Source of the DNA: a virus
Virus record (IMG/VR): IMGVR_UViG_3300048999_000192
Span: 32,001-96,000 of that record
DNA: 64,000 nucleotides
Reading direction: 5' to 3' (one strand)
Shown: one piece after another, positions 1 to 64,000 of the stretch
How positions within the stretch are numbered: position 1 is the first letter of the stretch
How the letters are laid out: the number at the start of each line of letters is the position of its first letter
Translations under genes and position numbers: made by a program
The notes under the pieces: model-generated
What the model was told of the DNA's origin: nothing
Databases searched by the model: none
Seen by the model: the letters and a program-made list of their open reading frames with translations, nothing else

Positions 1-1
1 G

Positions 2-103
2 CCCGTCACCAAGACGGCCGCCGCCGACCAGCCCTGGACGCCGGAGGACGATGACGAGCTCGCCAAGGAGAGCTCGCGCGGCGAGACCGCCGACGAGGAG
101 TAG
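2..103 (+). CDS. 3' end of an upstream ORF (acidic C-terminus), truncated by the window edge
   Basis: Open frame PVTKTAAADQPW...ADEE ending at TAG 101-103, just before the next ATG. Confidence 0.6.
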   Translation, partial: PVTKTAAADQPWTPEDDDELAKESSRGETADEE

Positions 104-106
104 CGC

Positions 107-967
107 ATGGGCTTCCGGGAGTCGCTCGATCTGAGCGTCATCGTCAAGGACTACGAGGCCTTCGGGGGCACGGCACCGCGTCCGGCGACAGCGATCCCCA
201 TCCCCGAGGAAGCCTCTCCGATCCCGAGGCACCCGGTGGCCTATGGCCTGCGGGGGACGCTGGCGGCCAGCTCCTGCATGGGGCTGGCGCCGTTCCGTCC
301 GATCGTCTGGGACACCAACGGCTACTACCGTGCCCTCGGTGTGCGCACCGACGCGACCAGGAAGGAGCTCAGGGAGGCCTACCAGGCCTGCAGGGGCGAT
401 GAGAGCGTCTGGGTGACCTACGCCTTCAGCCAGCTCCTGAACGAGGCCGTGCGGCGCTCCTATGACGCCACGCCGCTCGGTGAGCTGTTCCTGGACGAGT
501 ACGTCGAGGCCGACATGAAGAAGCGGGCCGCAGCCGAGGCGGGCCGCCGTACGGCCGAGGCGGGCGAGCCGATCAAGGCCGAGACCGTTCTGGGCGAATG
601 GGGCTATGACCTCATCCCGGATGAAACCTCATCCGAGTCGGGTGAACTGGAACAGCTTGACAACCCGCCCCCGCCCAAGCAGGATTGGCGCTACCAAGAA
701 ATCTGGGGGTGGGGGTACTACCTCTGGAGGACGCGGGACTTCGACATCTTCCAGCTCCGGGACTGGCAGTCCCTGCTTGTCGCAGAACTGTCGGCACGGG
801 GATGTAGCGTCCGGTTCGCAGTCGGGATCGGCGGTGAGATCGAAGGGGGAGTGGGCTTCAACTACGGGGATCATTTTGTTTTCTTCATCCCCGCGCTGAC
901 CCTCCCGACCGAGGAGATGGCCTTTCAGGTCGTCGAGCATTTCCTCAAAGCGACCCAAAGCGACTAA
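107..967 (+). CDS. DnaJ/J-domain-like protein lacking the HPD motif
   Basis: YYRALGVRTDATRKELREAY...LLNEAVRRSYD matches J-domain helices; GAGGAG RBS. Confidence 0.7.
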   Translation: MGFRESLDLSVIVKDYEAFGGTAPRPATAIPIPEEASPIPRHPVAYGLRGTLAASSCMGLAPFRPIVWDTNGYYRALGVRTDATRKELREAYQACRGDESVWVTYAFSQLLNEAVRRSYDATPLGELFLDEYVEADMKKRAAAEAGRRTAEAGEPIKAETVLGEWGYDLIPDETSSESGELEQLDNPPPPKQDWRYQEIWGWGYYLWRTRDFDIFQLRDWQSLLVAELSARGCSVRFAVGIGGEIEGGVGFNYGDHFVFFIPALTLPTEEMAFQVVEHFLKATQSD

Positions 968-997
968 AAGCGAACAACGAGCGAAAGCGAACCGCAC

Positions 998-1957
998 ATG
1001 ACGGAAATGCCCTTCGGCACCGGTGGTGACGAGGCTGAGGAGGCTGGCCGGTCGAGTTTCGACAAGGTCAGGTACTTCTCCCTGAAGAACAAGGGTGACC
1101 AGGCGATCATCCGCATGCTCACCGAGCAGAACGTGTGGCCCTACACCCAGCAGCACGGGTTCGTCCCGACGAAGGCCGCCCCCTCCGATCTCAAGGAGGG
1201 CGTGAAGTGGCCCAAGACGATGCCCGCCATCTGCCGGAACGACCCCAAGCTGGTGAAGAACCTCCCCGGGTTCGGTGACTGCTACATCGACTCCGCGCCC
1301 GAGTACCAGGGCAAGAACGAGTGGGGCAAGGTCATCAGCAAGACCACCGTCAAGGTGTGGGCGCTCTGCGTCATGCGTGAGTACGTTCTGGACTCCGAAG
1401 GCAACAAGATCGGCCTGCGGGACAAGACGGTCGAGATCACCGACAAGGACGGCAACACCAAGTCGGTCCTGGACATCCAGGTGATCAACATGTCCACGAA
1501 GAACTTCTTCGGGCATTTCACCGGGATGTACCACGTCTACGGCACGGTCCGCGACCGCGACTACGTCGTGACCCGCAAGGGCGAGAAGAAGGACGTCGAC
1601 TACCCGCCGGTGCCGCTCGACAAGGTCGAGATCGTCAACGAGGACGGCACCAAGTTCTTCCACCAGCCGGGTGCCCCGACGTGGAAGGTCTACGAGGACT
1701 CGATGGCCGAGCAGGGCATCGACCTGGTGAAGACCATGCTGGAGCGCTGCTCGACCGAGTACTTCAGCAAGTTCTTCGTCCCCGGCGAGGGCGAGACCCC
1801 CGCGCAGGTGGCCGAGGGCAGTGGCGAGACCGAGGCGGCCGACGAGGCTCCCAAGCCCTCCCAGGAGCGCCTGGCCAGCATCCGTGACCGCATCCGCAGT
1901 CACGGCGGCAAGGGTGAGACCGAGGACGCGGCCGAAGAGGCCCCGGCCGAGGCCTGA
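998..1957 (+). CDS. Single-stranded DNA-binding protein (gp32-like)
   Basis: YFSLKNKGDQAIIRML N-terminal pattern, acidic C-terminal tail, position just before dnaE and recA. Confidence 0.65.
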   Translation: MTEMPFGTGGDEAEEAGRSSFDKVRYFSLKNKGDQAIIRMLTEQNVWPYTQQHGFVPTKAAPSDLKEGVKWPKTMPAICRNDPKLVKNLPGFGDCYIDSAPEYQGKNEWGKVISKTTVKVWALCVMREYVLDSEGNKIGLRDKTVEITDKDGNTKSVLDIQVINMSTKNFFGHFTGMYHVYGTVRDRDYVVTRKGEKKDVDYPPVPLDKVEIVNEDGTKFFHQPGAPTWKVYEDSMAEQGIDLVKTMLERCSTEYFSKFFVPGEGETPAQVAEGSGETEAADEAPKPSQERLASIRDRIRSHGGKGETEDAAEEAPAEA

Positions 1958-1969
1958 TCAGGTAGCGCG

Positions 1970-2007
1970 CGACGCCCCGCTGGCTCTGTCGAGTCGGCGG
2001 GGCGTCG
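1970..2007 (+). terminator. GC-rich hairpin between the SSB gene and dnaE
   Basis: CGACGCCCCGC ... GCGGGGCGTCG inverted repeat. Confidence 0.5.
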
Positions 2008-2025
2008 TCGCCCGATGGGAGTCGC

Positions 2026-5000
2026 ATGCTGCACCTGATCCAGACCCTGCATTCCAACACCGTCGTGGTCATCGACGGCCAGAGCCTGCCCGACCACTGC
2101 CTGGTCGAGGACGATGAGGGCCTGCGCTGGTACGTGCTGCCGGACGCCGAGACCGTTGACGTACGTTCCTGGGCGAGTGCCTATGCCGGGGGCGCGGCCG
2201 GGTTGGTCCACCCCGCCCCACTGCGGGCCATGCTCACCGAGACCTTTACGGAGCGTCGCCAGGAGGCCCAGACGGTCTTCAAGCTCGCCCCCGAGGTGTG
2301 GACCCCCCTCGCCCGCTTTCCTCGCTACCTGGAGCTCCTGAGCGCCGTGCAGACGGCCCCTGAGCCTCGGCCCTCGGGCGGGTTCGTCCAACTGCACACC
2401 CACGCCGAGTACAGCCCCATGGACGGCCTGTCGACGATCCCCGAGCTCGTCAAGACCGTCGCCGAGGACGGCAACACCTCCCTCGCCCTCACCGACCACG
2501 GCACCTGCGCCGGGCACCCGACCCTGCAGCGCGAGTGTGAGAAGGCCGAGCTGGCACCGATCTTCGGGATGGAGGCCTACTTCATCGACGACCGGCTGTA
2601 CCGGCCGGACAAGGGCGATGAGGAGGGCGTCAAGCGCCGCCGGGCCTACAACCATCTGATCCTGCTGGCCAAGGACGATCAGGGCCTGCGCAACCTGTGG
2701 GCGCTGAGCACCGAGGGCTACCGCGACGGCTTCTACCACAAGCCCTGCATCGACTGGGACTCCCTGAGCCGTCTGCACGAGGGCGTCATCGCCACTTCGG
2801 CCTGCCTGGGCGGCCCGATCTCCCGGCTCCTGCTGGACGGCAAGGACACCCTGGCCCGCCAGCGCCTGGGCCGCCTCCTGGACATCTTCGGCGAGGACTT
2901 CTACATCGAGATCCAGCCCTCGGAGCTGGACGAGCAGATCCGGCTGAACCCGATGCTGATCAAGCTCGCGCATGACCTGTCCGTACCGGTCGTGGTGGCC
3001 GCCGACGGCCACTACCCGACCGCCGCCGACAAGCAGGCCCATGACCTCTGGCTGGCCTGCCAGACCGGGCCGAACAACGAGAACTACTGGCACTTCGACC
3101 ACTCCATGGGCGAGGCGGAGGCACGTAAGCGGCTGAGCTACCTCGATCCACAGGCTGTGGACGAGGCTGTGCACAACACCGTCCGGATCGCCGAGCAGTG
3201 CACCGCGCGCATCACCCCCAAGCCCAAGACCCCCGTCTTCGCGAAGAAGGGCGGCCACGACGCCGACGTCCAGCGGCTGCTGGACATCTGCCTGGCCAAC
3301 TGGTCCAAGATCGCCGACAAGCCCGACCAGGAGGCGTACGAGGCCCGCTTTGAGCAGGAGATGAAGCTCCTGATCGACAAGGACTTCTGCGGGTACTTCC
3401 TGCTGGTCTGGGACTATGTCAACTGGGCCAAGGGCGAGGGCATCCTGGTCGGCCCCGGGCGCGGCTCCGGCGGTGGCTCGCTGGTCGCCTACCTGGCCAA
3501 CATCACCGAGCTGGACCCGATCGAGTACGACCTGATGTTCGAGCGGTTCCTGACCAAGGGCCGCACCTCGCTGCCTGACTTCGACATCGACTTCCCGGCA
3601 TCCCGCCGGGCCATGCTGCAGGACCACCTGGGCGACCGGCACGGCAAGAGCCACGTCATGCGGGTCGGCACCCACCTGAGGTACGCCTCCAAGGGCGTGC
3701 TCGGCAAGCTGTTCTCGGTGCTCGCCGATGAGCTCCCGGAGACCTCGTTCGTCGACAAGAAGGCGATCAGCGACCTGATCAAGGAGGCCGAGGCCAGCAC
3801 CGCCGGACTGGGGCTGTCCTGGGAGGAGCTGTGGATCCAGCAGGGCGACGTCCTGGAGCCGTACCGGCAGAAGTACCCCAAGGTCTTCCAGTACGCCGAG
3901 ATCCTCGTGGACCGGCTCTACTCCTACGGCAAGCACGCCGCCGGGATGGTGGTCTCCACCGACGAGCCGCTGGACGACCGCTGGCCGATGCGCCGGGACG
4001 AGGACGGGGAGAACATGATCTCCCAGTTCGAGTTCCCCGACCTGGAGTGGCTCTGGCTGATCAAGCTCGACCTGCTGACCCTGCGCACCCTGGACACCGT
4101 CCAGGACACGATCGACATGATCGCCGAGCGGCGCGGCGTCAAGATCAACGTCTACGACTGGGACGAGGAGCTGCGCGACCCGCAGGTCTGGGAGGAGATC
4201 GGCGCGGGCAACACCCTGGGCATCTTCCAGATCGAGACCAAGTCCGGCACCAAGCTGTGCCAGCGGATGAAGCCCCAGTCGATCTCTGATCTGGCCGACG
4301 TCGGCTCCATCGTCCGGCCGGGCCCCACCCGCTCGGGCCTGACGGAGGCCTACCTCCGGCGGCGTGCCGGAGATGAGCCGGTCACCTTCCCGGACCCTCG
4401 CATGGAGGAGTTCCTGGGCAAGACCTACGGCTGCATGATCTACCAGGAGGACATCCTCACCGCCTGCATCGTGCTGGCCGGGTACGACGGCGACGAGGCC
4501 GACCAGGTCCGCAAGATCCTCGGCAAGAAGAAGGTCGAGCAGGTCGCCGCCGCCGGGCAGAAGTTCATCGCCGCCTGCGTCAAGAACGGCATGGAGACGG
4601 CCGCCGCAGAGCACCTGTGGGCCCAGATGGCCGAGTTCGCCAAGTACGGCTTCAACCGTGCCCATGCGACCGCCTACGCCCTCGTCAGCTACTGGACGGC
4701 CTGGTTCAAGGTCCACTACCCCGTCGAGTACCTCACGGCCATCCTGACGACCGTCAAGAAGGAGCGCGCCTTCGAGTTCGTCGGCGAGGCCCGTCGGCTC
4801 GGCGTGACCGTCCTGCCGCCGGACATCAACGAGTCCGGCACCGGCTTCCGCGCGGTCTCCAACCTGGAGATCCGGTATGGACTGGAGTCGATCAAGGGCA
4901 TCGGGGAGGCGGCCGTGGCCGACCTGACGGTGGGCCAGCCGTACGCGAGCTTCGAGGACTACCTGGAGCGCAAGGGCAAGAACGCCAATGCGGGCGTCAC

Positions 5001-5712
5001 CCGGACGCTGGCCAAGATCGGCGCGTTCGACTCCCTGGTGCCGCACCGGCGCGCCCTGGTGGAGCGGCTGGAAGCCGAGCACGACGGCTCGGCGTTCACC
5101 TGCGTTCACAAGGACGAGCTCGTCGTGGTCGACATCAGCATGGGGCCGCGCCGTCTGGAGGTGCTGAGCAACGGCATCCCCTGTACCTACGACTGGGACG
5201 CCGAGCCGCCGGTGATCGGCAAGTCGGGCAAGAAGCTGAAGCTGAAGAGCGTGCCCAAGAAGTGCACCAAGGCCTGCCGGTTCTACACCCCGCCGTCGGC
5301 GGTCGACCCGGACACGATCGAGCCCTACACCGAGGAGGAGATCCGCAACATCGAGGCGGAGATGCTCGGCGGGCACCTGAGCAGCACGCCGTTCGATGCC
5401 CTTCCTCCCGATCTACGGGAGGAGTTCCGGGATGAGGCGGAAAGTATGATCACTGGCCCGGAGGGTCTGTACACTCTTGCCGGGATCGTCGCCCGTTCCA
5501 AGCCCCACAAAGACCGCAACGACCGCAAGATGGGCTTCCTGCTCCTCACCACGGAAGCCTCTGACATCGACGTGGTCGTGTTCGCGGATCACTGGGAGAA
5601 GTACTCCGCCTCGTTCACGGTGGGCTCGCTCGCCGTCTTCGAGGTGTCCAAGCGGTTCAACCCCAAGCGCGGCGAGGACGGCTACACGCTGTCCTCGTTC
5701 ATCAAGATCTAG
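2026..5712 (+). CDS. dnaE: DNA polymerase III alpha subunit (phage-encoded)
   Basis: PHP motifs LHTHAEYS and ALTDHG, GPGRGSGGGSLVAY, PDFDIDF, KLDLL, YQE, YGFNRAH, C-terminal OB fold. Confidence 0.97.
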   Translation: MLHLIQTLHSNTVVVIDGQSLPDHCLVEDDEGLRWYVLPDAETVDVRSWASAYAGGAAGLVHPAPLRAMLTETFTERRQEAQTVFKLAPEVWTPLARFPRYLELLSAVQTAPEPRPSGGFVQLHTHAEYSPMDGLSTIPELVKTVAEDGNTSLALTDHGTCAGHPTLQRECEKAELAPIFGMEAYFIDDRLYRPDKGDEEGVKRRRAYNHLILLAKDDQGLRNLWALSTEGYRDGFYHKPCIDWDSLSRLHEGVIATSACLGGPISRLLLDGKDTLARQRLGRLLDIFGEDFYIEIQPSELDEQIRLNPMLIKLAHDLSVPVVVAADGHYPTAADKQAHDLWLACQTGPNNENYWHFDHSMGEAEARKRLSYLDPQAVDEAVHNTVRIAEQCTARITPKPKTPVFAKKGGHDADVQRLLDICLANWSKIADKPDQEAYEARFEQEMKLLIDKDFCGYFLLVWDYVNWAKGEGILVGPGRGSGGGSLVAYLANITELDPIEYDLMFERFLTKGRTSLPDFDIDFPASRRAMLQDHLGDRHGKSHVMRVGTHLRYASKGVLGKLFSVLADELPETSFVDKKAISDLIKEAEASTAGLGLSWEELWIQQGDVLEPYRQKYPKVFQYAEILVDRLYSYGKHAAGMVVSTDEPLDDRWPMRRDEDGENMISQFEFPDLEWLWLIKLDLLTLRTLDTVQDTIDMIAERRGVKINVYDWDEELRDPQVWEEIGAGNTLGIFQIETKSGTKLCQRMKPQSISDLADVGSIVRPGPTRSGLTEAYLRRRAGDEPVTFPDPRMEEFLGKTYGCMIYQEDILTACIVLAGYDGDEADQVRKILGKKKVEQVAAAGQKFIAACVKNGMETAAAEHLWAQMAEFAKYGFNRAHATAYALVSYWTAWFKVHYPVEYLTAILTTVKKERAFEFVGEARRLGVTVLPPDINESGTGFRAVSNLEIRYGLESIKGIGEAAVADLTVGQPYASFEDYLERKGKNANAGVTRTLAKIGAFDSLVPHRRALVERLEAEHDGSAFTCVHKDELVVVDISMGPRRLEVLSNGIPCTYDWDAEPPVIGKSGKKLKLKSVPKKCTKACRFYTPPSAVDPDTIEPYTEEEIRNIEAEMLGGHLSSTPFDALPPDLREEFRDEAESMITGPEGLYTLAGIVARSKPHKDRNDRKMGFLLLTTEASDIDVVVFADHWEKYSASFTVGSLAVFEVSKRFNPKRGEDGYTLSSFIKI

Positions 5713-5720
5713 GAGTCGCG

Positions 5721-6755
5721 TTGGCCAAGAGCGGGCTCGAAAAGCTGAAGGAAAACCTCGCCAAGAACTACGGCGACGCACGCACCTCGGTGCCGACCGC
5801 CGCCGTGCCGCAGTACACCGTCACCACCACCGGCTCTCTCACGCTCGACTACGCCCTGGGGGTCGGCGGCTGGGTCGGCGGCCGGATGCACGAGATCGTC
5901 GGCGTCGAGGGGGTCGGTAAGACCACCCTGACCCTGCGCTCCCTGGCGGCGCTGCAGCGGGCCTACCCCGACAAGGCCGTGGCCTACATCGACATGGAAC
6001 AGACCTTCGACGTCCGCTGGGCCATCGCCAACGGCCTGGACCTGGACCCCGACCGGTTCCTGCCGCTGCAGCCCGACCACGCCGAGGACGTCTCGGACAT
6101 GCTCCGTGCGGTCTGCTACGAGGGCGACGTCTGCGGAGTGGCCGTCGACTCGATCGGCGGCATGGAGTCCAAGAAGGCCCTGGAGAAGGAGGCCGAGGAG
6201 GTGACGATGGGCAAGAACGCCCAGGTCATCACCCGGATGGTCAAGAGCACCGCGACGCTGGCCCGGCAGAACAACATCACCGTTCTGCTGGTCAACCAGT
6301 ACCGGGCCAACATCGCCTCTCCCAAGGGTGGCGACATCTCCGCCGGACCCAAGGCCCTGCGGTACGCCACCTCCACCAAGGTGGCCATGCGCAAGACCGG
6401 GGAGCCCGCCGTCCGGCTCAAGATCAACGGGCAGGAGGAGGAGGTCTCCCGGCAGGTGCGCGCCCGCGTCGAGCGCAACAAGGTCGCCCCCCAAGGCCGG
6501 GTCGCCACCTTCTGGATCTGCAACCAGGAGGTGGCCGACGCCCACCTGAGCGTCGGCATCGACATGGCCGACGAGGCGATCTCGCTGGGCACCATGACCG
6601 GTGTCATCGGCCAGCGCGGGGCCTGGTACGACCTGCCCTCGGGTCAGAAGTGCAACGGCCGCGCCGCCGCGCTGGAGACCCTCCGCAAGGACCCCAGCGC
6701 GGTCGAGAGCGTCCGTGACGCCGCCCTGGCGCTGCTGAAGCCGGTGACCGCATGA
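5721..6755 (+). CDS. recA: RecA-like recombinase
   Basis: TTGSLTLDYALGVGG, Walker A GVEGVGKTT, YIDMEQ, VDSIG, VNQYR, RNKVAP. Confidence 0.95.
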   Translation: MAKSGLEKLKENLAKNYGDARTSVPTAAVPQYTVTTTGSLTLDYALGVGGWVGGRMHEIVGVEGVGKTTLTLRSLAALQRAYPDKAVAYIDMEQTFDVRWAIANGLDLDPDRFLPLQPDHAEDVSDMLRAVCYEGDVCGVAVDSIGGMESKKALEKEAEEVTMGKNAQVITRMVKSTATLARQNNITVLLVNQYRANIASPKGGDISAGPKALRYATSTKVAMRKTGEPAVRLKINGQEEEVSRQVRARVERNKVAPQGRVATFWICNQEVADAHLSVGIDMADEAISLGTMTGVIGQRGAWYDLPSGQKCNGRAAALETLRKDPSAVESVRDAALALLKPVTA

Positions 6756-7171
6756 GCCCCGTGCTGCAGGGTCTGGCAGTGACCTTGCTGATCATCTCCT
6801 TCATCCTCGCCGTGGTCGCCATCATCGGCGAGGTCATCCTGCTGCGCCGGGTCGACGCCCTGACGGCGCTGCCCGCCACCCGTCGGGCCGCCCAGCAGGC
6901 GCTCGTCGAGGAGTCAGCCCCCGAGACGCTGCAGGAGTGGGAGGAGGCCTGGCAGGGCGACTCCCGCCCGCAGGCGCGCAAGGCGATCCCGGCCGACCCG
7001 GACGACATGCCCCGGCCCTGGAAGTTCAACGGGCCGCCGAACAAGCGGAAGTGCCACTGCCACGGTCGCTTCCTCGTGCCGGGCGAGGAGATCATCTGGT
7101 GGCCGCGCCCGGACCTGGCCGAAGGAGCCGTCGAGCTCTATCACTTCGACTCCCTGGAGGGGCGCGCGTGA
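6752..7171 (+). CDS. Hypothetical protein with an N-terminal TM helix
   Basis: ATGA overlap with recA; hydrophobic N-terminus; CHCH motif. Confidence 0.6.
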   Translation: MSPVLQGLAVTLLIISFILAVVAIIGEVILLRRVDALTALPATRRAAQQALVEESAPETLQEWEEAWQGDSRPQARKAIPADPDDMPRPWKFNGPPNKRKCHCHGRFLVPGEEIIWWPRPDLAEGAVELYHFDSLEGRA

Positions 7172-7575
7172 AACCCATCGGCGGCGGCCTGGACCGCAAG
7201 AAGATGTCCGCCAAGCACGAGAAGGACGTGGCCGGGCTGCTCGGCGGCCGGGTCCCCCGGGGCTCGGGCAACCAGTGGCACAACCCCACCGACGGGGTGA
7301 ACCCCCACGGTGGGACGTTCGCCTTCTCCTGGGACTGCAAAGCCACCCTGGCCAACAGCTTCTCCCTGACCCGGATGACCTGGTCGAAGATCAAGGAGCA
7401 GGCGAGCGGCCTGCGCCCGGCGGTGCCGGTGCGCTTCTACGACGACTTCACCTTCCGTACCTACGTCGACCTGATCGTGGTCGACCTGAACGACTTCGTG
7501 GAGATGAAGAACCGGATCACCGAGCTGACGGCCGAGGTCGAGCGGCTGCAGCGCGGGCAGGAGGCGATCTTCTGA
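7168..7575 (+). CDS. PD-(D/E)XK nuclease, Holliday-junction-resolvase-like
   Basis: GTG start after GGAGG; HEKDVA..GG..RGSGN..DG..WDCKAT pattern. Confidence 0.65.
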   Translation: MKPIGGGLDRKKMSAKHEKDVAGLLGGRVPRGSGNQWHNPTDGVNPHGGTFAFSWDCKATLANSFSLTRMTWSKIKEQASGLRPAVPVRFYDDFTFRTYVDLIVVDLNDFVEMKNRITELTAEVERLQRGQEAIF

Positions 7576-7943
7576 TGATCAAGTACACGATTCAGATCCG
7601 CACGGATTACCGGCCGTGGTGGGCGCCCTGGCGTAAGCGGGTGCCGTTCGAGTACCGCACCTGGCGGAACGACCGCCGGGTGAACGACATCTTCAACATC
7701 GAGCTCTTCCGCTCGATCTGCGAGCCCCCCTCGATCAAGCTGAACGGCATCCAGGTGAAGTGCGCCGATGTCTGGGTCGACGGGGTGCTCTACATGCAGG
7801 TGCCGGACGCGACCGCCTCGCTGACCAACAGCGAGTTCCACATCGCGGGCGACGGCAAGGAGATCACCACCTACGACTACGCGGCGGAGCCGGATATCGC
7901 CAACCACATCTACTGGCCGAAGGAGTTCGAGGACCGTGGCTGA
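7575..7943 (+). CDS. Hypothetical protein
   Basis: TGATG coupling, GGAGG RBS, phage-like codon usage. Confidence 0.6.
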   Translation: MIKYTIQIRTDYRPWWAPWRKRVPFEYRTWRNDRRVNDIFNIELFRSICEPPSIKLNGIQVKCADVWVDGVLYMQVPDATASLTNSEFHIAGDGKEITTYDYAAEPDIANHIYWPKEFEDRG

Positions 7944-8193
7944 AGACCCGTCTAAGGCCCTTACCGAGGAATACGACCCGTACGCCATCCGGGACGACCC
8001 GGATGCGCACCCGACGCACAAGATGTACGCGGAGATCAACATCGGCGTGCTGGAGCGGGGTGAGATCTGGTCCAAGTGCGCCAACTGCGGTACCCCGTAC
8101 GAGCTCACCGAGGCGTGGAGCAACGACACGGTGTGCGGCAAGCCGTGCTTCAACGACTATGCCGCCTACCTGAACAATCCGGGGGCCTGGTGA
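7936..8193 (+). CDS. Small Zn-finger-like hypothetical protein
   Basis: CANC...CGKPC; overlaps both neighbouring genes. Confidence 0.6.
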   Translation: MAEDPSKALTEEYDPYAIRDDPDAHPTHKMYAEINIGVLERGEIWSKCANCGTPYELTEAWSNDTVCGKPCFNDYAAYLNNPGAW

Positions 8194-8993
8194 GCCCCTC
8201 CCCCTTCGCCACGATGGCGGACATGGCCAGCAACAACCTGGTCCTGAAGCCGCTGCTGTACCGCTACTTCCACGAGGCGCAGTTCCCCGACGAGTTCACG
8301 ATCACCTACAAGAAGGGGCAGCTCGGCGACCGGGGGCCGGACGGCTGGTTCCATCCCTCCGAGCACCCCCTGATGACCGAGCGCCAGCTCTACTACTACC
8401 TGACCGACCCGGACGGGTACGAGGGCTGGAAGCCGGACTACGCGATGCGCATGGCCACCCTGATGGGCTCGGCGCTGCACGACTTCGTGGAGATGTGTCT
8501 GATCGACCTGGGGCTGCTCATGAAGCCCTCAGGGACCTGTGTGGCCTGCGGGCGCCCCCAGCCGTCCCGGTGCAAGGAGTTCGGGGCGATCGACCGGCAG
8601 ACGCGCTCTCGTGGCCATACAGACGGCCTGCTGAAGACCGGGAAGGGGTTCGAGCTGAAGTCGGCCCACCCCTCCACCATCCAGTCGGTCGCCGACAACG
8701 ACCTGGAGGCCTTCAAGCGGAAGTGGCCGCGCTACTGGGCCCAGCAGCAGGAGTACCAGCGGATGATGGGGCTGGAGGAGACCATCCTTCTGTTCTTCGG
8801 GATGGGCACCCCCTGGGAGATGCGCGAGTTCCTCATCCCCCGCGACCCGGTGTTCCAGTTCCAGACCGAGCAGAAGTACCTGAGGGCGCGCGAGGCCGCC
8901 GAGAAGGGCATCCGGCCGGAGGCCTGCTGCGGCCCCCGCTCCAAGATGTCCAAGGAGTGCCCGGCGACCCATTGCGAGATGAAGCGGCTGTGA
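8190..8993 (+). CDS. Cas4/RecB-like PD-(D/E)XK exonuclease
   Basis: FHPSE, GSALH, GHTDG, FELKS, YxxQxxxY and C-terminal Cys cluster. Confidence 0.8.
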   Translation: MSPSPFATMADMASNNLVLKPLLYRYFHEAQFPDEFTITYKKGQLGDRGPDGWFHPSEHPLMTERQLYYYLTDPDGYEGWKPDYAMRMATLMGSALHDFVEMCLIDLGLLMKPSGTCVACGRPQPSRCKEFGAIDRQTRSRGHTDGLLKTGKGFELKSAHPSTIQSVADNDLEAFKRKWPRYWAQQQEYQRMMGLEETILLFFGMGTPWEMREFLIPRDPVFQFQTEQKYLRAREAAEKGIRPEACCGPRSKMSKECPATHCEMKRL

Positions 8994-9607
8994 AGGAAGA
9001 GACCGTCCGGCTGCTCCAGGATCGCCTGGGGACGTTCCGGGACAAGAACTTCAAGATCGTCGAGCCCAAGAAGCCCTGGCAGCCCCCGGAGATGGAGGAC
9101 TTCGCCTGGGACTGCCGCGTGCAGTCGATGGACCAGAGCCTCACCAACTTCGGCCTCGTCCGGTTCGCGATCGAGGACGGCGAGGTGATCATGCTGGACA
9201 GGGACACGATCCGCCCCGAGCGGCACCCTGAGCTGATCACCTTCGCCGAACACTACGAGCTGGCCTGGACGCTGGAGACCCACCTGCTCAAGGTGCTCTT
9301 CCCGCACGAGACGGTCATCGAGATGCCGCCGGTCTTCGGCAACCGGACCGAGTCGATCCTGCTGTCCGGCTACGCCGTCTACGCCGCCTGCAAGGAGGTC
9401 GGGGCCACCTTGACGATGGTCTCCAAGAACCACGTCGGCGCGGTGCTCTGCGGCGACCAGAACGCCTCCAAGAAGCAGGTCGGTGAGGCCGTCTGCCGGT
9501 ACATCCCCGAGGCCGTCGGCCGGAAGTGGAACGAGCACACCCGTGACGCCGCTGCTCTGGGCCTGACCAGGCTGTACGACATGAAACGGGAGAGTGTCAG
9601 TGGCTGA
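8990..9607 (+). CDS. RuvC-like resolvase
   Basis: SMDQSLTNFG, VIEMP and HTRDAAALG RNase-H-fold acidic motifs. Confidence 0.75.
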   Translation: MKEETVRLLQDRLGTFRDKNFKIVEPKKPWQPPEMEDFAWDCRVQSMDQSLTNFGLVRFAIEDGEVIMLDRDTIRPERHPELITFAEHYELAWTLETHLLKVLFPHETVIEMPPVFGNRTESILLSGYAVYAACKEVGATLTMVSKNHVGAVLCGDQNASKKQVGEAVCRYIPEAVGRKWNEHTRDAAALGLTRLYDMKRESVSG

Positions 9608-9776
9608 TGGGAAGGTGGAGATCGACTTCACCGCGATCAACAATCCTCACCACGTGGCGGAGCTGATCGCGGTTGCGGTGAAGCGCGCGATGTACAGCGC
9701 CCAGGGTTACCCGCCGGAGGAGTTCGGCTGGAAGATCACCATGAACGGAGAAGTGATCGATGAATACGGACGCTGA
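9594..9776 (+). CDS. Hypothetical protein
   Basis: Short ORF coupled within the operon. Confidence 0.5.
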   Translation: MSVADGKVEIDFTAINNPHHVAELIAVAVKRAMYSAQGYPPEEFGWKITMNGEVIDEYGR

Positions 9777-10437
9777 GGAGCGCCAGGTCGCCCGCAAGGT
9801 GGCCGAGGAGATCGCCACCCAGGACGAGACGATGGAGGTCGACCCGCACCCGGACCGTACGAGGGAGTTCCGGACCCCCGGCTTCGCCCGGATGCGCCTG
9901 AACTGGTCCGGCGAGGACGGCGCGGTGATCGCCGGGGTCATCGAGACCGTGGACATGATCCTGATGGAGCGGTTCCCGGTGGCCTACGAGGTCATGTACG
10001 AGATCTTCAACGTCGTGCGGGAGCCCGAGGTCGACGGCACCGGCCAGCCGATGATGGACCACCTGCAGCTCCCGATCTGGCGGAAGAACGCCTCGGGCAC
10101 CTACGTCGAGGACTGGGGCAGGCTCACCGACCGGCTGCGGGAGAACTCCCTGCACAAGATCACGCTCTACCTGATCGAGTGGGAGGAGCACAAGGAGAAC
10201 CTCTGGGGCGAGGCCATGTTCGCCAAGGCGGCCTGGGAGGAGCGCTTCGCGGGGGGCTTCCTGAGCGCGCCGGGGACCAAGCCCACGGTCGACGCCGCCA
10301 CCAACTACGGCCGGGCGGCCAGCATGGAGGAGCGGTACTTCGCGATCTTCAAGACGCTGGTCTCGCGCCGGGCCGACGCCCTCACCCGCTCGATGGAGCG
10401 GCTCGGCCAGCGGCTGAAGGACACGACGATCCGGTAG
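9760..10437 (+). CDS. Hypothetical phage protein
   Basis: 225-aa ORF with typical codon usage, ends before a hairpin. Confidence 0.7.
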   Translation: MNTDAEERQVARKVAEEIATQDETMEVDPHPDRTREFRTPGFARMRLNWSGEDGAVIAGVIETVDMILMERFPVAYEVMYEIFNVVREPEVDGTGQPMMDHLQLPIWRKNASGTYVEDWGRLTDRLRENSLHKITLYLIEWEEHKENLWGEAMFAKAAWEERFAGGFLSAPGTKPTVDAATNYGRAASMEERYFAIFKTLVSRRADALTRSMERLGQRLKDTTIR

Positions 10438-10439
10438 CC

Positions 10440-10473
10440 GTTCAGCTTTCCTGAACATCGCCGAAAGCTGAAC
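10440..10473 (+). terminator. Hairpin closing the replication operon
   Basis: GTTCAGCTTTC / GAAAGCTGAAC inverted repeat immediately after the stop codon. Confidence 0.6.
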
Positions 10474-10782
10474 ACGTGGCCGGGCACCCTGGACTTGCAC
10501 CAGGGTTCTCCGCCCTCCAACGGACGGTGACCTCACCGGGTCCATTCATCTCATGCCGGAAATTTGCGCGCGTCCGGGCGAGGTGTTCCCAGTACCCCCG
10601 AGGGGGCTCGTTGATCGATACCCGAGCTTTGAGGGTATCTGGTCCGCACGGCCCGACCAACCTTCCTTGCCAATCACCCCGCTGGGTGAGTTAATCTTCA
10701 ACCAGCGGGGTGATCCACTTCCGCCTCCCCCGACTACAGGGGGGCGCTGCGTCTGGGCCGGAAGGGGCGAGGTCGTCGAGGG

Positions 10783-11703
10783 TTGAATCACAAGCTGCTG
10801 CGTGAGCTCTTCCGCCATCTCCAGGCCTTCAAGGCACTGTTCGAGAACGAGGGCGTCGACAGCATCACCTCACCTACGGGCGAGGAATACTTCCTCTACG
10901 ACATCGACTACCTCTACGAGTGCACCCAGACACGCGTACGGCTGACCCCCGTCTCACCCCCCGAATACCTTCTCTCCCCCCGGCAGCGCCAAGCCATTGA
11001 GCTGTTCCTCTATTGCAACATCCGCGAAAAGGATGTCGCAGTGCTCATGGGCGTCTCGGATACGAATCCGATTGCGATCTACGCCACGCAGGGGCTGAAC
11101 AAATTGTGCGCCCTGATCAACTCTGGCCAGTTGAGCCGTTATCGGCCTGTGCTCGATGGAGGGATGGAACATGCGAATTCGCTATGGGGTGAACCAGCCG
11201 CTGGAGGAGATGGCCAACGAGCTGATCCGCCAGTCGCTGGCCGGGGTGACGGCCCGCTCAGCGAAGGCGGACATCCTGACGCCATGGAAGGAACGCGACC
11301 GTCTGAGCCGCGAGGTCTACAACTCGTCGGGCACGGTCGACCCGGCGACGCGACGGGGGATGTACCACCGCGCGTGGAATTCACAGCACTCCCACCTGAA
11401 CTCACGCGATGGCGTCGCGCCCCCGCGCCGGATCCCGACGGGACTGGCGGAGTTCGTGGACAAGGAGTGGCCGTCGAACCCGTTCTGGCCGGACGACCCG
11501 AGCCCGCAGGAATAGATCAGCGCCTTTACCGGCTCACCATTCGCTGGGGCAAGCAGGTCCGGCTGAAGTGCGCCCAGTGCACCAAATACATCAAGGGCGG
11601 CGCGGAGGGGCATCTGCACTGCAGTTGTGGCTGCGCCTATCGTCAGGTCCAGGACGACTATTACGAGATGATCGAGGTGGACCGTGACGCAGCCGTCGCG
11701 TGA
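10783..11703 (+). CDS. Sigma-70 region-4-like HTH protein with a read-through C-terminal Zn-ribbon
   Basis: LSPRQRQAIELFLYCNIREKDVAVLMGVS; C-terminal CAQC...CSCGC; the middle overlaps another gene. Confidence 0.65.
   Translation: MNHKLLRELFRHLQAFKALFENEGVDSITSPTGEEYFLYDIDYLYECTQTRVRLTPVSPPEYLLSPRQRQAIELFLYCNIREKDVAVLMGVSDTNPIAIYATQGLNKLCALINSGQLSRYRPVLDGGMEHANSLWGEPAAGGDGQRADPPVAGRGDGPLSEGGHPDAMEGTRPSEPRGLQLVGHGRPGDATGDVPPRVEFTALPPELTRWRRAPAPDPDGTGGVRGQGVAVEPVLAGRPEPAGIDQRLYRLTIRWGKQVRLKCAQCTKYIKGGAEGHLHCSCGCAYRQVQDDYYEMIEVDRDAAVA
11171..11515 (+). CDS. Hypothetical protein nested in an alternative frame of 10783-11703
   Basis: ATG with upstream GGAGGG; globular-looking sequence with normal codon bias (REVYNSSGTVDP..GMYHRAWN). 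Confidence 0.65.
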   Translation: MRIRYGVNQPLEEMANELIRQSLAGVTARSAKADILTPWKERDRLSREVYNSSGTVDPATRRGMYHRAWNSQHSHLNSRDGVAPPRRIPTGLAEFVDKEWPSNPFWPDDPSPQE

Positions 11704-12322
11704 GCTCCTGCCGCAGAGCGTCGCTCAGGTGCGGATCGGCAAGCACGTCTACCCGGTGAGATCGGTGCCGACCTGCACTGTCTGCCAGAGCCCGCACCGC
11801 TACTCGATCGAGCGCGAGCTGATGTACGGCAGTACCTACAAGGCCGTGCACACCTCCATGGAGGCGCTCGACCCGCCGCCGCCGACGGCCGAGGCCATGG
11901 CCCGCCACGTGGTGAACAACCACATGCCGCTCCAGCAGACCTCCCAGCGCCTCATGATCGAGCGCCGGGCCGTGGAGATGGGCAAGAGCATCGAGGAGGG
12001 CGCAGAGAGCCTCCTGGACGCCGCCGGGGTCAACTCCGCGATCATCGAGCGTGGCTTCCGCCGCCTGCAGGACGGCGACATCGAGCCCAACATGAACGAC
12101 CTCCTGCAGGCGCTGAAGCTCCAGGCCCAGATCGACGCCGCCACCCCGTCCGGCTCGGTCGACAACGAGGTCTGGATGGAGGCGATGATGGAGGCGATGA
12201 AGATCGCCCAGAAGATCATGCCGCCAGAGATGTGGGGTCGGTTCGGGGCGGAGCTCGCCGCCTCCCCGGTGGTGAAGGCGATCCAGGGGCACACCGTCCC
12301 CGGCGAGGTGGCCGAGGGATGA
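11684..12322 (+). CDS. HTH/Zn-binding protein, possible terminase small subunit
   Basis: CTVCQSPHR...ARHVVNNHM; helical; lies upstream of the large terminase. Confidence 0.45.
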   Translation: MTQPSRELLPQSVAQVRIGKHVYPVRSVPTCTVCQSPHRYSIERELMYGSTYKAVHTSMEALDPPPPTAEAMARHVVNNHMPLQQTSQRLMIERRAVEMGKSIEEGAESLLDAAGVNSAIIERGFRRLQDGDIEPNMNDLLQALKLQAQIDAATPSGSVDNEVWMEAMMEAMKIAQKIMPPEMWGRFGAELAASPVVKAIQGHTVPGEVAEG

Positions 12323-12323
12323 C

Positions 12324-12377
12324 ATCATTTTATTTTCTTCCTACATCTTGTCCTACTCCAAAGAAGCTTGGTAGTCT
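12324..12377 (+). promoter_or_regulatory. AT tract plus sigma70-type promoter with spacer palindrome
   Basis: ATCATTTTATTTTCTTCC then TTGTCC-N18(TACTCCAAAGAAGCTTGG)-TAGTCT. Confidence 0.75.
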
Positions 12378-12407
12378 GAGGGCTCCAAACGCCACTGGAG
12401 GTGGAAG

Positions 12408-13448
12408 ATGTTCCTTCGCGAGATGAGCGGCGACACCCTCGAAGACGTCGCCAACAAGCTCGGGCGTGACCTGCGGTCCTGGACCGGCCCGGCGATGGAC
12501 GTGGAGCCGCACCTGGAGGAGCCCGAGCCGTACTTCGTCCTGGGCGACGACCGGGTGCAGGTGCCCGCCACGACCGCCACGGTCAAGCAGTTCGCCAGCT
12601 TCGTCGGCCTGCCGCCCAAGACCGCCCTGGAGTTCCGCGACAAGGGCGCGGATCTGCAGCAGCTCGCCTTCAAGACCTACCTGGACCACATCCCGCACGA
12701 GGTGACCGTCCGCTTCGACGACGCTGGTGTCCACGAGATGTGGAAGGCCTCGCTCCAGCGGGTGCCGGTCGATGAGCTCGTGCAGGTGGCCATCGACGTC
12801 ATCGCGCCGAACGCGCCGGTGGTGGAGTGGTCGGCCGACGCCGAGGAGTTCTACCTGGACGTCGTCGCCCCCGCCGACCATGACTTCGGCCGCGTCGGCG
12901 GCCCCGGCGCCGTCGGCGACATCACCGCCGGTGGGATCGTCATCACCCAGAACCGCAAGGCCAACCAGGCCCCGCAGGTGAACACCAAGCTCTTCCGCCT
13001 GGCGTGCACCAACGGGTACGAGAGCGCCTCCTCCGGCCGCAAGGTCGACTCCCGGGGCGCGTCGGTCGAGGAGATCCTGGCCGAGCTCAACCGGATGGCC
13101 AACCAGGCCTTCGCCGAGGTCGAGGCGCAGGCGCACAGCTTCTACGAGACCCGCAACGAGGCGATCGTGGGTGACCCCACGCAGGCGATGATCCGCCTGG
13201 CCGACGAGTACGGCCTGCCGGAGCGCACGTCCGGCGCGCTGGCCCGCCTGGTGCCGGACGTGATCAGCGGTCTCGACGATGGTGAGTCGCTGAGCATGTT
13301 CCACTTCATCAACGAGATCACCAACTACGCCAACCAGGGCAACCTGATCGAGCACCGCAACGTCCGCCGGGCGCTGTACCGCGCCGGTGGCTCCCTGATC
13401 AGCGAGCACCACGAGCGCTGCGGCACCTGCCGCCAGCGCCTGAGCTGA
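12408..13448 (+). CDS. DUF932-like protein
   Basis: GGIVIT...LFRLACTNG signature; GGAGG RBS. Confidence 0.65.
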   Translation: MFLREMSGDTLEDVANKLGRDLRSWTGPAMDVEPHLEEPEPYFVLGDDRVQVPATTATVKQFASFVGLPPKTALEFRDKGADLQQLAFKTYLDHIPHEVTVRFDDAGVHEMWKASLQRVPVDELVQVAIDVIAPNAPVVEWSADAEEFYLDVVAPADHDFGRVGGPGAVGDITAGGIVITQNRKANQAPQVNTKLFRLACTNGYESASSGRKVDSRGASVEEILAELNRMANQAFAEVEAQAHSFYETRNEAIVGDPTQAMIRLADEYGLPERTSGALARLVPDVISGLDDGESLSMFHFINEITNYANQGNLIEHRNVRRALYRAGGSLISEHHERCGTCRQRLS

Positions 13449-13509
13449 GCAACGACGAGACAGCGGGGCCGGGCCGACACCCGGCCCCGTCTGCATGAGA
13501 GGAAGTGCC

Positions 13510-13935
13510 ATGGGCGTCGACACCAGCATCGAGCTCTACGACTCGGATCTGCTCGTCATCGAGGCGGTCCTGATGATGCTGAATGAGAAGGTCGGCACAC
13601 GCCGGAACATCCAGGCCTTCCACGACGAGATCATCGGCCGGTTCGCCGAGGGAGTCGACGGCGTCGGCTTCCGCGTCTCGGTCACCTGGCATGAGTACGC
13701 CGTCGGCGGCCAGAAGGTCGATGGCGCGATGCCCGAGATCATGATCCTCGGTCGGATCGAGGAGGAGACAGAGTTCGACCGCGAGCGCCAGCAGGCGCAG
13801 GTGGTCGGCAACATCCTGGAGCTGCCCGGCCAGACCAAGGGCGAGACGCTCAAGATGGACAATGAGCAGGTCAAGCAGTTCATGGAGCAGCACAAGCAGA
13901 CACACGGCAGTGGCTGCGGTCCCGACGAGGAGTAG
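13510..13935 (+). CDS. Hypothetical protein
   Basis: GAGAGG RBS; directly precedes the terminase. Confidence 0.65.
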   Translation: MGVDTSIELYDSDLLVIEAVLMMLNEKVGTRRNIQAFHDEIIGRFAEGVDGVGFRVSVTWHEYAVGGQKVDGAMPEIMILGRIEEETEFDRERQQAQVVGNILELPGQTKGETLKMDNEQVKQFMEQHKQTHGSGCGPDEE

Positions 13936-13938
13936 GGA

Positions 13939-16038
13939 ATGGCCCTAGCTTCCCGATCTCCCCTGGTCCAGTCCGCGACCACAAAGCGGCGTAGCAAGCT
14001 GCCCCCGGCCGGGCCGGTAGAGGTCTTCCAGTGGTTCCACGGGGTGCAGGTCCCCGACCCGATCACCTTCGTGGTCGGGGAGCAGTGGCTGAACAGGCCG
14101 AATCTGTACCCGCGCCAGGCCACCATGCTCAAGATCATCTTCCTGCGGGATGACCTGTTCACCGCCTATGACCATGCCGTCATCCAGGAGTGGATCGAGG
14201 AGTTCGACCCCAAGACCAACCCCGAGGGCATCCAGCCGGACGTCTACGAGCGCATCACCCAGCTCAAGGCCGAGGGGCGGCGGTGGTTTCGCGAGGTGCT
14301 GCTGGCCGTCGGCCGACGCGGTGGCAAGGGCTACATCTCCGCGCTGGCCATGGCCTACATCCTGTGGTGCTACATGGCCAAGGGCGACCCCCAGGACTAC
14401 TACGGGATCGACCGGGACAAGAAGCTCACCCTGCTGGTGTTCGCGGGCAAGCGGACCCAGGCCAAGGAGAACCTCTGGCGCGACGTCTACAACGTGATCA
14501 CCGGCGGCCCCTGCTTCGGCCCGTACATCAACAACGCCACCACCGAGAACCTGACGATCTACGCCCCGCACGACTTCGTCCGGATCAAGGAGCTGGAGGA
14601 CCGGGGGATCTCGCCAGCGATCGACATGGCGACCTTCCAGGTGCTCCCCCGCGAGTCGACCAGCCTGGCCGGTCGAGGCCCGGCCTCCTTCATTCTCGGC
14701 TTCGACGAGATGGCCCACGTGGTCAAGGCCGTTGCCAAGGCCGACGCCGGGGAGGTCTACGACGGCGCGACACCCAGCCTGGACCAGTTCCGGCAGGACA
14801 GCTTCATCGTGGCCCCCAGCTCGACCTGGCAGATGCTGGGCAAGTTCTACGAGCTCTGGGAGCTCTCGCTGGAGACCGATGACGAGACCGGCGAGGCGCT
14901 GTACCCGGAGAAGCTGATGATCCAGCTCTCCTCCTGGGGCCCGTACATGGACTGGGAGGACGCCCACCGGATCCCGTTGTTCCCCGCCGACTTCCAGGGG
15001 GACCAGGGGGAGTACGTCGAGGTCAAGCACCCCACTCTCAAGCAGCTCAAGGGGCCGGTGCAGGCCTACGACGCCCAGATGCGCCGGGAGGAGCGGGCCA
15101 ACCCTGACACCTTCCGGGTCGAGCGTCTCTCGCGCTGGGCGACCGCGCTGGACGCCTACCTGAACGAGCGCAAGGTGGACGCGATCTTCGACCCCTGGCT
15201 GGGGCGGCCGGAGGAGTACGGGCGTGCCGACCTGCGCATGCAGTCCAAGGGCCTGCTGGTCACCACGTACAAGGCCCATGGGGACCCGGCGGAGGTCAAC
15301 TGCAGGTTCGGTTTCGCGGTCGCGCACGAGGAGATCGTCTGGACCAAGGACGAGAAGAATCGCGACGTCCCGGTGGCGCATGCGGTCTTCGACCTGATCC
15401 ACCACTGGGACCCGGCGGACTTCCCGGATCACACGATCGACTATGACGAAGTGCTGGACTGGATCTGGGACAAGGTCGTCACCAAGTTCCACCCCGAAGA
15501 GCTGACGTTCGACCAGTTCAACAACGTCGCCACGATCCAGCGGCTGCAGAAGAGGGTGCGCGGCACCCGGCTGCCCAAGCGGGTCAGCGTCGAGGAGAAG
15601 ACGGCCACGGCCCAGCTCAACTGGACCCGCTTCGAGCAGTTCAAGGCCGCCATCAACATGGGGCTCGTGCACGCCCCGCAGTACGACTTCGCCCAGCAGG
15701 AGCTGAAGTTCCTCACTAAGCCGGACGGCACCAACCGGGTCGACCATCCGACCAGCGGTCCGGTCCAGACGAAGGACATCGCCGACTGTATGGTGGAATG
15801 CGTACATGTCCTACTCGGGGAGCAGATGAACAACTTCCTGAACAAGGACCTGCGCGGCTTCGGCCTGCCGGGCAGCATCCCCGGCGGCGTCGACCCGATG
15901 CGGCACATGGACGGCGGCGAGCACCGGACACCCCAGGAGGCACTCTCGGGGTTCTCCCGGGCGCGAGGTGGCGGGAGGCCCCAGGGTGGCGGCTACAACC
16001 GCCCGCGCGGCCCAGGCCGCCGGGGCGGAAGGTACTGA
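13939..16038 (+). CDS. Terminase large subunit
   Basis: Walker A VGRRGGKG, Walker B ILGFDEMAH, nuclease-domain HGDPA, FDQFN and KDIAD. Confidence 0.9.
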   Translation: MALASRSPLVQSATTKRRSKLPPAGPVEVFQWFHGVQVPDPITFVVGEQWLNRPNLYPRQATMLKIIFLRDDLFTAYDHAVIQEWIEEFDPKTNPEGIQPDVYERITQLKAEGRRWFREVLLAVGRRGGKGYISALAMAYILWCYMAKGDPQDYYGIDRDKKLTLLVFAGKRTQAKENLWRDVYNVITGGPCFGPYINNATTENLTIYAPHDFVRIKELEDRGISPAIDMATFQVLPRESTSLAGRGPASFILGFDEMAHVVKAVAKADAGEVYDGATPSLDQFRQDSFIVAPSSTWQMLGKFYELWELSLETDDETGEALYPEKLMIQLSSWGPYMDWEDAHRIPLFPADFQGDQGEYVEVKHPTLKQLKGPVQAYDAQMRREERANPDTFRVERLSRWATALDAYLNERKVDAIFDPWLGRPEEYGRADLRMQSKGLLVTTYKAHGDPAEVNCRFGFAVAHEEIVWTKDEKNRDVPVAHAVFDLIHHWDPADFPDHTIDYDEVLDWIWDKVVTKFHPEELTFDQFNNVATIQRLQKRVRGTRLPKRVSVEEKTATAQLNWTRFEQFKAAINMGLVHAPQYDFAQQELKFLTKPDGTNRVDHPTSGPVQTKDIADCMVECVHVLLGEQMNNFLNKDLRGFGLPGSIPGGVDPMRHMDGGEHRTPQEALSGFSRARGGGRPQGGGYNRPRGPGRRGGRY

Positions 16039-16222
16039 CTGTCGCGATGGTTGTTTCGAGGGCGGCGGTCTGGCATGGTAATCGGGTCGTCAGCGGTGGG
16101 TGAGCCGGGTCTCTGGCGGGACCTCTCAGGCCCCGAGATGGCCTCTCAGCGGTCCCGTCGGCTCAGGCGACTCCAATCCGGCGGGACCGCCTTCCTTGGC
16201 ATCGAGCTCAACGGCTGGCGAC

Positions 16223-16438
16223 GTGACCTCTGACAACCGCCCTGCGTGGGAGTACCTCTGCGACCTGTGCGGTCACTCCCACCCGCTCCACCGGAACGGC
16301 ACTTCCCGGTGCAGGGCCATGGGGTGCAAGGCAGGCCCGAACGAAACTCCCTGTCCCGGCTTCATCGTGAAACCCGACGAGATAGGTGAACCCAATGCCC
16401 GTACGGCTTCCGGTCGGCGGACCCCGCGCTCTAGCTGA
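16223..16438 (+). CDS. Small Cys/His-rich hypothetical protein
   Basis: CDLCGHSHPLH...C...C...CPGF. Confidence 0.5.
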   Translation: MTSDNRPAWEYLCDLCGHSHPLHRNGTSRCRAMGCKAGPNETPCPGFIVKPDEIGEPNARTASGRRTPRSS

Positions 16439-16601
16439 GCACCTGGCCGATACCGAGCTCCCGGACCTGCGCCCGGCGGACATCGAGAATGACATCCGCC
16501 GCCACCCGCGCATCTACTACGTGGACTACGCGGCCCTGTGCGCCACGAAGAAGACCGAGCCCCTCTCGGTGGGCGTCTGGGTCGACCTCTGCATCGGCTG
16601 A
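16395..16601 (+). CDS. Hypothetical protein
   Basis: AGGTGA RBS-like site, short ORF. Confidence 0.5.
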   Translation: MPVRLPVGGPRALAEHLADTELPDLRPADIENDIRRHPRIYYVDYAALCATKKTEPLSVGVWVDLCIG

Positions 16602-16637
16602 GCTGTCAGCGGCTCTCCTGCGGCGCTGAAGAGGTGA
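16602..16637 (+). promoter_or_regulatory. Candidate late promoter GCTGTC-N20-GAAGAGGTGA
   Basis: Same motif and spacing at 55333 and 63606, each just upstream of a putative late gene. Confidence 0.55.
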
Positions 16638-16653
16638 ACCAGGGGAGGTCCAG

Positions 16654-16809
16654 GTGGCGATCGTGCGCAAGGTGCGGGTCCGGGCACCGCGAGGCAAGGA
16701 GCCGTGTGCCGACTGCGCGGCCGACGGCTGCGAGACGTGCGACAAGACCGGCTTCCTCCCGGCCGGGTCGGCCCCGGCACGACGACGCTCCTGGAGGGCG
16801 GCTCGGTGA
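16654..16809 (+). CDS. Small Zn-finger protein (MAIVRKVR...CADC...CETC)
   Basis: GGAGG RBS, GTG start, GTGA overlap with the giant ORF; absent from the ORF track. Confidence 0.55.
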   Translation: MAIVRKVRVRAPRGKEPCADCAADGCETCDKTGFLPAGSAPARRRSWRAAR

Positions 16810-19800
16810 GCGACTTCGACTTCTCCCACGAGGAGATCAACACCGGAGGGACGAAGTACCCGACGAGGGTGCATCTGCGCGCCCACCACCCGGACGGCTC
16901 GGACGCCGGGTCGATGCACTACTTCCCGCCCAAGCGCAAGGGCAGCCCCGTCACGGTGGACACCCTGCCTCACGGTGACGACCGCGCCCGGGGAGCCGGG
17001 TCGGCCTTGCTGGATGAGATGGAGCGCCGCCACCCGGGCTCCCGCGTCGTCTACATGGACGAGCTCCACGAGAAGAACAAGCCGAAGCCGGGCGATCCGA
17101 ACTTCAACGCCAACCGCGACTACGGCCTGCCGACCGACTGGGAGCACCACTTCCCCAAGCTCCCCGGCCAGATCCACCGGGGGATGGGCGTCCGGCTGGA
17201 CAAGTACACCGCCGGGGACATCAACAGCGGGGACATGCCCTCGGGCGACCAGGCCAAGATCCTGCGCGGCGCGATCGAGAACGGCGGCCCCGGCGGCATG
17301 CACTGGTCGGCGGACGAGTCCAAGTCCCACCAGTTCGCTCACCGGAACGTCATCGACCCCCGTACGGACATCCCCGTGGTGCTGCACGCCCGTACGCCAG
17401 GGCTCAAGGACGTCGAGACGCGTCCTGACGTGCTGCGGAACAAGGGCGTCTGGCCGCACGACCACATCTCCGGCGACGCTGAGGTGCCGATCCGCAAGAA
17501 GCGGCCCGTCCACATCACCGGGATCTCCTGGCTCCCCGACGCCGACCACCCGGAGGCGGACGAGCACGGGTGGGTGCACCACACCTTCGCCGAGCCGCTG
17601 GTGCACAACGCGTCCCAGGGCTTGGCTCCAAGGATTCTGGGGAATACACTGGGTGAAAGCCACGAAAGGGGCCGTAATGAGCACCGAGCAGGGCGGGGGA
17701 AGCCTCGTCATCGTGTCCAGCCGGGAGCTGGCGACGATTCTGGCCGAGCGGGAGAGCTCGGGGGAGACGCCGGTGACGTGGGAGCAGGTCAAGCAGCAGA
17801 ACGGCCTGTGACCTTCCACCCTCAGGCGGCCAAGGAGTTCGGCAAGCTCGACGGGCAGACCAAGCGCCAGGTCCAGAAGACGATCGACGCGCTGTCCACC
17901 GGCCAGCCGACCCAGACCCACTACCTGGACGCCCCGCTGAAGGGCTGGCAGGGCACCAAGGCCTCGCGCGGCCACCGGATCGTCCACAAGGACACCGACG
18001 ACGGGGGCCTGCACATCGGCTACGTCGGCCTGCACGACTACGAGAAGGCCGAGCGCCGCCTGGGTGCCCGCGAGCCCTTCGAGTTCGAGTACGCCCGCAA
18101 CACGATCCCGGCCCCAAAGATGCCGGGCGACGTGTACGGCCAGGACATCGAGCCCCACGGCCGGTATATGACCGTGCGCTCCCAGCCGGGCAACTACGTC
18201 GACAACGAGCGCATGAAGTGGGAGTTCGGCCAGCACCGCTTCGAGAACCCGCTGCACCTGGACGCCGAGGGCTGGAAGCAGCACCTCTCCGACATGCACG
18301 GCGGCAAGACCGGCCGGGAGCTCTCGCAGGCCGTACGGGACGCCGGGCACGACGGCATCGTCACGCATGAGACCTGGCGCGGCCAGCGCACGCCTGGCGA
18401 GATCGTCGACCTGACCGGCTTCAAGCGGCGCAGCAGGCTGGCGCGTACGGCGGCCGACGATGATGACGACTACCGCATGCAGCACCGGCCGCCGGATGCC
18501 GACTTCGGGGCTCCGCATCACGATCTGACCCAGATCCTGCCGGACGACGTCTACACCCACCCGCAGTACTACGACCCGAACGGTCAGGGCGGTGACTGGC
18601 ACGACCGGAAGACGTTCCAGGACTCTTACCACCAGATCCAGCGGACGCGGGACAAGCCGGAAGCTAAGGTCAAGATCTACCGATCCCTCCCGGCCGAGTA
18701 CGCCCATCAGGGCTTCCGTCCCGGCGACTGGGTGAGCACCTCTCGCGACTATGCGATCGGGCACGGCAAGCACCACGCCGACTCCAAGCACGACTGGCCG
18801 GTCATCTCCACCTCGGTACCGGCCAAGCACCTGCAGACCAGCGGTGACGACCTGCGCGAGTGGGGCTACACCGGCCCGCACAAGGAGTGGCCCGCCGTCT
18901 CGCACAAGGGCGGCTATCACCAGGAGATCCGCCAGCGTGCCGACGGCACCATCGCGCCGGTGAAGCGCCGTGCGCCCAAGGAGGCCGCCGACCGGGCGCT
19001 GTTCACCGAGAAGCAGCCGGAGGACATGCGCAACCAGGGCGGCACCGACTGGGACCGCGTTCACCCCACCCTGCCGCCGACTGTGCACCGGGGCGCAGGC
19101 TTCCTGCTCTCGCCCAAGGACCACGCCTACGTCCATGACGCCTCGATCCCGGCGGCCGACCGCGCGCACCACCTGATCGGCCTGATGAAGGGCAAGGCCT
19201 ACTCCGGCGGCATCGGCAAGCACTGGAGTACCGACCCGTGGGTGGCGCATCACTTCGCGGCCAATGAGGCCGGGCGCAACAGCGACGCCTACGAGACCGA
19301 AGCGCCGGACTACAAGTGGGGCACCGACGATGACGGTGACCCGAAGTGGCGGCCCGCCACGATGGTCATGCTGCACGCCAAGACCCCGGCTCGTGCCGAC
19401 CTGGACGAGACCCACCACGACGTCTGGGGACGCGGCGTCGACTACGAGACCCACCACGAGAAGGAAACGCCGGTCATCGCCGGGCGGCCGGTCCACGTCA
19501 CCGGCATGTCCTGGGGTACCGAGGATGATCCCGCGCCGGATGATGACGGCGAGCCCCAGACGCTCTGGCAGCACCACGAGGACGACTACGACGGCCCGGC
19601 GGACCCGCCGCAGCACGCCTACCCGCATCGCCACACCTTCCCTGGCGGGCAGGCCCACACCGCGACCTGGGAGGACGAGACGTACGCGGGCTGGGAGCCG
19701 CACCAGCGCGCGGTCTCTGAGGCCCAGGAGGCCGTACGGGCCGAGCACCCGTACCTGACCGCGCCGCTGCCGGACTCCATGAGCGAGCGGGACGAGGAGC

Positions 19801-22604
19801 TCCGCAAGGTCCTGCGCCACGGCGGCCACCCGCGCGCCGACGACGCGTACGTCCACATCCACCGCGACCCGAACCGGAGCAGCTCCAACTCCGGCATCAG
19901 CCGGGAGACCGGCGCGCCCATCGTGAGCCTGCACCCGAGCCGGGCCGATCGCGGCACCATCACGCACGAGGCCGCGCACATCCTGAACGACCACGACCAC
20001 GGCAGGCAGGTCAACGAGGAGGCCCCGGACCACTACGTCCACGGGATCGGCTTCGCCCAGCACTACGCCCGCATGCTGCAGCCGTACGGGCCCCGCACGA
20101 CGCCGGGCGGCAACTACAAGCCCGGCGCGGGCGACCTGTTCCTGAACACCTACTACCGCTCGCTGGCCAAGCAGAACCGGGGCTTCGCCCACACCGCCGC
20201 CCGCGCCCTCCCGACCGACCGGATCTTCGGGCCGACGTACGGCCTGGACCATCGGCTGTTCAACGGCGAGGTGATCCGGCCGGAGGTGCGCAAGGCGGTC
20301 ATGGACCGGCTGGACGAGGTCTTCCGGGTGACCTCGGGCCTGCTCGACTGGTCCTCCTACATGCGCGTCTACCTGGCGGGCTCGGAGGCGAGCGAGTGGA
20401 CCAGCCCGACGCTGGAGGGCAACAACGACTTCGACACCTTGATCGGCGTCGACTACGACCAGGCGCGGGCGCACCGTGACGACAACTTCCTGACCATGAC
20501 CGACGGGGAGATCGACGACGTCCTGAACGACATCCTGCGCCAGTTCTACAACGACGAGGACTGGCAGGCCCCGTTCGGCGGCGTCTGGCACCTGACCGGC
20601 TACGTCAACCCGGACGCCTACGACATCCGGGACATCAAGCCGTACGCCGCCTATGACCTCTCGGACAGCCGCTGGGCAGTCAAGCCACCGCACCTGCCCT
20701 CCTGGGGCCCGGAGAGCTTCCCTGAGGGCCCCGCGCTCTGGCATGAGGCCTCGGCCGTCGCCGACTACATCGAGTCCATCCTGGAGCTCCCAGAGCCGTA
20801 CAGGACCCAGCAGGGCGGGGCGCTGTACGACCACCTGCACTCCGACCGGCACCGGGCGTTCGGGCCGAACGGCGAGGGCTGGTACGACCCGGGCAACGTC
20901 ATCGAGAAGTACCTGGACCAGCTCGGTCTGTGGGCCAAGCTCCTGCACCTGAAGAAGAACGCCGAGCACGGGGCCTACGACCCCGGTGAGCAGCCGATGC
21001 TGGAGGCGACGGCGCTGAGGGTCTATCACGGCACGTCGGCGGAGAACGCGGCCAAGATCAAGCACGAGGGCCTGACCTCACCGGTCTACGACGAGACCCA
21101 CAACACCCTGTCCGAGAGCCGGAGCCAGGCCCTGGAGCTGGCCCGGCGCCGGGGGCGTCAGGACCCGGCGGTCGTGGCCTTCGACGTGCCGGACGAGGCC
21201 GTCGGTGAGCACCTGCACCCGCCGTACGAGTACTGGGGTGGCAGCGGGGTGGCCAACACCTACGCCCTGCGCAAGCCGCTCCCGCCGCACTTCGTGGCCA
21301 CGGCCAAGGTGGCCAACTCCGACGGCGACGACTGGATGGAGTGCGACCAGGGGCACGAGCACTGGGGCACCAACGGGGCGGCCGGTCTGCTCCTCCGCCA
21401 CCACGACCCCGAGGACGGCAAGACCAGGTACCTGCTGCAGAAGCGCTCCCCGTGGGTCGACCACCCCGACACCTGGGGGATCCCCGGCGGCGCGCTCGGC
21501 CACGGGGAGCACCCGCTGAAGGGCGCGTTCCGCGAGGGGATCGAGGAGCTCGGCACCCTGCCGCCGGGCGTCCGCCGGAGCCACACCACCACCGACGACC
21601 ACGGCGGCTGGGCCTATCACACGGTGGTCGCCGACAGCCCGGAGCGCTTCGAACCCGGCGGCGGCCAGGACGACCATGAGAGCGACGGGCACGGCTGGTT
21701 CACGCACGGGGAGATGCAGGACCTGCCGCTGCACCCCGGCTTCGCCAAGAGCTGGGACCGCGTCCGCACGAGCCACCCGGGCAACAGCACGGTGCATGCG
21801 GCCAGCCACCACTGGATCGCCAACGAGCACAACCTGCGGGGGCCGGGGGAGCTCGAAGACGAGGACGAGGCCCCGGCGTACTTCCATGGTGACCGGGAGA
21901 GGCGCAACGGCCACTTCGATCGGGCCTGGGACCACCTGCGGCCGGAGCAGCACGAGAACATCCGGAAGAACCTGAAGGCGCTGTCCGCCAAGAAGATGAT
22001 CGTCGGCACCAACCATGCCGCCGAGATCTTCGACCACGGGCAGATGAAGACCCTGCACGAATACGATCCCCACGAGCGGACGGCGGGCTACCTCTTCGAC
22101 CGTAAGGCGCTGGAGCGCCACGTCCTCGGCGTGCCGGAGAGCACCAACCCCGACCAGCAGCCGATCTACGGGTCGATGCACGATGATCCGGTCGAGAACA
22201 ACTACGGCCGCTACAAGCTGGAGCTCAAGCCGCATGTGCGCGCCCGCGCCGGTGTCACCATGGGGGACTCGCTCAACGAGAAGCTCCGGGGTTACCACAT
22301 CGACCATGTGCCGCACCTCAGCCATGCGGAGATGAGGGAGATGGTCGAGCCCACCGAGCTGATCAACCTGGCCGAGAACGAGAAGCCCAAGTCCTACATG
22401 GAATTCCAGGTCCACGGCGGGATCGGGGTCCATGACATCGCGAAGCTGCACGTCCATGAGGATCACGGCAGGCCGCTGACAGAGAAGGATCACCAGGTGA
22501 TGGACAAGGCCCGCGATGCGGGGGTCGAGGTGGTCCACCACAAGCCGGACCCGAACTTCGGCCTGACGGATGATCAGGTCGCGACGCTGAGGGGGCACCG
22601 ATGA
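16806..22604 (+). CDS. Giant multidomain (polyvalent) effector protein: GNAT, ART-like domains, RelE, HExxH peptidase, nucleotidyltransferase, Nudix, DUF3626-like
   Basis: RARGAGSALL; HRG..HWS..xxE twice; RelE-like FHPQAAKEFGKLD; NPL..GHDGIV; YR..PGDWVSTS; HEAAH; LAGS..DFD; YHGTS; Nudix box GALGHGEHPLKGAFREGIEELG; PIYG..YG..GDS..EFQVHG. Confidence 0.85.
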   Translation: MSDFDFSHEEINTGGTKYPTRVHLRAHHPDGSDAGSMHYFPPKRKGSPVTVDTLPHGDDRARGAGSALLDEMERRHPGSRVVYMDELHEKNKPKPGDPNFNANRDYGLPTDWEHHFPKLPGQIHRGMGVRLDKYTAGDINSGDMPSGDQAKILRGAIENGGPGGMHWSADESKSHQFAHRNVIDPRTDIPVVLHARTPGLKDVETRPDVLRNKGVWPHDHISGDAEVPIRKKRPVHITGISWLPDADHPEADEHGWVHHTFAEPLVHNASQGLAPRILGNTLGESHERGRNEHRAGRGKPRHRVQPGAGDDSGRAGELGGDAGDVGAGQAAERPVTFHPQAAKEFGKLDGQTKRQVQKTIDALSTGQPTQTHYLDAPLKGWQGTKASRGHRIVHKDTDDGGLHIGYVGLHDYEKAERRLGAREPFEFEYARNTIPAPKMPGDVYGQDIEPHGRYMTVRSQPGNYVDNERMKWEFGQHRFENPLHLDAEGWKQHLSDMHGGKTGRELSQAVRDAGHDGIVTHETWRGQRTPGEIVDLTGFKRRSRLARTAADDDDDYRMQHRPPDADFGAPHHDLTQILPDDVYTHPQYYDPNGQGGDWHDRKTFQDSYHQIQRTRDKPEAKVKIYRSLPAEYAHQGFRPGDWVSTSRDYAIGHGKHHADSKHDWPVISTSVPAKHLQTSGDDLREWGYTGPHKEWPAVSHKGGYHQEIRQRADGTIAPVKRRAPKEAADRALFTEKQPEDMRNQGGTDWDRVHPTLPPTVHRGAGFLLSPKDHAYVHDASIPAADRAHHLIGLMKGKAYSGGIGKHWSTDPWVAHHFAANEAGRNSDAYETEAPDYKWGTDDDGDPKWRPATMVMLHAKTPARADLDETHHDVWGRGVDYETHHEKETPVIAGRPVHVTGMSWGTEDDPAPDDDGEPQTLWQHHEDDYDGPADPPQHAYPHRHTFPGGQAHTATWEDETYAGWEPHQRAVSEAQEAVRAEHPYLTAPLPDSMSERDEELRKVLRHGGHPRADDAYVHIHRDPNRSSSNSGISRETGAPIVSLHPSRADRGTITHEAAHILNDHDHGRQVNEEAPDHYVHGIGFAQHYARMLQPYGPRTTPGGNYKPGAGDLFLNTYYRSLAKQNRGFAHTAARALPTDRIFGPTYGLDHRLFNGEVIRPEVRKAVMDRLDEVFRVTSGLLDWSSYMRVYLAGSEASEWTSPTLEGNNDFDTLIGVDYDQARAHRDDNFLTMTDGEIDDVLNDILRQFYNDEDWQAPFGGVWHLTGYVNPDAYDIRDIKPYAAYDLSDSRWAVKPPHLPSWGPESFPEGPALWHEASAVADYIESILELPEPYRTQQGGALYDHLHSDRHRAFGPNGEGWYDPGNVIEKYLDQLGLWAKLLHLKKNAEHGAYDPGEQPMLEATALRVYHGTSAENAAKIKHEGLTSPVYDETHNTLSESRSQALELARRRGRQDPAVVAFDVPDEAVGEHLHPPYEYWGGSGVANTYALRKPLPPHFVATAKVANSDGDDWMECDQGHEHWGTNGAAGLLLRHHDPEDGKTRYLLQKRSPWVDHPDTWGIPGGALGHGEHPLKGAFREGIEELGTLPPGVRRSHTTTDDHGGWAYHTVVADSPERFEPGGGQDDHESDGHGWFTHGEMQDLPLHPGFAKSWDRVRTSHPGNSTVHAASHHWIANEHNLRGPGELEDEDEAPAYFHGDRERRNGHFDRAWDHLRPEQHENIRKNLKALSAKKMIVGTNHAAEIFDHGQMKTLHEYDPHERTAGYLFDRKALERHVLGVPESTNPDQQPIYGSMHDDPVENNYGRYKLELKPHVRARAGVTMGDSLNEKLRGYHIDHVPHLSHAEMREMVEPTELINLAENEKPKSYMEFQVHGGIGVHDIAKLHVHEDHGRPLTEKDHQVMDKARDAGVEVVHHKPDPNFGLTDDQVATLRGHR
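17622..17650 (+). promoter_or_regulatory. Internal promoter inside the giant ORF
   Basis: TTGGCT-N17(CCAAGGATTCTGGGGAA)-TACACT, same family as the intergenic promoters. Confidence 0.7.
17677..17811 (+). CDS. Overprinted 44-aa putative antitoxin
   Basis: GAAAGGGG RBS, ATG, C-terminal PVTWEQVKQQNGL typical of addiction-module antitoxins, GTGA overlap with the RelE domain start. Confidence 0.7.
   Translation: MSTEQGGGSLVIVSSRELATILAERESSGETPVTWEQVKQQNGL
17808..18065 (+). other. RelE/ParE-family toxin domain within the giant ORF (possible internal GTG start at 17808)
   Basis: VTFHPQAAKEFGKLDGQTKRQVQKTIDAL...HYLDAPLKGW...HRIVH. Confidence 0.75.
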
Positions 22605-24028
22605 GGATGGATCTCGGCGGCGGCCGGTTCGCTGACGTCCCGGACGGGGCCAGCCATCGCAGCCTGATCAAGGTGATCAGCCCGGACGGCGTCCACGAGG
22701 TGTCCTGGGGCGGTCTGCAGGGCCTGTCCAACGGGGAGCTACCCGCCCGCCGGACGCCCAAGACGGCCGACTACCACCTGCAGCACCGGGCGCCGGACGA
22801 GGAGTCCGGCAAGCCCCTGCACCACTACGAGGGCGGCGACGGGGATGAGCACGTCGACATCTACCGGGCCGTCCCTCACGATGTCCGGCACATCGAGCAC
22901 GACTCGTGGATCACCACCAACCCCGAGTACGCCCACCAGCACGCCCAGCAGTACGACGGGTCGGAATCCTGGCCGGTGCTGCATGCCAGCGTGCCCAAGA
23001 AGCACCTGTACTGGGACGAGAACGACCCGAATGAGCACGGCTACCAGGGGCCGGACATTCCCGAGGCCGACGTGCACGACGAGGAACACGGCGTCATCTC
23101 ACGGGACGAGCACGATGAGGCGCACCCGCAGCCGAGCGAGGAGGAGGCCGAGCGCGGCGGAGAGCACTTCCACGGCACCGCCGTGCACCTGCCACCGAGG
23201 GCGCACCAGATCGTCCACAACCCGAAGAAGCCCATGGACGTACGGGCGCGCGTGCTACTGGGTCACCTGCCCAAGGAGGTCCAGCACAACTCCGGGGGCC
23301 CGTGGGAAGAGGACGCCGACGACGCCGAGCTGGAGTCGATGAGCCAGGCCGACGACATGGGCCCGCACCCTGAGCACGGCACCCCACCGACGCAGGTCGT
23401 GGTGCACGGCAGTCCGTACGGCAGCAAACCGCACGGCATCTCCTGGGCGGACTCGGCCAAGGAGCCGCTGGTCTTCCACCGCGACTACGCGCACCACACG
23501 TTCGGCGGCAAGACGGCCAAGACTGCGGTGGACGCCACTGGCTCGATGATGGTCGCCTTCGTCCCGCCGAAGAACGTGATCGACCACCTCGTGCAGGAGG
23601 GCGGCGAGACGGCCGACGAGCTCCACATCACCCTGCTCTACCTGGGCAAGGAGTCGGCGTTCACGCCCAAGCAGGTCGCCCAGCTCCCCACCCTGGTGAG
23701 CCAGTGGGCCAAGGGCCAGCACCCGATGCAGGCCAACACCCAGGGTGCGGGCACGTTCATCAGCAAGGACAACCACAAGAACAGCCACGTCATGTGGGCC
23801 TCGGTGAACATCCCCGGGGTGACGCGGGCCCACGACGGCCTGGTGGACTTCCTGCGCGGCCACGGCCTGACAATCAAGGAGGATTTCGGGTACATCCCGC
23901 ATATAACCCTGAAGTATGACAAGTATCACGTCCGGTTCCTGCCCAAGGTCGAGCCCATGACCTGGGACATCACGCAGGTCTGGTTCTGCCGGGGCGATGA
24001 GTGGACACCGTACGTGCTAGGACGTTGA
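22601..24028 (+). CDS. Second multidomain effector: two ART-like domains plus C-terminal 2H phosphoesterase
   Basis: Paralogous DYHLQHRAP..IYRAVP..WITT..YA domain; two HITL motifs (LHITLLYLG, PHITLKY). Confidence 0.8.
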   Translation: MRMDLGGGRFADVPDGASHRSLIKVISPDGVHEVSWGGLQGLSNGELPARRTPKTADYHLQHRAPDEESGKPLHHYEGGDGDEHVDIYRAVPHDVRHIEHDSWITTNPEYAHQHAQQYDGSESWPVLHASVPKKHLYWDENDPNEHGYQGPDIPEADVHDEEHGVISRDEHDEAHPQPSEEEAERGGEHFHGTAVHLPPRAHQIVHNPKKPMDVRARVLLGHLPKEVQHNSGGPWEEDADDAELESMSQADDMGPHPEHGTPPTQVVVHGSPYGSKPHGISWADSAKEPLVFHRDYAHHTFGGKTAKTAVDATGSMMVAFVPPKNVIDHLVQEGGETADELHITLLYLGKESAFTPKQVAQLPTLVSQWAKGQHPMQANTQGAGTFISKDNHKNSHVMWASVNIPGVTRAHDGLVDFLRGHGLTIKEDFGYIPHITLKYDKYHVRFLPKVEPMTWDITQVWFCRGDEWTPYVLGR

Positions 24029-24060
24029 CTCCAAGGTTTCTTGGGGTACCTTGGAGTCAA
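24025..24060 (+). promoter_or_regulatory. Promoter/operator with a perfect 12-bp inverted repeat
   Basis: TTGACTCCAAGG-N12-CCTTGGAGTCAA; -35 TTGACT, -10 TACCTT. Confidence 0.7.
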
Positions 24061-24107
24061 GAGGGACTGCCATATCAGACAGACCCGACAGTCTCAAGGA
24101 GATCCCG

Positions 24108-24575
24108 ATGAGAGATGGCACCAAGATCGCCCTGTTGGTCGGCATTCCGCTGGTCGCCTACGGGGGTGTCGTCGGCTCCATCGTGCTGAAGCACCACGTC
24201 GACACGATGTATCGCGAGCAGGGCATCGATCAGGCCGACAAGACCACCAACGGCTGGATCACCGCGATCGGGGTCTTCCTCATCCTCGCGATCACCATCG
24301 CCACCGTGGTGCTCGCGATCCGGATCTCCCGCTGGCTGGCCCGCCGGACCCTCCAGTTCGAGGCCTCCATCGCTCACCTGGACCCTGAAGACCAGCTCGC
24401 CGCCCGCCGTCGGCGCAACGCCGTTCAGGCCGCGCTGATCGTGGGAGGCTCCATCGCCGCGCACGAGCTCATGAAGCACCGCGAGCGGATGGCGGCCGAG
24501 GACCTGGAGCGCACCCGCGAGCGGAACGACGACATCACCCGCCAGTCGCACCACTACTACGAGGACATGCGTTGA
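24108..24575 (+). CDS. Membrane protein
   Basis: AAGGAG RBS; two to three hydrophobic helices. Confidence 0.65.
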   Translation: MRDGTKIALLVGIPLVAYGGVVGSIVLKHHVDTMYREQGIDQADKTTNGWITAIGVFLILAITIATVVLAIRISRWLARRTLQFEASIAHLDPEDQLAARRRRNAVQAALIVGGSIAAHELMKHRERMAAEDLERTRERNDDITRQSHHYYEDMR

Positions 24576-24775
24576 GGCTTCCGAAGTTCCCCGAGCGATC
24601 CTGCCGCGAGCACGTCGAGGGCAACGGGCAGATCGGGCTGTGCAGCGTGATCTCGGGTCACCCGGGTCCCTGTGGCTCCCTGACCATCCCGGGCTCCATC
24701 AAGCGGCGGGACGCCTGGGAGGCCGACAATCCGGACTGGGAGAATGGGCTGGCTGAGCACGATCCGTTCGTGTGA
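24572..24775 (+). CDS. Small Cys/His hypothetical protein
   Basis: Coupled ORF; C..C...GHPGPC. Confidence 0.5.
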   Translation: MRLPKFPERSCREHVEGNGQIGLCSVISGHPGPCGSLTIPGSIKRRDAWEADNPDWENGLAEHDPFV

Positions 24776-24869
24776 TGCCTTTTCTTGCCGGATACTCCCA
24801 GAATCCTCGGTAGAGCTGCTACGGTTAGTCCCTAGATACCTCCTCATATCGAAGGAAAAGGGGACAACC

Positions 24870-25064
24870 ATGCCCAAGCCCGTGGAGACCGAAGCCCTGC
24901 TCACCCCCGCCGAGGTCGCGAGCATGTTCCGCGTCGACCCCAAGACGGTCACCCGGTGGGCCAAGGCCGGGAAGCTGACTTCAATCCGCACCCTGGGCGG
25001 CCACCGCCGCTACAAGGAGGCGGAGGTCCGCGCACTCCTGGGCGGGCTCCCGGCGCAGGCCTGA
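24870..25064 (+). CDS. bldC: BldC-family developmental regulator (MerR-like HTH)
   Basis: LLTPAEVASMFRVDPKTVTRWAKAGKLTSIRTLGGHRRYKEAEVRALL is near-identical to the Streptomyces BldC core. Confidence 0.92.
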   Translation: MPKPVETEALLTPAEVASMFRVDPKTVTRWAKAGKLTSIRTLGGHRRYKEAEVRALLGGLPAQA

Positions 25065-25081
25065 GCCTCTCCCGCTCGACC

Positions 25082-25168
25082 CGAGCCCCCGCCCTCACCG
25101 GCGGGGGCTCGATCATTTTAAAATGATGGCTGGAATCGCTTCCCTCCCCAGAATCCTTGGAGTAGAGT
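25082..25168 (+). promoter_or_regulatory. Terminator hairpin + AT palindrome + promoter cassette
   Basis: CGAGCCCCCGCC/GGCGGGGGCTCG hairpin, ATCATTTTAAAATGAT, CCCCAGAATCCTTGGAG-TAGAGT. Confidence 0.8.
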
Positions 25169-25201
25169 GGCGTTATCGCCACCAACGAGGAGGAAAACCC
25201 C

Positions 25202-25813
25202 GTGAAGAAGATCCAGACCGAGCTCGTCGAGACCTTCCAGTACGGCCCCGAAGCCCTGATCGGCCGGACGATCGCCGCCTACGGCAAGCCCGTCGGCGAG
25301 ATCACTGGAGTGCAGGACCACGAGGGCCACCGGTATCTCGCGATCGAGGGCCAGGAGATCCCCTTCTGCTTCGGGGCGAACAAGGTCTTCGAACTGGTCG
25401 TGGAGGAGCCCGAGCTGACCCGTGACGGCCCGGCGGAGAACCTCGCGCCCAACCAGCGCCGCGTCGGCCCGATCGTGCTCACCCGCCACGCCAGCGACCA
25501 GTGGACGATGGTCTTCCTGAACGGGCCGCACTACACCTACCTCCGGGTCGACGAGCTGATGATGTACGCCGTCCAGCGCCTCGGCGTGAACCTGGTCGAG
25601 CTGGAGAAGAAGGTCCGGGAGCTCAGTGAGGCGGCTCCCCAGCGCCCGGAGAGCCCCGTGGAGGCCTTGCTACGCGGCTTCGAGGAGCGGGGCACCATGC
25701 TCTGCAAGGCGGAGCGCACGCGGCTTACCACGGCCTTCGAGGCGGGCCGGAAACTCGGCCAGGACGAGGGCTACCGCCAGCACTGCGACGAGATCGACGA
25801 GTCCGGATACTGA
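25202..25813 (+). CDS. Hypothetical protein
   Basis: GAGGAGG RBS after the promoter. Confidence 0.7.
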   Translation: MKKIQTELVETFQYGPEALIGRTIAAYGKPVGEITGVQDHEGHRYLAIEGQEIPFCFGANKVFELVVEEPELTRDGPAENLAPNQRRVGPIVLTRHASDQWTMVFLNGPHYTYLRVDELMMYAVQRLGVNLVELEKKVRELSEAAPQRPESPVEALLRGFEERGTMLCKAERTRLTTAFEAGRKLGQDEGYRQHCDEIDESGY

Positions 25814-26613
25814 TGAGCACCTTTCGCGAGCTGGGGGACGGCACCCTGCTGGATGCCGTCCCCAACGGCACGGACCATCTGATGCTCCTCGCGCGGGTCT
25901 CCAGCGACGCGATAGAGGGCACCGGGGTCTTCCTCGGCATGGCCGACAAGAACCGGGCCGCCGGGACGTGGAAGGTCATGGGCGTCGGGCCGATCTGGGA
26001 CATCGAACTGGAGGTGTCCATCTACCAGCCGTACACCTCGTTCGCCCAGCGCATGGGCGACGCCCTCGCCCTGCTCTACACCGCCCACCAGCTCCACGAG
26101 CTCCCCGTGGACCACGACGTGAGGAACGACTGAAATGGCCGACAAGCGCCGTCCCACCCAGTACGAGACCCGCGCGGCCATCCGCCGCCTGGAGGAGGGT
26201 CTGGAGTCCCTGCGGCAGTTCCTGGACCCCCAGAACGACGACTGCTCCGTCCCGGCCGAGGTGCGCGAGGCATCCAAGAGCTACCTGCAGTCCTGGGTCG
26301 AGGGCCCGGCCGAGGGGGCCCTGAAGATGCTCATGCGCTCCCAGGAGGGCAAGCCCACCATCAACAGCCACTGGCAGGACTACTAGGAGGCACCGTGTGG
26401 CCGTACCGGACTGAGACCCGGGTGGCGATCAGCCGCCCGCCTCGCGACCGGCCAGGGGAGGCCGTCACCGTCTACGGACTGGTGGCGGCCTTTACCGCTC
26501 GCGAGGCCGAGCTGATCGGCTGCCAGATGGCCACGGCGATGCACCCCGACGCCGTGATGGCCATCTCCAGCAAACCGGCGATCGAGATCACCGATCTCGG
26601 AGAATCATTTTAA
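25813..26613 (+). CDS. Three small hypothetical genes (25813-26133, 26135-26386, 26395-26613)
   Basis: Tightly coupled ORFs with typical codon usage. Confidence 0.6.
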
Positions 26614-26648
26614 AATCTCTTCCACTCCAGGAATTCTAGGAGTAGAGT
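26604..26648 (+). promoter_or_regulatory. AT tract + promoter
   Basis: ATCATTTTAAAAT; TTCCAC-N17(TCCAGGAATTCTAGGAG)-TAGAGT. Confidence 0.75.
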
Positions 26649-26681
26649 GACGTTATCGGCACCAACGAGGAGGAACCCCCA

Positions 26682-27266
26682 ATGATCAGCACCATCGCAC
26701 ATGTGACCTACCAGGTGGTCGCCAACGACGCGGGCCTGCAGGGCGTCTCGATCGCCCGGGACGTCACCGCCGACGGCACTGAGGCCTGGCGAGTGGTGCT
26801 GGAGTACGCGCAGGCCCGGAACGTGGACGTCCCGGTCGCCAACGCCACCGAGGCCTGCGAGCACGCGATCCACGTGCTCCCCGAGGACCAGCCGAACACG
26901 ACCACCGACGCCGTCAAGGCCGTCCGTACGATCCAGGACGCGGTGCTGTACCGCGCCTACTCCCTCGCCCACACCTACGCGGTGCGCCTGGAGGAGAGCG
27001 GTCACAACCCCAAGCTCTACGTGAACTACCACGAGGGCACCGTCATGAACGGCAAGCGCTGGACCGCCGACGTCTTCCAGGTGCAGCTCTCGGCCAAGAA
27101 GGACTGGTTCTCCTCGCACCTGCTCGTCTCCTGGCGCACGCTGGCCGAGGGCGCGCCCCGCCGGACCACCTCCCGCCTCACCGGCACCGTCCACCAGTCG
27201 CGCAAGGCCATCAAGATCAAGAGCGCTCGCGACCTGGACGCCTGGGTCTACGCCCTGGCGAGCTGA
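26682..27266 (+). CDS. Hypothetical protein
   Basis: GAGGAGG RBS. Confidence 0.7.
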   Translation: MISTIAHVTYQVVANDAGLQGVSIARDVTADGTEAWRVVLEYAQARNVDVPVANATEACEHAIHVLPEDQPNTTTDAVKAVRTIQDAVLYRAYSLAHTYAVRLEESGHNPKLYVNYHEGTVMNGKRWTADVFQVQLSAKKDWFSSHLLVSWRTLAEGAPRRTTSRLTGTVHQSRKAIKIKSARDLDAWVYALAS

Positions 27267-27360
27267 GCCCGCTGAGGTAGATTCTTTGGAGAGATCGGCC
27301 TACGGGTCGATCTCTCCCACTTTTCTTGGTAATGTGACAGAGCACCACAGAGGAGGGCCA

Positions 27361-28019
27361 ATGGCTTCTCGTGAAGAGATGGCCCGTGAGCTCATGCTGA
27401 TCAGTGTCGCCCTCGGGCGCGTCGCCGCTTTCAGGGGCATTGGCGACGCCAGTCCGACCGTGATGATGGTCGACGAGCTCGTCCGGGATCACGAGGAGCT
27501 GGAGGCCCGCATCGACGCGGCCATGATGCTCTTGAAGCAGCTCAACGAAGGCATCATCTGGCCGGATGGCCATGATGACTGGAGTTGGCAGGTCAATGAG
27601 CTTGCGCGGCTCCTACAGGGTGGGGCTCGCGTGCCGGAAACCCCCGAAGATCTGGAAGGACACGAATGACCCAGGGCTACAACTACCTCGCGATCGGCGG
27701 CTCGGCGGACGGTCAGCAGATCGTCCAGCAGTTCCCCGTCAACTGGATCGAGATGGACGTCAACGGCCAGCCGCAGTCCTACCGCAAGGTGCCGGTGCCG
27801 GTGTTCGACCGGGTCTTCGAGGTGCTCGTCTACGAGCCGCTCACCAAGAACCGCGCCGACCTGTCCACCGCCCTGGCCCGCTCCCTGCTGAGCGGCCCGG
27901 CCTCCGCGCTGTGGGAGGTCGGCTCCCCGCTCACCCCGCCTGCCACGCAGGGCGACGGTCAGAGCTCCGTTCCCCCCACCCGGCAGCAGCCTGCCGTCGG
28001 TGACGAGGCGTCCCGCTAG
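27361..28019 (+). CDS. Two hypothetical genes (27361-27669, 27666-28019)
   Basis: RBS present; ATGA coupling. Confidence 0.6.
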
Positions 28020-28084
28020 GACGCTCTCAGCGCCGTAGGGCCCGGTCCAGACGGGCCGGGCCCCGCTCTCCCCCGGAGGTACGC

Positions 28085-28528
28085 ATGAACCGCTTCATCC
28101 GCACGGGCCTGGCGGCGTCGTTGACGCTGCCCCTGCTCACCGGCTGCTACTTCGCCCACAAGAGCGACGCCGACAAGGGCGGCGATGACCCGGCGCTCAA
28201 CGCGCCGACCTCCTCGGCGACCAGCACGGCCATCCCGGAGGGCGGCGGCGACGTCGACACGCTCTGGGGCAAGATGAAGGACCCCGCGCCGTTCCTCGCC
28301 TACATGCACGCCAACGAGCAGCCCTATCTCGACTCCCTGACGGACAACTCGATCATGCAGGACGGGTACGTCGAGAACTACGCCTACATCGCGTGTGAGG
28401 ACCTGCGGAAGGGCAAGACGGTGGCGCAGACGGCCGCCGACGCCAAGGACGTCCCGGAGCTCGTCCGCATCACCAACATCATGATCAGGTTCATCTGCCC
28501 CGACCAGAAGGCCAAGATCACCTCCTGA
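28085..28528 (+). CDS. Lipoprotein, DUF732-like
   Basis: Signal peptide with lipobox LLTGC; ACEDLRKG...FICP Cys pair. Confidence 0.65.
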   Translation: MNRFIRTGLAASLTLPLLTGCYFAHKSDADKGGDDPALNAPTSSATSTAIPEGGGDVDTLWGKMKDPAPFLAYMHANEQPYLDSLTDNSIMQDGYVENYAYIACEDLRKGKTVAQTAADAKDVPELVRITNIMIRFICPDQKAKITS

Positions 28529-28539
28529 TCCGGCTCGAC

Positions 28540-28577
28540 TGCAGGCCCTGCCCTCCCGTCATGGGGCAGGGCCTGCA
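28540..28577 (+). terminator. Hairpin terminator
   Basis: TGCAGGCCCTGCCC / GGGCAGGGCCTGCA. Confidence 0.7.
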
Positions 28578-28592
28578 ATATGTCCGAATCAC

Positions 28593-28621
28593 TTCCACTC
28601 CAAGAAATCCTGGAGTACTGT
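28593..28621 (+). promoter_or_regulatory. Promoter with spacer palindrome
   Basis: TTCCAC-N17(TCCAAGAAATCCTGGAG)-TACTGT. Confidence 0.75.
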
Positions 28622-28646
28622 GGCTAGCAGTCACGAGGGAGTGCAC

Positions 28647-29606
28647 ATGAATCAGCAGGAGTTCGTCGAGGCCGTACGCGATGGTCTCGCCGAAGCCGGG
28701 ATCGAAGTCCAGATGATCAACGGGGCGACCCCCATGATGGTCCTGGCCGTCGAGCCCGACGTGCAGGTGATCTGCTTCGGCCACCCCCGGTATCCCGGGA
28801 AGCGCTCGAACCAGTTCGAGGTCTGCCTGCGCGACCATGGCCGCAACCGGGCGCTCGACTGGATCGACGAGGTCGCCGACCAGATCACCGGAGCCGTCAA
28901 GGCCGTCATCGACGCCATCACCCCCACCGCCCCGAAGGAGTAGTCCATGGCCACCGTGAAGCTGTTCGCCGCCTCGAACACCTGGGCCCCCGGCGACGAC
29001 GCCGCCCGGATGGCCGGTGTACCCAAGCACGCCATCGGCAGCAACTGCATGAACGTCTACGTGCAGGCCTACACCAAGGCCGAGGCCAAGGAGATGCTGA
29101 CCGGCTTCGGCGTGACCGAGGGCCGGGCGGAGAACATCGTCAAGGAGCTGCGCGTCAACAAGGGCCCTCTGCCGCACAGCATCGTCAAGCTGCGCGAGGT
29201 CGGTCTGGTCGGCGAGCGTGAGCGTGGTGTCTGGGCCTACTACGAGTTCAACGCGGGCTCGCCCGTCCTGGAGCTCACCAAGACCGGGCCGAAGATCGTT
29301 GCCAACGTGCAGCTCTGGACCCCTTCCGAGCCGCTCAACGTCGAGCCGGTCAACACCGGTCCGTACCGGCTGAACTGGCGGAGCGACCCGTCCATGTTCA
29401 ACCGGCCGACCGGCTTCTTGAACGGCCTGCCGATGTTCCGGATCGAGGACTCCTACCCGAACCGGGGCTACCAGCTCGTGACGAACCTGCCCGGCTGGGG
29501 CCAGAAGAAGTGGGACTGCCGCAACCACATCCACGCCTACCAGACGGCTGACCGGCTGATCCAGTCCTACCTGGACCGGCTGGGCGCGGCCTTCATCGAA
29601 GGCTGA
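28647..29606 (+). CDS. Two hypothetical genes (28647-28943, 28947-29606)
   Basis: RBS present; operon behind the promoter. Confidence 0.65.
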
Positions 29607-29620
29607 TACCGTCCATCGCC

Positions 29621-29713
29621 TGAGACCCGACCGCCCCGGAGCGCGGTCGGGTCTCAATCATTTTAAAATCATTGCTGAAAGTGCTTCCCTCCCTAGAATC
29701 CTTGGAGTAGAGT
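29621..29713 (+). promoter_or_regulatory. Terminator + AT tract + promoter cassette
   Basis: TGAGACCCGACCGC/GCGGTCGGGTCTCA, ATCATTTTAAAATCAT, CCTAGAATCCTTGGAG-TAGAGT. Confidence 0.8.
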
Positions 29714-29748
29714 GGCCTTATCGCCACCAAGGGAAGGGAATCCCCCAG

Positions 29749-30600
29749 ATGAGCACGAACCGAAACCTCTCCGCCCCCCGTAACGAGTTCGACCTGGGCC
29801 GCCCGCTCGCCACCCGCACCGGCAAGGTCATCCACCGGCTGGCGCGAGTGCACGAGGACCGGGGCCTGGCCGAGACGAGCTGCACCAAGTTCCTCCCGGC
29901 GATGCAGCCCACGCTCGTCACCCGGACCGACCGCAAGGGCCGCTGGGGCGTCCTGCTCGGTGGCGGTGTCGTCCCGACCTGCCCCGCTTGCCTGGCCGCC
30001 CACCACGCGGCGATCGGGGCGGCGCGCGAGGAGAGCCCCCGGGAAATCGCCCTGGCGAACATCTCCTCCGCCCCGGCCACCCAGGCGGGCCACGACGAGC
30101 TCACCCGGGTGTACGGCCAGAAGGACCCCCAGACCGCCAAGGTCGGTGACCTCGTCTACGGCTACTCGCGCGGTGCCTACCGCCGGGGAGTGGTCATCAA
30201 GGTCACCCCGACCAAGGTCGAGATGTTCTACACCACCGACGGCGCGGTCAAGGACGCCCAGCGCATCTTCGAGTCGATCTCCTCGATCGTCCCCGCCAAG
30301 AGCGCCAAGTTCGCGGCCGAGAGCGCCTCGCGCAACTACGCCCACTACCGCAAGACGGCCGCCGAGTACCAGCGGCGCGTGGACGGCGGCGAGCCCTACG
30401 AGGCGCTGAGGAGCTTCGAGCAGACCGACTTCGCCAACATCAAGGCGCTGCTGGAGGAGACCCGCGAGGACTACATCGCCCGCAATGCCACCGAGGCCTT
30501 CGAGAAGGCCTCGGCCAAGCTGGAGAACAACAAGAGCTACCGCCAGTACGTGCACTGCACCACCAAGGCCGTCAAGAAGAGCGATATCTACCTCGTCTGA
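29749..30600 (+). CDS. Hypothetical protein
   Basis: 283-aa ORF, H..C..CPAC motif. Confidence 0.7.
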   Translation: MSTNRNLSAPRNEFDLGRPLATRTGKVIHRLARVHEDRGLAETSCTKFLPAMQPTLVTRTDRKGRWGVLLGGGVVPTCPACLAAHHAAIGAAREESPREIALANISSAPATQAGHDELTRVYGQKDPQTAKVGDLVYGYSRGAYRRGVVIKVTPTKVEMFYTTDGAVKDAQRIFESISSIVPAKSAKFAAESASRNYAHYRKTAAEYQRRVDGGEPYEALRSFEQTDFANIKALLEETREDYIARNATEAFEKASAKLENNKSYRQYVHCTTKAVKKSDIYLV

Positions 30601-30746
30601 CCGGCCTGGCCGCCCCCACCCCGGGGCGGCCCCACCCCTGGAGCTCCTGAATGACTCTCAACGAAGCCGGGTGGGCCCTCGTGGCCTGTCTCTACCTCTG
30701 CCTCTACCTCTTCATTTCCGCATCGTTCTACCGGAAGTAGGACAAC

Positions 30747-31853
30747 ATGAACCGCAAGGCCTCCGCTGCCCGCCACGCCGCCCGCATCACGCGAGAGCTG
30801 CGCCGCCTCTTCCCCGACGCCGAGCTGCAGTACGAGCGCGAGTGCATCTCCACCAAGGTCTTCCGTCTCGCCGACTGGAGCTACACCCTGCGGGTCACCT
30901 GGGCGCGGCTGGACACCCGCGACGGTGCCAAGGTGCTGAACGTCCTGAAGGGGCTCGTCGAGAACAGCTCGGACACCCACCTCGCTCGCTACAGCCACTT
31001 CGACGCCGACGTGGAGGTCACCGACGTCTTCGATGACGACCCGGAGTCCCAGATCGAGGTGGCCGCCGAGAAGCGCCTGCGGGAGACCGAGGCGGCCTTC
31101 GACGCCTCCCATCCGGAGCTCCCGTCCTACCAGGAGGCGGGTGAGGTCGAGATCCTCCTGATGCCCCACGAGATCCTCGGCATGCTCGACGGGAGCCGCA
31201 TCGGCGTCCAGGAGATCGGCGAGAGGCGGGCGTACGCCCGGATGATCACCGCCGATGAGTACGTGGCCTGGATGCACCGCGAGCAGGCCAGGTGCGAGGC
31301 CGACGGCCGCCACTTCCCCGAGCAGCCGACCGGCTGGGAGGCCGACATGCGGCGCAAGCTCACCCCGCTCTCGACCGAGATGGTCAACCGGCTCCTGAAC
31401 CCCAACCGCCGCCCCTTCTGACGAGGAGAGATCATGACGTTCGAACGCAAGACCGGCATCTGGTGTGACTTCAACGACCACGAGCAGGAGATGTTCGCTC
31501 AGATCCTGGACCTGGCCGAAAGCAACGTCGAGCAGGCGCATGGCCCTCAGGCGCGGCTGGAGCTGCTGATGATGACCGGTGAACTGCGCCGGGTCTTCCA
31601 GCTCAAGCGTGAGCCCTGGATCGCCGAGGACATCCGCGCCCAGATCGCCGACCACCGCCGCTCTCACCACGTCAGCAATAAGATCGTCCGCTGCGCCCGG
31701 GACGGCTGCGGTGAGGTCCAGGAGGCCACGGCCGCCCTGAGCGCCTGGCGGATGGCGCGGACGCAGGAGTGGAAGCTCAACGCCCCGGGCAACGAGACCT
31801 CCACCGACCTGCTCTGCCCTGAGCACGCCGAGGAGCTCGGCAAGACCCAGTAG
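30747..31853 (+). CDS. Two hypothetical genes (30747-31421, 31434-31853)
   Basis: RBS present; typical codon usage. Confidence 0.65.
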
Positions 31854-31942
31854 GCTGCCCTCAGGTGTAGGCCTGGGGACGAGGGGCCCGGTTCGCTTCG
31901 GCGGCCGGGCTCTTCGCATTCAGACTCTTTTCAGACAAGCGA

Positions 31943-31971
31943 TTGACTCCAAGGATTCTTGGCAGTACCTT
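31943..31971 (+). promoter_or_regulatory. Promoter with spacer palindrome
   Basis: TTGACT-N17(CCAAGGATTCTTGGCAG)-TACCTT. Confidence 0.75.
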
Positions 31972-32030
31972 CCCTCTTGTCTCGATCGCGGTCAGATCGT
32001 CACATCTTGTTCCCGAACCGAAGGACGAAC

Positions 32031-32792
32031 ATGATCCTCAAGCGCGTCGCGGTAGGCCTGCTGGCCGTCGCTGGGCTGCTGAGCCTCACCACGGGCGTCT
32101 CGTGGTCGAGCACGAGCCACACCACCCCCGCCCACGTCAGGTGCAATGCCGACTGGTACCAGAACCCCGACGAGACCACCCGCAAGCCGGTTCAGAAGCC
32201 GGGCGGCCTGGAGTTCAGCGACACCGACCTGGTCCACCACAAGGTCTACGGCCTGACCGTGGAGCACCTGCACCCCGGCTCGTACTTCGCCTTCCCGGCC
32301 CCGGGCCAGCCCTCGTTCTTCTCGGTCGAGGTCTCCGGCACCGACGGCGGCTATGCCACGCTCCGCTGGAACCCCAGCGCCCACAAGTGGGAGATGACGA
32401 CCGGCGGCCAGTTCTACACCGCCTACACCCCGGCCGCCCTCGTGGACAAGGTCACCCCGCACAAGAGCCACACCGTGGTCTCCTTCGGTGTGGGCTTCAC
32501 CGCCAATCCGCCGGGCACCGTGCACACGCTGGTCCGCTCCGTGGTGTTCAACCACCATGTCTACTCGCTGGGTTGCAAGCCGATCCACCCGAAGCCGCGC
32601 CCCTGCGTGACCAAGACGGCGACCCCGCTGCACACCACCAGCCGCGAGCGCTGGTGCAAGCCGACCTACACGCACTCGCCGACGCCGACGCCCACGGAGA
32701 CCGTCCCGGTCCCCACTCCGACTGAGACCGTCCCGCCGGGCGAGGCCCCCGTGCCGGTCCCGGTGAACAGCGACCTGCCGGTCACCGGCTGA
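32031..32792 (+). CDS. Secreted protein with Pro/Thr linker ending in LPVTG
   Basis: Sec signal peptide, PT repeats, sortase-like LPxTG followed directly by the stop codon. Confidence 0.7.
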   Translation: MILKRVAVGLLAVAGLLSLTTGVSWSSTSHTTPAHVRCNADWYQNPDETTRKPVQKPGGLEFSDTDLVHHKVYGLTVEHLHPGSYFAFPAPGQPSFFSVEVSGTDGGYATLRWNPSAHKWEMTTGGQFYTAYTPAALVDKVTPHKSHTVVSFGVGFTANPPGTVHTLVRSVVFNHHVYSLGCKPIHPKPRPCVTKTATPLHTTSRERWCKPTYTHSPTPTPTETVPVPTPTETVPPGEAPVPVPVNSDLPVTG

Positions 32793-32807
32793 TCTCCTGA
32801 TGCGCAG

Positions 32808-32886
32808 AGGGCCCGGCTCCTGGTGAGCCGGGCCCTTTTGCATTGGCGTGTCGCATTTGCTCTCCCCAGAATCCTGTGAGTAGGCT
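32808..32886 (+). promoter_or_regulatory. Terminator + promoter
   Basis: AGGGCCCGGCTC/GAGCCGGGCCCT-TTT; TTGCTC-N18-TAGGCT. Confidence 0.7.
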
Positions 32887-32894
32887 CCTCCTTC

Positions 32895-33419
32895 ATGACC
32901 GAGATCCTCCCGGCCGTTCCTGAGCTCCCCCGTACGTCCCGCTGGTGGTGGCAGCCGCTCTGGCACCGGCACCCGATCCGCTTCGCCCTCGTCGTGCTTC
33001 TGGTGGTCGCTGGCGGCGTCGCCTGGGGCCTGCCCGCCGGACTGGCGCTGCGCAGCGTGGTCTTCCCGCCCAAGCCCCCGGCCGTGGTCACTCCCGCGCC
33101 GACGACGCCCTCCCCGACCCCCACGCACACCCGCAGGCGGCGCACGTACGCCCCTCAGCCGGTCTACACGCCCCCGCCGACCTTCCACCCCACCCCGACG
33201 CCCACGAGGCCGCACACGCCCTCTCCGCGCCCCACGCACACCAAGAAGAGCTCTCCGCCGCCTCCAGACCCCTCGGTCCCCATTTGCGGCAGTACCCCGC
33301 TGCCGCCCTGTGAGCCGACACAAGGCGGCCACACGACTCCTGACGAGAAGAAGTCGACCGAACACGCCGCGTCAGCGCCTACCAAGAATTCCTGGAGCCT
33401 GCTAGCCTGGCTGCTGTGA
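32895..33419 (+). CDS. Membrane-anchored Pro-rich protein
   Basis: One TM helix followed by a P/T-rich tail. Confidence 0.6.
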   Translation: MTEILPAVPELPRTSRWWWQPLWHRHPIRFALVVLLVVAGGVAWGLPAGLALRSVVFPPKPPAVVTPAPTTPSPTPTHTRRRRTYAPQPVYTPPPTFHPTPTPTRPHTPSPRPTHTKKSSPPPPDPSVPICGSTPLPPCEPTQGGHTTPDEKKSTEHAASAPTKNSWSLLAWLL

Positions 33420-33442
33420 CAAACTCTCCCGAAAGGACGCCG

Positions 33443-34003
33443 ATGAAGCCGATCGCCTTTCTCGACGTCGATGGCCCCTTGAACGTGTACGGGGCCGCGA
33501 AGAACAAGACCCACCTGCTCTCCCGTGAGGTCGAGATCAGGGGTCGCGCCTACCGTGTCCGACTCGACTCCGGCCATGCCGGACTGGTCAAGCAGCTCGC
33601 CGACGCGGGCTTCGAGCTGGTCTGGGGCACCCTCTGGGAGGACGCCGCCAACGATCACCTGCTGGAGCACCTCGGCCTGGCCGGTGTGCTGCCGGTGGTG
33701 CCGTTCAGCGCCGAGTACGAGATGCAGCTTGACCTGCCCGTCCCGCTCTCTCGCAAGGGCCTGAAGTTCAGCCAGCTCGACCCCTGGTGCACCAAGGCCC
33801 CCGCCGTCCTGCGGTACGCCGCCGACCGGCCGTTCGTGTGGTTCGACGACGACTTCCTCTCGTGCGATGTCGACTGGGCTCACACCCGCTCCGAGGCGGG
33901 CGTCCCCACCAAGCTGGTCCCCGTCGGCGAGGACGAGGGACTGCAGCCCACTCACATCTACGCCGCGCTCGACTGGCTGGCCGACCTGAACTCCTCGAAC
34001 TGA
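33443..34003 (+). CDS. HAD-superfamily phosphatase (RNA-repair 'Swiss Army Knife' type)
   Basis: FLDVDGPLN, WGTLW, RPFVWFDDD. Confidence 0.8.
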   Translation: MKPIAFLDVDGPLNVYGAAKNKTHLLSREVEIRGRAYRVRLDSGHAGLVKQLADAGFELVWGTLWEDAANDHLLEHLGLAGVLPVVPFSAEYEMQLDLPVPLSRKGLKFSQLDPWCTKAPAVLRYAADRPFVWFDDDFLSCDVDWAHTRSEAGVPTKLVPVGEDEGLQPTHIYAALDWLADLNSSN

Positions 34004-34603
34004 ATGCTCGACCCCGCACGCAAGGTGAGGACCATGACGGAAGATTTCGCAAGCTGGACCAAGGGCCGCCACCGCCGGGCCACCGACGGTGAGCCGCGCA
34101 TCCAGCGGCTGGCCAACCTGGCCGTGAGGGAGGCCGACAATCCCGAGGGGCCCACGATCACCGAGCTGCGCGACGGGCTGCGCGGTGTCCGCAGGAAGCT
34201 GGAGGCCACCTCCCAGGAGGTCGACGAGGCCCTGTGGCAGGAGTGGGACCAGGGGAAGGCCCGCAAGGCGGTCGCGGGGCTGGCCGACCTCCTGGGCTAC
34301 CTGCAGGGGGCGGTGCCGCCCGCTCCCGACAACGAGTAGAGGCCAGGGCCGGGGCGAGTCCCCGGCCCTTAGTCTGTCTCCCCAAGGAAACCAAGGAGCG
34401 AAGTGAAGAACCCGTTCAAGCGCGAGGGTAAGCATCAGGCGCGAGGCAAGCATGAGCAGGGCAACCCAGCCCACCAGCCCAAGGACTGCCCTCAGGACGC
34501 CAGCAAGGCCAGCCGCCGGGCAGGCAGGCAAGGGCTGACGCACTACACCTGCACCACCTGCGGCACGACCTGGAGTGTCTCCCCGCCGCCGCCGATCGAA
34601 TAG
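34004..34603 (+). CDS. Two hypothetical genes (34004-34339, 34403-34603)
   Basis: Short ORFs; the second has CTTC. Confidence 0.5.
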
Positions 34604-34622
34604 AACAAGTAGGACAGACTGG

Positions 34623-34652
34623 TTGCCCTACCAAGGAATCTTGGAGTAAAGT
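34623..34652 (+). promoter_or_regulatory. Promoter with spacer palindrome
   Basis: TTGCCC-N18(TACCAAGGAATCTTGGAG)-TAAAGT. Confidence 0.75.
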
Positions 34653-34686
34653 ACCTACATCGCAACGTTCAAGAGAGGGGGCCAGG

Positions 34687-35319
34687 ATGCCCGAAGCAAT
34701 CGAAGGCCTCTGCGACACCTGCTCCAAGGTGCTGCCCGCCCGCACGATGTCGGAGTACACCGTCAGCCGTGCTGAGCGCATCGTCGAGCACGGCCTGTGC
34801 ATCTGCCTGCCCGGCGAGGGAGGCCTGGGCTACCTGGCCCCTGACACCCGCGAGATCTACCTGGAGCTCCAGCGTGAGCTGGAGGCCACCGACCCCTCGA
34901 TCCCGATCGACGAGATCGGTGAGGCCGCTGCGGCGATCGAGGCCAACAACGAGAACATCGTGAGGGTGGCCATGACCATGCCGCCTCTCATCGGCAAGCC
35001 GCCGACGACCATCGACGGCGTCGTGGTCGAGCCTGGACCGCTGCACGTGCTGACCCCCCTCGAAGAGGATGCCCAGATCGGCATCTACGTGATCGGCTCC
35101 GACGGCACGGACCCGCACGGCATCCCCGCGATCGGTGCTGGCATGCCGGAGGAGCTGTGGGGCCACACGCCGGTGCCCGCCCGCCCGCCGGACGCTCCCC
35201 CGATCGACGAGACCAAGACCCTGCCCCGTATCGGCCCGCGCGGTGTTCCCGAAGAGCCCGTGTTCCCCGTACGGCGGCAGCAGCCGACGCGCAAGCCCCG
35301 CCGGAAGCGCAAGCGCTGA
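34687..35319 (+). CDS. Hypothetical protein with a basic C-terminal tail
   Basis: CDTC..CIC; ends RKPRRKRKR. Confidence 0.65.
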   Translation: MPEAIEGLCDTCSKVLPARTMSEYTVSRAERIVEHGLCICLPGEGGLGYLAPDTREIYLELQRELEATDPSIPIDEIGEAAAAIEANNENIVRVAMTMPPLIGKPPTTIDGVVVEPGPLHVLTPLEEDAQIGIYVIGSDGTDPHGIPAIGAGMPEELWGHTPVPARPPDAPPIDETKTLPRIGPRGVPEEPVFPVRRQQPTRKPRRKRKR

Positions 35320-35480
35320 CCCGTACTGCCCCGACCTCATCGCCACGAGGAGACGAGCATGCAACCCCTGAAGAACCCTGGCCGCTACAAGGCCACTGCC
35401 CTGATCATCCTCATCACCATCGCCATGACGCTCGAAGTCGCCAACGGCGCGGTGTGGGCCTCCATCCTGGGGGCCCGCTG

Positions 35481-35702
35481 ATGGCCGGGGGCAACCAGTG
35501 GCAACGCGAGATGAACAAGGTCATCCGTGAGGCCCGCAAGCAGGGCATGACGGCCGTGAAGGTCCAGAACGGCCACTGGCAGGTGACCGCCGCCGACGGC
35601 AAGCGGTCCATCCAGGTGGCCTCCACACCCGTCGGACGCGGGCTGCTGAACATCATCGCCCGGATGCGGCGTGAGCTGGACTTTGTCTGGAGAGGCCACT
35701 GA
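35481..35702 (+). CDS. HicA-like protein
   Basis: IREARKQGMTAVKVQNGHWQVT..VASTP..RMRR (GH motif, dsRBD-like size). Confidence 0.55.
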   Translation: MAGGNQWQREMNKVIREARKQGMTAVKVQNGHWQVTAADGKRSIQVASTPVGRGLLNIIARMRRELDFVWRGH

Positions 35703-35771
35703 TCGGCACTCAATCCGGGCATACTCGCCATCAAGGAAACTAGGGAATCAACTCGATCTTGGAGACCTGCC

Positions 35772-38080
35772 GTGACCGCTCTGCTGCTGGACGCGCCCCC
35801 CACCCTCGTTGACCCCTTCGACCCCCTGACCGACCCCCGATTCGCCGTCCCCACCCCCAACATCGGCTCCCCGATCTACGACGCCCTCAAGCGTGAGTGG
35901 GCGCGCCGTAACGAGCGCACCGAGCGCGTCGAGAACCGTCGCCAGTCCCGCCGCCGCCGGTGGATGCGCGCCAAGTTCATGGCGCTGATCGGCAGGCACC
36001 TGCCGACGCCGCAGGAGGAGCTGGACGCCAAGATCGCCAAATTCCTGAGAGAGGTCACGTGATCTCCGTAATCCCCGTGCTGGACTACCGGCACCCCGCG
36101 AACGGCGAGGCGGTCCGCGTCGTCGAGAGCCGTAACCCCGAAGGCCACAGCGTCGGGGGCTATGTCGCGCTGTCGATGGACGTCCAGGATCCCTCCAGCG
36201 GTGGCATCAGCGTGCTGGAGCTCCGCTTCAAGGACTCCGTCGCCATGTACGACTTCTTCTCCGGAGCCGGGCCGGTCGGCCAGGCCATCGTGCGTCACAA
36301 CGTCGAGATCGCCAACCGGCCGGTCAACATCGTCGAGCGTGCCTTCGAGGGCACCTTCGCCGACGACCGGGCGCGGGCCGAGATCATCGTCCGTGATCTG
36401 GTCGATGCGGGCCACCTGCCCAAGAAGGCCCTGGAGGACCTGTGAGCGATCCGATCGTCGAGCCGCACCACCTCAGTCTCGCGCCCCACGACATGCCGAA
36501 GATCACCCGCCTGCCGACCGGGCATATCGAGATCTCCCTGTACGGCACGTGGCACAACAGCAACGACCACTGGGGCGGCTACGCGCGGCTGCACATGACC
36601 GAGGCCGACCTGTACGACCTGATCCACCATCGCCTGCCCGAGGTCATGTCGAACTACTTCGAGAGCCGCGAGCCCAGGAACATCATCCTGGCCGCGCTGG
36701 ACGAGGCCAACGGGCCGGACAGCTCGCTGGACGACATGGCCAGCGCCGTGCTGGCCGCGCTGAAGAGCGCCGAGATGCTGACGGAGGGACAGGCATGACC
36801 ACCCCTCATGACAACACCCACCTGGTCTGGCGCATCCAGCGCGCCGGGGCCGAGGGCCTCGTGCTGCAGGGCCGTACGGCCATCGCCCAGACCTCGATCG
36901 TCGACCTGTACTTCCCCGACGAGGAGGAGCTGAACAACTGGCTGACCTTCACGGTGCCCTCCGCGCTGAGCCAGCGCCGCCGGGAGGACGCGGGGCCGGA
37001 CGAGGCCGCCAAGAGCGCCATCCGCCGCGCCGCCGGGAGGCTCGACCAGACGGCGACGCCGTCGGAGATCGCTGACGCGGTCGTGGAGGCCCTGAAGGAC
37101 TCCGGCCTGGTGCTGGCCCCCGTCGAGGTCGCTGCGGTCGCCACGGAGGCTCCTGAGCGTCACAAGGCCTCCCCCTTGCTCTCTCCCGCCATCGAGCCGC
37201 TCGATGACAAGCACTGCCCCGAACCGCACCCGCACAGCCAGCATCACTGGCACAACACGGTGCTGGGCGTCGACAGGATCTGTCCTGGCCTGGACGGGTA
37301 CCTGCTCCGTGGGGGCACGCTCGGCCTGTCCCAGCGCCTCGTCAACACCGAGGAGGACATCGACAAGGGCCGGTGGACCGACCCCGACGGGAACGTCTGG
37401 CGGATGACGATCAAGGGTGAGGGCCCGCCGCTGGAGGACAAGCTGGGTGACCTGTGGTCCTGGGCCGGGGGCTACACCTATCACGAGGGCTGGCCGTGGC
37501 CGCTGCTCTCCCGCAACGACCGCAGCGTGGAGGACATGAGCATGCGGACCGTCCAGAACAGCGTCGGCCCGCTGCACTACACCGATGAGGTGCTCGATGG
37601 CTGAGCCGATCCGCAACGATCTCGCGCCCGCGACCAATCCCTACCTGCGCGCTGTCGAGGCGGCGTTCTGCGAGGACTGGCCGTTGGTGGTGGAGATCCT
37701 GGGGGCCAAGACCCTCTTCGAGCTCGACATGTACGCGCACGCCCTCGCTCCGCTGCTGAGCACGGTGCGCGAGATGCAGATCGCCAAGGCCAGGGAGATG
37801 CTCAGTCGTGAGTGAACAGATCGAGTACTTCTACCTGCTCACCGTCGAGTGGAACGACATCGGCGCGCTGCGTCGCAGGACGTTCACCGACGTGATCTAC
37901 GAGCCTGCCGACGCCAGCCAGATGGACCTGTACTTCGCAGCGACCAAGGACGCGGAGGAGCGGTCCGAGCGCTACGAGGTCTATGACGGCAAGCCCGCTC
38001 CGAGGATGGTCGACGCCACGGTGATCTTCTGGACGTGCGTGCCGAACCGGCCCCCGCGCGAGGGCATCCAGCTCGTCTAA
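35772..38080 (+). CDS. Operon of hypothetical genes (35772-36062, 36059-36445, 36442-36798, 36795-37604, 37597-37815, 37808-38080)
   Basis: Overlapping start/stop codons, RBS present. Confidence 0.6.
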
Positions 38081-38084
38081 ATTT

Positions 38085-38116
38085 CTGGTCACTACTCCAA
38101 GGTTTCTTGGTATAGT
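38085..38116 (+). promoter_or_regulatory. Promoter with spacer palindrome
   Basis: TACTCCAAGGTTTCTTGG-TATAGT. Confidence 0.7.
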
Positions 38117-38148
38117 GACGGCATCATCTCTCCCCGAAGGAGACATAC

Positions 38149-38793
38149 GTGGACGATTACATGGGGTCGCCCGATAAGTGGCTGCGCCTGCTGGTGTCCG
38201 GGCACAACGTGCCTAAGGCGCTCGGCGAGGAGATCATCCTGGCCACCTTCCAGCCCGACCGCCTGCACCTGAACGACAAGGTCTGGGAGCGCTACATCGC
38301 CCGCACCCTCGAACTGGAGCTGGACGAGCACGGTTGGGTCAGCGAGGAGTCGGCCAAGCTCTACCGGGCGCGCGTCGGCGGGCTGGAGCTGCACTGGATG
38401 GGCAACGAGCAGATCGGCTCCTCCTGGATCGGCGGCCCGCATGGCTGGGTCGACTGGGACGGCAAGGTCGGCTGCGGCTCCTACAACCTGGGCAAGTACC
38501 CCAGCAACGATGAGATCACCGAGGACCTGAGGCTCATCGCCGCCCGCTGGCCGAGCCTGAAGCTGTGGGTCCAGGTCGTGGACTCCGAGGGCGAGGGGCC
38601 GGTGTCGGGTGAGTGGAAGGTCGAGGGCGGCAAGGCCGAGCGGTTCAAGAACATGAACTACCGGCACGTCACGCCGAAGATCGAGCTCGATGGCCACGCT
38701 GCCGTACTGGGGATCTACCGCCCCGATCGTGAGCGTGGCGTCGAGGCGGCGGCTCTGCTGGCGGCGTACCGGCGCGTGAGGCTCGACCGGTGA
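38149..38793 (+). CDS. Hypothetical protein
   Basis: AAGGAG RBS; GGPHGWVDWDG..YNLGKYPS. Confidence 0.7.
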   Translation: MDDYMGSPDKWLRLLVSGHNVPKALGEEIILATFQPDRLHLNDKVWERYIARTLELELDEHGWVSEESAKLYRARVGGLELHWMGNEQIGSSWIGGPHGWVDWDGKVGCGSYNLGKYPSNDEITEDLRLIAARWPSLKLWVQVVDSEGEGPVSGEWKVEGGKAERFKNMNYRHVTPKIELDGHAAVLGIYRPDRERGVEAAALLAAYRRVRLDR

Positions 38794-38885
38794 TCAAGTT
38801 CATCATCGAGTGGCGCAAGACCGCCCGGAGCCAGGGCAACAGCAACTGCGTCGAAGTGGCCATGGTGGAGGCGAACAGGTCGTGA
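38790..38885 (+). CDS. Truncated DUF397-like peptide (31 aa)
   Basis: WRKTARSQGNSNCVEVA matches the DUF397 WRKSxxS..NCVEVA motif; GTGA-coupled at both ends. Confidence 0.7.
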   Translation: MIKFIIEWRKTARSQGNSNCVEVAMVEANRS

Positions 38886-40683
38886 GTACCGGGGCGATGA
38901 TCGAAATCACGGGCTTCGTGCTCTACATCGGCGGTGCCCTGGTCTACGGCATCGACCTGACACGGGGGAAGACCCAGCCGACCGGCCGGTGGTTCGCGAT
39001 GTTCCTCACCACCGGCCGTGGTGCCCTCGTCCAGATCTCAGGCGAGTCATGCTGGGCGATCCACCACCTGATGGACCATGAGTTCCTCGGTGCCGCCCTG
39101 AACGGTGTGTGGATCGCCGGGCTGGTCTGGAACTACTTCAAGCACGGCGGCGGCAAGGGCCTGAAGAAGGCCGCGCTGGAGCTCGGCGAGAAGTCCCGCG
39201 CCAGGATCCAGACCCTTGTCGACAACCTGAGCCCCAGTCCCATCCCCTCCCCGGTAGGTGCGCGATGAACGAGCACTTCTTCTACGGCCTCTTCAGCCTG
39301 ATCGGCCTTCTCTTCGTCCTCGCCGGTGCCGGTTGCGTCATCGGCTGCGCCTTCATGATCGCCCAGGGCGTGAAGAGGAGGCTGATCTTCGACATGGCCA
39401 AGCGTGCCAACCTCGCGTCGATCGTCTGGTCTGGCAGCTTCATGATCGCCTACGCGTTCGATCACGCGGCGGCCTGGGGCTACGTCAGCGCGGCCGAGTT
39501 CGTGATCTTCCTCGCGGTGCGGGTCTGGATGGTCAGCCGCGAGCGGTACACGAACTGGGACGCCTGATGGCCGACCAGCCCACCGACGCCGAGAAGGCCC
39601 TGGCGTACACCATCCTGCAGGCCTTCGACGAGGCCCCGCCCCCGTGCGTCAACGTGCCTCACCAGGGCGAGTACATCCACCTCTACACCCACGGCGTGAT
39701 CGAGGGCTGGCTGCGCACCGTGTTCGAGGACCTCGGCCTCATCAAGCCCGAAGAGGACGACTGGGCCCCCGAGGTCATAACCACTATCAACCTCCCCGAA
39801 GCCCCCAAGTCCAAGGAGGACTGACATGCAGTTCACGACCCAGGAGTACGAGGCCGTCCGGGCCGAGTACCGCAAGCTGGCCAAGCAGAACTTCACCAAG
39901 GTCGGCTCGGTCTTCTCCAAGTTCAACCTGTACGTCATCGTCCCGTTCACCCTCATCCTGCCGGTGGTCGGGCTGTTCGCGAACATCATGCGGTTCCTGT
40001 GGGCGCTCCCGCTGGGCATCCTGGCCTTCTTCGTGCTCTCCCTGATCGCCAACGCCACCAAGGCGCAGAAGCTGTCGGATGAGTTCGGCGACGATGTCCT
40101 GCTGAAGAAGGTGCTCAAGGACGACGCCATCGTGGTCGACCCGATCGACATCCGGCTGCTGCTGGTCGAGGTCGGCGACACTCCGGGCACCGGGGCGGCG
40201 GCCGAGGCCGTCAACCGCCTGTCCCTCGCCACCCAGCGGTACGAGGACAGGGTGACCTCCCGCTACCGCCAGGCCCGCCGCCGGGCCTAGCTCTACCAAG
40301 GATCCTTGTAGTAAACTGCGCGTGTTCAATCCCTGTCATAGAGGAGCCAACCGGCATGAAGCACGACCTCTCTCCCCTCTCCCTGGGAGGCTGACATGAC
40401 CGCAGTTCTCGCCATCCTCACGCTCGCCGCGTTCCTGCTGCTGTTCGCGGGCGTGGGGATGGCGATCAAGCACAAGAACGTCTTCTGGGCGCTGCCCTAC
40501 TGGATCACCGCCCTGCTGGTGCAGGGGCTGGCCGAGTTCTGCTCGGGCCACCCGTGGATCATGCTGGGGCTGGGCATCTCGGCCACCGCCCTGACGCTCG
40601 TATGGGCCGTGGCCATCGTGGTGCAGGCGCACATCCTCCAGCGGCGTTCTGAGCGCCCCCAGGAGCCTCCCCCGGCTCCTTGA
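38882..40683 (+). CDS. Cluster of mostly membrane proteins (38882-39268, 39265-39567, 39567-39824, 39826-40290, 40396-40683)
   Basis: Multiple hydrophobic helices, coupled ORFs. Confidence 0.6.
40288..40317 (+). promoter_or_regulatory. Promoter with spacer palindrome
   Basis: TACCAAGGATCCTTGTAG-TAAACT. Confidence 0.65.
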
Positions 40684-40759
40684 CCCACTGAGACCTAAGG
40701 CCGTCCCATCTCCGCTCTGGGGCGGCCTCAGGCGTTCCCAGGGCCCATCCTGAAGCGAT

Positions 40760-40787
40760 GGTGTTACCAAGAAATCCTGGTGTAGAG
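40760..40787 (+). promoter_or_regulatory. Promoter with spacer palindrome
   Basis: TACCAAGAAATCCTGGTG-TAGAGT. Confidence 0.65.
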
Positions 40788-40823
40788 TCAATCCATCATC
40801 CCCCGAAGGCCAAAGGAGCCCGA

Positions 40824-41342
40824 GTGGCTGACAAGGAGCCCCAGACCCGCTGCGAGGAGTGCGAGGAGCCGCATCGCGCCGAGCAGGACGAGGACGGTCA
40901 GCTCGTGATCCTGGCGCATGAGAGCCCGTTCGGCCTGGTCGGCGAGCGTCACCCGATCTGCGAGGGCTCGCACCGGCCGCCGCTCAACCCCCGCCCCTTC
41001 CTCGTGCGCGGCAACATGCCGTTCGTCATCCGGATCGCGGAGGCCAAGAGCGCCGATGACGCCGCCCGCCAGGTCGAGCATGCCGAGGGCCACCTGAACA
41101 TCGAGTACGACGGGCTCGAAATCGAGAGCGTCGTCTCCGCCGACAAGGTCGACGACCTGGACGCCCCCGACGAGCGCCGTACGTGCCAGCGCGAAGGGTG
41201 CGGTCACCTGGTCGAGGACCACTTCGGCAACTACATGGACCGCGACGACGACGGCAAGGTCCGCAACCCCGACGCCTGCTGCCACTGGCGCTGCCCGTGC
41301 CCGCGCCCCTACACCTCGATCCTGAAGGAGCTCCTCACGTGA
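40824..41342 (+). CDS. Cys/His-rich hypothetical protein
   Basis: AAGGAG RBS; CEEC, CGH..DH, CCHWRCPC. Confidence 0.6.
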   Translation: MADKEPQTRCEECEEPHRAEQDEDGQLVILAHESPFGLVGERHPICEGSHRPPLNPRPFLVRGNMPFVIRIAEAKSADDAARQVEHAEGHLNIEYDGLEIESVVSADKVDDLDAPDERRTCQREGCGHLVEDHFGNYMDRDDDGKVRNPDACCHWRCPCPRPYTSILKELLT

Positions 41343-41848
41343 CCATGACCACTGACAACACCCCGCTCAGCGCGGTGAACGCCCTGATCGGCTGGTACGC
41401 CCAGAACGTGCCCGCGCTCCAGGTGCTGGCTGCCGAGCAGGGCATCACGCTGGACGAGCTCGTGCCCAGGATCCTGAACGAAGCCATGGCCGCCAACGGG
41501 CTGGCCATGGTCGAGGTGAGTCCCGAGATCGAGCCCGGTGTGCTGCAGGTGCAGGACATCCGGCTGGAGACCGGCAGCCGCCGGATCTGGCAGGACGGCA
41601 AGGAGATCGACCTGCCCCGCCTGCAGTTCGACGTGCTGGCGCTGCTCATGCGCCGGGCAGGCCACGTGGTGCGCCGCCGGGAGGTGGCCACCGAGGTCTG
41701 GGAGGACTACCACGGCACCGTGACCAAGTCGATGGACATGCACATCTCCTGGATCCGTAAGGCTCTGGGCGATGACCCCAAGGGCCCCGGCCACTGCCGC
41801 TACATCACCACCGTGCGCGGCGTCGGCTGGAGGATCGAGCGCGGATGA
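41339..41848 (+). CDS. OmpR/PhoB-type winged-helix DNA-binding protein without a receiver domain
   Basis: IDLPRLQFDVLALLMRRAGHVVRR..VW..KSMDMHISWIRKALGDDP..YITTVRGVGWR. Confidence 0.85.
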   Translation: MTMTTDNTPLSAVNALIGWYAQNVPALQVLAAEQGITLDELVPRILNEAMAANGLAMVEVSPEIEPGVLQVQDIRLETGSRRIWQDGKEIDLPRLQFDVLALLMRRAGHVVRRREVATEVWEDYHGTVTKSMDMHISWIRKALGDDPKGPGHCRYITTVRGVGWRIERG

Positions 41849-42514
41849 GCGGCGGCTCCTACAACTACCTGTGCCACGCCATGCGCGATGGCAACCTCTC
41901 CCAGTACGAGGGGGAGATGCAGCGGATGGCCGCGCGCCTGCGGGAGCTGGGTCATCCGGAGGCCGCCGACGGCACCGACATCGTCCTGAGCGTGCTGGAC
42001 GCCGCTGAGAGGGCCGCCATGGCCCTGGAGGACGTCTGGCACGCCGTGGAGTGGCTCGACTCGAACGACTCCGACGAGGAGGCCGTGGCCGAGGCCGTCG
42101 AGGCCTATCGAGAGAAGAGGCAGCGCCCGTGATCGACAAGGTGCTCAGGATCCTGATCATCGTCTGCTGTGCCCTGATGATCATCTTCACCGTCATGGCG
42201 CTGGTGGCGCAGTACACCCATACGGCCTGGTGAGCATGGGCAAGCACCCCACGTACGGCATCCGCGTCATGCGCACCCCGCTGGGCAGCTACTACTGGGA
42301 CGCCGAGATGGCCGACCTGAGCTTCCTGCCCCCGTACAAGCGCATCCGGCGTGACTTCCGTGACCTGCGGCACCCCGACGACGTACGCATGGTCCCCCAC
42401 CGGCACCCGAACACGCTGGAGGGGGCCGTGATGTGCGCCAGCCAGATGTCCGCAGGTCACGCTCGCAGCCTGCTCGCCGGGGATGACCCCGCCGAATGGA
42501 AGAAGGCCCGATGA
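41845..42514 (+). CDS. Small hypothetical genes (41845-42132, about 42129-42233, 42230-42514)
   Basis: Coupled ORFs; MSGGSYNYL N-terminus. Confidence 0.55.
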
Positions 42515-43131
42515 AGCTGAGCATCCACAAGGGGTCGCCCCAGGACGACCCGCCGCTGAACCTGAGGACGGTCGTGCACGCCGAAGAGCTGAGCAACGCC
42601 TACGACGCCTACAGGGCGATCGACGAGCTCTCGCACCTGCGCGATGAGCCCGGGATCCAGTTCGTCGGCGGCGAAGGCTCCCTGGACGCGCCCGTCATGA
42701 TCATCGGCGAGGCCCCCGGCGAGGTGGAGAACGAGCAGGGCCGCCCGTTCGTCGGCCCCTCCGGCGTGCTGCTGCGCAAGCAGCTTCACCGCATCGGCCT
42801 CACCGAGTACGAGGTGTTCCTGACCAACGTGGTGAAGTACCGGCCGCCGGGCAACCGCACCCCGCTGTACTTCGAGGTCGAGCTGTCCCGCGCCTGCCTG
42901 GACGAGGAGATCCGGCTCATCCAGCCCGACCTGGTCATCCTGGCCGGGCGCACGCCGCTCTCCCTGATCCACCACAACGGCTCGATCACCGAGCACCAGG
43001 GCAAGCCGATCATGTTCGAAGAGCGGCTGTGGCTGCCGATCTTCCACCCCTCGGCCGCACTGCGGGACGACACGACCATGGAGGCCTTCCGCGCCTCCTT
43101 CGACCTGATAGGAGCGCTCATCAGTGGATGA
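42511..43131 (+). CDS. Uracil-DNA glycosylase, family-4-like
   Basis: GEGSLDAPVMIIGEAPG..E..GRPFVGPSG, TNVVKYRPPGNRTP, HPSAAL. Confidence 0.9.
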   Translation: MKLSIHKGSPQDDPPLNLRTVVHAEELSNAYDAYRAIDELSHLRDEPGIQFVGGEGSLDAPVMIIGEAPGEVENEQGRPFVGPSGVLLRKQLHRIGLTEYEVFLTNVVKYRPPGNRTPLYFEVELSRACLDEEIRLIQPDLVILAGRTPLSLIHHNGSITEHQGKPIMFEERLWLPIFHPSAALRDDTTMEAFRASFDLIGALISG

Positions 43132-43750
43132 GGAACCCGAGGGCGGCATGACCCGGGCCGACTGGATCCGGGTGGTGTGCTGGCTGGCCTGCTGGGGCGT
43201 GGGCTTCTGGCTGCTGGAGTACGCCCGCTTCGACCATCACAACCCCCTTGGCGCACTGGCCTACCTGGTGGGCGTGGTGTGCCTGTGCGAGAGGAGCAAG
43301 CCCAATGGGACTTCGGCGCGGCCGGAGGAGTAAGCGCGGTCGGCGGGGCTTCTGGGAGTTCATCCTGGAGGTCACCTCCGAGGCGATCGACACGATCATC
43401 TGGTGGTCATGACAATGCATCTCAATCTCTCGGCCGGGTCGCTCCTGGCCAACGCGGGCATCCTCATCCTGCTCGTCGCGATCCTCATCCGCTACGTGCT
43501 GCAGCGCCCGCGCGGCTGGCAGTGGCCGAGCTGGGTCCAGTCGATCATCGGCCTGGTCTCCTCGGTGATGATCCTGGCGGGTGTGCGCATGGAGGGGCAG
43601 GGCTGGGACTGGTTCATCGCGGTCATGGTCGGGGTCTGGGTCCTGCTGCTCGTCTGGGACCTGATCAGGATCTGGCGTGAGCACCGCGACACCGCCGGTA
43701 CCGCCCTCGTGGAGGAGTACGAGGTCCCCCAGGATCACACCGGCTCCTGA
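43124..43750 (+). CDS. Small membrane proteins (43124-43333, 43403-43750)
   Basis: Hydrophobic helices. Confidence 0.55.
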
Positions 43751-43762
43751 CATTCTTGGAGT

Positions 43763-43810
43763 GATGATTTTAAAATCATCTTGCTCTCCCTACAATCCTT
43801 GGAGTACAGT
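43763..43810 (+). promoter_or_regulatory. AT palindrome + promoter
   Basis: GATGATTTTAAAATCATC; TTGCTC-N18-TACAGT. Confidence 0.78.
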
Positions 43811-43871
43811 CCGGTATGTCACTTCAGGATTGTGGGGAGAGCCTCTGGGCAAATCCCCCGAGAGGACCAAC

Positions 43872-46352
43872 ATGCCGACGCCTGACCGTTATGAGCTGCG
43901 CGCGGGCTCGGGGGAGACCTGGGAGGTGTGGGATCACTTCCTGCACCGGCCCATCGCTGGCTATCCGGTCGATGACTGGCCCGAGGCGACGCGGATGGTC
44001 TACCACGGCAACGCCGATCACCAGCAGGAGGTGCGGGAGGCGCATGAGCAGGCCATCGCCTACCACCTGCGCCTGTACCCGCCGCCGTCCACCCGCTACC
44101 AGGTCGTGAGCGACTGGTACGCCACCCTGGTGACGGATGAGCTGGAGGGCCGCGTGGTGGCCGAGGGCTTCAAGGGCGATGAGGGCAAGGCCCACGCCAG
44201 CGAGATCGCCGACAAGCTCAACGCCGACGACACCCGCCGGGCCGACCACGAGCGCCGCAAGGCCAGGTACGGACCTTGCCGCTCCTGGCGTATCCACTGG
44301 GCCCGCTGGCGGCCGGTCATCTCCCGCTGCACCTGGCCCGCCGACCACGTGGAGTTCACCCGCTGGCACTGCTCCGAGGACACCACCGGCCGTATCTGGC
44401 AGGTCGGCGAGCATGAGAGGAAGGAGTTCTGATGCGGCTCACCGAGGCCGACAAGCTGCAGGCCTACACCCTGGCCATGCACCAGCTCGTGGGGGCCATG
44501 GCCAACATCCAGTCGATGGTGCGCCTGGCCAAGCAGGGCGAGATCAACCTGATGGATCCCGAGTGGCTCGAACGGCTCGACCACACTGCCAATGGCGAGC
44601 GCACCAAGGCGTCCATGAGCCCGGTGGACACCTACGCCAAGCGGCTGCGTAAAGAGGCCGTGCTCGGTCCTGTCGTCGTGAGCGAGCTCCTGGGCACCCA
44701 CCGGCGCGAGTCCACCACCCCCTTCGAGCAGCAGGGCGCACTGATCGTGGACTGCTCCTGCGGGCAGACCTACGTGGTGCCCGCCAGGGGTGATGAGTAC
44801 GGGACGCTGGAGCTCGCGCAGCGCAACCACGTCGGTGGCGTCACCTTCGAGCCGGGCAGGCACGGGGAGACCTACTGGCTGCGCGCCACCGAGAGCGGGT
44901 TCTACTCCCAGGTGAGCCTGGAGCAGTGGTGCCAGGCCGAGCGGGGCGCGGGCTTCCATCCCAAGCCCGGCTGCGGACCGACGGCGACTGGAGGCTTCTC
45001 CAGCGGTGGCCTGAGCGGCACCGCCCAGTACCCCGAGACCGTGCTGCGGCTGTGGGAGAGGGAGCAGGGGGATCTGAATGACGGTCAAGCAGGACTATGA
45101 GCTCATGGCCCGCCAGGGCAGGGAGCTGGCGGACATCCGCGCGATGCGTAACCAGGCCACCCAGGCGCTGAACATGGAGATCGCCCGCGTCAAGCGGGTG
45201 GCCATCAGTGCGGCCGAGAGCATGATCGAGGACCTGCAGCACCTCGTCTCGATCATGAGCCATGGGGACAGCGACGCCAGGCAGGCCCGCAGTATGGCCG
45301 TCGACTACGCGATGCTCCTGGAGCGCATGGCCCGCCTGGAGGGGCTGCAGCGCGCCATGGTCGTACTGGACTCCCGCACCCCGGACGAGCTGGCCGAGAC
45401 GGGGGAGGCGAGGACGTGAAGGACTTCCTCTACCGGCTGCTCATGAGCATGGCCGGTGCCACCTATGAGGAGTGGCAGGCCTACTACGCCGCCCACCCGC
45501 GCCCCGGCGACCAGGAGGGCGAGGCGTCGTGATCACCACCCTGGTCGTGATCAACGTCATCGACCTCGCGCTGATCGTCGTCCTCGTCGCCCTGCCGTTC
45601 CGGCGTGCGGCCAGGCGCGAGCGGGCGCGGGAGCGCATGCGCAAGCAGATCGGAGCCTCCCGGTGAACCTGCTCATCGCCATCCTGATCATCGCCGCCGT
45701 CGGCATCGCCTTCTCGATCTGGCTCTTCGTCGAGAACATGAGCGCCAAGCGCGAGGCCGACCGGCTCTACGCCGAGTACCAGGCGCGGATGAAGGTCCTG
45801 CTGGCCGACGTGGACGAGCACCTCGCCCGCGTCTACGCGGGGGAGAAGGTCATCCAGGGGGTCGTGGAGGAGTTCGGTCCGCCTACCCGGCCCCAGTCCC
45901 CCAAGAACAGCTCCTAGGCCCGCACAGGGCTTCTCCTGCGCGCGGAGGCCTATCCGCGCCTGACCCCGAAAGGAACCATGGACATCTCCCTGCTGCTGCT
46001 GCGCACCGGCATGGCCCTGACCGTCGGCTGCTGGATCATGCTCACCTTCACGGTGATGCGGGTCATCCTGGCCGAGGAGGCCGAGAAGAAGATCAACGAG
46101 ATGGTGAGGAACTTCGGTGCGATCGACCAGATCGCCGGGGCGTTCCTGGTGGCGACGGGCCTGATCTTCGGTGCCTCCCTCGCCCGCCACGAGCAGGTCT
46201 GGATGATCGCCTCGGGCCTGGGCGGCATCCTCATGACGGCGGCCTGGATCTCGCGGCTGGCCAGCAAGTGGCGGCACCGCAACTGCACCGAGGATGAGTG
46301 TGCGGTCGAGGCCAAGGATGAGGCCGACGAAGAGGACGAACCGACCGAGTGA
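43872..46352 (+). CDS. Operon of hypothetical and membrane genes (43872-44432, 44432-45100, 45078-45419, small ORFs, 45978-46352)
   Basis: Coupled ORFs, RBS present. Confidence 0.55.
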
Positions 46353-46514
46353 CCTGGCCCTGCGAAGCCCCCGTGGAGTGATCCCGGGGGCTTCGTCACG
46401 CTCTGCACACCCGGTGTTTTCCCAGCTAGATGTGCGGGTCGCGGGCGCGCGAGAAGCCAACCATATCGGGCACGTTCTGACCTGCGCAACTCACTCTCTG
46501 TGACCTGGCTCAGC

Positions 46515-46572
46515 AATCATTTTAAAATCATTGCCAGAACCGCTTCTCTCCCCACAATCCTTGGAGTAGAGT
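46515..46572 (+). promoter_or_regulatory. AT tract + promoter
   Basis: AATCATTTTAAAATCATT; CCCACAATCCTTGGAG-TAGAGT. Confidence 0.78.
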
Positions 46573-46604
46573 GGTCACTACCACCCCGAAGAGATGAGGC
46601 CCCG

Positions 46605-47686
46605 ATGGACGAGATGGCCCAGATGTACGTGGACGCTCGTGAGGCGACCACCACGGTGAACAGCGCGCTGGCCTCGGGCATGCGCAACGCCCAGAAGCCC
46701 GACAGCATCGCCAAGATGCGCGCCGCCGCCGCTGCCCTGCTCGCCCTCGCCGACGCGGCCGACGCCCGATGAGCGGCTGCCGAGGATGCACGGGCACCTG
46801 CTGCACCGGACTGGGCAGTGACCCGTGCGTCTGCCCGGACGAGGACTACACCGACGACGGCGACCAGCTCAGTCCCGACCAGCGCGCCGCCGAGGCGCGA
46901 CTGGCCCGCCGGGCCCTGGGCCTGTAGATCTCCACCCACACCCCCACGAAGCGAGGAGACCGCGATGGGCAAGCGCGTGTACTGCGAGACGGAGGTCAGC
47001 CGTGTCGGCAGGACCTTGATCTGCTCGAAGGAGGCGGGCCACGACAACGGCACCAACCCCGAGGAGATCGTTCACTACGACGCCACCGCGCGCCAGCACT
47101 TCGACTACCCCGGCAAGATCCGGATCATCATCGACATCCCCGGCCTGGACGCCGACGTCGTGATCGACGAGGACGTGCCGGACAACTACGGGGCGATGAG
47201 CGAGGACGAGCGGCTGAACTACCGGGGCTACCGCGAGGAGAGCTACCGCGAGCTGATGAACGTGAGCGCCGAGTACGTCGCGCCGGGTGAGGAGTGATCA
47301 TGAGCTCCCACATCACCCACTGCTGCTTCGAGCACGGCTGCAAGTACAGCGACGACGACTGCCCGGTGGAGACCGGGGCCAAGCGGCAGGAGCACCCCTG
47401 CGAGCAGTGCGACGAGCCCGAGCCGGGCCAGGTCCGCCGGATCGTCGTCCAGGTCACCAACCGCAAGGGCGAGTGGCAGACGGCGGTGCTGCAGACCCCG
47501 CTGGGGCGCCACGGCATCATCCGCAACACCCCGCTGGACTTCACCGAGGGCGAGGTGGAGAGCCCCTACTACGAGGCCTACCAGGGCGGCTGTGCCTACC
47601 GGAAGGCCAACCCCGACGCCGAGCTCCGCGTGATCGAGATCGTGGAGACCCCGATGCTCCACCTGACGGCCCTGGTCCTGAACTGA
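46605..47686 (+). CDS. Hypothetical genes (46605-46772, 46965-47297, 47294-47686)
   Basis: RBS present; HCCFEHGCKY..DCPV motif in the last ORF. Confidence 0.55.
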
Positions 47687-47698
47687 CCCTCCCAGAGC

Positions 47699-47788
47699 GA
47701 GCCCGGCCTCTCCCGCAGGGGCCGGGCTTCAATCATTTTAAAATCTTTGCTCGGATCTCTTCTCTCCCCAGAATCCTTGGAGTAGAGT
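47699..47788 (+). promoter_or_regulatory. Terminator + AT tract + promoter cassette
   Basis: AGCCCGGCC/GGCCGGGCT hairpin, AATCATTTTAAAAT, CCCCAGAATCCTTGGAG-TAGAGT. Confidence 0.8.
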
Positions 47789-47821
47789 GGGGTTATCACC
47801 CCGAAGAGCGAGGAGCCCACC

Positions 47822-48986
47822 ATGAGCCGCACCCCCACCACCACGCAGGCCACCCGCTACGCCCAGTACGCCACCGAGGTGTCCGCCGACGGCAGCCGCT
47901 ACGAGATCACCAAGGTCGGCTACACCGCCAAGCACCCGATCAACTGGATCGACGGTCTCAAGGACCGCGCCAGCGCCTGGGCCTGGGCCCGCTGCCAGGA
48001 CCTGCCGGTCGTCTACTGCGACGCCACCGACCTGGCTGACACCAACGCGATCATGGAGCTCGGTGTGGTCTTCGACCCCCAGGAGTTCGAGAAGGTCGCC
48101 TACTCCGGCTACGTCGGCTACGGCTTCTCGATGAGCGACGGCTACTACGCCCCCATCCAGTTCGAGAGCTGGGTCAAGAGCTTCCGCTCCACCGTCGCCG
48201 CCGCCCACGTCGAGCTGGCCGACGGTGACGAGTCCGGCCGCCACCACATCTGGGACGGCAACGACGCCCCCAAGTGCACCAAGCGGGCGCTGGGCACCTA
48301 CGCCGACCTCCTCTTCCGCGCCACCCGATAGACCGCCCGGCCCCGCCCACCCGGGCGGGGCCTCCCTGCTTCCCGAAGGAGCACACCATGATCACTCGCG
48401 AGGTCGGCGGGATCACCGTCACCCGGCACGGGATCGGCAACTGGTCGATCGGCCACCCGGCCAACAACCAGATCACCGGCCTGCACGCGCTGAAGGTGGC
48501 GCACACCCTGGAGGTCCACTTGGGCATCCCCAAGGACGACGCCCGCCAGGTCGTCGCCGACATCATGGCCGAAGCCCGCCGTTCGCCCGTGGGGGTCTGA
48601 TCATGGGCATCACCCGCATCACCGACCAGGCCTTGCGGACCGGCGACATCGGCTACGTCTACAACACCGGCCGCTGGGGCGACAAGCCTCTCGTCGAGGG
48701 CGTTCCCGCGCGGGTCGTCTCGGTCGCCCGCAAGTACGCCACCGTCGAGCTGGAGGGCAACGCCAATGCCTACAACGGCACCTTCAAGGTCGACCGGGCG
48801 GAGGGCTTCGCCACCGGCCGGGACTACCGGCGCTTCCTCACCGCGACCGAGGCCGTGCGCGAGGACCGGTTCCACGCGGCGGTCAGGGTCATGCGTCAGT
48901 ACGGCCTCGGCCAGGCCGACATCGGCGGGCGCGTCGAGCTGACCCTGGAGCAGGTCGAGGGGATCGTGGCGGCCCTGCAGGCCTGA
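47822..48986 (+). CDS. Hypothetical genes (47822-48331, 48388-48600, 48603-48986)
   Basis: RBS present; typical codon usage. Confidence 0.6.
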
Positions 48987-49002
48987 GTCCACCCGCACAC
49001 AC

Positions 49003-49037
49003 CAGAGCGCCCCTGCCATCGCGGCAGGGGCGCTCTG
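49003..49037. terminator. Bidirectional hairpin between convergent operons
   Basis: CAGAGCGCCCCTGCC / GGCAGGGGCGCTCTG. Confidence 0.75.
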
Positions 49038-49045
49038 TGCGTCTC

Positions 49046-50258
49046 TCAGCAGTCCTCTACGTCCTGCACGAGGGTGTAGCCCGTCCGGCGCCACGGGCGG
49101 AAGCGATCGAGGCGGATGCGCGTACGGCGGCCGGGCCGGTTCTGCTCGCCCGGCTTACGGACCTGGCGCGCCTTGTTCTGGGAGACCAGCGCGTAGTCCA
49201 CCAGCTCCCCGCCGACGAACTCCGAGACGATGCCCAGCACCGTCACCTGGCGGCCGTTGGCGCGGTAGTCGTTGTCGGCCCAGACCTGGCCGGTCTTGAC
49301 CTGGGGGAGCGGGGGAGTGGTCACGGGGCGATCCCCACGTCCCAGGAGTAGGTCTGCGGGCCGTCCTCGCCGTCGCTGGCCCACGCGACGAGGCGGGTGT
49401 ACTCCTCGGACTCACCCTGCTCGCCGTCGAGCGCGTACGGCTCGACACCCTCTGCGCTGATCTCGTGCCGCCACACGATCGGGCAGCCGGTGAGCGCCCG
49501 CACGGCCTGGTCGAGGACCCAGTTCTTGTGGTGGCTGCCGTCGATGCCGCCGTACTGGATAATCACTTCCAGGGCCTTGTCGGCGCGTGCCCGCCACTCG
49601 TCTGCGGTCAGGTCGGTGCGGAGCTCGAAGCTGTCTTCCATTACGTCTGATCTCCAGCCGTCGTCATGGTCAGGACCTGCACGAAGTCCTCGTCCCCGAG
49701 GGCCTGCAGGCGGTCGCGGAGCAGGTTGTTCTCCGCGTTGAGCTCGCTGATCACCCACTCGCGGTGGGCGTTGAGATCGCGAGTGTCGCGCAGCCGGATC
49801 CTGGCCGACTGGTACAGGCCGAGCCGGACGTGGGCCATCAGGGCGGCGTACGCGCGGTTCTTCTCGATCCGCTGGCCGGTCATGTTGGCGCTCGTCAGGT
49901 CCTCTTCCAGGCGCGCGATCGTCTGGCGCAGCCCGGCGGGCCGGTTCTCCTCGCTGCCGTGCAGCGGGCAATGGTCCTTGGGCCAGTCGTCCGCCTCCCC
50001 GGCATTGCGGTCGCACAGGCACATGGCGTCGTGGAGCTCGAAGTACATGCCCTTCCAGCTCGTGGTCCCCTCGACCTGCTCCAGGAGCTTCTGGATCCTG
50101 GAGACCTGGCCGCTGGCCTCCCGCTCCAGGCGATCGATCTGGGCGTCGCGAGAGAGCAGCTCCCGCTTGACGCTCTCGAACTCCGCACCCTCGCCGACGA
50201 GCTCCTTCAGCCAGTCGTACTGGCTCTCCAGGCGGTCGATGTCGCCCTGCCCGCTCAT
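49046..50258 (-). CDS. Reverse-strand hypothetical genes (49046-49324, 49321-49641, 49641-50258)
   Basis: Coupled minus-strand ORFs; GQVWADND, YGGIDGSHHK, coiled coil. Confidence 0.65.
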
Positions 50259-50695
50259 GAGTCGTTCTCCAGCTCGGCGGAGATCTTCAGGGCCTGCAGG
50301 CGGCGCACCTCGGTGTCGAGGCGCTCGAACTCCTCACGCTGCTGGTCGACGCTCAGGCCCGCGACCTTGTGGACGTTGTCGCGCTCGAAGGTGAGCCGGG
50401 CGATCTCCTCGTCCAGGGTCTCGGGGCGGCCGATGCCGCTCAGCGAGAGAGGGTCGAAGAAGCCCGCAGAGCCCCCCTGCGGCTCCGACGGCGCCTCACG
50501 GGCCTCCTTGGGCGGGACCGGGGGCGTGAAGGCCGCACGGTCGTCCTGAGCGTCGGGGAGGGGCAGCAGAGAGGCCCGGTACTGATCCAGGGCCTCGTTG
50601 ACGATGTCGGTCTGGGGGCGGCCGGTGGCGGCGGAGAAGCTCTTGAGCCACGTGACGGACTCGTACTCCAGCCGCGTCTTGTAGTCGGTGCGCAT
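50255..50695 (-). CDS. Ribbon-helix-helix-like DNA-binding protein
   Basis: YKTRLEYESVTWLKSFSAATGRPQTDIVNEALDQY RHH pattern followed by a coiled coil. Confidence 0.6.
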   Translation of the reverse strand: MRTDYKTRLEYESVTWLKSFSAATGRPQTDIVNEALDQYRASLLPLPDAQDDRAAFTPPVPPKEAREAPSEPQGGSAGFFDPLSLSGIGRPETLDEEIARLTFERDNVHKVAGLSVDQQREEFERLDTEVRRLQALKISAELENDS

Positions 50696-50699
50696 GGGC

Positions 50700-50832
50700 C
50701 GTACGGTACCACCGTACGACGTACCTAGGTACTACCTACCCACCTACCCAACTTGGGTACTACCTACGTACGCACGGTGCTACGGTACTACCCACCCACC
50801 TACGTCCTACCGGCGTACGTGGGTAGTACCCA
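50700..50832. repeat. GGTACTACC array in a divergent intergenic region
   Basis: GGTACTACC at 50728, 50756 and 50784 (28-bp period), inverted copy at 50822, many GTAC/CTACC sub-repeats. Confidence 0.75.
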
Positions 50833-50871
50833 GCCTCGCCAAGAAACCCTGGAGATGGGAGACTGCCGCGC

Positions 50872-52792
50872 ATGGCAGAGGAGATGAAGTGGTCCTACGT
50901 CGTCACAGGCGTGGGCGAAAGGTACGGCCTGAACACCTGGGGCAAGGCCGTCGAGATCGCGGGAAACCTGATCAAGGGTGGCGACGTGGTCGGCATCCAC
51001 CCTGTGCCTACTCCCGAAGCACTGGAAGAGGCAATCACCATGACCAAGCGCTACCCCGCGAAGCAGTGGACCGGTGACAACCGGGACGACGTCCAGGAGT
51101 TCATCGGCGACCGCCAGATCGAGACCGTCATGGAGCACCCGGTCTCTGGCGAGAGGATGCTCTACGTGCACACCAGCGATGGCGTGCGGGCGGTGCCCCA
51201 GGGCAGCTACCTCGTGATCATGGAGGGCTCGCTGGAGTTCTTCACGGCCGAGGACATCGAGCAGATGGCAGGCATCTCGGTCGAGGACGCCTGAGGTGGG
51301 CTGGTCGCACGGGACTGACGTCTTCGACCCGGTGATCGAGCTCCTGACGGGCCAGGACAACCACTTCGGCTGGGTCATCAGCGACCCGGTGATCGAGGAG
51401 GTCGCCTACACGCTGCTCGACAAGCTCACCGGCGAGGCCGACTGGGACGACGTCGATGACAGCCTGGCCAGGTTCCAGGACTCCAAGCCCGTCGTCCGGG
51501 CGTTCAACCGGCTCGGCTGGCTGGCCCCCAACCAGTACGGCGATGACGGCCTGAGCAACATCGAGCTCCCCTGCCCCCACTGCAAGAAGCCCGTACGCGT
51601 CAACGAGTCCGGCGAGGCCGTGAAGCACGAGCCCGCCGAGGGTACATATCCCGGCCTGGTCGGCACCTGCTTCGGCTCGGGCCATCAATATCACTGGGGG
51701 TACTGATGGCCTGGACCCGGCACGGCTACTGGTTCGGTCCGCTCCCCGAGCCGACAGAGGACCCGCCGCTGCGCGCCCGCTGCGGTGGGCCGGGCATGTG
51801 CATCGACTGCATGCGCCAGGCCTACTCCGCCACGGTCGACGAGCTCGCCCAGCGCCGCAAGCAGGTGGAGGTGCTCACCGACATCGTGCGCCCGCTGGTC
51901 CCGCTGTGGGACGCCGAGAAGCACCTGGAGCCCGAGCGGTACCGCGAGCCCCTGGACGAGCGGCTGGAGTTCTACGCCAGCGAATACGAGGACCTGAGGG
52001 GAGAGCGTAAGTGACCGACCTGATCGGCCATGCCCGGCGCGAGCTGGAGCTGGCGCAGGAGAGCCCCGAGATGATCGAGGCCATCGTGAAGGTGATCGAG
52101 GCGTTCGTCACTGGCCCGCTGGTGACCGACGGCACCACCTCGGCGATGGCGGCGCAGATCATCCACCAGCTCCTCCGGCGCAGGCCCCTGACCCCTCTCA
52201 CCAACGACCCCGCCGAGTGGATCGAGCGCCTCGCCCCCAGCGGGGCCAAGATCTGGCAGAGCACGCGTACGCCCGAGGCGTTCAGCCCGGACGGCGGGAA
52301 GACCTACTGGTCGCTGGCCGAGGTCTCCCCCGAAGGCGAGCGCATCACGCGCCCCACGGCCGACAAGCCCGCCACGATGCGGCCCGCGAACATCCGCGAG
52401 GCTGCCCAGAAGATGTTCGCACAAGGAGAGGACGAAGAATGATCGGAAAGGTACTGGTAGGTACCGCTGCCGTCTTCGGCGCCGTGGTAGCGCTGGGCAG
52501 GACGGACCGGGGCCGGGAGCTCCTGCTGGCCGCCGACGCCAGGCTGCAGGACCTGGACGCCAGGCTCAAGGCCAAGGTCGAGGAGCAGGGCGGCAACGAC
52601 GCCGCCGAGAAGCTGGAAGAGACCGTCCGCAGGGCGGCCGAGCGCGCCGCTGCCTCGCTCGGCCTGAACCTGGACGACCTGAAGGTGTACGTGCAGGGTC
52701 ACCCCGACGAGAACCCCCAGCCGGACAAGGCCGACCCGCCGCGCAAGGACGAGCACGAGGCGGACACGGAGACCGGCGGCCTCGGAGGCTGA
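50872..52792 (+). CDS. Hypothetical genes (50872-51294, 51296-51706, 51706-52014, 52011-52442, 52439-52792)
   Basis: Coupled ORFs with phage-type small-protein motifs. Confidence 0.6.
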
Positions 52793-52958
52793 CCGGTAGA
52801 TAACAGATTGGCCGCCTCTGGCCACATTTCTCCGGCTTTACTTGGAGCAGGTGTTACGCTCCAAGGAGTCTTGGAGAGTGTGGCCGGGGGCGGTTCCGTC
52901 GGTGGACCCCGACGGAACATCCCGGCCGTCATCATCAACTCGATCGCGAGGTGGGCAG

Positions 52959-53309
52959 ATGAAGGGCCGGGACCAGCTCGAACAGCTCGTCAGGGATCAC
53001 ATCCCCGAGCTCGCACGCCGGGCGCGTGCGGGACTGAACTTCCGTCAGGCCGCACCCGATCAGCTCGGTGAGCTGATGGCCGACAAGATCGAGCAGGAGA
53101 TCGCCGAGCTGCGTGCGGCCGACAGCCGTGCCGAGCGCATCGACCGGCTGGCCGCCATGTACGAGCTGATCGAGCGCCTCGCCGCGCGCCAGAAGGTCAG
53201 CATGCCGGAGCTGGCCGTACGGGCCAAGGAGCTCGATCTGGACAAGGGCTCGTTCCGGCTCGGCATGGTCATGATCGGCAAGACCCCGAAGGAGGAGGAC
53301 CGTGGCTGA
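52959..53309 (+). CDS. Degenerate MazG/PRA-PH-like nucleotide pyrophosphohydrolase homologue
   Basis: QLVRDHIPE..DKIEQEIAEL..KGSF pattern; the second acidic motif is lost. Confidence 0.5.
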   Translation: MKGRDQLEQLVRDHIPELARRARAGLNFRQAAPDQLGELMADKIEQEIAELRAADSRAERIDRLAAMYELIERLAARQKVSMPELAVRAKELDLDKGSFRLGMVMIGKTPKEEDRG

Positions 53310-55327
53310 AGAGCCCGACGAGATCAAGCCGATGACGCCGGAGCAGGTCGCTCTGCTGATGAAGAACCCCGAGATCCTGAAGGGTCTGCAGAAGCTGTTC
53401 GGCCGTCTCGGGCCGCCGCCGGGCATCGTCGAGGACCTGACCATGGCGACCGAGGAGGAGCGCAACCGGTTCACCGAGTGGTACCGCGAGCGCGGCCCCC
53501 GTTCCGACTGGTGCTGGAGCGACGAGGTACCCGCCCCCGACCGGCCCGTTTACACCAACCCCGCGACGGGTGACCGCTGGCACTTCGACGGCAGGCTCTA
53601 CTACGTCGACTTCGCCCCGCGTCAGCATCCCGAGCCGATGTACGACGACTTCGCCGAGGCCAAGCGGCTCACCGCCCAGCTCCTGCACGGCTACCCGCCC
53701 AAGCCCATGCTGCCCGGGTTCGTCTGCGACTGCGGGGACAAGGCCTGCAACGCCGGTCTGGTCGTGACCGACTGATGATCCGCGAGGAGAAGTTCGTCCT
53801 GTCCAAGCGCCCGTACGCCGTGGATCTCAACAGCTTCCGCGAGACCGACTGGGGCAACCAGTTCTCGATCAATGCCGTCTGGTTCCGGCGGCGGCGGAGC
53901 CAGGTCGGCCTGCCGATCCGTACGGTCGCCTGCATCGGTGATCTGTCCACCTTCGGAGTGGACCACCCCGAGACCGCCATCGACTTCATGGAGCGCTACA
54001 CCGACGGCCGGTATGGCGGCAACTGCATCGGCCGCTGGGACGGTGAGGGCTATTGGGGCGACGAGCGCCCCCACGTCCAGGCCGAGCACCTGAAGATCCT
54101 CCAGCCGATGCTGGAGAACTACCCCGAGCTGCCGCCGGGCCATGACGGCTGGTGGCGCTTCGAGACCCGCAAGGAGCTGTACGGATGAGTCATATCCGCA
54201 TCGAGCGCGCAGCTCCGGACGGGCCGGTGCTGCGCGTCATCATGAACAGCGTCGTCTACGACGTGGCCGAGGGGCACCCGCTCGCGGAAGGCATGGTCGA
54301 GGTCCTCACCGTCGCCCCGCACCAGGGGACGCCGACCGAGACCGCCCGGCTGGCCGAGATCCGCAGGAACCATCTCTTCGAGCAGCAGATGCTCAGCGTC
54401 AAGAGGCGGGACGACTACTCCACCCAGGCCTCGGTCGACCGCGCCGACCTGCTGGCCATCCTGGACAAGGTGATGGGGATCGTCGGCGACTGGTGCGTGG
54501 AGTCCAACACCTCCGGCGGCATCGACGCGGGTGATCTGTCCTGGCGTCTGGAGGAGGCGGGCTACCCGCTCTGGGACGGCGACGACGATGAGTGATCTGC
54601 TCACCGAGGTCGCCTTCGCATTGACGCAGGAGCACTACCGGCGCTCCTGGCTGCAGATCGAAGCCTCCCCCGAGGATCACTCCAAGGCCATGGCCGAGGT
54701 GGCGCTGGCCACCATCGCCGACAAGCTGGAGGCACCGGACTCGGACCTGTGCGACTGCGCCTGGCTCGAAGACCGGTCGGCGTCCACGCCGCCGATCAGC
54801 CCCCGGACCGGGATCAAGATGGCCCATCACTGCGAGTGCACGGCCGTGACGGCGTCCCGCGCAGTACGGCGCGGCGCGGCGACGCTGCACGAGCAGGAGT
54901 GCAGTTGTGGCGAATGAGATCAAGGGCTGGGCGGCAACCCTGGCCGCCCTCATGCTCGAAGGCGCGATGGATCACGAGAATCACCGCGAGAAGTTCCCCG
55001 ACGAGGAGACGTTCGAGGCGGTGATGAGTGAGCTGGGGGCTATCGCTCGCCGCCTGCGCGGGCGGGGGAGTGACCTGCCGCCGGGTGCGCCCTTCCGCTG
55101 GCACGACCAGCCGACCGGAGAATGGTGGGACCGTGGCGGACCTCTGTGAAATCCCGCACCCCGATCACCCCGAGGTGCTCTGCGACAAGCCCAAGCCCTG
55201 CTACGCCTACTGCTGCAACTCCGAGCACCACCTGACGTGGAACGACCGGCCGATCCCCGGTGACAAGAGGCCTGACCCCGCGCGCATGGTCGACCTCGTG
55301 CAGACGATTCGCCGGTACAACCGCTGA
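53302..55327 (+). CDS. Hypothetical genes (53302-53775, 53775-54188, 54185-54595, 54588-54917, 54907-55149, 55133-55327)
   Basis: Coupled ORFs. Confidence 0.6.
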
Positions 55328-55332
55328 CCCCT

Positions 55333-55368
55333 GCTGTCCCTCCCACGCTGCCTCCCCGGAAGAGGTGA
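55333..55368 (+). promoter_or_regulatory. Candidate late promoter GCTGTC-N20-GAAGAGGTGA
   Basis: Boxes and spacing identical to the copy at 16602. Confidence 0.55.
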
Positions 55369-55387
55369 GCGAGGGAGGGATCTGCAT

Positions 55388-57337
55388 ATGGGCGCAGAAG
55401 CGGTCAGGCGGCTACGCACCGCCGAGGGCCCAGAGCCCGGCGACGAGCCGACCGCTGAACCCATGCGCGCACAGCGCCGTGGACGCTCTAAGCCCTCCCG
55501 GGAGGACCTGAGGGTCCGGAACCGCACGCGACGCTCGTACGAGACGCCTCAGGCCCGTACGGCCGCCCTCCGCTGCCTCGCCTGCGGCTGCACCGGTCCC
55601 GCCGCCGACCGCTGTGCCGCCTGCGGCTCACTGGCCGTCCAGGCCAACTGGGAGACCGCCCTCGGCCACGGCACCGAGCGCCAGACCGACTGGGACGATG
55701 TCACCCAGGGCTGGAACATGGATCACGCCCGTATCCACCGGGCGATCACACTGCACCCCAGCTCCGACGTCTACGACAAGATCGAGGACCCCGACGTCCC
55801 GGACGAGGAGAAGGCCCAGCACCTGCTGAGCCACCTGCAGAACGGCGGGCGCTCCCTCGGTCGGCACTGGTCGACGGACCTGGACCACGCCAAGCGCGTC
55901 GCGCGGGACGAGGGCTGGTCGGCGATCGGCAACAACTCCTCCGACGACGAGGAGAACGAGTACAAGCTCCCGCTGTCGGTCATGGTGCACGCCAAGTTCC
56001 CCGAGCGGCACCACATCGAGACCGACCCCAGCGTGCTGGAGGAGCACCACGTCACCCCGTGGGGCGGCTCGGAGCACTTCAGCGACGAGTCCGAGGTCCC
56101 GCTGAAGCCGGACGCCAAGGTGCACGTGACGGGGCTGTCCTGGTCGACCAAGACCAACCCGCACCCCAGCGAGTGGACGACCCACCGTTACGACAAGGAC
56201 ACCGAGGCGCACGAGCAGGCGCAGGAGTCCGCGCGCCAGGAGCGCATGGACAACCTGAAGAAGAGCTTCAAGCACGAGGGCAAGCTGGCCAGCGGTGCGT
56301 TCCACGCCCAGCTCCCTCCAGATGCGCACGCGCGGGTGGTGGATGAGAGCCGCCCTGCCGGTGAGAGGGCCAAAGAGCTGCTCGACCACCTGGGCCAGGG
56401 CCACGGCAGCATCCACTGGAGCGAGGGCGCGACCAGCATGCCGCTGGGTCAGGCCAAGATGAGCGCCAACGCGCTGCACCGCAAGACGGGATCGCCAGCG
56501 ATCAGCGGGGAGCTGCGGGGGGTGACCCCCGAGGGCACGACCAAGTACGACGCGGAGCACGGCCTGTCGGGGATCAACCTGCCCATCCACGCGATGCGGT
56601 GGCAGGAGAGCGCACCCGAGCACCCGTACAAGTCGACCGAGCACGAGCACGAGTTTGGGAAGCCGATGACCCATCAGGCTCTGGTACTCGACTGTGAGGC
56701 CTGCGGCCACATGAGCCGTACGGCCTCCTCACGCTGCCGCGCCTGCGGGTCGCTCGCGCTCAAGACGGCCACCGTGCTGATGACCCAGATCGAGCGGGCC
56801 AACCCCGGCGACCAGATGCGCACCCCGCAGGGGCAGTCGGTGCACGTCAAGAAGATCCGCCCGCACGAGACCGACAACACCAAGGTCTACGTGGACACCG
56901 ACCTGGGCACCGCCGTGATGAGCCGTGGCACCGAGGTCAACCTCACCCAGGGGGAGCGCCAGCAGGAGCTCCCTAACTCGGGCAACCCCAGCGGCAACGC
57001 GGGCATGCTGCCCGGCGCCGGGCGCACACCGACGGGAGAGGGTGACGCCGGAGGCGGCGGCTACGCGGCACCACGCTGCCCGCGCGATGGCACCAAGATG
57101 GTCCAGCGCGGGAACACCTGGATCTGCCCCATCGACAACACCACCGCACCACTGTCCTCGGCTCCCGCCGGGATGCAGCCGACCAACCGCGAGACGGGCC
57201 AGATCCTGACCCGCTCGCCAGGACGCAAGCCCCCGCAGACACACCTGTGGGCCACCTATCACACAGCCGGACAGCCTCCGGCGATCGTCCGGCGGGCACG
57301 GCAGGTGCTCGACACCATGGAGGAGATTCGATCGTGA
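55388..57337 (+). CDS. Multidomain protein: Zn ribbons, ART-like domains paralogous to those of the giant ORF, and others
   Basis: IHRA..GRHWSTD..HAKFP..DESEVP..VHVTGLSW; CxxC..CxxC twice; CPRDG..CPID. Confidence 0.75.
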   Translation: MGAEAVRRLRTAEGPEPGDEPTAEPMRAQRRGRSKPSREDLRVRNRTRRSYETPQARTAALRCLACGCTGPAADRCAACGSLAVQANWETALGHGTERQTDWDDVTQGWNMDHARIHRAITLHPSSDVYDKIEDPDVPDEEKAQHLLSHLQNGGRSLGRHWSTDLDHAKRVARDEGWSAIGNNSSDDEENEYKLPLSVMVHAKFPERHHIETDPSVLEEHHVTPWGGSEHFSDESEVPLKPDAKVHVTGLSWSTKTNPHPSEWTTHRYDKDTEAHEQAQESARQERMDNLKKSFKHEGKLASGAFHAQLPPDAHARVVDESRPAGERAKELLDHLGQGHGSIHWSEGATSMPLGQAKMSANALHRKTGSPAISGELRGVTPEGTTKYDAEHGLSGINLPIHAMRWQESAPEHPYKSTEHEHEFGKPMTHQALVLDCEACGHMSRTASSRCRACGSLALKTATVLMTQIERANPGDQMRTPQGQSVHVKKIRPHETDNTKVYVDTDLGTAVMSRGTEVNLTQGERQQELPNSGNPSGNAGMLPGAGRTPTGEGDAGGGGYAAPRCPRDGTKMVQRGNTWICPIDNTTAPLSSAPAGMQPTNRETGQILTRSPGRKPPQTHLWATYHTAGQPPAIVRRARQVLDTMEEIRS

Positions 57338-59523
57338 ACAAGCGCGCAAGCCTTGTCCAGGCGATCACGGCGGCGGGCACCTTCCAGGAGCAGGCCGCCC
57401 TCGTCGCACGACTGGCCGAGCACGACCGCCTCGCGGTCGAGGCGGCCCGCCAGGACCGCGAGTGGGGCACGGCCGGGACCATCGTCGAGCAGACGATGAC
57501 TCCGGTCGCGGTGCACGAGCGCCACACCGCCGCCACCGACTGGATCGGCGACCTGGACACCTCGGGTGGCAACTACCACCAGGAGATCTGCGCGGAGGCC
57601 AGCCTCTGGTACGGCCGGGTCAACGCGATGGTCAAGGGCGACGGCGAGGAGTTCGCCGAGCAGGCGCGCGGCATGGCGCGGCGCACCGCCGGGAAGTACG
57701 GGGAGTCGGCCGACGCCGCCGCCCAGACCTTCCTGGACTACGTCGCGTTCCTGCGCTCCAAGGAGGCGGCCAGCGGCCTGCCCCAGATCGACCAGGAGTT
57801 CGACCCCAAGGACAACCCGGCACCGACCCCGCTGCCGACCGAGACCTTCCCGACCTTCGGGCCGGACGTCCACCCGATCAACGAGGGCGTGGACGGCCCG
57901 CGCACCGGCTCGCCGCTGATCGACGAGATCGAGGGCTACGGCGCCCCGTACGGTCAGGGCGAGGAGAAGCCGGGTGGCCACTCCACCTCCATGGACGAGT
58001 CCGGCAGCTACGCCGAGGTGCCGCTGGGCGCGCCGGGGCAGATCCCGACCGAGGAGTACAGCAAGACCTCGGCGCTGATCGACGCACCGACCGTGGCCAT
58101 CGGCTACGAGATGAACCTGGACGACTACCGGGCCGAGCTGCAGCGTCAGGCGGCGGCCCAGGCCGGTGGTGCCGCCCCTTTCGTCCGTGAGGCCAGGTCG
58201 GCCGAGGACGATGCCCGTCGCCAGGCGTACGGGGACGACGAGACCGAGGATGACAGCCCGGCCTCCAAGGAGGACGACGCGCGCCGTCAGGCGTATGAGA
58301 AGGAGGCCGCGTCCAGCCTGCCGACTCAGCACCAGGTGATCGACCCCAACAACATGCCGACGCCGGAGGCCGACACCTTCAACACCGAGGTGGCCTTCCC
58401 GCTGAACCCGGCCTTCGACAAGCAGGTCAAGAGCGAGGAGCTGCCGCCCGCCGAGAACGTGGCGCAGGCCAAGCGCCGGGCGTTCGTGGCCGGTCTGCTG
58501 GCGCGGGAGCCGAAGACCTGGTCCCCGGTCGAGCGTGCCGAGGTGGCCGACTTCCTGTCCAAGGCGGCCGGGCTCACCAAGCAGGCGGATGAGTTCTCGG
58601 CACCTCACGATGTGCCAGCTAGCGAGACGCCGGTTGGCAACTCGGCCAACACCACCCCGCAGCCTTCCTCTGGCTCCTACGCCAAGGGGCAGACCGACGG
58701 GGCGGCCGACCGTGCCGCCGGTGAGGCCCCGACCTTCTCGGACGCCTCCTCGGGCGCGAGCGACTACGTCAAGGGCTACAGCGAGGCCTACAGCGGCGCG
58801 CAGGGCGCCTCTGTGCCCCAGGACGTACCGGTCTCGATGGGCGGCGACAACGGGCAGATGCAGAACGCTGCGGACTCCCAGAACGCCGCGCAGACGGCCA
58901 TGGCGGCCAAGACGGCGACCATCAAGAGCCCGTTCAGCGGCCTGGTGCGCGAGGCGAGCCTGAGCACGCCGGACTTCGTCAAGGGCTTCAACTTCGCCCG
59001 CAACTGGAAGCCCGGCCAGCGGCTGGTCGCCACCGGCTCGGCGGAGTTCGAGGAGGGCCTGTACGCGGGCATCACCGAGCGCCCGAAGCTGCAGGCCTCC
59101 TGGGTCGTGGCGCACCGTAAGGCGGCCAAGGCCCTGAACAAGCCCGAGCTGATGAAGCGCATCAGCATCCACGAGCGCGTCACCCGCCGCTTCGCCCGCA
59201 AGAACCCCAGCGCTCTGGTGCGGGGCTTCTACGTGCAGGCGGGGACGTCCACCGACCTGCTGACCATGGGCCCTGGCGCGAGCCCGGACCCGATGGGCGG
59301 CACGCCGATCAATGGGCCCGGCACCCCGCCGCCCATGGAAGGCGGCACCGACCCGGCGCGGCCGGGTGGGCCCGCGATGTACAACGGCGCGCCGCCGTAC
59401 GGCTCGCCGGTCGCTCCGGACCCGGTGATGGGCCAGCAGGGCACGCCGGACGCCGCGCAGCGCCAGGCGGCGTTCCGCACGGTCGTCCAGGCCGAGCTCA
59501 AGAAGATGCAGGAGGCATCGTGA
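57334..59523 (+). CDS. Putative virion/head-associated protein with internal repeats
   Basis: GGAGGAG RBS + GTG; repeated KEAAS(G/S)LP..DP..TP..FP and EDDARRQAY; Pro/Gly-rich. Confidence 0.55.
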   Translation: MNKRASLVQAITAAGTFQEQAALVARLAEHDRLAVEAARQDREWGTAGTIVEQTMTPVAVHERHTAATDWIGDLDTSGGNYHQEICAEASLWYGRVNAMVKGDGEEFAEQARGMARRTAGKYGESADAAAQTFLDYVAFLRSKEAASGLPQIDQEFDPKDNPAPTPLPTETFPTFGPDVHPINEGVDGPRTGSPLIDEIEGYGAPYGQGEEKPGGHSTSMDESGSYAEVPLGAPGQIPTEEYSKTSALIDAPTVAIGYEMNLDDYRAELQRQAAAQAGGAAPFVREARSAEDDARRQAYGDDETEDDSPASKEDDARRQAYEKEAASSLPTQHQVIDPNNMPTPEADTFNTEVAFPLNPAFDKQVKSEELPPAENVAQAKRRAFVAGLLAREPKTWSPVERAEVADFLSKAAGLTKQADEFSAPHDVPASETPVGNSANTTPQPSSGSYAKGQTDGAADRAAGEAPTFSDASSGASDYVKGYSEAYSGAQGASVPQDVPVSMGGDNGQMQNAADSQNAAQTAMAAKTATIKSPFSGLVREASLSTPDFVKGFNFARNWKPGQRLVATGSAEFEEGLYAGITERPKLQASWVVAHRKAAKALNKPELMKRISIHERVTRRFARKNPSALVRGFYVQAGTSTDLLTMGPGASPDPMGGTPINGPGTPPPMEGGTDPARPGGPAMYNGAPPYGSPVAPDPVMGQQGTPDAAQRQAAFRTVVQAELKKMQEAS

Positions 59524-60794
59524 CGACCGATCAGTTCGCGTCCCTGTGGACCGAGGCCTCCCGGGACGTGGAGCGCGAGAACGCGCTGCGTGCCGAGGCC
59601 CTGGCCAGTGCCAAGCTGGGCGCGGTTTGGCCCTTCTTCGCCCTGGCGCAGTCCAAGCCGGAGCTGGAGCATCGCAAGGCGCTGGCACGTGAGTCCCTGG
59701 AGGAGATCGCGGCCAGCACCGGCCTGCCGCTGGCCCGCATCGCCGAGATCATCGACCAGCACTTCACCCTGCTCGCCGAGGCCCGCATGTCCAAGCAGGC
59801 CGAGGAAGAGGAGGGCGGCCAGTGGGAGGTCGTCGACAAGGCTACGGACGCAAAGGTCGCAGGCCCTTTCGATGATCGGGAGAAGGCACAAGAGGCCATC
59901 GCGGACAACGACTCCGGGCTGCCTTCTTCCGAGCTGAAGATCGTGCCGGTGAACGAGTCCGAGGACGAGGGCGAGGAGAAAGAGGCCAGCCTCCGTCACC
60001 AGGCCATCCCCGAGGGCGAGAACATCCTGGCCGAGACGGTCAACGACGCCTCTGGTGCCTTCCCGGCCTCGGTCGAGAAGCTGCCCGAGCACGATGAGGG
60101 CCCGGACGCCAACATCCCGCCGGAGGCCTACTCCACGGTCAGCATGCCCCAGCCGGGCGACTCGGGTGCGAGCAACCCGCAGTCCATGGCGGTCAAGATC
60201 GACATGAGCGTGGCCGAGGCGCGCAAGATCATGCAGCTCGCACTCACCGGCAGTCGTAAGACCGCCGTCGGCGAGTACGTCGACCCGTCCCAGCAGCAGG
60301 GTCAGCAGGCCCCGATGCCGGACGCGCCGGAGTCGGCCACCGGGATGGACACCGGCATGCCGCCGGAGGGCCAGCCGACTCCGGGCCAGGATCCGGGTGG
60401 CCAGGTCGCCACCGACCCCTACCCGATGACCACCAAGCCCGCCCAGCAGCCTGGCGCGCCGGGCGGCGGCGGGGACATGGGCGGGGACACCGAGGGGGAC
60501 GGCGGAGACCCCGTCTCGGACCAGATCGACCAGGTCACCTCGGCGATTCGCAGGGACAACCCCGGGGTCAGCACGTCGGTCGCCAGGCGGGTCGCCCGCC
60601 AGGCCGTGGCCAAGATGCTGACGGCCGCCGGGAGCGACGGGATCGACTACACCCACCCGACGATCCCCAAGGCCGCCCCGGCGGGCGGCGAGGAGGACGA
60701 GGACGAGAGCCTGGCCGGTCACGCCGCCGAGACGGCCGGAGCCGGTGCCGCCCTGAAGGTCCTGCCCAAGGTTCTTCCGCTACTCGCCCTGTAG
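59520..60794 (+). CDS. Putative virion/scaffold-like acidic protein
   Basis: GGAGG RBS, helical N-terminus, acidic low-complexity remainder, KQA/KEA/KTA motifs. Confidence 0.5.
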   Translation: MTTDQFASLWTEASRDVERENALRAEALASAKLGAVWPFFALAQSKPELEHRKALARESLEEIAASTGLPLARIAEIIDQHFTLLAEARMSKQAEEEEGGQWEVVDKATDAKVAGPFDDREKAQEAIADNDSGLPSSELKIVPVNESEDEGEEKEASLRHQAIPEGENILAETVNDASGAFPASVEKLPEHDEGPDANIPPEAYSTVSMPQPGDSGASNPQSMAVKIDMSVAEARKIMQLALTGSRKTAVGEYVDPSQQQGQQAPMPDAPESATGMDTGMPPEGQPTPGQDPGGQVATDPYPMTTKPAQQPGAPGGGGDMGGDTEGDGGDPVSDQIDQVTSAIRRDNPGVSTSVARRVARQAVAKMLTAAGSDGIDYTHPTIPKAAPAGGEEDEDESLAGHAAETAGAGAALKVLPKVLPLLAL

Positions 60795-60802
60795 GAGATG
60801 AC

Positions 60803-61291
60803 GTGCTCGACGGACTGACCGTGGCCTATGCCGGGCAGCCGGGTGACCTCCAGCCCGGGGACCGTGGTGAGGTGCTCAGCGCCGACTATCAGTACGCCCA
60901 CGTGCTTTGGCACACCGGGGCGCTGACCGGTCAGGTCCGTCTGCACGACACCGGTGATCTCGACCTGAGCCCCTCCATGGTCTCGCCGGTCGCCCGCCAT
61001 ATCGAGGCGAGCCTGGACGACTCCCTGGAGGTCGGCTCGATCGAGATCACCTCGGCCCGCCAGACCTATGACTCCTCAGGCCCGGCGGGCGTACTGGAGC
61101 AGATGTCGCTGGGCGGCCAGCTCGACCAGCTCTCCGACATCGGGGACGAGGTCTACACTCTCGTGACGAGCCGGGTCAGGACGAGCCCGTACGTCCGCAC
61201 CATCACGGCCCAGCTCGATGAAGAAGAGGCCGAAGAGGTCGTGCGGATGACCTCGGCCGCGTTGCTCCAGGGCCTGCTGGCCGAGGAGTAG
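60803..61291 (+). CDS. Hypothetical protein (late cluster)
   Basis: AGGAG RBS; SH3-like N-terminus (PGDRGEV). Confidence 0.6.
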   Translation: MLDGLTVAYAGQPGDLQPGDRGEVLSADYQYAHVLWHTGALTGQVRLHDTGDLDLSPSMVSPVARHIEASLDDSLEVGSIEITSARQTYDSSGPAGVLEQMSLGGQLDQLSDIGDEVYTLVTSRVRTSPYVRTITAQLDEEEAEEVVRMTSAALLQGLLAEE

Positions 61292-61315
61292 CGCCCGATC
61301 TCCCCCGGAGGACCT

Positions 61316-61471
61316 ATGACCAAGTGCATGTACGACAGCTCGATCACCTGCGGCAAGAACTGCAGCAACTGCCCCGGCGGTCGGGCGCGGGTGCAGGTCG
61401 TCCCGTATCGCAAGTCGCGCTGGAGCATCGACGCCGTCTGCGTCGAGGTGGGCGTGTTCGAGCTCCGCTAG
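61316..61471 (+). CDS. Cys-rich peptide fused to a DUF397-like motif (51 aa)
   Basis: GGAGG RBS; ..YRKSRWSIDAVCVEVG; absent from the ORF track. Confidence 0.6.
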   Translation: MTKCMYDSSITCGKNCSNCPGGRARVQVVPYRKSRWSIDAVCVEVGVFELR

Positions 61472-61480
61472 GCTCGGGTC

Positions 61481-61570
61481 ATGATCGTCATCACCGAACC
61501 GTTCCGCAAGAGCGAGATCTCCTCCCAGGGCGCTGACTGCGTCGAGGTGGCTCGCGCCGAAGTACGCTGA
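61481..61570 (+). CDS. Truncated DUF397-like peptide (29 aa)
   Basis: FRKSEISSQGADCVEVA; absent from the ORF track. Confidence 0.65.
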   Translation: MIVITEPFRKSEISSQGADCVEVARAEVR

Positions 61571-61577
61571 CGAGCGG

Positions 61578-61680
61578 TTGAGCCGTCCTCCTGCCTTTGT
61601 GCCTGCGTCAGGGAGGGCGGCTCAATCATTTTATTTTCTTCCCCTCTGGTGTTCCACTCCAGGTTTTCTTGGAGTAACGT
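61578..61680 (+). promoter_or_regulatory. Terminator + AT tract + promoter cassette
   Basis: TTGAGCCG/CGGCTCAA hairpin, ATCATTTTATTTTCTTCC, TTCCAC-N17-TAACGT. Confidence 0.75.
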
Positions 61681-61707
61681 GGCTGAAGCCACGATCGAAA
61701 GGACACC

Positions 61708-62061
61708 ATGGAGACCGTTCCCCACATCGTCGACAGCCTCGCCGTCGAGCGGAAGATGGACATGGTCATCGACGTCTCCGGCCAGCCGGACGTCACCGAC
61801 ACCATGAACCGCCGCAAGGTCCTCCCGCAGAAGCTGCTCCTCACCTATCGCCAGGAGGGCCTGGACGTCCCCGTCTCCCTGTGGCACGTGATCGTGCGCG
61901 GCCCCCTCCGCCTCAGCGCGGGCACCCTGTCCAAGGTCACCACGCACGACGTCAACAGCTACTTCTGGAAGCTGGAGGCGGACGAGCTGGAGGAGCTCGA
62001 CCATCGGTTCCCGGCCTGGGTCCGGGCGCTGGTGGAGGAGTACTGGCCCGCCACCATCTGA
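61708..62061 (+). CDS. Hypothetical protein
   Basis: AAAGGA RBS. Confidence 0.65.
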   Translation: METVPHIVDSLAVERKMDMVIDVSGQPDVTDTMNRRKVLPQKLLLTYRQEGLDVPVSLWHVIVRGPLRLSAGTLSKVTTHDVNSYFWKLEADELEELDHRFPAWVRALVEEYWPATI

Positions 62062-62073
62062 GCCATCCCTGGA

Positions 62074-62161
62074 GATCGGCCCCCGCTACCGTCCGGCGGG
62101 GGCCGATCATTTTATTTTCTTCCCTCAGGTGGTTCCCTCCCCACAATCCTTGGAGTAGGGT
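62074..62161 (+). promoter_or_regulatory. Terminator + AT tract + promoter cassette
   Basis: GATCGGCCCCCGC/GCGGGGGCCGATC, ATTTTATTTTCTTCC, CCCACAATCCTTGGAG-TAGGGT. Confidence 0.78.
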
Positions 62162-62194
62162 GGGGGTACACACCGAGAGAAGGGGCCACAAAAG

Positions 62195-63602
62195 ATGGCG
62201 AACCTGAGCCGGAAGAACTACACCGAGATCGCCGAGGCCGTCGGCATCGAGCGTCGCGCGGTGAGCGCCAGTGACCGCGAGGGCTACACCCGCGAGGAGG
62301 TCGCCGAGATGCTCGACGCGATCTCGACCCGCCTCGCCCGCGCGATGACCGGCACCAACGCCCAGTTCAACCGCCCCCGCTTCCTGGAGGCCTGTGGCGT
62401 GGAGGAGGGCAAGTGAGCTCCATCGTCATCGAGGTCCCCGAGGACCTGGAGACCGTCCTGGTCGAGGACCTGTTCCGCATCCAGGACGAGGACACCCGCC
62501 ACGCGATGGTGCACAAGCGGGCGAACAACCCCGACCTGTGCCCCGAGTGCCGGGCCTATGTCCAGGCGATGCGCCAGGTGATCGAGACCCGGCGGCTCTC
62601 CCCCAAGGGTCAGGCGATCGAAACGGCCGCCATCGCGCTCTACCGCCAGGAGGTCGGCTTCGAGTCCTTCGCCGCCGCCAGCCGGGTGTGGTCGTACCGT
62701 GCGGACCAGCACGAGGCCTACCGCAGCCGGGCTCGCGAGATCTTCACCCTCACCGACCCCATCTTCCCGATCTACCGCGCGGAGGACTGATCATGAAGAC
62801 CACCGAGACCCCCGCCCAGCGCCCGCTCCGCGAGATCGCCGCCGAGATCAAGGAGAACTGGAAGAACGTCTACTTCGGCGCGGTGCCCTACCTGGACGCC
62901 ATGGGCGGGCTGGAGGCGATCGACGGCTACTTCGGGGTCGATGACGCCCGCACGATCGTCCGCTACTTCCTCTCCAACGCCGCCACCTGGCGGGGTGAGA
63001 CCGCCCGCCGCGTCAAGGCCGAACTAAAGGCGATGCTCTGATCATGGAAAAGTTCCTCAAGCTCCAGCCCTCCCCGCGTGTCGACAACATCGTGGACGGC
63101 CACGAGATGACCCAGCTCCCCTACCCGTTCTTCGTCGAGCAGGACGGCACCGTCCTGCATCCCGACACCGTGCAGGCGGTGCGGGCGCTGGGCTTCCAGA
63201 CCGACCTGGCCCGGCACGAGGTCGACCTTCTCTGGGATGAGATCTGGGAGCACCCGGAGCTGGCCGTCGGCAAGTACCTGGTCTCCACTACCCCCGACGG
63301 CGGCATGGGTGTCCACACCATCGCCATCGACACCGCCGAATTCATCGGGGGGTAGCGCCATGATCGAGCTGGAGATCGGGGAGGAGGTCGAGATCTACTT
63401 CGACAACTACAACCGTTACTCCGACCCCACTCTGGAGGGGATCGGCACGGTGACCAAGGTCGTCAAGGGCAGCGTGTTCATCGAGTGGCCGTCGGGACAG
63501 ATCAAGTTCTCCCGCACCTTCCAGCGCAGCCAGGACGCCTACCAGGGCCGGTTCTTCCGCAAGGCGGACCAGAACGTTCGCTTCGCCCAGCATCGCGGCT
63601 GA
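62195..63602 (+). CDS. Hypothetical genes (62195-62416, 62413-62790, 62793-63041, 63044-63355, 63360-63602)
   Basis: Coupled ORFs; NAQFNRPRFLEAC and VPYLDAM..FLSNAATWRG motifs. Confidence 0.65.
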
Positions 63603-63605
63603 CAA

Positions 63606-63641
63606 GCTGTCCACGAGCCCCACCACACCCCGAAAGGGTGG
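63606..63641 (+). promoter_or_regulatory. Candidate late promoter GCTGTC-N20-GAAAGGGTGG
   Basis: Third copy with the same spacing. Confidence 0.5.
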
Positions 63642-63653
63642 AGGTGGGGCTTC

Positions 63654-64000
63654 GTGCGTCCTGGGGAAGAGTCGGCTCGGTCCGACGCTGGCAAGCAGAC
63701 CGTCTGGCCGGTCGCTGTCGGCGGCGGCCTGGTGGACATGTGCGCCCACCACAAGACGATCCACGAGGGGCACTCCAACCTCGCCAACCAGATCGCCGCC
63801 CAGACCGGCCTGGCGCAGGAGGAGCACGAGGAGCTCACCCCGCACACCGGCACCTGCGTGGAGTGCAAGCGCCGCGCGGGCAAGGGCGAGCTGATGCACT
63901 CGCTCGACTCGGCGCTGCCGACCGGATATCGCAAGAAGCAGGATCAGAGCGACCGTACGCCCCGCAGGCCGTTCGAGCCGGGCAAGACCCGCACCAAGCC
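63654..64000 (+). CDS. N-terminus of a His/Cys-containing protein, truncated by the window edge
   Basis: GGAGG RBS + GTG; frame open to the end (CAHH..CVEC). Confidence 0.55.
   Translation, partial: MRPGEESARSDAGKQTVWPVAVGGGLVDMCAHHKTIHEGHSNLANQIAAQTGLAQEEHEELTPHTGTCVECKRRAGKGELMHSLDSALPTGYRKKQDQSDRTPRRPFEPGKTRTK

Follow-up and report, generated by a model that had tools for sequence, protein, structure and literature searches.

Two multi-enzyme chains of a soil phage share a junction tag that most likely marks sites of its head-maturation protease

Introduction

A 155-kb soil phage encodes about 15 enzyme-like modules strung across two adjacent proteins, q1 and q2, which raises the question of whether such chains are cut into separate enzymes and by which protease. 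The initial annotation of the window (the whole stretch of 64,000 nucleotides that was analyzed) had proposed that these proteins are packaged into the prohead, cut at short [K/R/H]-x-A motifs, and injected with the DNA. In our assessment there is about an even chance that q1 and q2 are polyvalent effector chains whose tag is a head-protease site and which would be packaged, cut and ejected with the DNA.

Results and discussion

Domain content of the two chains

The modules listed in Table 1 indirectly support a classification of q1 and q2 as multi-enzyme chains of the polyvalent-protein kind. The earlier count of a dozen enzymes was too generous, as family thresholds were passed by the NUDIX and 2H phosphoesterase domains only; for the latter, Foldseek also matched 1iuh and 5h7e (E=3e-5). 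Assignment is weak for the RelE-like, Tpt1-like ADP-ribosyltransferase, zincin and nucleotidyltransferase modules: D9 matched PF01885 at E=0.043, D7 gave weak matches to SprT-like proteins (E=0.14) and to abylysin (probability 0.91 but E=0.19), and for D8 the fold search gave AAD(9), Pol lambda and CdnD/E as weak hits. D8 also occurs as stand-alone genes in Streptomyces phages. The GNAT match of D1 is weak as well, and PHROG 2579, which was matched by D5, is annotated as a ParB C-terminal domain. No family matched the commonest module (HRG...HWS), and no stand-alone homologs of 124-396 aa were found for its D6 copy.

Table 1. Features of the locus and of related proteins in the same genome (window positions unless marked otherwise)
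Feature	Position	Strand	Remarks
q1, giant ORF	16806..22604	+	1932 aa, GTG start, 11 modules; GC3 0.92
D1 + D2	16806..17603	+	GNAT-like N-terminal part and 'HRG...HWS...HHTF' domain; one unit, one cassette
HNA tag	17604..17612	+	coincides with 3' end of D1-D2 cassette
Read-through linker	17613..17807	+	residues ~270-334; homologous to intergenic stretch and small ORF in L009 (blastn)
44-codon ORF, other frame	17677..17811	+	TGA stop overlaps GTG starting D3
HRA tag	17682..17690	+	within read-through linker, q1 residue 293
D3, RelE/StbE-like	17808..18065	+	TIGR02385 E=0.004, under cut-off
D4	18066..18443	+	delimited by breakpoints; no match in family searches
RTA tag	18444..18452	+	between D4 and D5
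D5, 'YRMQHR' domain	18453..18977	+	phrog_2579 E=1.4e-34
KEA tag	18978..18986	+	breakpoint-supported, after D5
D6, second HRG...HWS domain	19023..19655	+	self-match to D2
HTA tag	19656..19664	+	between D6 and D7
D7, zincin-like metallopeptidase module	19668..20189	+	HEAAH (HExxH) at 19965-19979
HTA tag	20190..20198	+	before D8; pLDDT 23-24
D8, nucleotidyltransferase, polymerase-beta fold	20199..20954	+	motifs AGSEAS, DFDTLIGVD
KNA tag	20955..20963	+	q1 residues 1384-1386; KTA at same position in homologs
LEATA	21000..21014	+	boundary of the initial annotation; end peak at residue 1404
D9, Tpt1/KptA-like fragment	21012..21305	+	RNA 2'-phosphotransferase ADP-ribosyltransferase-type lobe; NF002013 E=2.2e-5, partial
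KVA tag	21306..21314	+	between D9 and D10
D10, NUDIX hydrolase	21315..21794	+	PF00293 E=2.8e-10, passes cut-off
HAA tag	21795..21803	+	weakest of the set; end peak 1656, start peak 1683
D11, module without assigned function	21804..22601	+	phrog_8314 E=4e-7
q2	22601..24028	+	475 aa; small beta-rich N-terminal domain, D5-like, HRG-like and 2H phosphoesterase
KTA tag (q2)	22760..22768	+	lowest pLDDT in q2 model
KTAKTA double tag (q2), cassette scar	23510..23527	+	pLDDT 29
2H phosphoesterase domain (q2)	23528..24025	+	two HxT motifs; phrog_2659 E=1.3e-15
649-aa protein	55388..57337	+	two HRG...HWS domains, CxxC ribbons; 5 [KRH]TA, one at residue 10
758-aa low-complexity acidic protein	57247..59523	+	13 [KRH][TEQ]A vs 2.4 expected; start codon uncertain
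424-aa low-complexity acidic protein	59520..60794	+	5 [KRH][TEQ]A vs 1.2 expected
1550-aa protein, head-maturation protease at N-terminus	genome 109968-114620		outside the window

Tags at domain boundaries

Independent boundaries were defined as BLAST breakpoints against 68 homologs of q1 (1.1-3.3 kaa) with shuffled domain order. Breakpoints in q1 cluster at residues 268-270, 543-556, 725-727, 947-973, 1116-1130, 1380-1404, 1506 and 1648-1664, and the tags are found at HNA 267, RTA 547, KEA 725, HTA 951, HTA 1129, LEATA 1399, KVA 1501 and HAA 1664; the q2 clusters at residues 56 and 307 are accompanied by KTA 54 and KTAKTA 304-309. All ten motifs of the initial annotation were recovered, each at an independent breakpoint, and the paralogous edges that it quoted are real (HHTF..HNA, RHTF..HTA, HHTFGGKTA, HEFGKPMTHQA, and RTA/ADDDDDYRMQHRPP versus KTA/DYHLQHRAP). 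Its list of boundaries needs correction: the edge after D8 is more likely KNA than LEA-TA, and HRA at residue 293 had been overlooked. AlphaFold confidence has a minimum at both q2 tag sites and at HTA 1129, and the tags fall in predicted flexible linkers.

The C-terminal edge of D2 carries [KRH]-x-A in 34 of 38 distinct contexts and the N-terminal edge of D5 carries the strict motif in 17 of 38, while in about 45 homologs the D8-type nucleotidyltransferase directly follows [KRH][TEQ]A irrespective of the upstream domain. In the survey of domain edges among homologs, the tag was never present at the D1/D2 edge.

Since Ala-ending motifs are common in G+C-rich proteins, the pattern might reflect chance, with the initial annotation having picked those near boundaries. 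This caveat, which it had itself raised, is justified for q1 alone, where [KRH]-x-A occurs at chance frequency (31 found vs ~30 expected) and its excess in junction zones is marginal (12 of the 31 vs 7.0 expected, p=0.03). Across the family, however, the expected enrichment at linkers is strong: 218 of 379 [KRH]-T-A sites in the 68 homologs (58%) are located in breakpoint zones, which make up 15.4% of residues, whereas reversed or substituted control motifs remain at ~1.0-fold in the zones of the same homolog set. Over the family's 138,000 residues, no tripeptide is as over-represented as KTA (186 vs 25.5 expected from composition; z=17 in a first-order Markov model), and of 351 domain edges that have distinct neighbours, 32% show [KRH][TEQ]A within 12 residues (background 5.7%). 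At the family level, chance is refuted by the breakpoint, tripeptide and domain-edge statistics and by those of an independent set of protease proteins in which the pattern recurs (see below); overall we consider it scarcely credible.

Only roughly one in three to one in two joints carries the strict tag. No depletion of tags in domain cores was seen (161 outside junction zones vs ~95 expected), and the tag is not enriched in cellular homologs (5 vs 10.6 expected). The proposal of a tag at joints stands, but [K/R/H]-x-A was too permissive a description of it: the actual code is [K>R>H]-T-A, which can have E or Q in place of T and usually has A or S as the next residue. Selection acts on the protein sequence of the tag rather than on the DNA, as any of three residues may come first and tag codons differ in the relative L007.

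Cassette gain and loss

In comparison with relatives, each module behaves as a cassette with a short tag at its C-terminal end. P0071 and P0072 contain a GNAT domain between GGKTA and RRTA, exactly where q2 has KTAKTA. At the KTA site of q2, P0077 has a ParB cassette between ARTA and RRTA, and P0075 an ARTA-FRRTA scar. The close relative L009 is devoid of the D1-D2 unit (window 16803-17609), with the insertion ending at HNA (blastn). By these alignments q1 is a mosaic, the first 269 codons of which form a cassette missing from the closest relative. This mosaic structure had escaped the initial annotation.

The same region bears on whether q1 is partly an annotation artefact, in which several translation units that yield separate proteins via internal starts appear as a single ORF owing to the scarcity of stop codons at 67% G+C. 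The coding GC3 signal is lost at residues 270-333, dropping to ~0.5 in the read-through linker, and these residues match an intergenic stretch and a small ORF in the closest relative. The 44-codon ORF resembles an antitoxin gene, since its TGA overlaps the GTG of the RelE-like domain, and its L009 counterpart (52 codons) is called as a gene; the proteins of the closest relatives begin at the same GTG (P0004, P0005 and P0007 start at VTFHPQ). The linker and this ORF together make a second, internal start in q1 possible. However, only one joint is concerned, GC3 equals 0.83-1.0 across the RTA joint up to residue 666, where the profile ends, and in more distant homologs D2 still shares a single protein with the RelE-like domain. 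In the absence of a stop codon, ribosomes starting at 16806 must read on, and we regard the artefact as very improbable.

Distribution of the tag and the head protease

Eight proteins, picked partly after seeing the counts (q1, q2, the 649-, 758-, 424-, 1551- and 1022-aa proteins and the 1550-aa protease protein), contain 32 [KRH]TA vs 7.2 expected, compared to 21 vs 26 in the remaining proteome. The 1022-aa protein begins with MRMQRTA. The putative virion proteins in which the initial annotation had noted the same motifs are likewise enriched (24 [KRH][TEQ]A vs 5.8 expected at 55388-60794). The portal, capsid protein and sheath of this genome have zero [KRH]TA, and the tag is not enriched in tail proteins.

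The prohead protease, rightly assumed to lie outside the window, occupies the N-terminus of the 1550-aa protein. Its domain matches phrog_18299 (E=5e-22), shares 41-48% identity with annotated prohead proteases and has invariant His82, Ser140 and His166; no match to the Pfam S77 and S78 models was obtained. After this domain come K-T-A/A at residue 380, a scaffold-like acidic stretch and, about 50 residues before the end, R-T-A/A. One conserved R-T-A near the protease C-terminus has Pro next, which is unfavourable behind a cleavage site. Among 142 other proteins starting with the protease domain, the C-terminal extensions are enriched in KTA (3.5-fold) and RTA (3.3-fold), and in A or S after the tag (3-fold), compared to 0.6-fold for reversed motifs. 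In relatives, an MLEYF-TA-A leader was found at 18 N-termini and 30 internal joints, and a look-alike tail four residues before 13 C-termini. In some relatives, domains of q1 type are joined directly to the protease protein: of 150 protease-bearing relatives, 11 have a NUDIX domain with up to 60% identity to that of q1 and 3 have a D5-like domain. The cultured Rhodococcus phage E3 shows 9 sites vs 2.0 expected in its protease gp77 and about none in its capsid, portal and tail proteins.

As this tag is also carried by the phage's head-protease protein, q1 and q2 are probably split into individual enzymes, the tag most likely being what the head-maturation serine protease recognizes. This enzyme would cut after the Ala of the tag, as herpesvirus assemblin does at Ala/Ser. 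The q1 and q2 chains would enter the prohead alongside other tag-rich head-module proteins and be split there, and the released enzymes would be ejected together with the DNA. The polyprotein reading is upheld in part and indirectly, through the multi-enzyme chains, a protein-level tag shared with the protease protein and the domain fusions in relatives; the cutting, the identity of the cutter and the packaging we infer. No direct report of cleavage, packaging or injection was found in the literature for this phage or its relatives. At odds with the proposed model are the location of q1 in a neighbourhood of recombination-type genes, 46 kb upstream of the portal, the failure to find an N-terminal leader on it, and the marginal in-ORF statistics.

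Another protease, either the embedded zincin (HEAAH) or a host enzyme, may instead cut the chains in the cytoplasm or after injection. Peptidase release of polyvalent domains after delivery was proposed by Iyer et al. (2017), and the HExxH module of q1 is of the commonest hub type of such proteins (PMC5512222). A homologous zincin module occurs in 22 of 76 family members, and cytoplasmic action would agree with the non-structural gene neighbourhood of q1. Yet tag enrichment is equal with the zincin module (117 vs 34) and in the 26 family members without any HExxH (107 vs 34), so that the embedded peptidase is not required. Moreover, the zincin module is missing from q2 and from the 649-, 758- and 424-aa proteins, the phage encodes neither Prp nor ClpP, and in the independent protein set the tag tracks the serine head-protease family. 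We therefore find a different cutter unlikely.

Multi-enzyme chains can function intact, as do phage N4 virion RNA polymerase and ArdC, and it is conceivable, if doubtful, that q1 and q2 also stay uncut, the tag being a linker convention or cassette boundary mark by which recombinants stay in frame and fold. The endpoints of cassette gain and loss coincide with the tag, and unprocessed delivery is known for some polyvalent proteins (PMC5512222). R-T-A is encoded as CGT-ACG-GCC in 13 of 25 cases in this genome, where CGT accounts for only 9% of Arg codons, a bias that hints at shared descent or a DNA-level constraint. On the other hand, tag codons differ in relatives, and a degenerate 9-base word is too short for guiding recombination. 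A structural linker would also leave unexplained the over-representation of the tag in the protease protein's scaffold-like tails, the preference for A or S after it, the T-A leaders and the look-alike C-terminal tails.

Comparison with known systems

Polyvalent proteins, which occur in phages and conjugative elements, combine many unrelated conflict-type domains per polypeptide, including zincin peptidase, polymerase-beta nucleotidyltransferase, ADP-ribosyltransferase, GNAT, ParB, 2H phosphoesterase and NUDIX (Iyer, Burroughs, Anand, de Souza and Aravind 2017, PMC5512222). That study suggested that the proteins are delivered along with the DNA and that peptidases free their domains, in analogy to RNA-virus polyproteins. 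It assigned processing mainly to embedded zincins, found assemblin-like peptidases only at C-termini, and described no conserved cleavage motif between domains; 'linker' as a word is absent from the paper. The q1 and q2 proteins resemble this class in domain types and in extreme shuffling between relatives, but differ in that their joints carry a defined tag, which tracks an N-terminal head protease from a different gene.

The cleavage code of T4 is L/I-x-E. That of SPN3US is A-x-E, and T4 gp21, phiKZ gp175 and SPN3US gp245 cut themselves, the scaffold and packaged cargo at such tripeptide codes; short N-terminal leaders for targeting are removed from T4 IPI-III and Alt and from the phiKZ and SPN3US ejection proteins, and the cargo enters the host by ejection (PMC10052503, PMC5694885). 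The T4 and SPN3US codes end in Glu, whereas the tag of q1 and q2 ends in Ala. Substrates of the T4/phiKZ type lose a propeptide, whereas the q1 chain would split into up to a dozen enzymes, and the capsid and portal of this phage are without the tag, unlike those of T4 and phiKZ.

Phage E3 (HM114277) has a matching gene order in gp68-gp79, with a large structural-annotated protein, portal, LigT, LysM-like protein, 895-aa prohead protease and capsid. Its excess of [KR][TEQ]A is seen in gp77, gp76 and gp68 and is absent from the capsid, portal and tail proteins; no report of E3 cleavage sites was found in the accessible literature. E3 has no q1-type ORF of 1900 aa, and the D5-like domain sits in gp206.

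The Ser-His-His protease of herpesviruses, assemblin, cleaves (V/L)-x-Ala/Ser at its own domain end and near the C-terminus of the fused scaffold. The predicted layout of the 1550-aa protein is similar to that of the assemblin precursor, with a protease, a release-type site, a scaffold-like region and a C-terminal site, and the invariant His, Ser and His occur in the same order. In contrast, the two proteases have no detectable sequence similarity, the third residue before the cut is basic in the phage site and aliphatic in that of assemblin, and the phage protein carries about 700 residues of modules beyond the assemblin precursor. Judged from these sequence comparisons, we read q1 and q2 as polyvalent effector proteins whose conserved junction code is most likely cut by the head protease.

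Modular architecture and gene setting of the giant proteins

The 155,098-bp virus record is complete by CheckV, has a G+C content of ~67% and includes the window as bases 32001-96000. The phage is a myovirus of actinophage type, with a tail sheath encoded in its genome. On this one 155-kb phage genome, the giant ORF (q1) contributes eleven modules and the ORF that follows it (q2) four. Both genes lie 46 kb upstream of the portal gene, and a 1551-aa protein related to them is encoded directly upstream of the portal. A search of the phage collection found no near-identical DNA, and scanning viral contigs for peptide patterns likewise gave no match.

Coordinates of the genes and sequence elements discussed in the text
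Feature	Window position	Genome position	Remarks
q1	16806-22604		1932 aa; GTG start
q2	22601-24028		475 aa
649-aa protein	55388-57337		two HRG...HWS copies, bracketed by CxxC zinc-ribbon pairs
1551-aa protein	from 63654	95654-100309	L003:1654-6309 (L003, stretch of the same genome); before portal; ART-rich; tag-rich; matches ART-PolyVal and Arr-ms (rifampin ADP-ribosyltransferase-like) models
Portal		100473-102671	
1022-aa protein			after portal; tag-rich
1550-aa protein		109968-114620	L004:1968-6620 (L004, stretch of the same genome); N-terminal head-maturation protease domain; phrog_18299, E=5e-22
Major capsid protein		115641-116636	
Promoter-like repeat	25112, 26604, 29657, 43764, 46516, 47732, 62145	16658, 23730, 107553	
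R-T-A with rare codon pair CGT-ACG	55556, 56717, 64797	87556, 88717, 96797	examples

Both q1 and q2 are polyvalent proteins sensu Iyer et al. 2017. From the polyvalent-type repertoire, NUDIX and 2H domains pass thresholds in q1/q2, and their homologs bear GNAT, ParBc, Arr-ms, ART-PolyVal, SprT and cupin domains. The identities of two modules are secure. The NUDIX domain (D10) matches PF00293 with 40.8 bits against a Pfam gathering cut-off of 21.1 (E=2.8e-10, residues 1571-1679 of protein entry P0001). The 2H phosphoesterase of q2 carries the HxT motif HITL twice, matches phrog_2659 (E=1.3e-15) and, slightly below the 23.3 cut-off, PF02834 (22.7 bits), and its fold is matched by Foldseek to 1iuh, 5h7e and 5ldm (E 3e-5 to 8e-4).

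The remaining assignments, to RelE/StbE, a Tpt1-like ADP-ribosyltransferase lobe, a zincin, a nucleotidyltransferase and a GNAT-like domain, are weak, and searches of single modules in Pfam and NCBIfam mostly returned nothing or sub-threshold matches. For instance, the RelE-like module D3 scores 17.6 bits with TIGR02385 (cut-off 27.9), although JGI names its homologs RelE, while the zincin-like D7 has a HEAAH motif, resembles SprT only at E=0.14 and is matched by Foldseek to abylysin with a probability of 0.91 yet at E=0.19. D4, D11 and the repeated HRG...HWS...HHTF domain were matched to no known family; for the last of these, no stand-alone homologs of 124-396 aa were found, and the protein atlas gave unnamed viral clusters only.

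An apparent CxxC-rich ORF of ~51 codons (16653-16809) precedes q1, and the overlap of its TGA with the q1 GTG start (GTGA) suggests translational coupling; the corresponding position in the relative L009 is without a called gene. A promoter-like repeat, consisting of ATCATTTTAAAATC, ~20 bases, and then ..CTCCCC.. AATCCTTGGAGTAGAGTGG, occurs upstream of about ten genes. Since it was not found before q1, promoters give no expression class for this gene. A reversed partial copy of the repeat inside q1 (17624) is translated as the conserved peptide ..APRILGNTL...

A junction tag at domain boundaries

The initial annotation had placed ten [K/R/H]-x-A motifs at the domain boundaries of q1 and q2. 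All ten were recovered where it had put them, the paralogous domain edges that it quoted are present, and each site falls inside a breakpoint zone. These zones were defined independently of the motif, as BLAST breakpoints against 68 giant homologs with shuffled domains (1.1-3.3 kaa, mostly on ~150-kb contigs) obtained by protein search, which align piecewise with only 6-41% of the query each. The breakpoints cluster at residues 268-270, 411-443, 543-556, 725-727, 947-973, 1116-1130, 1380-1404, 1506 and 1648-1664 of q1, and at residues 56 and 307 of q2. The accompanying caveat that short Ala motifs are common is justified for the window alone: q1 contains 31 loose motifs, when ~30 are predicted from composition, and 12 of the 31 fall in junction zones, with 7.0 expected (p=0.03). 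With counts this near to chance, the ten motifs by themselves prove little.

The picture is different in the family pool of 76 proteins (138,000 residues), where motif enrichment in linkers versus elsewhere was determined. The breakpoint zones make up 15.4% of residues and hold 218 of the 379 [KRH]-T-A sites and 133 of the 186 KTA sites, while control motifs (A-x-[KRH], [KRH]-x-G, [DE]-x-A and others) occur there at ~1.0-fold. When boundaries are ignored, KTA is the top over-represented tripeptide, its 186 occurrences comparing with 25.5 expected from composition and 56 from a first-order Markov model (z=17). The residue after the tag is A, S, M or V. Among 351 domain edges with distinct neighbours, 32% have [KRH][TEQ]A within 12 residues (background 5.7%), and in ~45 homologs the tag stands immediately before the nucleotidyltransferase module, regardless of the upstream domain. 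The tag is never present at the edge between D1 and D2, which therefore form one unit. On the strength of these family-wide zone, tripeptide and edge statistics, the predicted code is [K>R>H]-T-A-[A/S]; its middle position also admits E or Q. The boundary motif first proposed thus holds as a mark of domain joints across the family, but in the form [K/R/H]-x-A it was too loose.

The tag tolerates any of three residues at its first position, and its codons vary in the relative L007, as expected of selection at the protein level; origin of the tag as a DNA-level recombination word was rejected on the same codon differences. Of 25 R-T-A tripeptides encoded in the genome, 13 use CGT-ACG-GCC, which opens with a rare codon pair, although CGT has a share of only 9% among Arg codons. 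Counts of the 9-mer CGTACGGCC are 19 (+ strand) and 11 (- strand), where ~2 would be expected on each, and the excess extends to copies that are out of frame. Two of its copies make a 12-bp palindrome, GGCCGTACGGCC, at genome positions 68870 and 114525.

Tags were also observed in other proteins of the phage. RTA and KTA tags flank the CxxC zinc-ribbon pairs of the 649-aa protein, and the 1551-aa pre-portal protein includes a ParB-like part and an HRG...HWS domain, parted by RTA, RQA and KEA tags.

Cassette exchange and the structure of the joints

Comparison with relatives suggests that the tag travels with the modules. Two close relatives, P0071 and P0072, have a complete GNAT domain between GGKTA and RRTA at the position of the q2 KTAKTA site, which identifies the latter as a scar. 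At the first joint of q2, the relative P0077 carries a ParB domain between ARTA and RRTA, and P0075 an ARTA-FRRTA scar. The region of D1 and D2 (16803-17609) is an insertion relative to L009, the closest relative compared at the DNA level, and ends at the HNA tag. Judged from these sequences, the tag appears to sit at the C-terminal end of each cassette.

In a structural model of q2 (built with nine sequences), the confidence minima at residues 41-60 and 301-310 coincide with both tag sites, which separate four folded parts, the last of them matching 2H phosphoesterases. The model of q1 residues 955-1932 is poor (mean pLDDT 48); only the zincin and nucleotidyltransferase parts and their joint are readable, with a confidence trough at HTA 1129, and all matches from the fold search were weak, though of plausible kinds.

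The ends of the proteins vary across the family. q1 starts with MSDFDF and has no N-terminal leader, while in q2 a 53-residue N-terminal domain precedes the first tag. Many homologs start with MLEYFTA|A, and in relatives P0008-P0034 the element [MVIL]-L-E-Y-F-(K)-T-A-A occupies 18 N-termini as well as 30 internal joints, and 13 natural C-termini have a look-alike (e.g. ...DYFGVAA) ending four residues before them. The element is absent from this phage, in which the 1022-aa protein starts with MRMQRTA; R-T-A also occurs among the first 12 residues of the 649- and 758-aa proteins. Other lineages have MGLGRR...[DEQ]TA leaders.

GC3 in the q1 frame falls from ~0.95 to ~0.5 over residues 267-333, and the matching DNA of L009 is intergenic, with a 52-codon ORF. 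Positions 17613-17811 inside q1 thus look like a former intergenic stretch read through in frame; as the q1 frame is without a stop codon here, read-through must occur. A 44-codon ORF (17677-17811) in a frame other than that of q1 ends in a TGA overlapping the GTG of the RelE-like domain (GTGA), a layout that would fit a toxin-antitoxin pair. The closest relatives begin their giant protein at this GTG, and internal initiation there could plausibly yield a second product of q1.

Link to the head protease

In eight proteins of the genome [KRH]TA occurs 32 times against 7.2 expected, a set chosen partly after motif counts were seen: q1, q2, the 649-, 758- and 424-aa proteins (55388-60794), and the 1551-, 1022- and 1550-aa proteins, the last being the protease protein. 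All other proteins of the phage together contain 21 sites against 26 expected, with none in portal, capsid protein and sheath.

By tblastn, annotated prohead proteases from Rhodococcus phage E3, from Gordonia phages and from mycobacteriophages of the Bxz1/I3 type share 41-48% identity with the protease domain; the family of this domain amounts to 2366 clusters of proteins that begin with it. His82, His100, Ser140 and His166 are invariant in 30 protease sequences. Neither of the curated Pfam S77/S78 models, PF03420 and PF04586, produced a hit at E<=1, nor did the domain match PDB sequences. As an independent test of the tag, 142 C-terminal extensions from the best 150 of the 2,366 protease clusters were analyzed. 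KTA is enriched 3.5-fold and RTA 3.3-fold, followed by A/S at 3-fold, while reversed motifs occur at 0.6-fold. Among the 150 protease proteins, a NUDIX domain (up to 60% identity with that of q1) is present in eleven and a D5-like domain in three.

In the cultured Rhodococcus phage E3, [KRH][TEQ]A occurs 9 times in the protease gp77 (2.0 expected) and 6 times in gp76 (1.3 expected), with approximately no sites in capsid, portal and tail proteins. A mild tag excess in phage I3 gp102 and gp103 (3 vs 1.1 and 3 vs 1.3) is not significant alone. E3 also has a large pre-portal protein annotated as structural, gp70 (HM114277, 29160-32319; a two-piece join in the record, with a pseudogene flag), and a stand-alone LigT gene, gp74, between portal and protease.

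In the 1550-aa protein, the protease domain is followed by K-T-A|A at residue 380, then by cargo and by acidic regions of scaffold-like character, and lastly by R-T-A|A ~50 residues short of the C-terminus. The herpesvirus assemblin precursor has a similar layout, and assemblin cuts Ala|Ser. The head-protease proteins (that of this phage and P0082-P0229) range from ~250 to 2,400 aa and have highly variable cargo (DUF7178, zinc ribbons, NUDIX) downstream of the protease domain; in full-length members, a conserved R-x-A-P-S-[LM]-A lies ~30 residues upstream of the acidic C-terminal sequence ...D-x-L-F-[LDE].

With regard to the enzyme acting on the tag, enrichment is equal in proteins with a zincin module (117 vs 34 expected) and in those without any HExxH (107 vs 34), and the tag is not enriched in cellular homologs from Streptomyces and Nonomuraea (5 vs 10.6). 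Together these counts point to a phage enzyme acting in trans. A Pfam search found no Prp or ClpP protease encoded in the genome. Host signal peptidase, with its A-x-A specificity, was rejected because a basic residue occupies the third position ahead of the presumed cut and signal peptides are absent.

Proposed processing and comparison with known systems

The tag very likely functions as a junction signal, and cutting at the tag is likely. The best single reading, with odds that are about even, is that the cut is made by the head protease within the capsid. The initial annotation had regarded the ORFs as polyproteins packaged into the prohead and cut into separate enzymes; this is partly supported, in that the junction tag is shared with the protease protein, but q1 lacks an N-terminal leader.

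Under head-protease cleavage, exchangeable enzyme cassettes would each bring their own C-terminal tag, after which the protease would cut. The released enzymes would then share a short tail, ...[K/R/H]-T-A here and ...L-E-Y-F-T-A in relatives. As natural C-termini of relatives mimic this tail, it could be a working address beyond a mere cut remnant, serving, for example, retention in the head or ejection, and the junction 'dialect' might co-evolve with the protease. The full scheme, in which widespread soil actinophages possess an intracapsid polyprotein system of tagged cassettes cut by the head protease, with the tail as a possible address and a co-evolving dialect, is improbable as a whole.

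If cutting at the tag is real, tailed phages would be using a polyprotein strategy of the RNA-virus type, in which an exchangeable set of enzymes (NUDIX, 2H phosphoesterase, ADP-ribosyltransferase-like, nucleotidyltransferase and RelE-like) is delivered together with the DNA. The 2H, NUDIX and nucleotidyltransferase modules belong to classes acting on nucleotide signals, which makes them candidate counter-defence enzymes. Capsid cargo proteins would be marked by a simple sequence code, and many unannotated giant ORFs of actinophages could be resolved into series of separate effectors with predictable mature ends. The processing idea of Iyer et al. would be directly testable with a defined motif and protease, for which Rhodococcus phage E3, Gordonia phages Pupper and Skog, and Bxz1/I3-type mycobacteriophages offer cultured relatives.

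Iyer et al. 2017 proposed packaging and peptidase release of polyvalent proteins and did not describe a junction motif (PMC5512222). Our literature search found no report of such a junction code, nor of cleavage sites in actinophage heads. Three aspects thus appear to be new: a defined Ala-ending code at most joints of multi-enzyme chains; the way it moves along with the cassettes; and its occurrence in both the chains and the protease/scaffold protein of a large actinophage lineage. The head proteases of phiKZ and SPN3US cut cargo at the tripeptide code A-x-E (PMC10052503, PMC5694885), and the T4 head protease likewise cuts its cargo at a tripeptide code.

Follow-up and report, generated by a model that had tools for sequence, protein, structure and literature searches.

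Polyvalent proteins carry toxin-type domains and, to our knowledge, no protection of the cell that produces them has been described. The locus considered here belongs to a window of 64,000 nucleotides, that is the whole stretch of viral DNA analysed (positions 32,001 to 96,000 of IMG/VR record IMGVR_UViG_3300048999_000192), and it raises the question whether a RelE-like domain inside a giant open reading frame (ORF) is accompanied by its own antidote, encoded over neighbouring nucleotides of the same ORF in another frame. An earlier note on this DNA had proposed that a whole toxin-antitoxin (TA) operon was captured in frame, the toxin becoming a module of the polyprotein and the antitoxin remaining separately expressed. 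From the comparisons and structure predictions presented below, the small ORF found just ahead of the RelE-like domain is probably such a built-in antidote.

The host ORF, which comes from a soil phage, encodes one very large polypeptide with several unrelated effector domains, lies in a packaging-gene neighbourhood (the large terminase adjoins it on the upstream side) and has relatives among which architectures are shuffled, i.e. the features of a polyvalent protein. The most probable start codon is GTG 16806, which a GTGA couples to the stop of a 51-codon Zn-ribbon ORF, rather than 16704 (Table 1). A Nudix domain is called by Pfam, and ParB-C-like (PHROG 2579), Nudix and KptA-like matches were returned by HMM searches; the homologues (n=109, 1081-3441 aa in length) comprise GNAT, Arr-ms, ART-PolyVal and 2H domains. 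The N-terminal module, which is absent from the two nearest relatives, L003 and L004, recurs as a paralogue later in the protein (P0003, residues 770-947). In the family description (Iyer et al. 2017, PMC5512222), polyvalent proteins likewise combine ART-like, zincin, Nudix, GNAT, 2H and BECR-type RNase domains, neighbour head and packaging genes and undergo extensive domain shuffling among relatives. By analogy with that description (PMC5512222), the polyprotein presumably travels inside the virion and is delivered to the host cell.

Table 1. Features of the polyprotein locus, in coordinates of the window
Feature	Position	Strand	Remarks
Zn-ribbon ORF, 51 codons, 5' of the polyprotein ORF	16654-16809		stop overlaps GTG 16806 (GTGA)
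Polyvalent (multi-effector) protein ORF	16806..22604	+	~1932 aa; start probably GTG 16806
N-terminal module of the polyprotein	16806..17620	+	52-71% identical modules in many homologues
Sigma-70-like promoter candidate	17622..17650	+	-35 TTGGCT 17622-17627, 17-nt spacer, -10 TACACT 17645-17650
Polyprotein-frame read-through of the cassette	17622..17807	+	G/R/A/P/D/E-rich linker, stop-free
Shine-Dalgarno-like GAAAGGGG	17664..17671	+	5 nt before ATG 17677
44-codon ORF, candidate antitoxin/immunity gene	17677..17811	+	+1 frame of the polyprotein; ATG 17677, TGA 17809-17811
AGRGKPR motif, polyprotein frame	17688..17708	+	over codons 4-11 of the small ORF
GTGA overlap	17808..17811	+	small-ORF TGA and first codon (GTG, Val, 17808-17810) of the RelE-like domain
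RelE/YoeB-fold domain, ~86-88 aa	17808..18071	+	invariant TKASRGHRIVH and GLHDY..A.RRL

Regarding the putative toxin, the domain occupies residues 335-420 of the 1932-aa ORF counted from GTG 16806 (369-454 of the 1966-aa ORF counted from 16704) and is no free-standing small toxin, being internal here and in ~65 homologues. Its AF2 model (pLDDT 90.2) has the compact BECR fold with a b-a-a-b-b-b-b-a topology, and the top 40 Foldseek hits were YoeB, YafQ, RelE and HigB structures (TM 0.6-0.74, probability 1.0), the best matches being the YoeB chains 6l8e_E and 7bwf_A; a profile of the domain family searched against the PDB also reached YoeB (E=0.002). By HMM, the domain matched PHROG 1213, 'RelE-like toxin' (E=1.4e-3), and TIGR02385 (E=0.011), with scores below the curated cut-offs (16.2 bits vs 27.9 for TIGR02385 and 15.3 vs 87 for YafQ), and no Pfam ParE, RelE or YoeB model matched at E<=1. 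In other words, the RelE-like label it had been given is borne out by the fold and by weak HMM matches but not by Pfam, which leaves the domain uncalled. Eight residues are invariant in 10 relatives (H38, R54, H56, R57, H60, H76, Y78 and R84), and in a profile alignment to Staphylococcus aureus YoeB the GHRIVH stretch pairs with EHRLVY and TH with PE. The residues so aligned may correspond to the catalytic Glu/Arg/His-Tyr of YoeB.

As for the small ORF, it was found together with the TTGGCT-N17-TACACT site and the ribosome-binding site exactly where the earlier note had placed them, and its TGA overlaps the first codon of the RelE-like domain as described there. In 35-codon windows, the third-position GC of the polyprotein frame is 0.94 +/- 0.048 (minimum 0.80) outside the cassette vs 0.43 inside, which is the only dip among 1898 windows along the giant ORF, and the frame of the 44-mer has GC1/2/3 of ~0.66/0.43/0.97, a normal coding pattern. 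This switch of GC pattern to the +1 frame within the cassette recurs in 11/11 related loci compared, the polyprotein wobble positions retaining a GC2-like content of 0.34-0.51 in all of them. Across the 12 distinct related loci compared at the DNA level (L003/4, L005-L013 and L015), a +1 ORF of 43-56 codons is intact in every one, 11 have both its ATG and a GGAGG-type Shine-Dalgarno (SD) sequence 5-10 nt 5' of it, and in 10 the stop overlaps the first RelE codon, as GTGA in L003/L004 and as GTAG or GTAA in L005, L006 and L008-L011. Both frames are kept in related phages, a check that the earlier note had called for, and the ATG, SD and stop position persist among RelE domains that have diverged to 34-70% identity. 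The first RelE codon itself is GTG only in the window and the two nearest relatives and is GTA, GTC or CTG in most others; the RelE-first isoform of 1598 aa that had been envisaged from this internal GTG is therefore lineage-specific, the codon existing in the window but no start codon being kept in most relatives.

The small protein has a conserved C-terminal core, ..R..S.E.PV.WEQVK..(L/N)GL, and its hydrophobic periodicity is kept over 31 sequences. AF2 models it (pLDDT 80) with a strand-like N-terminus followed by helices at 15-28 and 35-41. The ORF is single-copy in the phage genome, and standard gene callers detect it only if the long ORF has been interrupted; a profile search with its family recovered 27 separately called small proteins at E<=1e-3. 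Substitution-based comparisons do not discriminate between the frames: NG86 pN/pS was 1.31 for the small-ORF frame and 1.16 for the polyprotein frame, a test short of power since the RelE control itself gave just 0.82 at such divergence and GC3, the entropy by codon position in the final 31 codons failed to tell the two frames apart, and their mean identities and BLOSUM scores were close. The pattern of the small ORF is confirmed to be beyond chance and not an assembly error. Taken together, the comparisons support a real gene in the second frame, separately initiated from its own SD and ATG, and with these signals and a conserved promoter-like site it behaves as a gene of its own, in line with the separate expression that had been proposed.

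The polyprotein frame over the same nucleotides is under constraint of its own. It stays open across the cassette in every relative examined, and more than 60 homologues read through it without a stop; given the same small peptide and the codon usage of the phage, the probability of a stop-free polyprotein frame in one genome is 0.67. For the AGRGKPR motif, the entropy at polyprotein codon positions 1/2/3 is 0.30/0.33/1.34 (11 loci), its variation being confined to the wobble position, and the motif occurs 55 times in the 109 homologues, each time (55/55) 37-52 residues before a RelE domain. This pattern indicates that AGRGKPR is under protein-level selection in the polyprotein frame, and for that reason the stretch is no mere passive linker: its earlier description as a low-complexity G/R/A/E linker holds for the overall composition, rich in G/R/A/P/D/E, but misses the conserved motif. 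With a coding GC pattern and a kept ATG, SD and stop in the +1 frame on the one hand, and AGRGKPR with wobble-only change in the polyprotein frame on the other, the cassette is, by sequence comparison, a case of true dual coding, both frames being under selection along one and the same stretch. The constraint is partitioned: AGRGKPR coincides with the variable N-terminal part of the small protein, whose conserved core in turn overlies free linker.

Upstream of the SD, the promoter-like site would place a transcription start near 17657. The TTGnnn-N17-TAnnnT pattern occurs at identical spacing in 7 distinct loci and is missing from 4 of the 11 loci scanned. Its hexamers are built from codons rare elsewhere in the ORF (TTG 2/117 Leu, AAT 1/54, ACA 1/101), and the first T of the -10 element is invariant at a wobble position, the residue encoded there varying between N, S, H and D. 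Such features support maintenance of the site by nucleotide-level selection, and it is its conservation in relatives that argues for its reality. A generic sigma-70 scan of 16000-23000 flagged no promoter and the window contains the site only once, so that the idea of a full copy of the phage promoter had to be abandoned, along with that wording.

The position of the cassette within the polyprotein is far from fixed. In 69 homologues, the start of the RelE domain ranges from residue 1 to residue 2042, with the same linker nearly always ahead, which shows that the cassette travels as a unit across an entire family of polyvalent proteins in phages. In the relatives where RelE seems to come first (L003/L004 and L015), a polyprotein-frame start with an SD lies upstream of the cassette. 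L003/L004 were considered as a possible free-standing antitoxin gene followed by a RelE-first gene and rejected as such, since ahead of the cassette they have an ATG in the polyprotein frame that is provided with an SD and coupled to the upstream Zn-ribbon ORF. No free-standing ancestral TA operon was found: a nucleotide search of a phage collection gave an unrelated 150-nt stretch as sole match, a related-locus search of viral contigs returned nothing, a metagenome scan yielded 2 loci, and a genome scan nothing else than the C-terminal remnant of a RelE on a Streptomyces contig, besides a TPR protein without relation to the locus. Capture of a TA operon in frame is a plausible origin for the arrangement seen in these sequences.

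What the small protein does has to be approached from its context, its family and its predicted partner. In line with type II modules, it is encoded by a small co-oriented gene directly beside the toxin domain, with stop and start overlapping; the position directly upstream, the 4-nt overlap, the size and the faster divergence (mean identity of 44% vs 52%) fit a type II antitoxin. The HMM search suggested earlier for the 44-mer did not connect it to any known antitoxin, no match being found in Pfam (31 members scanned), PHROGs, NCBIfam, PADLOC or PDB sequences, nor by Foldseek in the PDB; by the searches run, the protein falls outside the known antitoxin and DNA-binding families (RHH, Phd/YefM, HTH, AbrB). 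The nearest named Atlas clusters were DUF6290 (0.78) and RelB3_C/CopG (0.76), both below the 0.8 level that counts. Modelling of the 44-mer with the RelE domain, also suggested earlier, gave an ipSAE of 0.51 vs 0.00 for the best control, which is graded as weak support, scores up to 0.60 being those of just 7/80 solved complexes and of both mismatched pairs that passed. The runs shared at least 73% of contacts with a partner pLDDT of at least 65, and the mark applied is reached by 58/80 solved complexes and 2/110 mismatched pairs. Of the TA module proposed inside the ORF, a real small gene linked to a RelE-fold domain has held, whereas its function as antitoxin is inferred.

The explanation that competes best, unlikely as it is, takes the +1 ORF for a real gene with another role, such as an RHH-like regulator acting on the internal promoter, an effector in its own right, or a chaperone or adaptor that helps the polyprotein to fold or to be packaged. 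An argument against an antitoxin is also that a RelE domain enclosed in a protein of 1900 aa could perhaps do without one. The lack of antitoxin homology and the weak grade of the complex prediction speak in favour of such another role, as do the predicted strand-like N-terminus and two helices, which could form an RHH-like DNA binder, and a distant homologue of the small protein that lies beside a GNAT-like gene without RelE (L014). Yet the cassette-specific linker stands ahead of nearly every RelE domain wherever the latter lies in the polyprotein, in 10 loci the stop-start overlap coincides precisely with the edge of the domain and, the GC3 dip being the sole one, none of the other polyprotein domains is accompanied in this way, all of which is better accommodated by an antitoxin.

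Much less probable is that the +1 ORF is untranslated and the stretch a mere polyprotein linker, its odd composition stemming from an old capture or from nucleotide-level signals. Such a reading could draw on the substitution-based tests, which do not favour the +1 frame, on the selection of AGRGKPR in the polyprotein frame, and on the frequency of chance-open +1 frames in GC-rich genes, the one here being open over 333 codons of the window, from 16810 to 17811. A relic would nonetheless be expected to decay, when in fact the ATG, SD, stop and low wobble GC have outlasted the divergence of the RelE domains, and the hydrophobic periodicity of the small protein and its modelled fold also speak against an untranslated stretch. 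The same long open +1 frame could serve ribosomes shifting to +1 within the cassette and ending at 17809-17811, with an N-terminal module carrying a small-ORF tail and no RelE as product. Two products from one ORF are a common theme in phages, but this recoding is very improbable here: no slippery site was seen, the conserved SD and ATG point to independent initiation, L003/L004 and L015 have just ~20-45 codons between the polyprotein-frame start and the small-ORF ATG, and in several relatives the +1 frame meets a stop shortly 5' of that ATG. Finally, it is scarcely credible that three genes (N-terminal module, antitoxin and RelE-first polyprotein) were fused by a sequencing error that erased the first stop, despite gene callers splitting the nearest relatives L003/L004 in this way and the probability of 0.67 that the polyprotein frame stays free of stops across the small ORF, since 17595-17983 recurs without any difference in a contig of another sample, and a contig of another study spans 17551-17815 and differs by 5 substitutions and 0 indels, so that the cassette junction is no assembly artefact, and since the open homologues, the selected AGRGKPR and the polyprotein-frame starts with SD upstream of the cassette in L003/L004 and L015 all point to a genuine long frame.

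The reading preferred here, which we hold to be reasonably likely, is that the small protein is the cognate antitoxin, or immunity protein, of the RelE-like domain, both being decoded from one in-frame cassette. Within the polyvalent gene, this conserved cassette of ~450 bp comprises the sigma-70-like promoter candidate, the SD, the 44-codon ORF and the RelE/YoeB-fold domain. In the polyprotein frame, the first three are read as a flexible linker with AGRGKPR, followed by the RelE-like domain, a putative mRNA interferase; in the +1 frame, separate translation from the SD and ATG would yield a helical protein of 44 aa, expressed from a transcript of the internal promoter or translated off the long mRNA. 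By binding and neutralising the domain, this protein would protect the ribosomes of the cell producing the polyprotein, and possibly later switch off the injected toxin. A possible if doubtful extension is that of a timer, in which RelE injected without its antidote would stop host translation, the incoming genome would then make the antidote from a host-type promoter in a late gene, thereby ending the shut-off and protecting the cell during polyprotein synthesis, and AGRGKPR would be the release or anchor site of the RelE module.

The arrangement resembles type II RelE/ParE modules (YefM-YoeB, RelBE, DinJ-YafQ) by its small upstream gene, its 4-nt overlap with the toxin, its RelE/YoeB fold and its promoter-like site directly upstream. 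Unlike in such modules, the toxin is one domain of a ~1932-aa polyprotein, the antitoxin-like gene lies wholly inside the toxin ORF in another frame, no similarity to Phd/YefM, RelB, DinJ or other antitoxins is detectable in the small protein, and the first toxin codon in most relatives is no start codon. Small genes embedded in another frame with their own start signals, both products being functional, are known from Rz1 inside Rz in phage lambda and from E inside D in phiX174. Those are lysis or structural genes, whereas here a toxin domain would be paired with what neutralises it, in a cassette that is mobile between positions of the host ORF and whose promoter is read as codons. No paper describing the same arrangement was found in the literature searched, and the displayed matches of the polyvalent protein survey describe no immunity or antitoxin gene, internal promoter or second frame inside a polyvalent gene (PMC5512222). 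RelE/ParE-fold domains embedded in larger proteins are also found among the BECR toxins of Gerdes (2025, PMC11980606), where many multidomain BECR proteins were excluded, their antitoxin gene or domain being unidentifiable. In contrast to the in-frame fused toxin-antitoxin genes of that study, the present candidate is out of frame and separately initiated, and thereby hidden from ordinary gene calling.

Beyond this locus, the cassette is an exceptionally clear example of dual coding for a phage of high GC content, in which promoter, ribosome-binding site and gene are all protein-coding in one frame. A second nested gene of the same design is present in the same phage, and the mechanism may therefore be used more widely. 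A hidden second-frame antitoxin would, if true, answer both how the producing cell is protected and where the missing antitoxins of multidomain RelE/ParE toxins (PMC11980606) are to be sought. If general, out-of-frame immunity genes could account for the apparent lack of antitoxins of many multidomain toxins.

The elements by which the earlier note had recognized an antitoxin-like gene overprinted inside the giant polyprotein ORF, namely a promoter-like site, a Shine-Dalgarno sequence (SD) and a short +1-frame ORF running into a RelE-like domain, together the cassette, were all found where it had placed them (see the table), in an IMG/VR virus record of 155 kb, 67% GC and 100% CheckV completeness. 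Judged by composition, the cassette pattern exceeds chance, as a linker serving the polyprotein only has no reason for AT-rich wobble positions in this genome. In 35-codon windows, GC3 of the polyprotein frame is 0.94 +/- 0.048 outside the cassette, with a minimum of at least 0.80, and 0.43 over it, the sole dip among 1898 windows; the +1 frame there displays GC1/GC2/GC3 of 0.66/0.43/0.97, i.e. a normal coding pattern. By itself, the stop-free polyprotein frame over the small ORF is uninformative (P = 0.67). Assembly error at the junction is ruled out by a contig from another sample, identical to the window over 17595-17983, and by one from a different study, which extends over 17551-17815 and differs there by five substitutions, without indels.

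Coordinates of the cassette, its surroundings and the second nested ORF
Feature	Position	Remark
Polyprotein ORF	open 16704-22604; probable start GTG 16806	multi-domain protein
Zn-ribbon-like ORF, 51 codons	16654-16809	CxxC...CxxC; stop shares GTGA with probable polyprotein start 16806
Promoter-like site TTGGCT-N17-TACACT	17622-17650	inside polyprotein ORF
GAAAGGGG	17664-17671	between promoter-like site and ATG 17677
Small ORF, 44 codons, +1 frame	ATG 17677; TGA 17809-17811	TGA within GTGA shared with GTG 17808
AGRGKPR motif	17688-17708	polyprotein frame
Second nested ORF, 119 codons, +1 frame	11156-11515	own ATG; inside 306-codon ORF 10783-11703

Polyprotein residues 300-700 retrieved 109 large homologues, 69 of which contain the RelE-like domain. 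Its start ranges from residue 1 to residue 2042, and its first residue is Val in almost all of them; a G/R/A/P-rich stretch some 55 residues long, which includes AGRGKPR and ends in ..R(P/S/A), comes before almost every such domain. The DNA comparison covers 12 distinct related loci, all with a +1-frame ORF of 43-56 codons upstream of the RelE domain, which opens in 11 of them with an ATG behind a GGAGG-type SD (L012 has GTG only). In ten loci this ORF ends in a stop that shares bases with the first RelE codon; the stop lies five codons earlier in L007 and three in L015. The wobble-GC inversion recurs over the cassette in 11/11 loci tested, among them one with just 34% identity in the RelE domain. 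Two homologues, P0038 and P0050, have tandem RelE-like domains, the usual linker preceding the first and the second following directly without a cassette.

Over the seven AGRGKPR codons in 11 loci, entropy is 0.30/0.33/1.34 at positions 1/2/3 of the polyprotein frame, the signature of purifying selection on that frame, and the wobble changes fall on second codon positions of the +1 frame. The 109 homologues contain G[RK]G[KR]PR 55 times, always 37-52 residues ahead of a RelE domain and never elsewhere; possible roles of the motif are those of a processing site, a packaging signal or an anchor to RNA or the ribosome. Gene callers split L015 and the nearest relatives, L003/L004, into a small gene and a RelE-first polyprotein, and a polyprotein-frame start with SD is retained upstream of the cassette in these loci. 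Given the selection on AGRGKPR and these retained starts, read-through is real, and the cassette truly codes in two frames, with the constraint divided between them: the AGRGKPR motif overlies the variable N-terminal part of the small protein, and the conserved core of the latter overlies unconstrained linker. A low-depth contig of another study has A>G at 17700, which replaces K by E in the polyprotein frame and leaves the small protein unaltered.

Regarding the promoter-like site, TTGnnn-N17-TAnnnT stands with constant spacing 17-38 nt upstream of the ATG at seven distinct loci (TTGACT-N17-TACTCT in L010) and is absent from 4 of the 11 loci scanned. The polyprotein frame reads the -35 in every case as the Leu codon TTG, which accounts for 2/117 Leu codons elsewhere in the ORF, and the T that opens the -10 is the wobble base of AAT (1/54 Asn codons), AGT, CAT or GAT. 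This rare T persists while the encoded residue varies (N/S/H/D), which reflects selection at the nucleotide level, not on the polyprotein. The site is not, as had been claimed, a copy of a repeated phage promoter, since no second copy exists within the window; it also scores under threshold in a generic promoter scan.

The RelE-like domain receives no Pfam call and weak profile matches to PHROG 1213 'RelE-like toxin' (E=1.4e-3) and TIGR02385 (E=0.011); its family profile matches YoeB weakly in the PDB (E=0.002). Top structural matches of its AF2 model (pLDDT 90.2) are YoeB, YafQ, RelE and HigB (TM ~0.7), and TKASRGHRIVH and GLHDY..A.RRL are invariant in ten relatives, which fits an active enzyme, short of proof. 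As for a RelE-first isoform from the internal GTG, this codon is present in the window and L003/L004 only and is replaced by GTA, GTC or CTG at the other loci, so that such an isoform would be lineage-specific at best. In L019, a 156,949-bp contig of Streptomyces sp. MH60, only the last ~23 residues of the domain persist (2501-2569; ..LHIGYVGLHDYDKAINRL), fused behind an unrelated His-rich domain; the contig is phage-sized within a bacterial assembly, and the arrangement resembles a scar left by recombination.

The small-protein family combines a variable N-terminus with a conserved C-terminal core of ~30 residues, ..HPE.E.E.L.R...G.KP.PWEQVK..LGL, and is modeled by AF2 (31 sequences, pLDDT 80) with an extended N-terminus and helices 15-28 and 35-41. 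Its profile retrieved 27 small proteins at E<=1e-3 from 1.8 billion representatives; of ten matches with cluster records checked, seven are known solely from contigs <2 kb, on which the long ORF is probably truncated. The most distant homologue, P0141 (61 aa; L014, 3001-3186), is encoded 172 nt ahead of a GNAT-like gene (166 aa), with a Prim-Pol gene adjacent and no RelE domain nearby. The phage genome holds no second copy of the small ORF.

The small protein resembles type II antitoxins in its position and in an overlap that falls exactly on the domain boundary; a strict association with RelE irrespective of where the domain stands, the small size and the faster divergence also fit. Complex prediction with the RelE domain gave an ipSAE of 0.51 against 0.00 for the best control (at least 73% of contacts common to the runs, partner pLDDT at least 65), a mark reached by 58/80 solved complexes and 2/110 mismatched pairs, with just 7/80 solved complexes and both mismatches at or below 0.60. 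Since this support is weak, sequence and structure searches gave no similarity to known antitoxins and codon-substitution tests are without power here, the small ORF is considered very probably a real, separately translated gene, and a cognate antitoxin role moderately probable.

The polyprotein has Nudix, ParB-C-like PHROG and KptA-like matches and lies just behind the large terminase gene, in agreement with the polyvalent proteins of Iyer et al. 2017 (PMC5512222). Its N-terminal module (16806-17620), ART-like by eye and with Arr-ms and ART-PolyVal Pfam matches in relatives, has an in-protein paralogue at ~19113-19646 (33% identity, ~180 residues) and up to four copies in some homologues. In one relative, ATG stands at the position of the probable polyprotein start; coupling to the Zn-ribbon ORF recurs in L003/L004 as ATGA, and a conserved 68-71-codon ORF (16386-16601) lies further upstream.

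The behaviour of the cassette is that of a mobile module inserted in frame; the capture of a whole TA operon, as formerly proposed, is plausible, although no free-standing ancestor was found among small-protein profile matches and their loci or by genome scan. Among the matches shown by term searches of the two most relevant papers, PMC5512222 and PMC11980606, neither an immunity gene in a second frame nor a promoter within the gene came up for polyvalent or multidomain BECR proteins. Further literature searches returned nothing similar to the cassette. The nearest known kinds are type II TA modules, polyvalent proteins, in-frame fused TA genes and embedded phage genes, such as Rz1 inside Rz. 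Besides, the middle of another ORF in the window (~11143-11500) has GC of ~0.9/0.6/0.45 by codon position; the outer frame is there a G/P/R-rich linker and the +1 frame looks like the coding one. As this second ORF nests likewise, the phage may employ the nested-gene design more than once.

What the first reader, a model, noticed from the sequence alone, without database searches (positions are those of the whole stretch)
24870..25064. Phage-encoded BldC, nearly identical to the host sporulation regulator
Seen: a 64-aa ORF whose core matches Streptomyces BldC almost residue for residue, with its own promoter-like site (24785-24816) and a downstream terminator. Known: BldC restrains entry into sporulation and binds AT-containing direct repeats by head-to-tail oligomerisation. 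Inference: the phage keeps hyphae vegetative, or uses BldC on its own AT-rich promoter elements.
Basis: partly seen in the sequence, partly recalled or inferred. Interest (0 to 1): 0.75.

Follow-up and report, generated by a model that had tools for sequence, protein, structure and literature searches.

The report
Phage-borne copy of regulator BldC
A 155-kb uncultured soil phage of high-GC actinobacteria carries, as a self-contained accessory gene, a faithful copy of BldC, the small DNA-binding protein that holds back sporulation in Streptomyces, so the phage probably alters its host's BldC-controlled genes during infection; this is untested and the host is unknown.

Summary
Window 24870-25064 (+) encodes a 64-aa protein that scores 107.7 bits on NCBIfam HTH_BldC (cut-off 77). 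It is identical to S. coelicolor BldC (PDB 6AMA) at 53 of 58 aligned residues and keeps all 21 published DNA-contact and head-to-tail oligomerisation residues.

The record is a real phage: a myovirus of 155,098 bp with a major head protein, tail sheath and DnaE, and no integrase. The protein is therefore not an excisionase.

The gene has a copy of the phage's promoter core, a good ribosome-binding site and a strong terminator (-29.8 kcal/mol). It lies at the edge of a 31-kb hypervariable accessory region. The nearest retrievable relatives lack it.

Synonymous sites are saturated against 80 cellular bldC genes (dS about 1, dN/dS about 0.06). This indicates long purifying selection, not recent capture.

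- BldC is 86-90% identical across many actinobacterial families, so it cannot name the host.
- The ATCATTTTAAAAT elements are palindromes at about -40 to -60 of promoters, not 9-bp direct repeats. I found no BldC-box arrays in the genome.

At least 125 IMG/VR contigs encode BldC relatives, and earlier notes of this scan describe phage BldC on other DNA. I found no publication reporting it.

The parts
24870..25064 (+). bldC-like gene, 64 aa plus stop (P0001)
   Evidence: NCBIfam HTH_BldC 107.7 bits against cut-off 77. 53/58 residues identical to PDB 6AMA. 21/21 functional residues kept.
24852..24864 (+). Ribosome-binding site (AAGGAAAAGGGGA), 6 nt before the ATG
   Evidence: Read directly from the sequence. 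It favours the ATG at 24870 over the upstream ATG at 24744.
24785..24816 (+). Promoter-like site: TTGCCG-N20-TAGAGC enclosing the phage promoter core CCCAGAATCCTCGG (24797-24810)
   Evidence: The core matches the recurrent motif exactly (genome-wide list). It is not a canonical sigma-70 site, and the upstream AT palindrome is absent.
24757..24773 (+). Weak hairpin at the end of the upstream 67-aa gene, followed by a T-rich tail
   Evidence: Terminator-like scan. Fold -14.8 kcal/mol, z -2.2. Read-through from upstream genes cannot be excluded.
25082..25119 (+). Intrinsic terminator of bldC: 12-bp G+C stem, then AUCAUUUU
   Evidence: -29.8 kcal/mol, z -5.5, 0 of 200 shuffles fold as well.
25112..25127 (.). 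AT palindrome ATCATTTTAAAATGAT, the start of the next gene's promoter cassette (not part of bldC)
   Evidence: 6 copies in the window against 0.01 expected. All 18 runs of 8 or more A/T in the genome belong to this element class.
25147..25168 (+). Promoter core CCCAGAATCCTTGG-AG-TAGAGT of the downstream 203-aa gene (25202-25813)
   Evidence: It shows that bldC is bounded by its own terminator and the next promoter.

Best explanation
Shown: the gene encodes a bona fide BldC orthologue. It is carried as an independently bounded accessory gene (promoter core, ribosome-binding site, strong terminator) by an integrase-less 155-kb myovirus of an unidentified high-GC actinobacterium.

Inferred:
- The recognition helix, the wing and the head-to-tail interface are all unchanged. 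The phage protein should therefore bind the same AT-rich 9-bp direct repeats (AATTNNNNC) as cellular BldC, and it could co-oligomerise with the host's own BldC.
- Made from a phage promoter during infection, it would raise the BldC dose on the host's BldC regulon. In Streptomyces that regulon includes whiI, whiD, sigF, smeA-sffA, hupS and the dcw cluster.
- This would hold developmental and sporulation-septation genes off and keep the host in the growing state in which the phage can replicate.
For: Identity as BldC: (21/21 residues from PMC5859096, read).

Not an excisionase: no Phage_integrase or Resolvase family anywhere in a record rated 100% complete.

Kept by selection:
- dS has a median of 1.0 (minimum 0.6) and dN/dS is about 0.06 against 80 cellular bldC genes. 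Nucleotide identity is at most 86%.
- Two metagenomic proteins, P0003 and P0036, share the lineage marks K50 and the GGLPAQA-type tail. P0036 also carries the translated 5' leader of this window, which points to sister phages that keep the gene.

Accessory, moron-like status: own terminator and promoter core. Relatives G001 and G002 lack the gene. It sits at the left edge of the only non-collinear block between G000 and G001.

No target sites in the phage itself: no BldC-box arrays and no enrichment of tandem AATTNNNNC-like units.

Biology from the literature:
- BldC represses developmental genes and sustains vegetative growth (PMC6428758).
- Streptomyces development limits the spread of phage, and mature mycelium is less susceptible (PMC10117723).
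Against: - The host is unknown. BldC at 85-90% identity also occurs in non-sporulating or poorly known actinobacteria such as Cellulomonas, Nocardioidaceae and Acidothermaceae, where its role is undefined.
- There are no expression data. The promoter is non-canonical.
- The nearest retrievable relatives do without the gene, so it is dispensable for the phage type.
- BldC also activates some developmental genes, including bldM and whiH (PMC6428758), so the net effect of extra BldC is not obvious.
- A lytic mycobacteriophage's small Xis/BldC-like protein, D29 Gp36, regulates phage genes rather than host genes (PMC12266134).
Confidence: 0.45

Rival explanations
1. Phage-directed regulator or architectural protein. 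The BldC copy binds the phage's own DNA, for example the AT tracts of the promoter cassettes, and times or boosts phage transcription. This is what D29 Gp36 does in a lytic mycobacteriophage.
For: - BldC reads AT-rich narrowed minor grooves.
- All 18 runs of 8 or more A/T in this 67% G+C genome belong to the promoter-linked element.
- The BldC-less relative G001 has no such run and no such promoter core.
- D29 Gp36 is a precedent (PMC12266134).
- A whiI-like site, TGTCCGAATTGGTAGATTT, lies at the start of the tail-sheath gene.
Against: - The AT elements are palindromes, not 9-bp direct repeats. Only 1 of about 12 copies fits two consecutive W4-N4-C units.
- Their position, about -40 to -60 in two classes 10 bp apart, fits an UP-like element or another factor.
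- Tandem BldC-like units are not enriched (3 observed against 1.0 +/- 1.0 expected, and 38 against 50.5 for the loose pattern). TRF finds no arrays.
- Other BldC-bearing viral loci mostly lack AT tracts.
- The comparison with G001 is a single pair at 49% DnaE identity.
- The single whiI-like site is within chance once all operator words are counted.
Confidence: 0.25
2. Host-directed, but not about sporulation. In a non-sporulating or unknown host the extra BldC acts as a nucleoid-associated protein or division-gene regulator (dcw cluster, chromosome condensation genes), reshaping host chromatin or blocking septation for the phage's benefit.
For: - BldC orthologues of 82-90% identity occur in many orders without Streptomyces-type development.
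- BldC binds across the dcw cluster and resembles architectural proteins (PMC6428758).
- Residues are fully conserved.
Against: No BldC function has been described outside Streptomyces in the papers read, so there is nothing to anchor the mechanism. Sequence alone cannot separate this reading from the best explanation.
Confidence: 0.2
3. Passenger gene: a captured host gene of no use to the phage.
For: It is absent from the relatives G001 and G002 and lies in a hypervariable region.
Against: - dS of about 1 with dN/dS of about 0.06 and 21/21 functional residues intact.
- Phage-type promoter core and terminator.
- Apparent sister-phage copies.
- Nucleotide identity is at most 86% to all 80 cellular bldC genes retrieved.
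Confidence: 0.05
4. Excisionase or recombination directionality factor.
For: TIGR01764 'excise' domain, 34.9 bits against cut-off 28.8. BldC and Xis share the fold (PMC5859096).
Against: No tyrosine or serine recombinase in the complete genome. The BldC model scores three times higher.
Confidence: 0.02

Closest known systems
BldC of Streptomyces coelicolor / S. venezuelae (SCO4091; PDB 6AMA, 6AMK; NCBIfam NF033787; PMC5859096, PMC6428758)
   Same: A single MerR-like winged HTH of about 65 aa. 53/58 residues are identical. All DNA-contact residues (K26, R30, H46, R47, R48 and others) and all head-to-tail interface residues (L11, E16, F21, R22, V23, W31, I40, T42, L43, G44) are kept. The gene is monocistronic.
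   Different: It is encoded by a lytic-type phage, not a chromosome. The N-terminal 8 residues and the C-terminal tail differ. R50K is seen in 0 of 80 cellular sequences but 10 of 80 viral ones. It uses a phage promoter core. DNA binding and phenotype are untested.
Mycobacteriophage D29 Gp36 (PMC12266134)
   Same: A small phage-encoded wHTH with the Xis/BldC fold in a lytic actinophage. It binds direct repeats and oligomerises weakly.
   Different: Gp36 is only a structural analogue. It reads GC-rich GCGGC repeats and regulates phage genes. The protein here is a near-copy of cellular BldC, and I found no repeats for it in the phage genome.
Phage-encoded sporulation sigma factors of Bacillus phages (Schwartz et al., PMC9429907), and actinophage WhiB homologues (from my own knowledge, not checked here)
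   Same: A phage carries a homologue of a host developmental or dormancy regulator and can thereby alter entry into dormancy.
   Different: The protein family and host phylum differ. The Bacillus cases have experimental support and this one has none. This genome has no WhiB and no sigma-70 family gene.
Lambda and Pukovnik Xis (excisionases)
   Same: The same fold and head-to-tail filament on direct repeats. The TIGR01764 domain hit is above its cut-off.
   Different: There is no integrase in the genome, and the sequence belongs to the BldC subfamily.

Membership tests
BldC family (NF033787) | Sequence scores above the curated family cut-off | tested here: met
   107.7 bits against cut-off 77, profile positions 2-49 of 49.
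BldC family (NF033787) | A lone MerR-like wHTH of about 68 aa, without coiled-coil dimerisation or effector domain | tested here: met
   64 aa. HTH_17/MerR covers residues 10-57 and nothing else fits. It aligns end to end with 6AMA.
BldC family (NF033787) | DNA-contact residues A15, D24, K26, T27, T29, R30, K33, K36, H46, R47, R48 | tested here: met
   All identical. The residue list comes from PMC5859096.
BldC family (NF033787) | Head-to-tail interface: L11, E16, F21, R22, V23, W31, I40, T42, L43, G44 | tested here: met
   All identical. L43 is hydrophobic, unlike in classical MerR proteins.
BldC family (NF033787) | Cooperative binding to AT-rich 9-bp direct repeats with DNA distortion | not testable with these tools
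   Needs EMSA, fluorescence polarisation or a structure. Only inferred from residue identity.
BldC family (NF033787) | Controls entry into development (bald, precocious sporulation when lost) | not testable with these tools
   Needs complementation of a bldC mutant. The host of the phage is unknown.
Excisionase / RDF | Works with a cognate integrase encoded by the same element | tested here: not met
   No PF00589 or PF00239 match in the 155-kb record, rated 100% complete.
Classical MerR regulators | C-terminal coiled coil and effector-binding domain; symmetric dimer on a palindrome | tested here: not met
   The protein ends 7 residues after the wHTH.
Phage moron / auxiliary gene | Own promoter and terminator, variable presence among related phages | tested here: met
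   Promoter core and terminator. The gene is absent from G001 and G002 and lies in a non-collinear block. Promoter activity is not shown.

The most novel reading that the evidence does not exclude
A lytic actinophage makes its own fully functional BldC to hold the host's developmental brake on. This would counter the developmental 'containment' response by which sporulating actinomycetes limit phage spread. It would be the first case of a virus taking over the Bld cascade, and it would make phage control of actinomycete development testable with one small gene.
Probability: 0.3. Interest if true: 0.75.

Novelty: new member of a known kind. Interest (0 to 1): 0.55.

Why it matters
BldC is a central brake on Streptomyces development and antibiotic onset. 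A phage copy with every functional residue intact suggests that viruses tune this switch, much as Bacillus phages carry sporulation sigma factors.

If confirmed, it would link phage infection to developmental timing and specialised metabolism in soil actinomycetes. It would also give a simple, portable reagent: a 64-aa protein to test in bldC mutants.

At least 125 IMG/VR contigs carry BldC relatives, grading from faithful copies to diverged ones. The family may therefore be a common phage tool that has so far been annotated only as 'excisionase family' or 'MerR-like HTH'.

Tried and rejected
1. Host genus from BldC. The tree has 167 rows and 68 columns, and 74 of its 105 inner branches fall below 80% support. 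The query sits among cellular sequences with a few viral ones. Nucleotide identity is at most 86% to any of the 80 cellular bldC genes retrieved. The approach was rejected as uninformative.

2. DNA of the sister phages.
- A degenerate pattern for the conserved 5' leader found nothing in metagenome contigs.
- The downstream 203-aa protein found no relative there.
- Promoter-motif patterns found nothing relevant in viral contigs.

3. Synteny with the other BldC-bearing viral loci: none shares neighbouring genes with this window. None shares the flanks of cellular bldC either, so they are not host fragments.

4. BldC operators in the phage. I tried exact and mismatched whiI units, three tandem-unit patterns against shuffles, and TRF. 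There is no enrichment and there are no arrays.

5. Close isolates: megablast against the phage collection found nothing. The best DnaE identity is 33-37%. No cultured phage record has a BldC relative above 68% identity, and none of the matching records is a Streptomyces phage.

6. Neighbouring genes gave no informative Pfam or PHROG hits.

7. I did not predict a structure, because 91% identity to a solved structure makes it redundant.

Full report
**1. The observation**

The ORF is at 24870-25064 (+) and gives 64 aa. A purine-rich ribosome-binding site ends 6 nt before the ATG. The longer frame from 24744 overlaps the previous gene and the promoter, so it is unlikely to be used.

- Pfam finds only HTH_17, MerR and MerR_1 over residues 10-57.
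- NCBIfam gives HTH_BldC at 107.7 bits (cut-off 77), far above the generic 'excise' domain at 34.9 bits.
- Against PDB sequences the best matches are the two BldC structures: 6AMA (E 7e-30, 53/58 identical) and 6AMK (E 1e-28).

**2. Residue check**

Schumacher et al. 2018 (PMC5859096) name two sets of residues:
- DNA contacts: A15, D24, K26, T27, T29, R30, K33, K36, H46, R47, R48.
- Head-to-tail interface: L11, E16, F21, R22, V23, W31, I40, T42, L43, G44.

I aligned the phage protein to a 68-aa Streptomyces BldC with the same numbering. It keeps 21 of 21. Between residues 10 and 58 only T19S and R50K differ. K50 occurs in 0 of 80 cellular sequences and 10 of 80 viral ones.

**3. It is a phage, and not one that integrates by a known recombinase**

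The window is bases 32001-96000 of an IMG/VR virus record of 155,098 bp, which CheckV rates 100% complete.

The genome encodes:
- DnaE-type polymerase (phrog_405, E 2e-297), a UvsX-like recombinase and RuvC;
- a major head protein (E 6e-103) and a tail sheath (E 5e-65).

It is far from every cultured phage; DnaE identity is at most 37%, and megablast finds nothing. The genome has no Phage_integrase, Resolvase, WhiB or sigma-70 region-2 match. With no partner recombinase, an excisionase role is very unlikely.

**4. Gene anatomy and genomic setting**

The spacer is too long and the -10 lacks its final T, and the sigma-70 scan calls nothing.

The site does enclose an exact copy of CCCAGAATCCTNGG followed by TAGAG. 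This is the core of a promoter family found 15 times in the window against 2.35 expected.

Downstream, a 12-bp G+C hairpin with a U-rich tail folds at -29.8 kcal/mol, z -5.5. The next promoter cassette follows at once.

The nearest retrievable relatives lack any BldC match: G001 (153,911 bp, terminal repeats, DnaE 49% identical) and G002. G000 and G001 are collinear through the replication, terminase, polyprotein, head and tail modules. The exception is window ~24,000-55,000, where almost nothing matches. bldC lies at the left edge of this accessory block. The gene therefore has the architecture and distribution of a moron-like accessory gene.

**5. Evolution**

Cellular BldC is extremely conserved. 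The best genome hits, at 86-90% identity, include Actinoallomurus, Streptomyces, Kitasatospora, Actinomadura, Nocardiopsis, Acidothermaceae, Motilibacteraceae, Sporichthyaceae and Streptosporangiaceae. Named metagenomic clusters add Cellulomonas, Nocardioidaceae, Frankiales and Vallicoccus.

A tree of 167 rows on 68 columns is largely unresolved. The query falls inside the cellular crown group, next to a few viral and unnamed sequences. The host genus therefore cannot be read from this protein.

At the DNA level:
- identity to 80 cellular genes is at most 86%;
- third-codon-position identity at identical residues has a median of 0.55, against 0.65 between cellular genes;
- NG86 gives a median dS of 1.0 (minimum 0.6) and dN/dS of about 0.06.

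This rules out recent capture from any of these 80 species and shows that the amino-acid sequence has been held by selection.

Two metagenomic proteins share K50 and the GGLPAQA-type tail: P0003 (65 aa, contig 32 kb) and P0036 (107 aa). P0036 also carries a translated leader matching the frame upstream of this gene. They look like sister phages that keep the gene.

**6. How common phage BldC is**

- IMG/VR holds at least 125 contigs that encode a relative. Identity among the 80 loci kept runs from 59% to 88%, and many contigs are 130-166 kb.
- None of the 80 kept loci shares the flanks of cellular bldC, so they are not host fragments. None shares neighbours with this window.
- All 40 sampled viral copies hit the HTH_BldC model.
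- 9 of the 80 keep all 21 functional residues.
- Cultured phages have no copy above 68% identity, and no Streptomyces phage record matches.
- Two full-text searches found no paper reporting a phage-encoded BldC orthologue. The closest is D29 Gp36, a structural analogue that binds GC-rich repeats and regulates phage genes (PMC12266134).
- Earlier notes of this scan describe phage BldC copies, and BldC-box arrays, on other DNA. These are unverified leads. I used them to decide to look for such arrays here.

**7. The AT-rich elements**

GATTTTAAAATC-type palindromes (about 12 copies) and ATTTTATTTTCTT variants account for all 18 runs of 8 or more A/T in the genome. They lie upstream of the promoter core in two spacing classes 10 bp apart, at roughly -40 to -60. 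This suits an UP-like element or another factor.

They are palindromic, whereas BldC needs head-to-tail 9-bp units (AATTNNNNC). Only one copy fits two consecutive units. Tandem units are not enriched in the genome (3 against 1.0 +/- 1.0 expected; the loose pattern gives 38 against 50.5). TRF finds no arrays.

G001, which lacks BldC, has no A/T run and no such core. That is a co-occurrence, but it rests on one distant pair. Other BldC-bearing loci mostly lack AT tracts.

One whiI-like site, TGTCCGAATTGGTAGATTT, lies at the start of the tail-sheath gene, outside the window. It is within chance once all operator words are considered.

**8. Mechanism**

Because the DNA-reading and oligomer surfaces are unchanged, the simplest prediction is that the phage protein behaves as extra BldC on host operators and can mix with host BldC.

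- In S. venezuelae, BldC represses whiI, whiD, sigF, smeA-sffA, hupS and dcw genes and sustains vegetative growth (PMC6428758).
- Development at plaque edges limits phage spread, and mature mycelium is less susceptible (PMC10117723).
- A phage-made BldC could therefore prolong the permissive state. This parallels the sporulation sigma factors of Bacillus phages (PMC9429907).

Shown: identity, intact residues, phage context, gene boundaries, selection. Inferred: expression, host binding, benefit to the phage. The unknown host and BldC's dual activator and repressor roles are the main uncertainties.

**9. Verdict**

This is a new member of a known kind: a BldC-family protein in a phage, and one more case of a phage carrying a host-type regulator. 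It is of moderate to good interest, it recurs in metagenomic phages, and I found no published report of it.

Noticed in passing
window 24000-55000 (G000 56000-87000): A 31-kb block with almost no homologues in the otherwise collinear relative G001. It is packed with small genes, many behind the palindrome-core promoters, and looks like a hypervariable accessory region between the polyprotein/LigT-like genes and the head module.
   Followed up: partly
window 25112, 26604, 29657, 43764, 46516, 47732; also genome 15771, 16661, 23733, 107556, 134576: GATTTTAAAATC-type palindromes, together with ATTTTATTTTCTT variants, account for all 18 runs of 8 or more A/T in the 155-kb genome. They sit upstream of the promoter core in two classes exactly 10 bp apart. 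The relative G001 has no A/T run of 8 or more at all.
   Followed up: partly
G000 131161-131180 (window coordinate 99161, outside the window); L175:16162: The tail-sheath gene starts with GTGTCCGAATTGGTAGATTT, which shares a 12-nt exact block with the Streptomyces whiI BldC operator and has a second AT-ending unit 9 bp on. About 0.8 kb upstream (G000 130377-130403) three 9-bp-phased AT-headed units occur. Either may be chance.
   Followed up: partly
L003:4986-5423 and L004 (same protein); L058, L065; L061: Some viral BldC relatives are fused to other parts: an 80-aa C-terminal extension with no Pfam hit (L003/L004), a Cys-rich tail (L058, L065), or a second HTH copy in tandem (L061).
   Followed up: partly
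L008:4038, L019/L020:3879-3914, L022:3976, L078:4427-4455: In several large BldC-bearing viral contigs a 14-19-bp pure A/T tract lies 0.5-1.1 kb upstream of the BldC gene, in DNA that is otherwise 67-71% G+C.
   Followed up: no
window 24031-24044 (- strand) and surroundings: A palindromic variant of the promoter core (CCAAG-N4-CTTGG) is nested in a longer inverted repeat, TTGACTCCAAGG...CCTTGGAGTCAA, between the 475-aa gene and the membrane-protein gene. It may be a divergent promoter or an operator.
   Followed up: no
window 55388-60794 and 36162-37604: Large ORFs in and near the head region have no PHROG match at E 1e-5, although the major head protein and tail sheath elsewhere match strongly. 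Much of this phage is unlike anything in the PHROG families.
   Followed up: no
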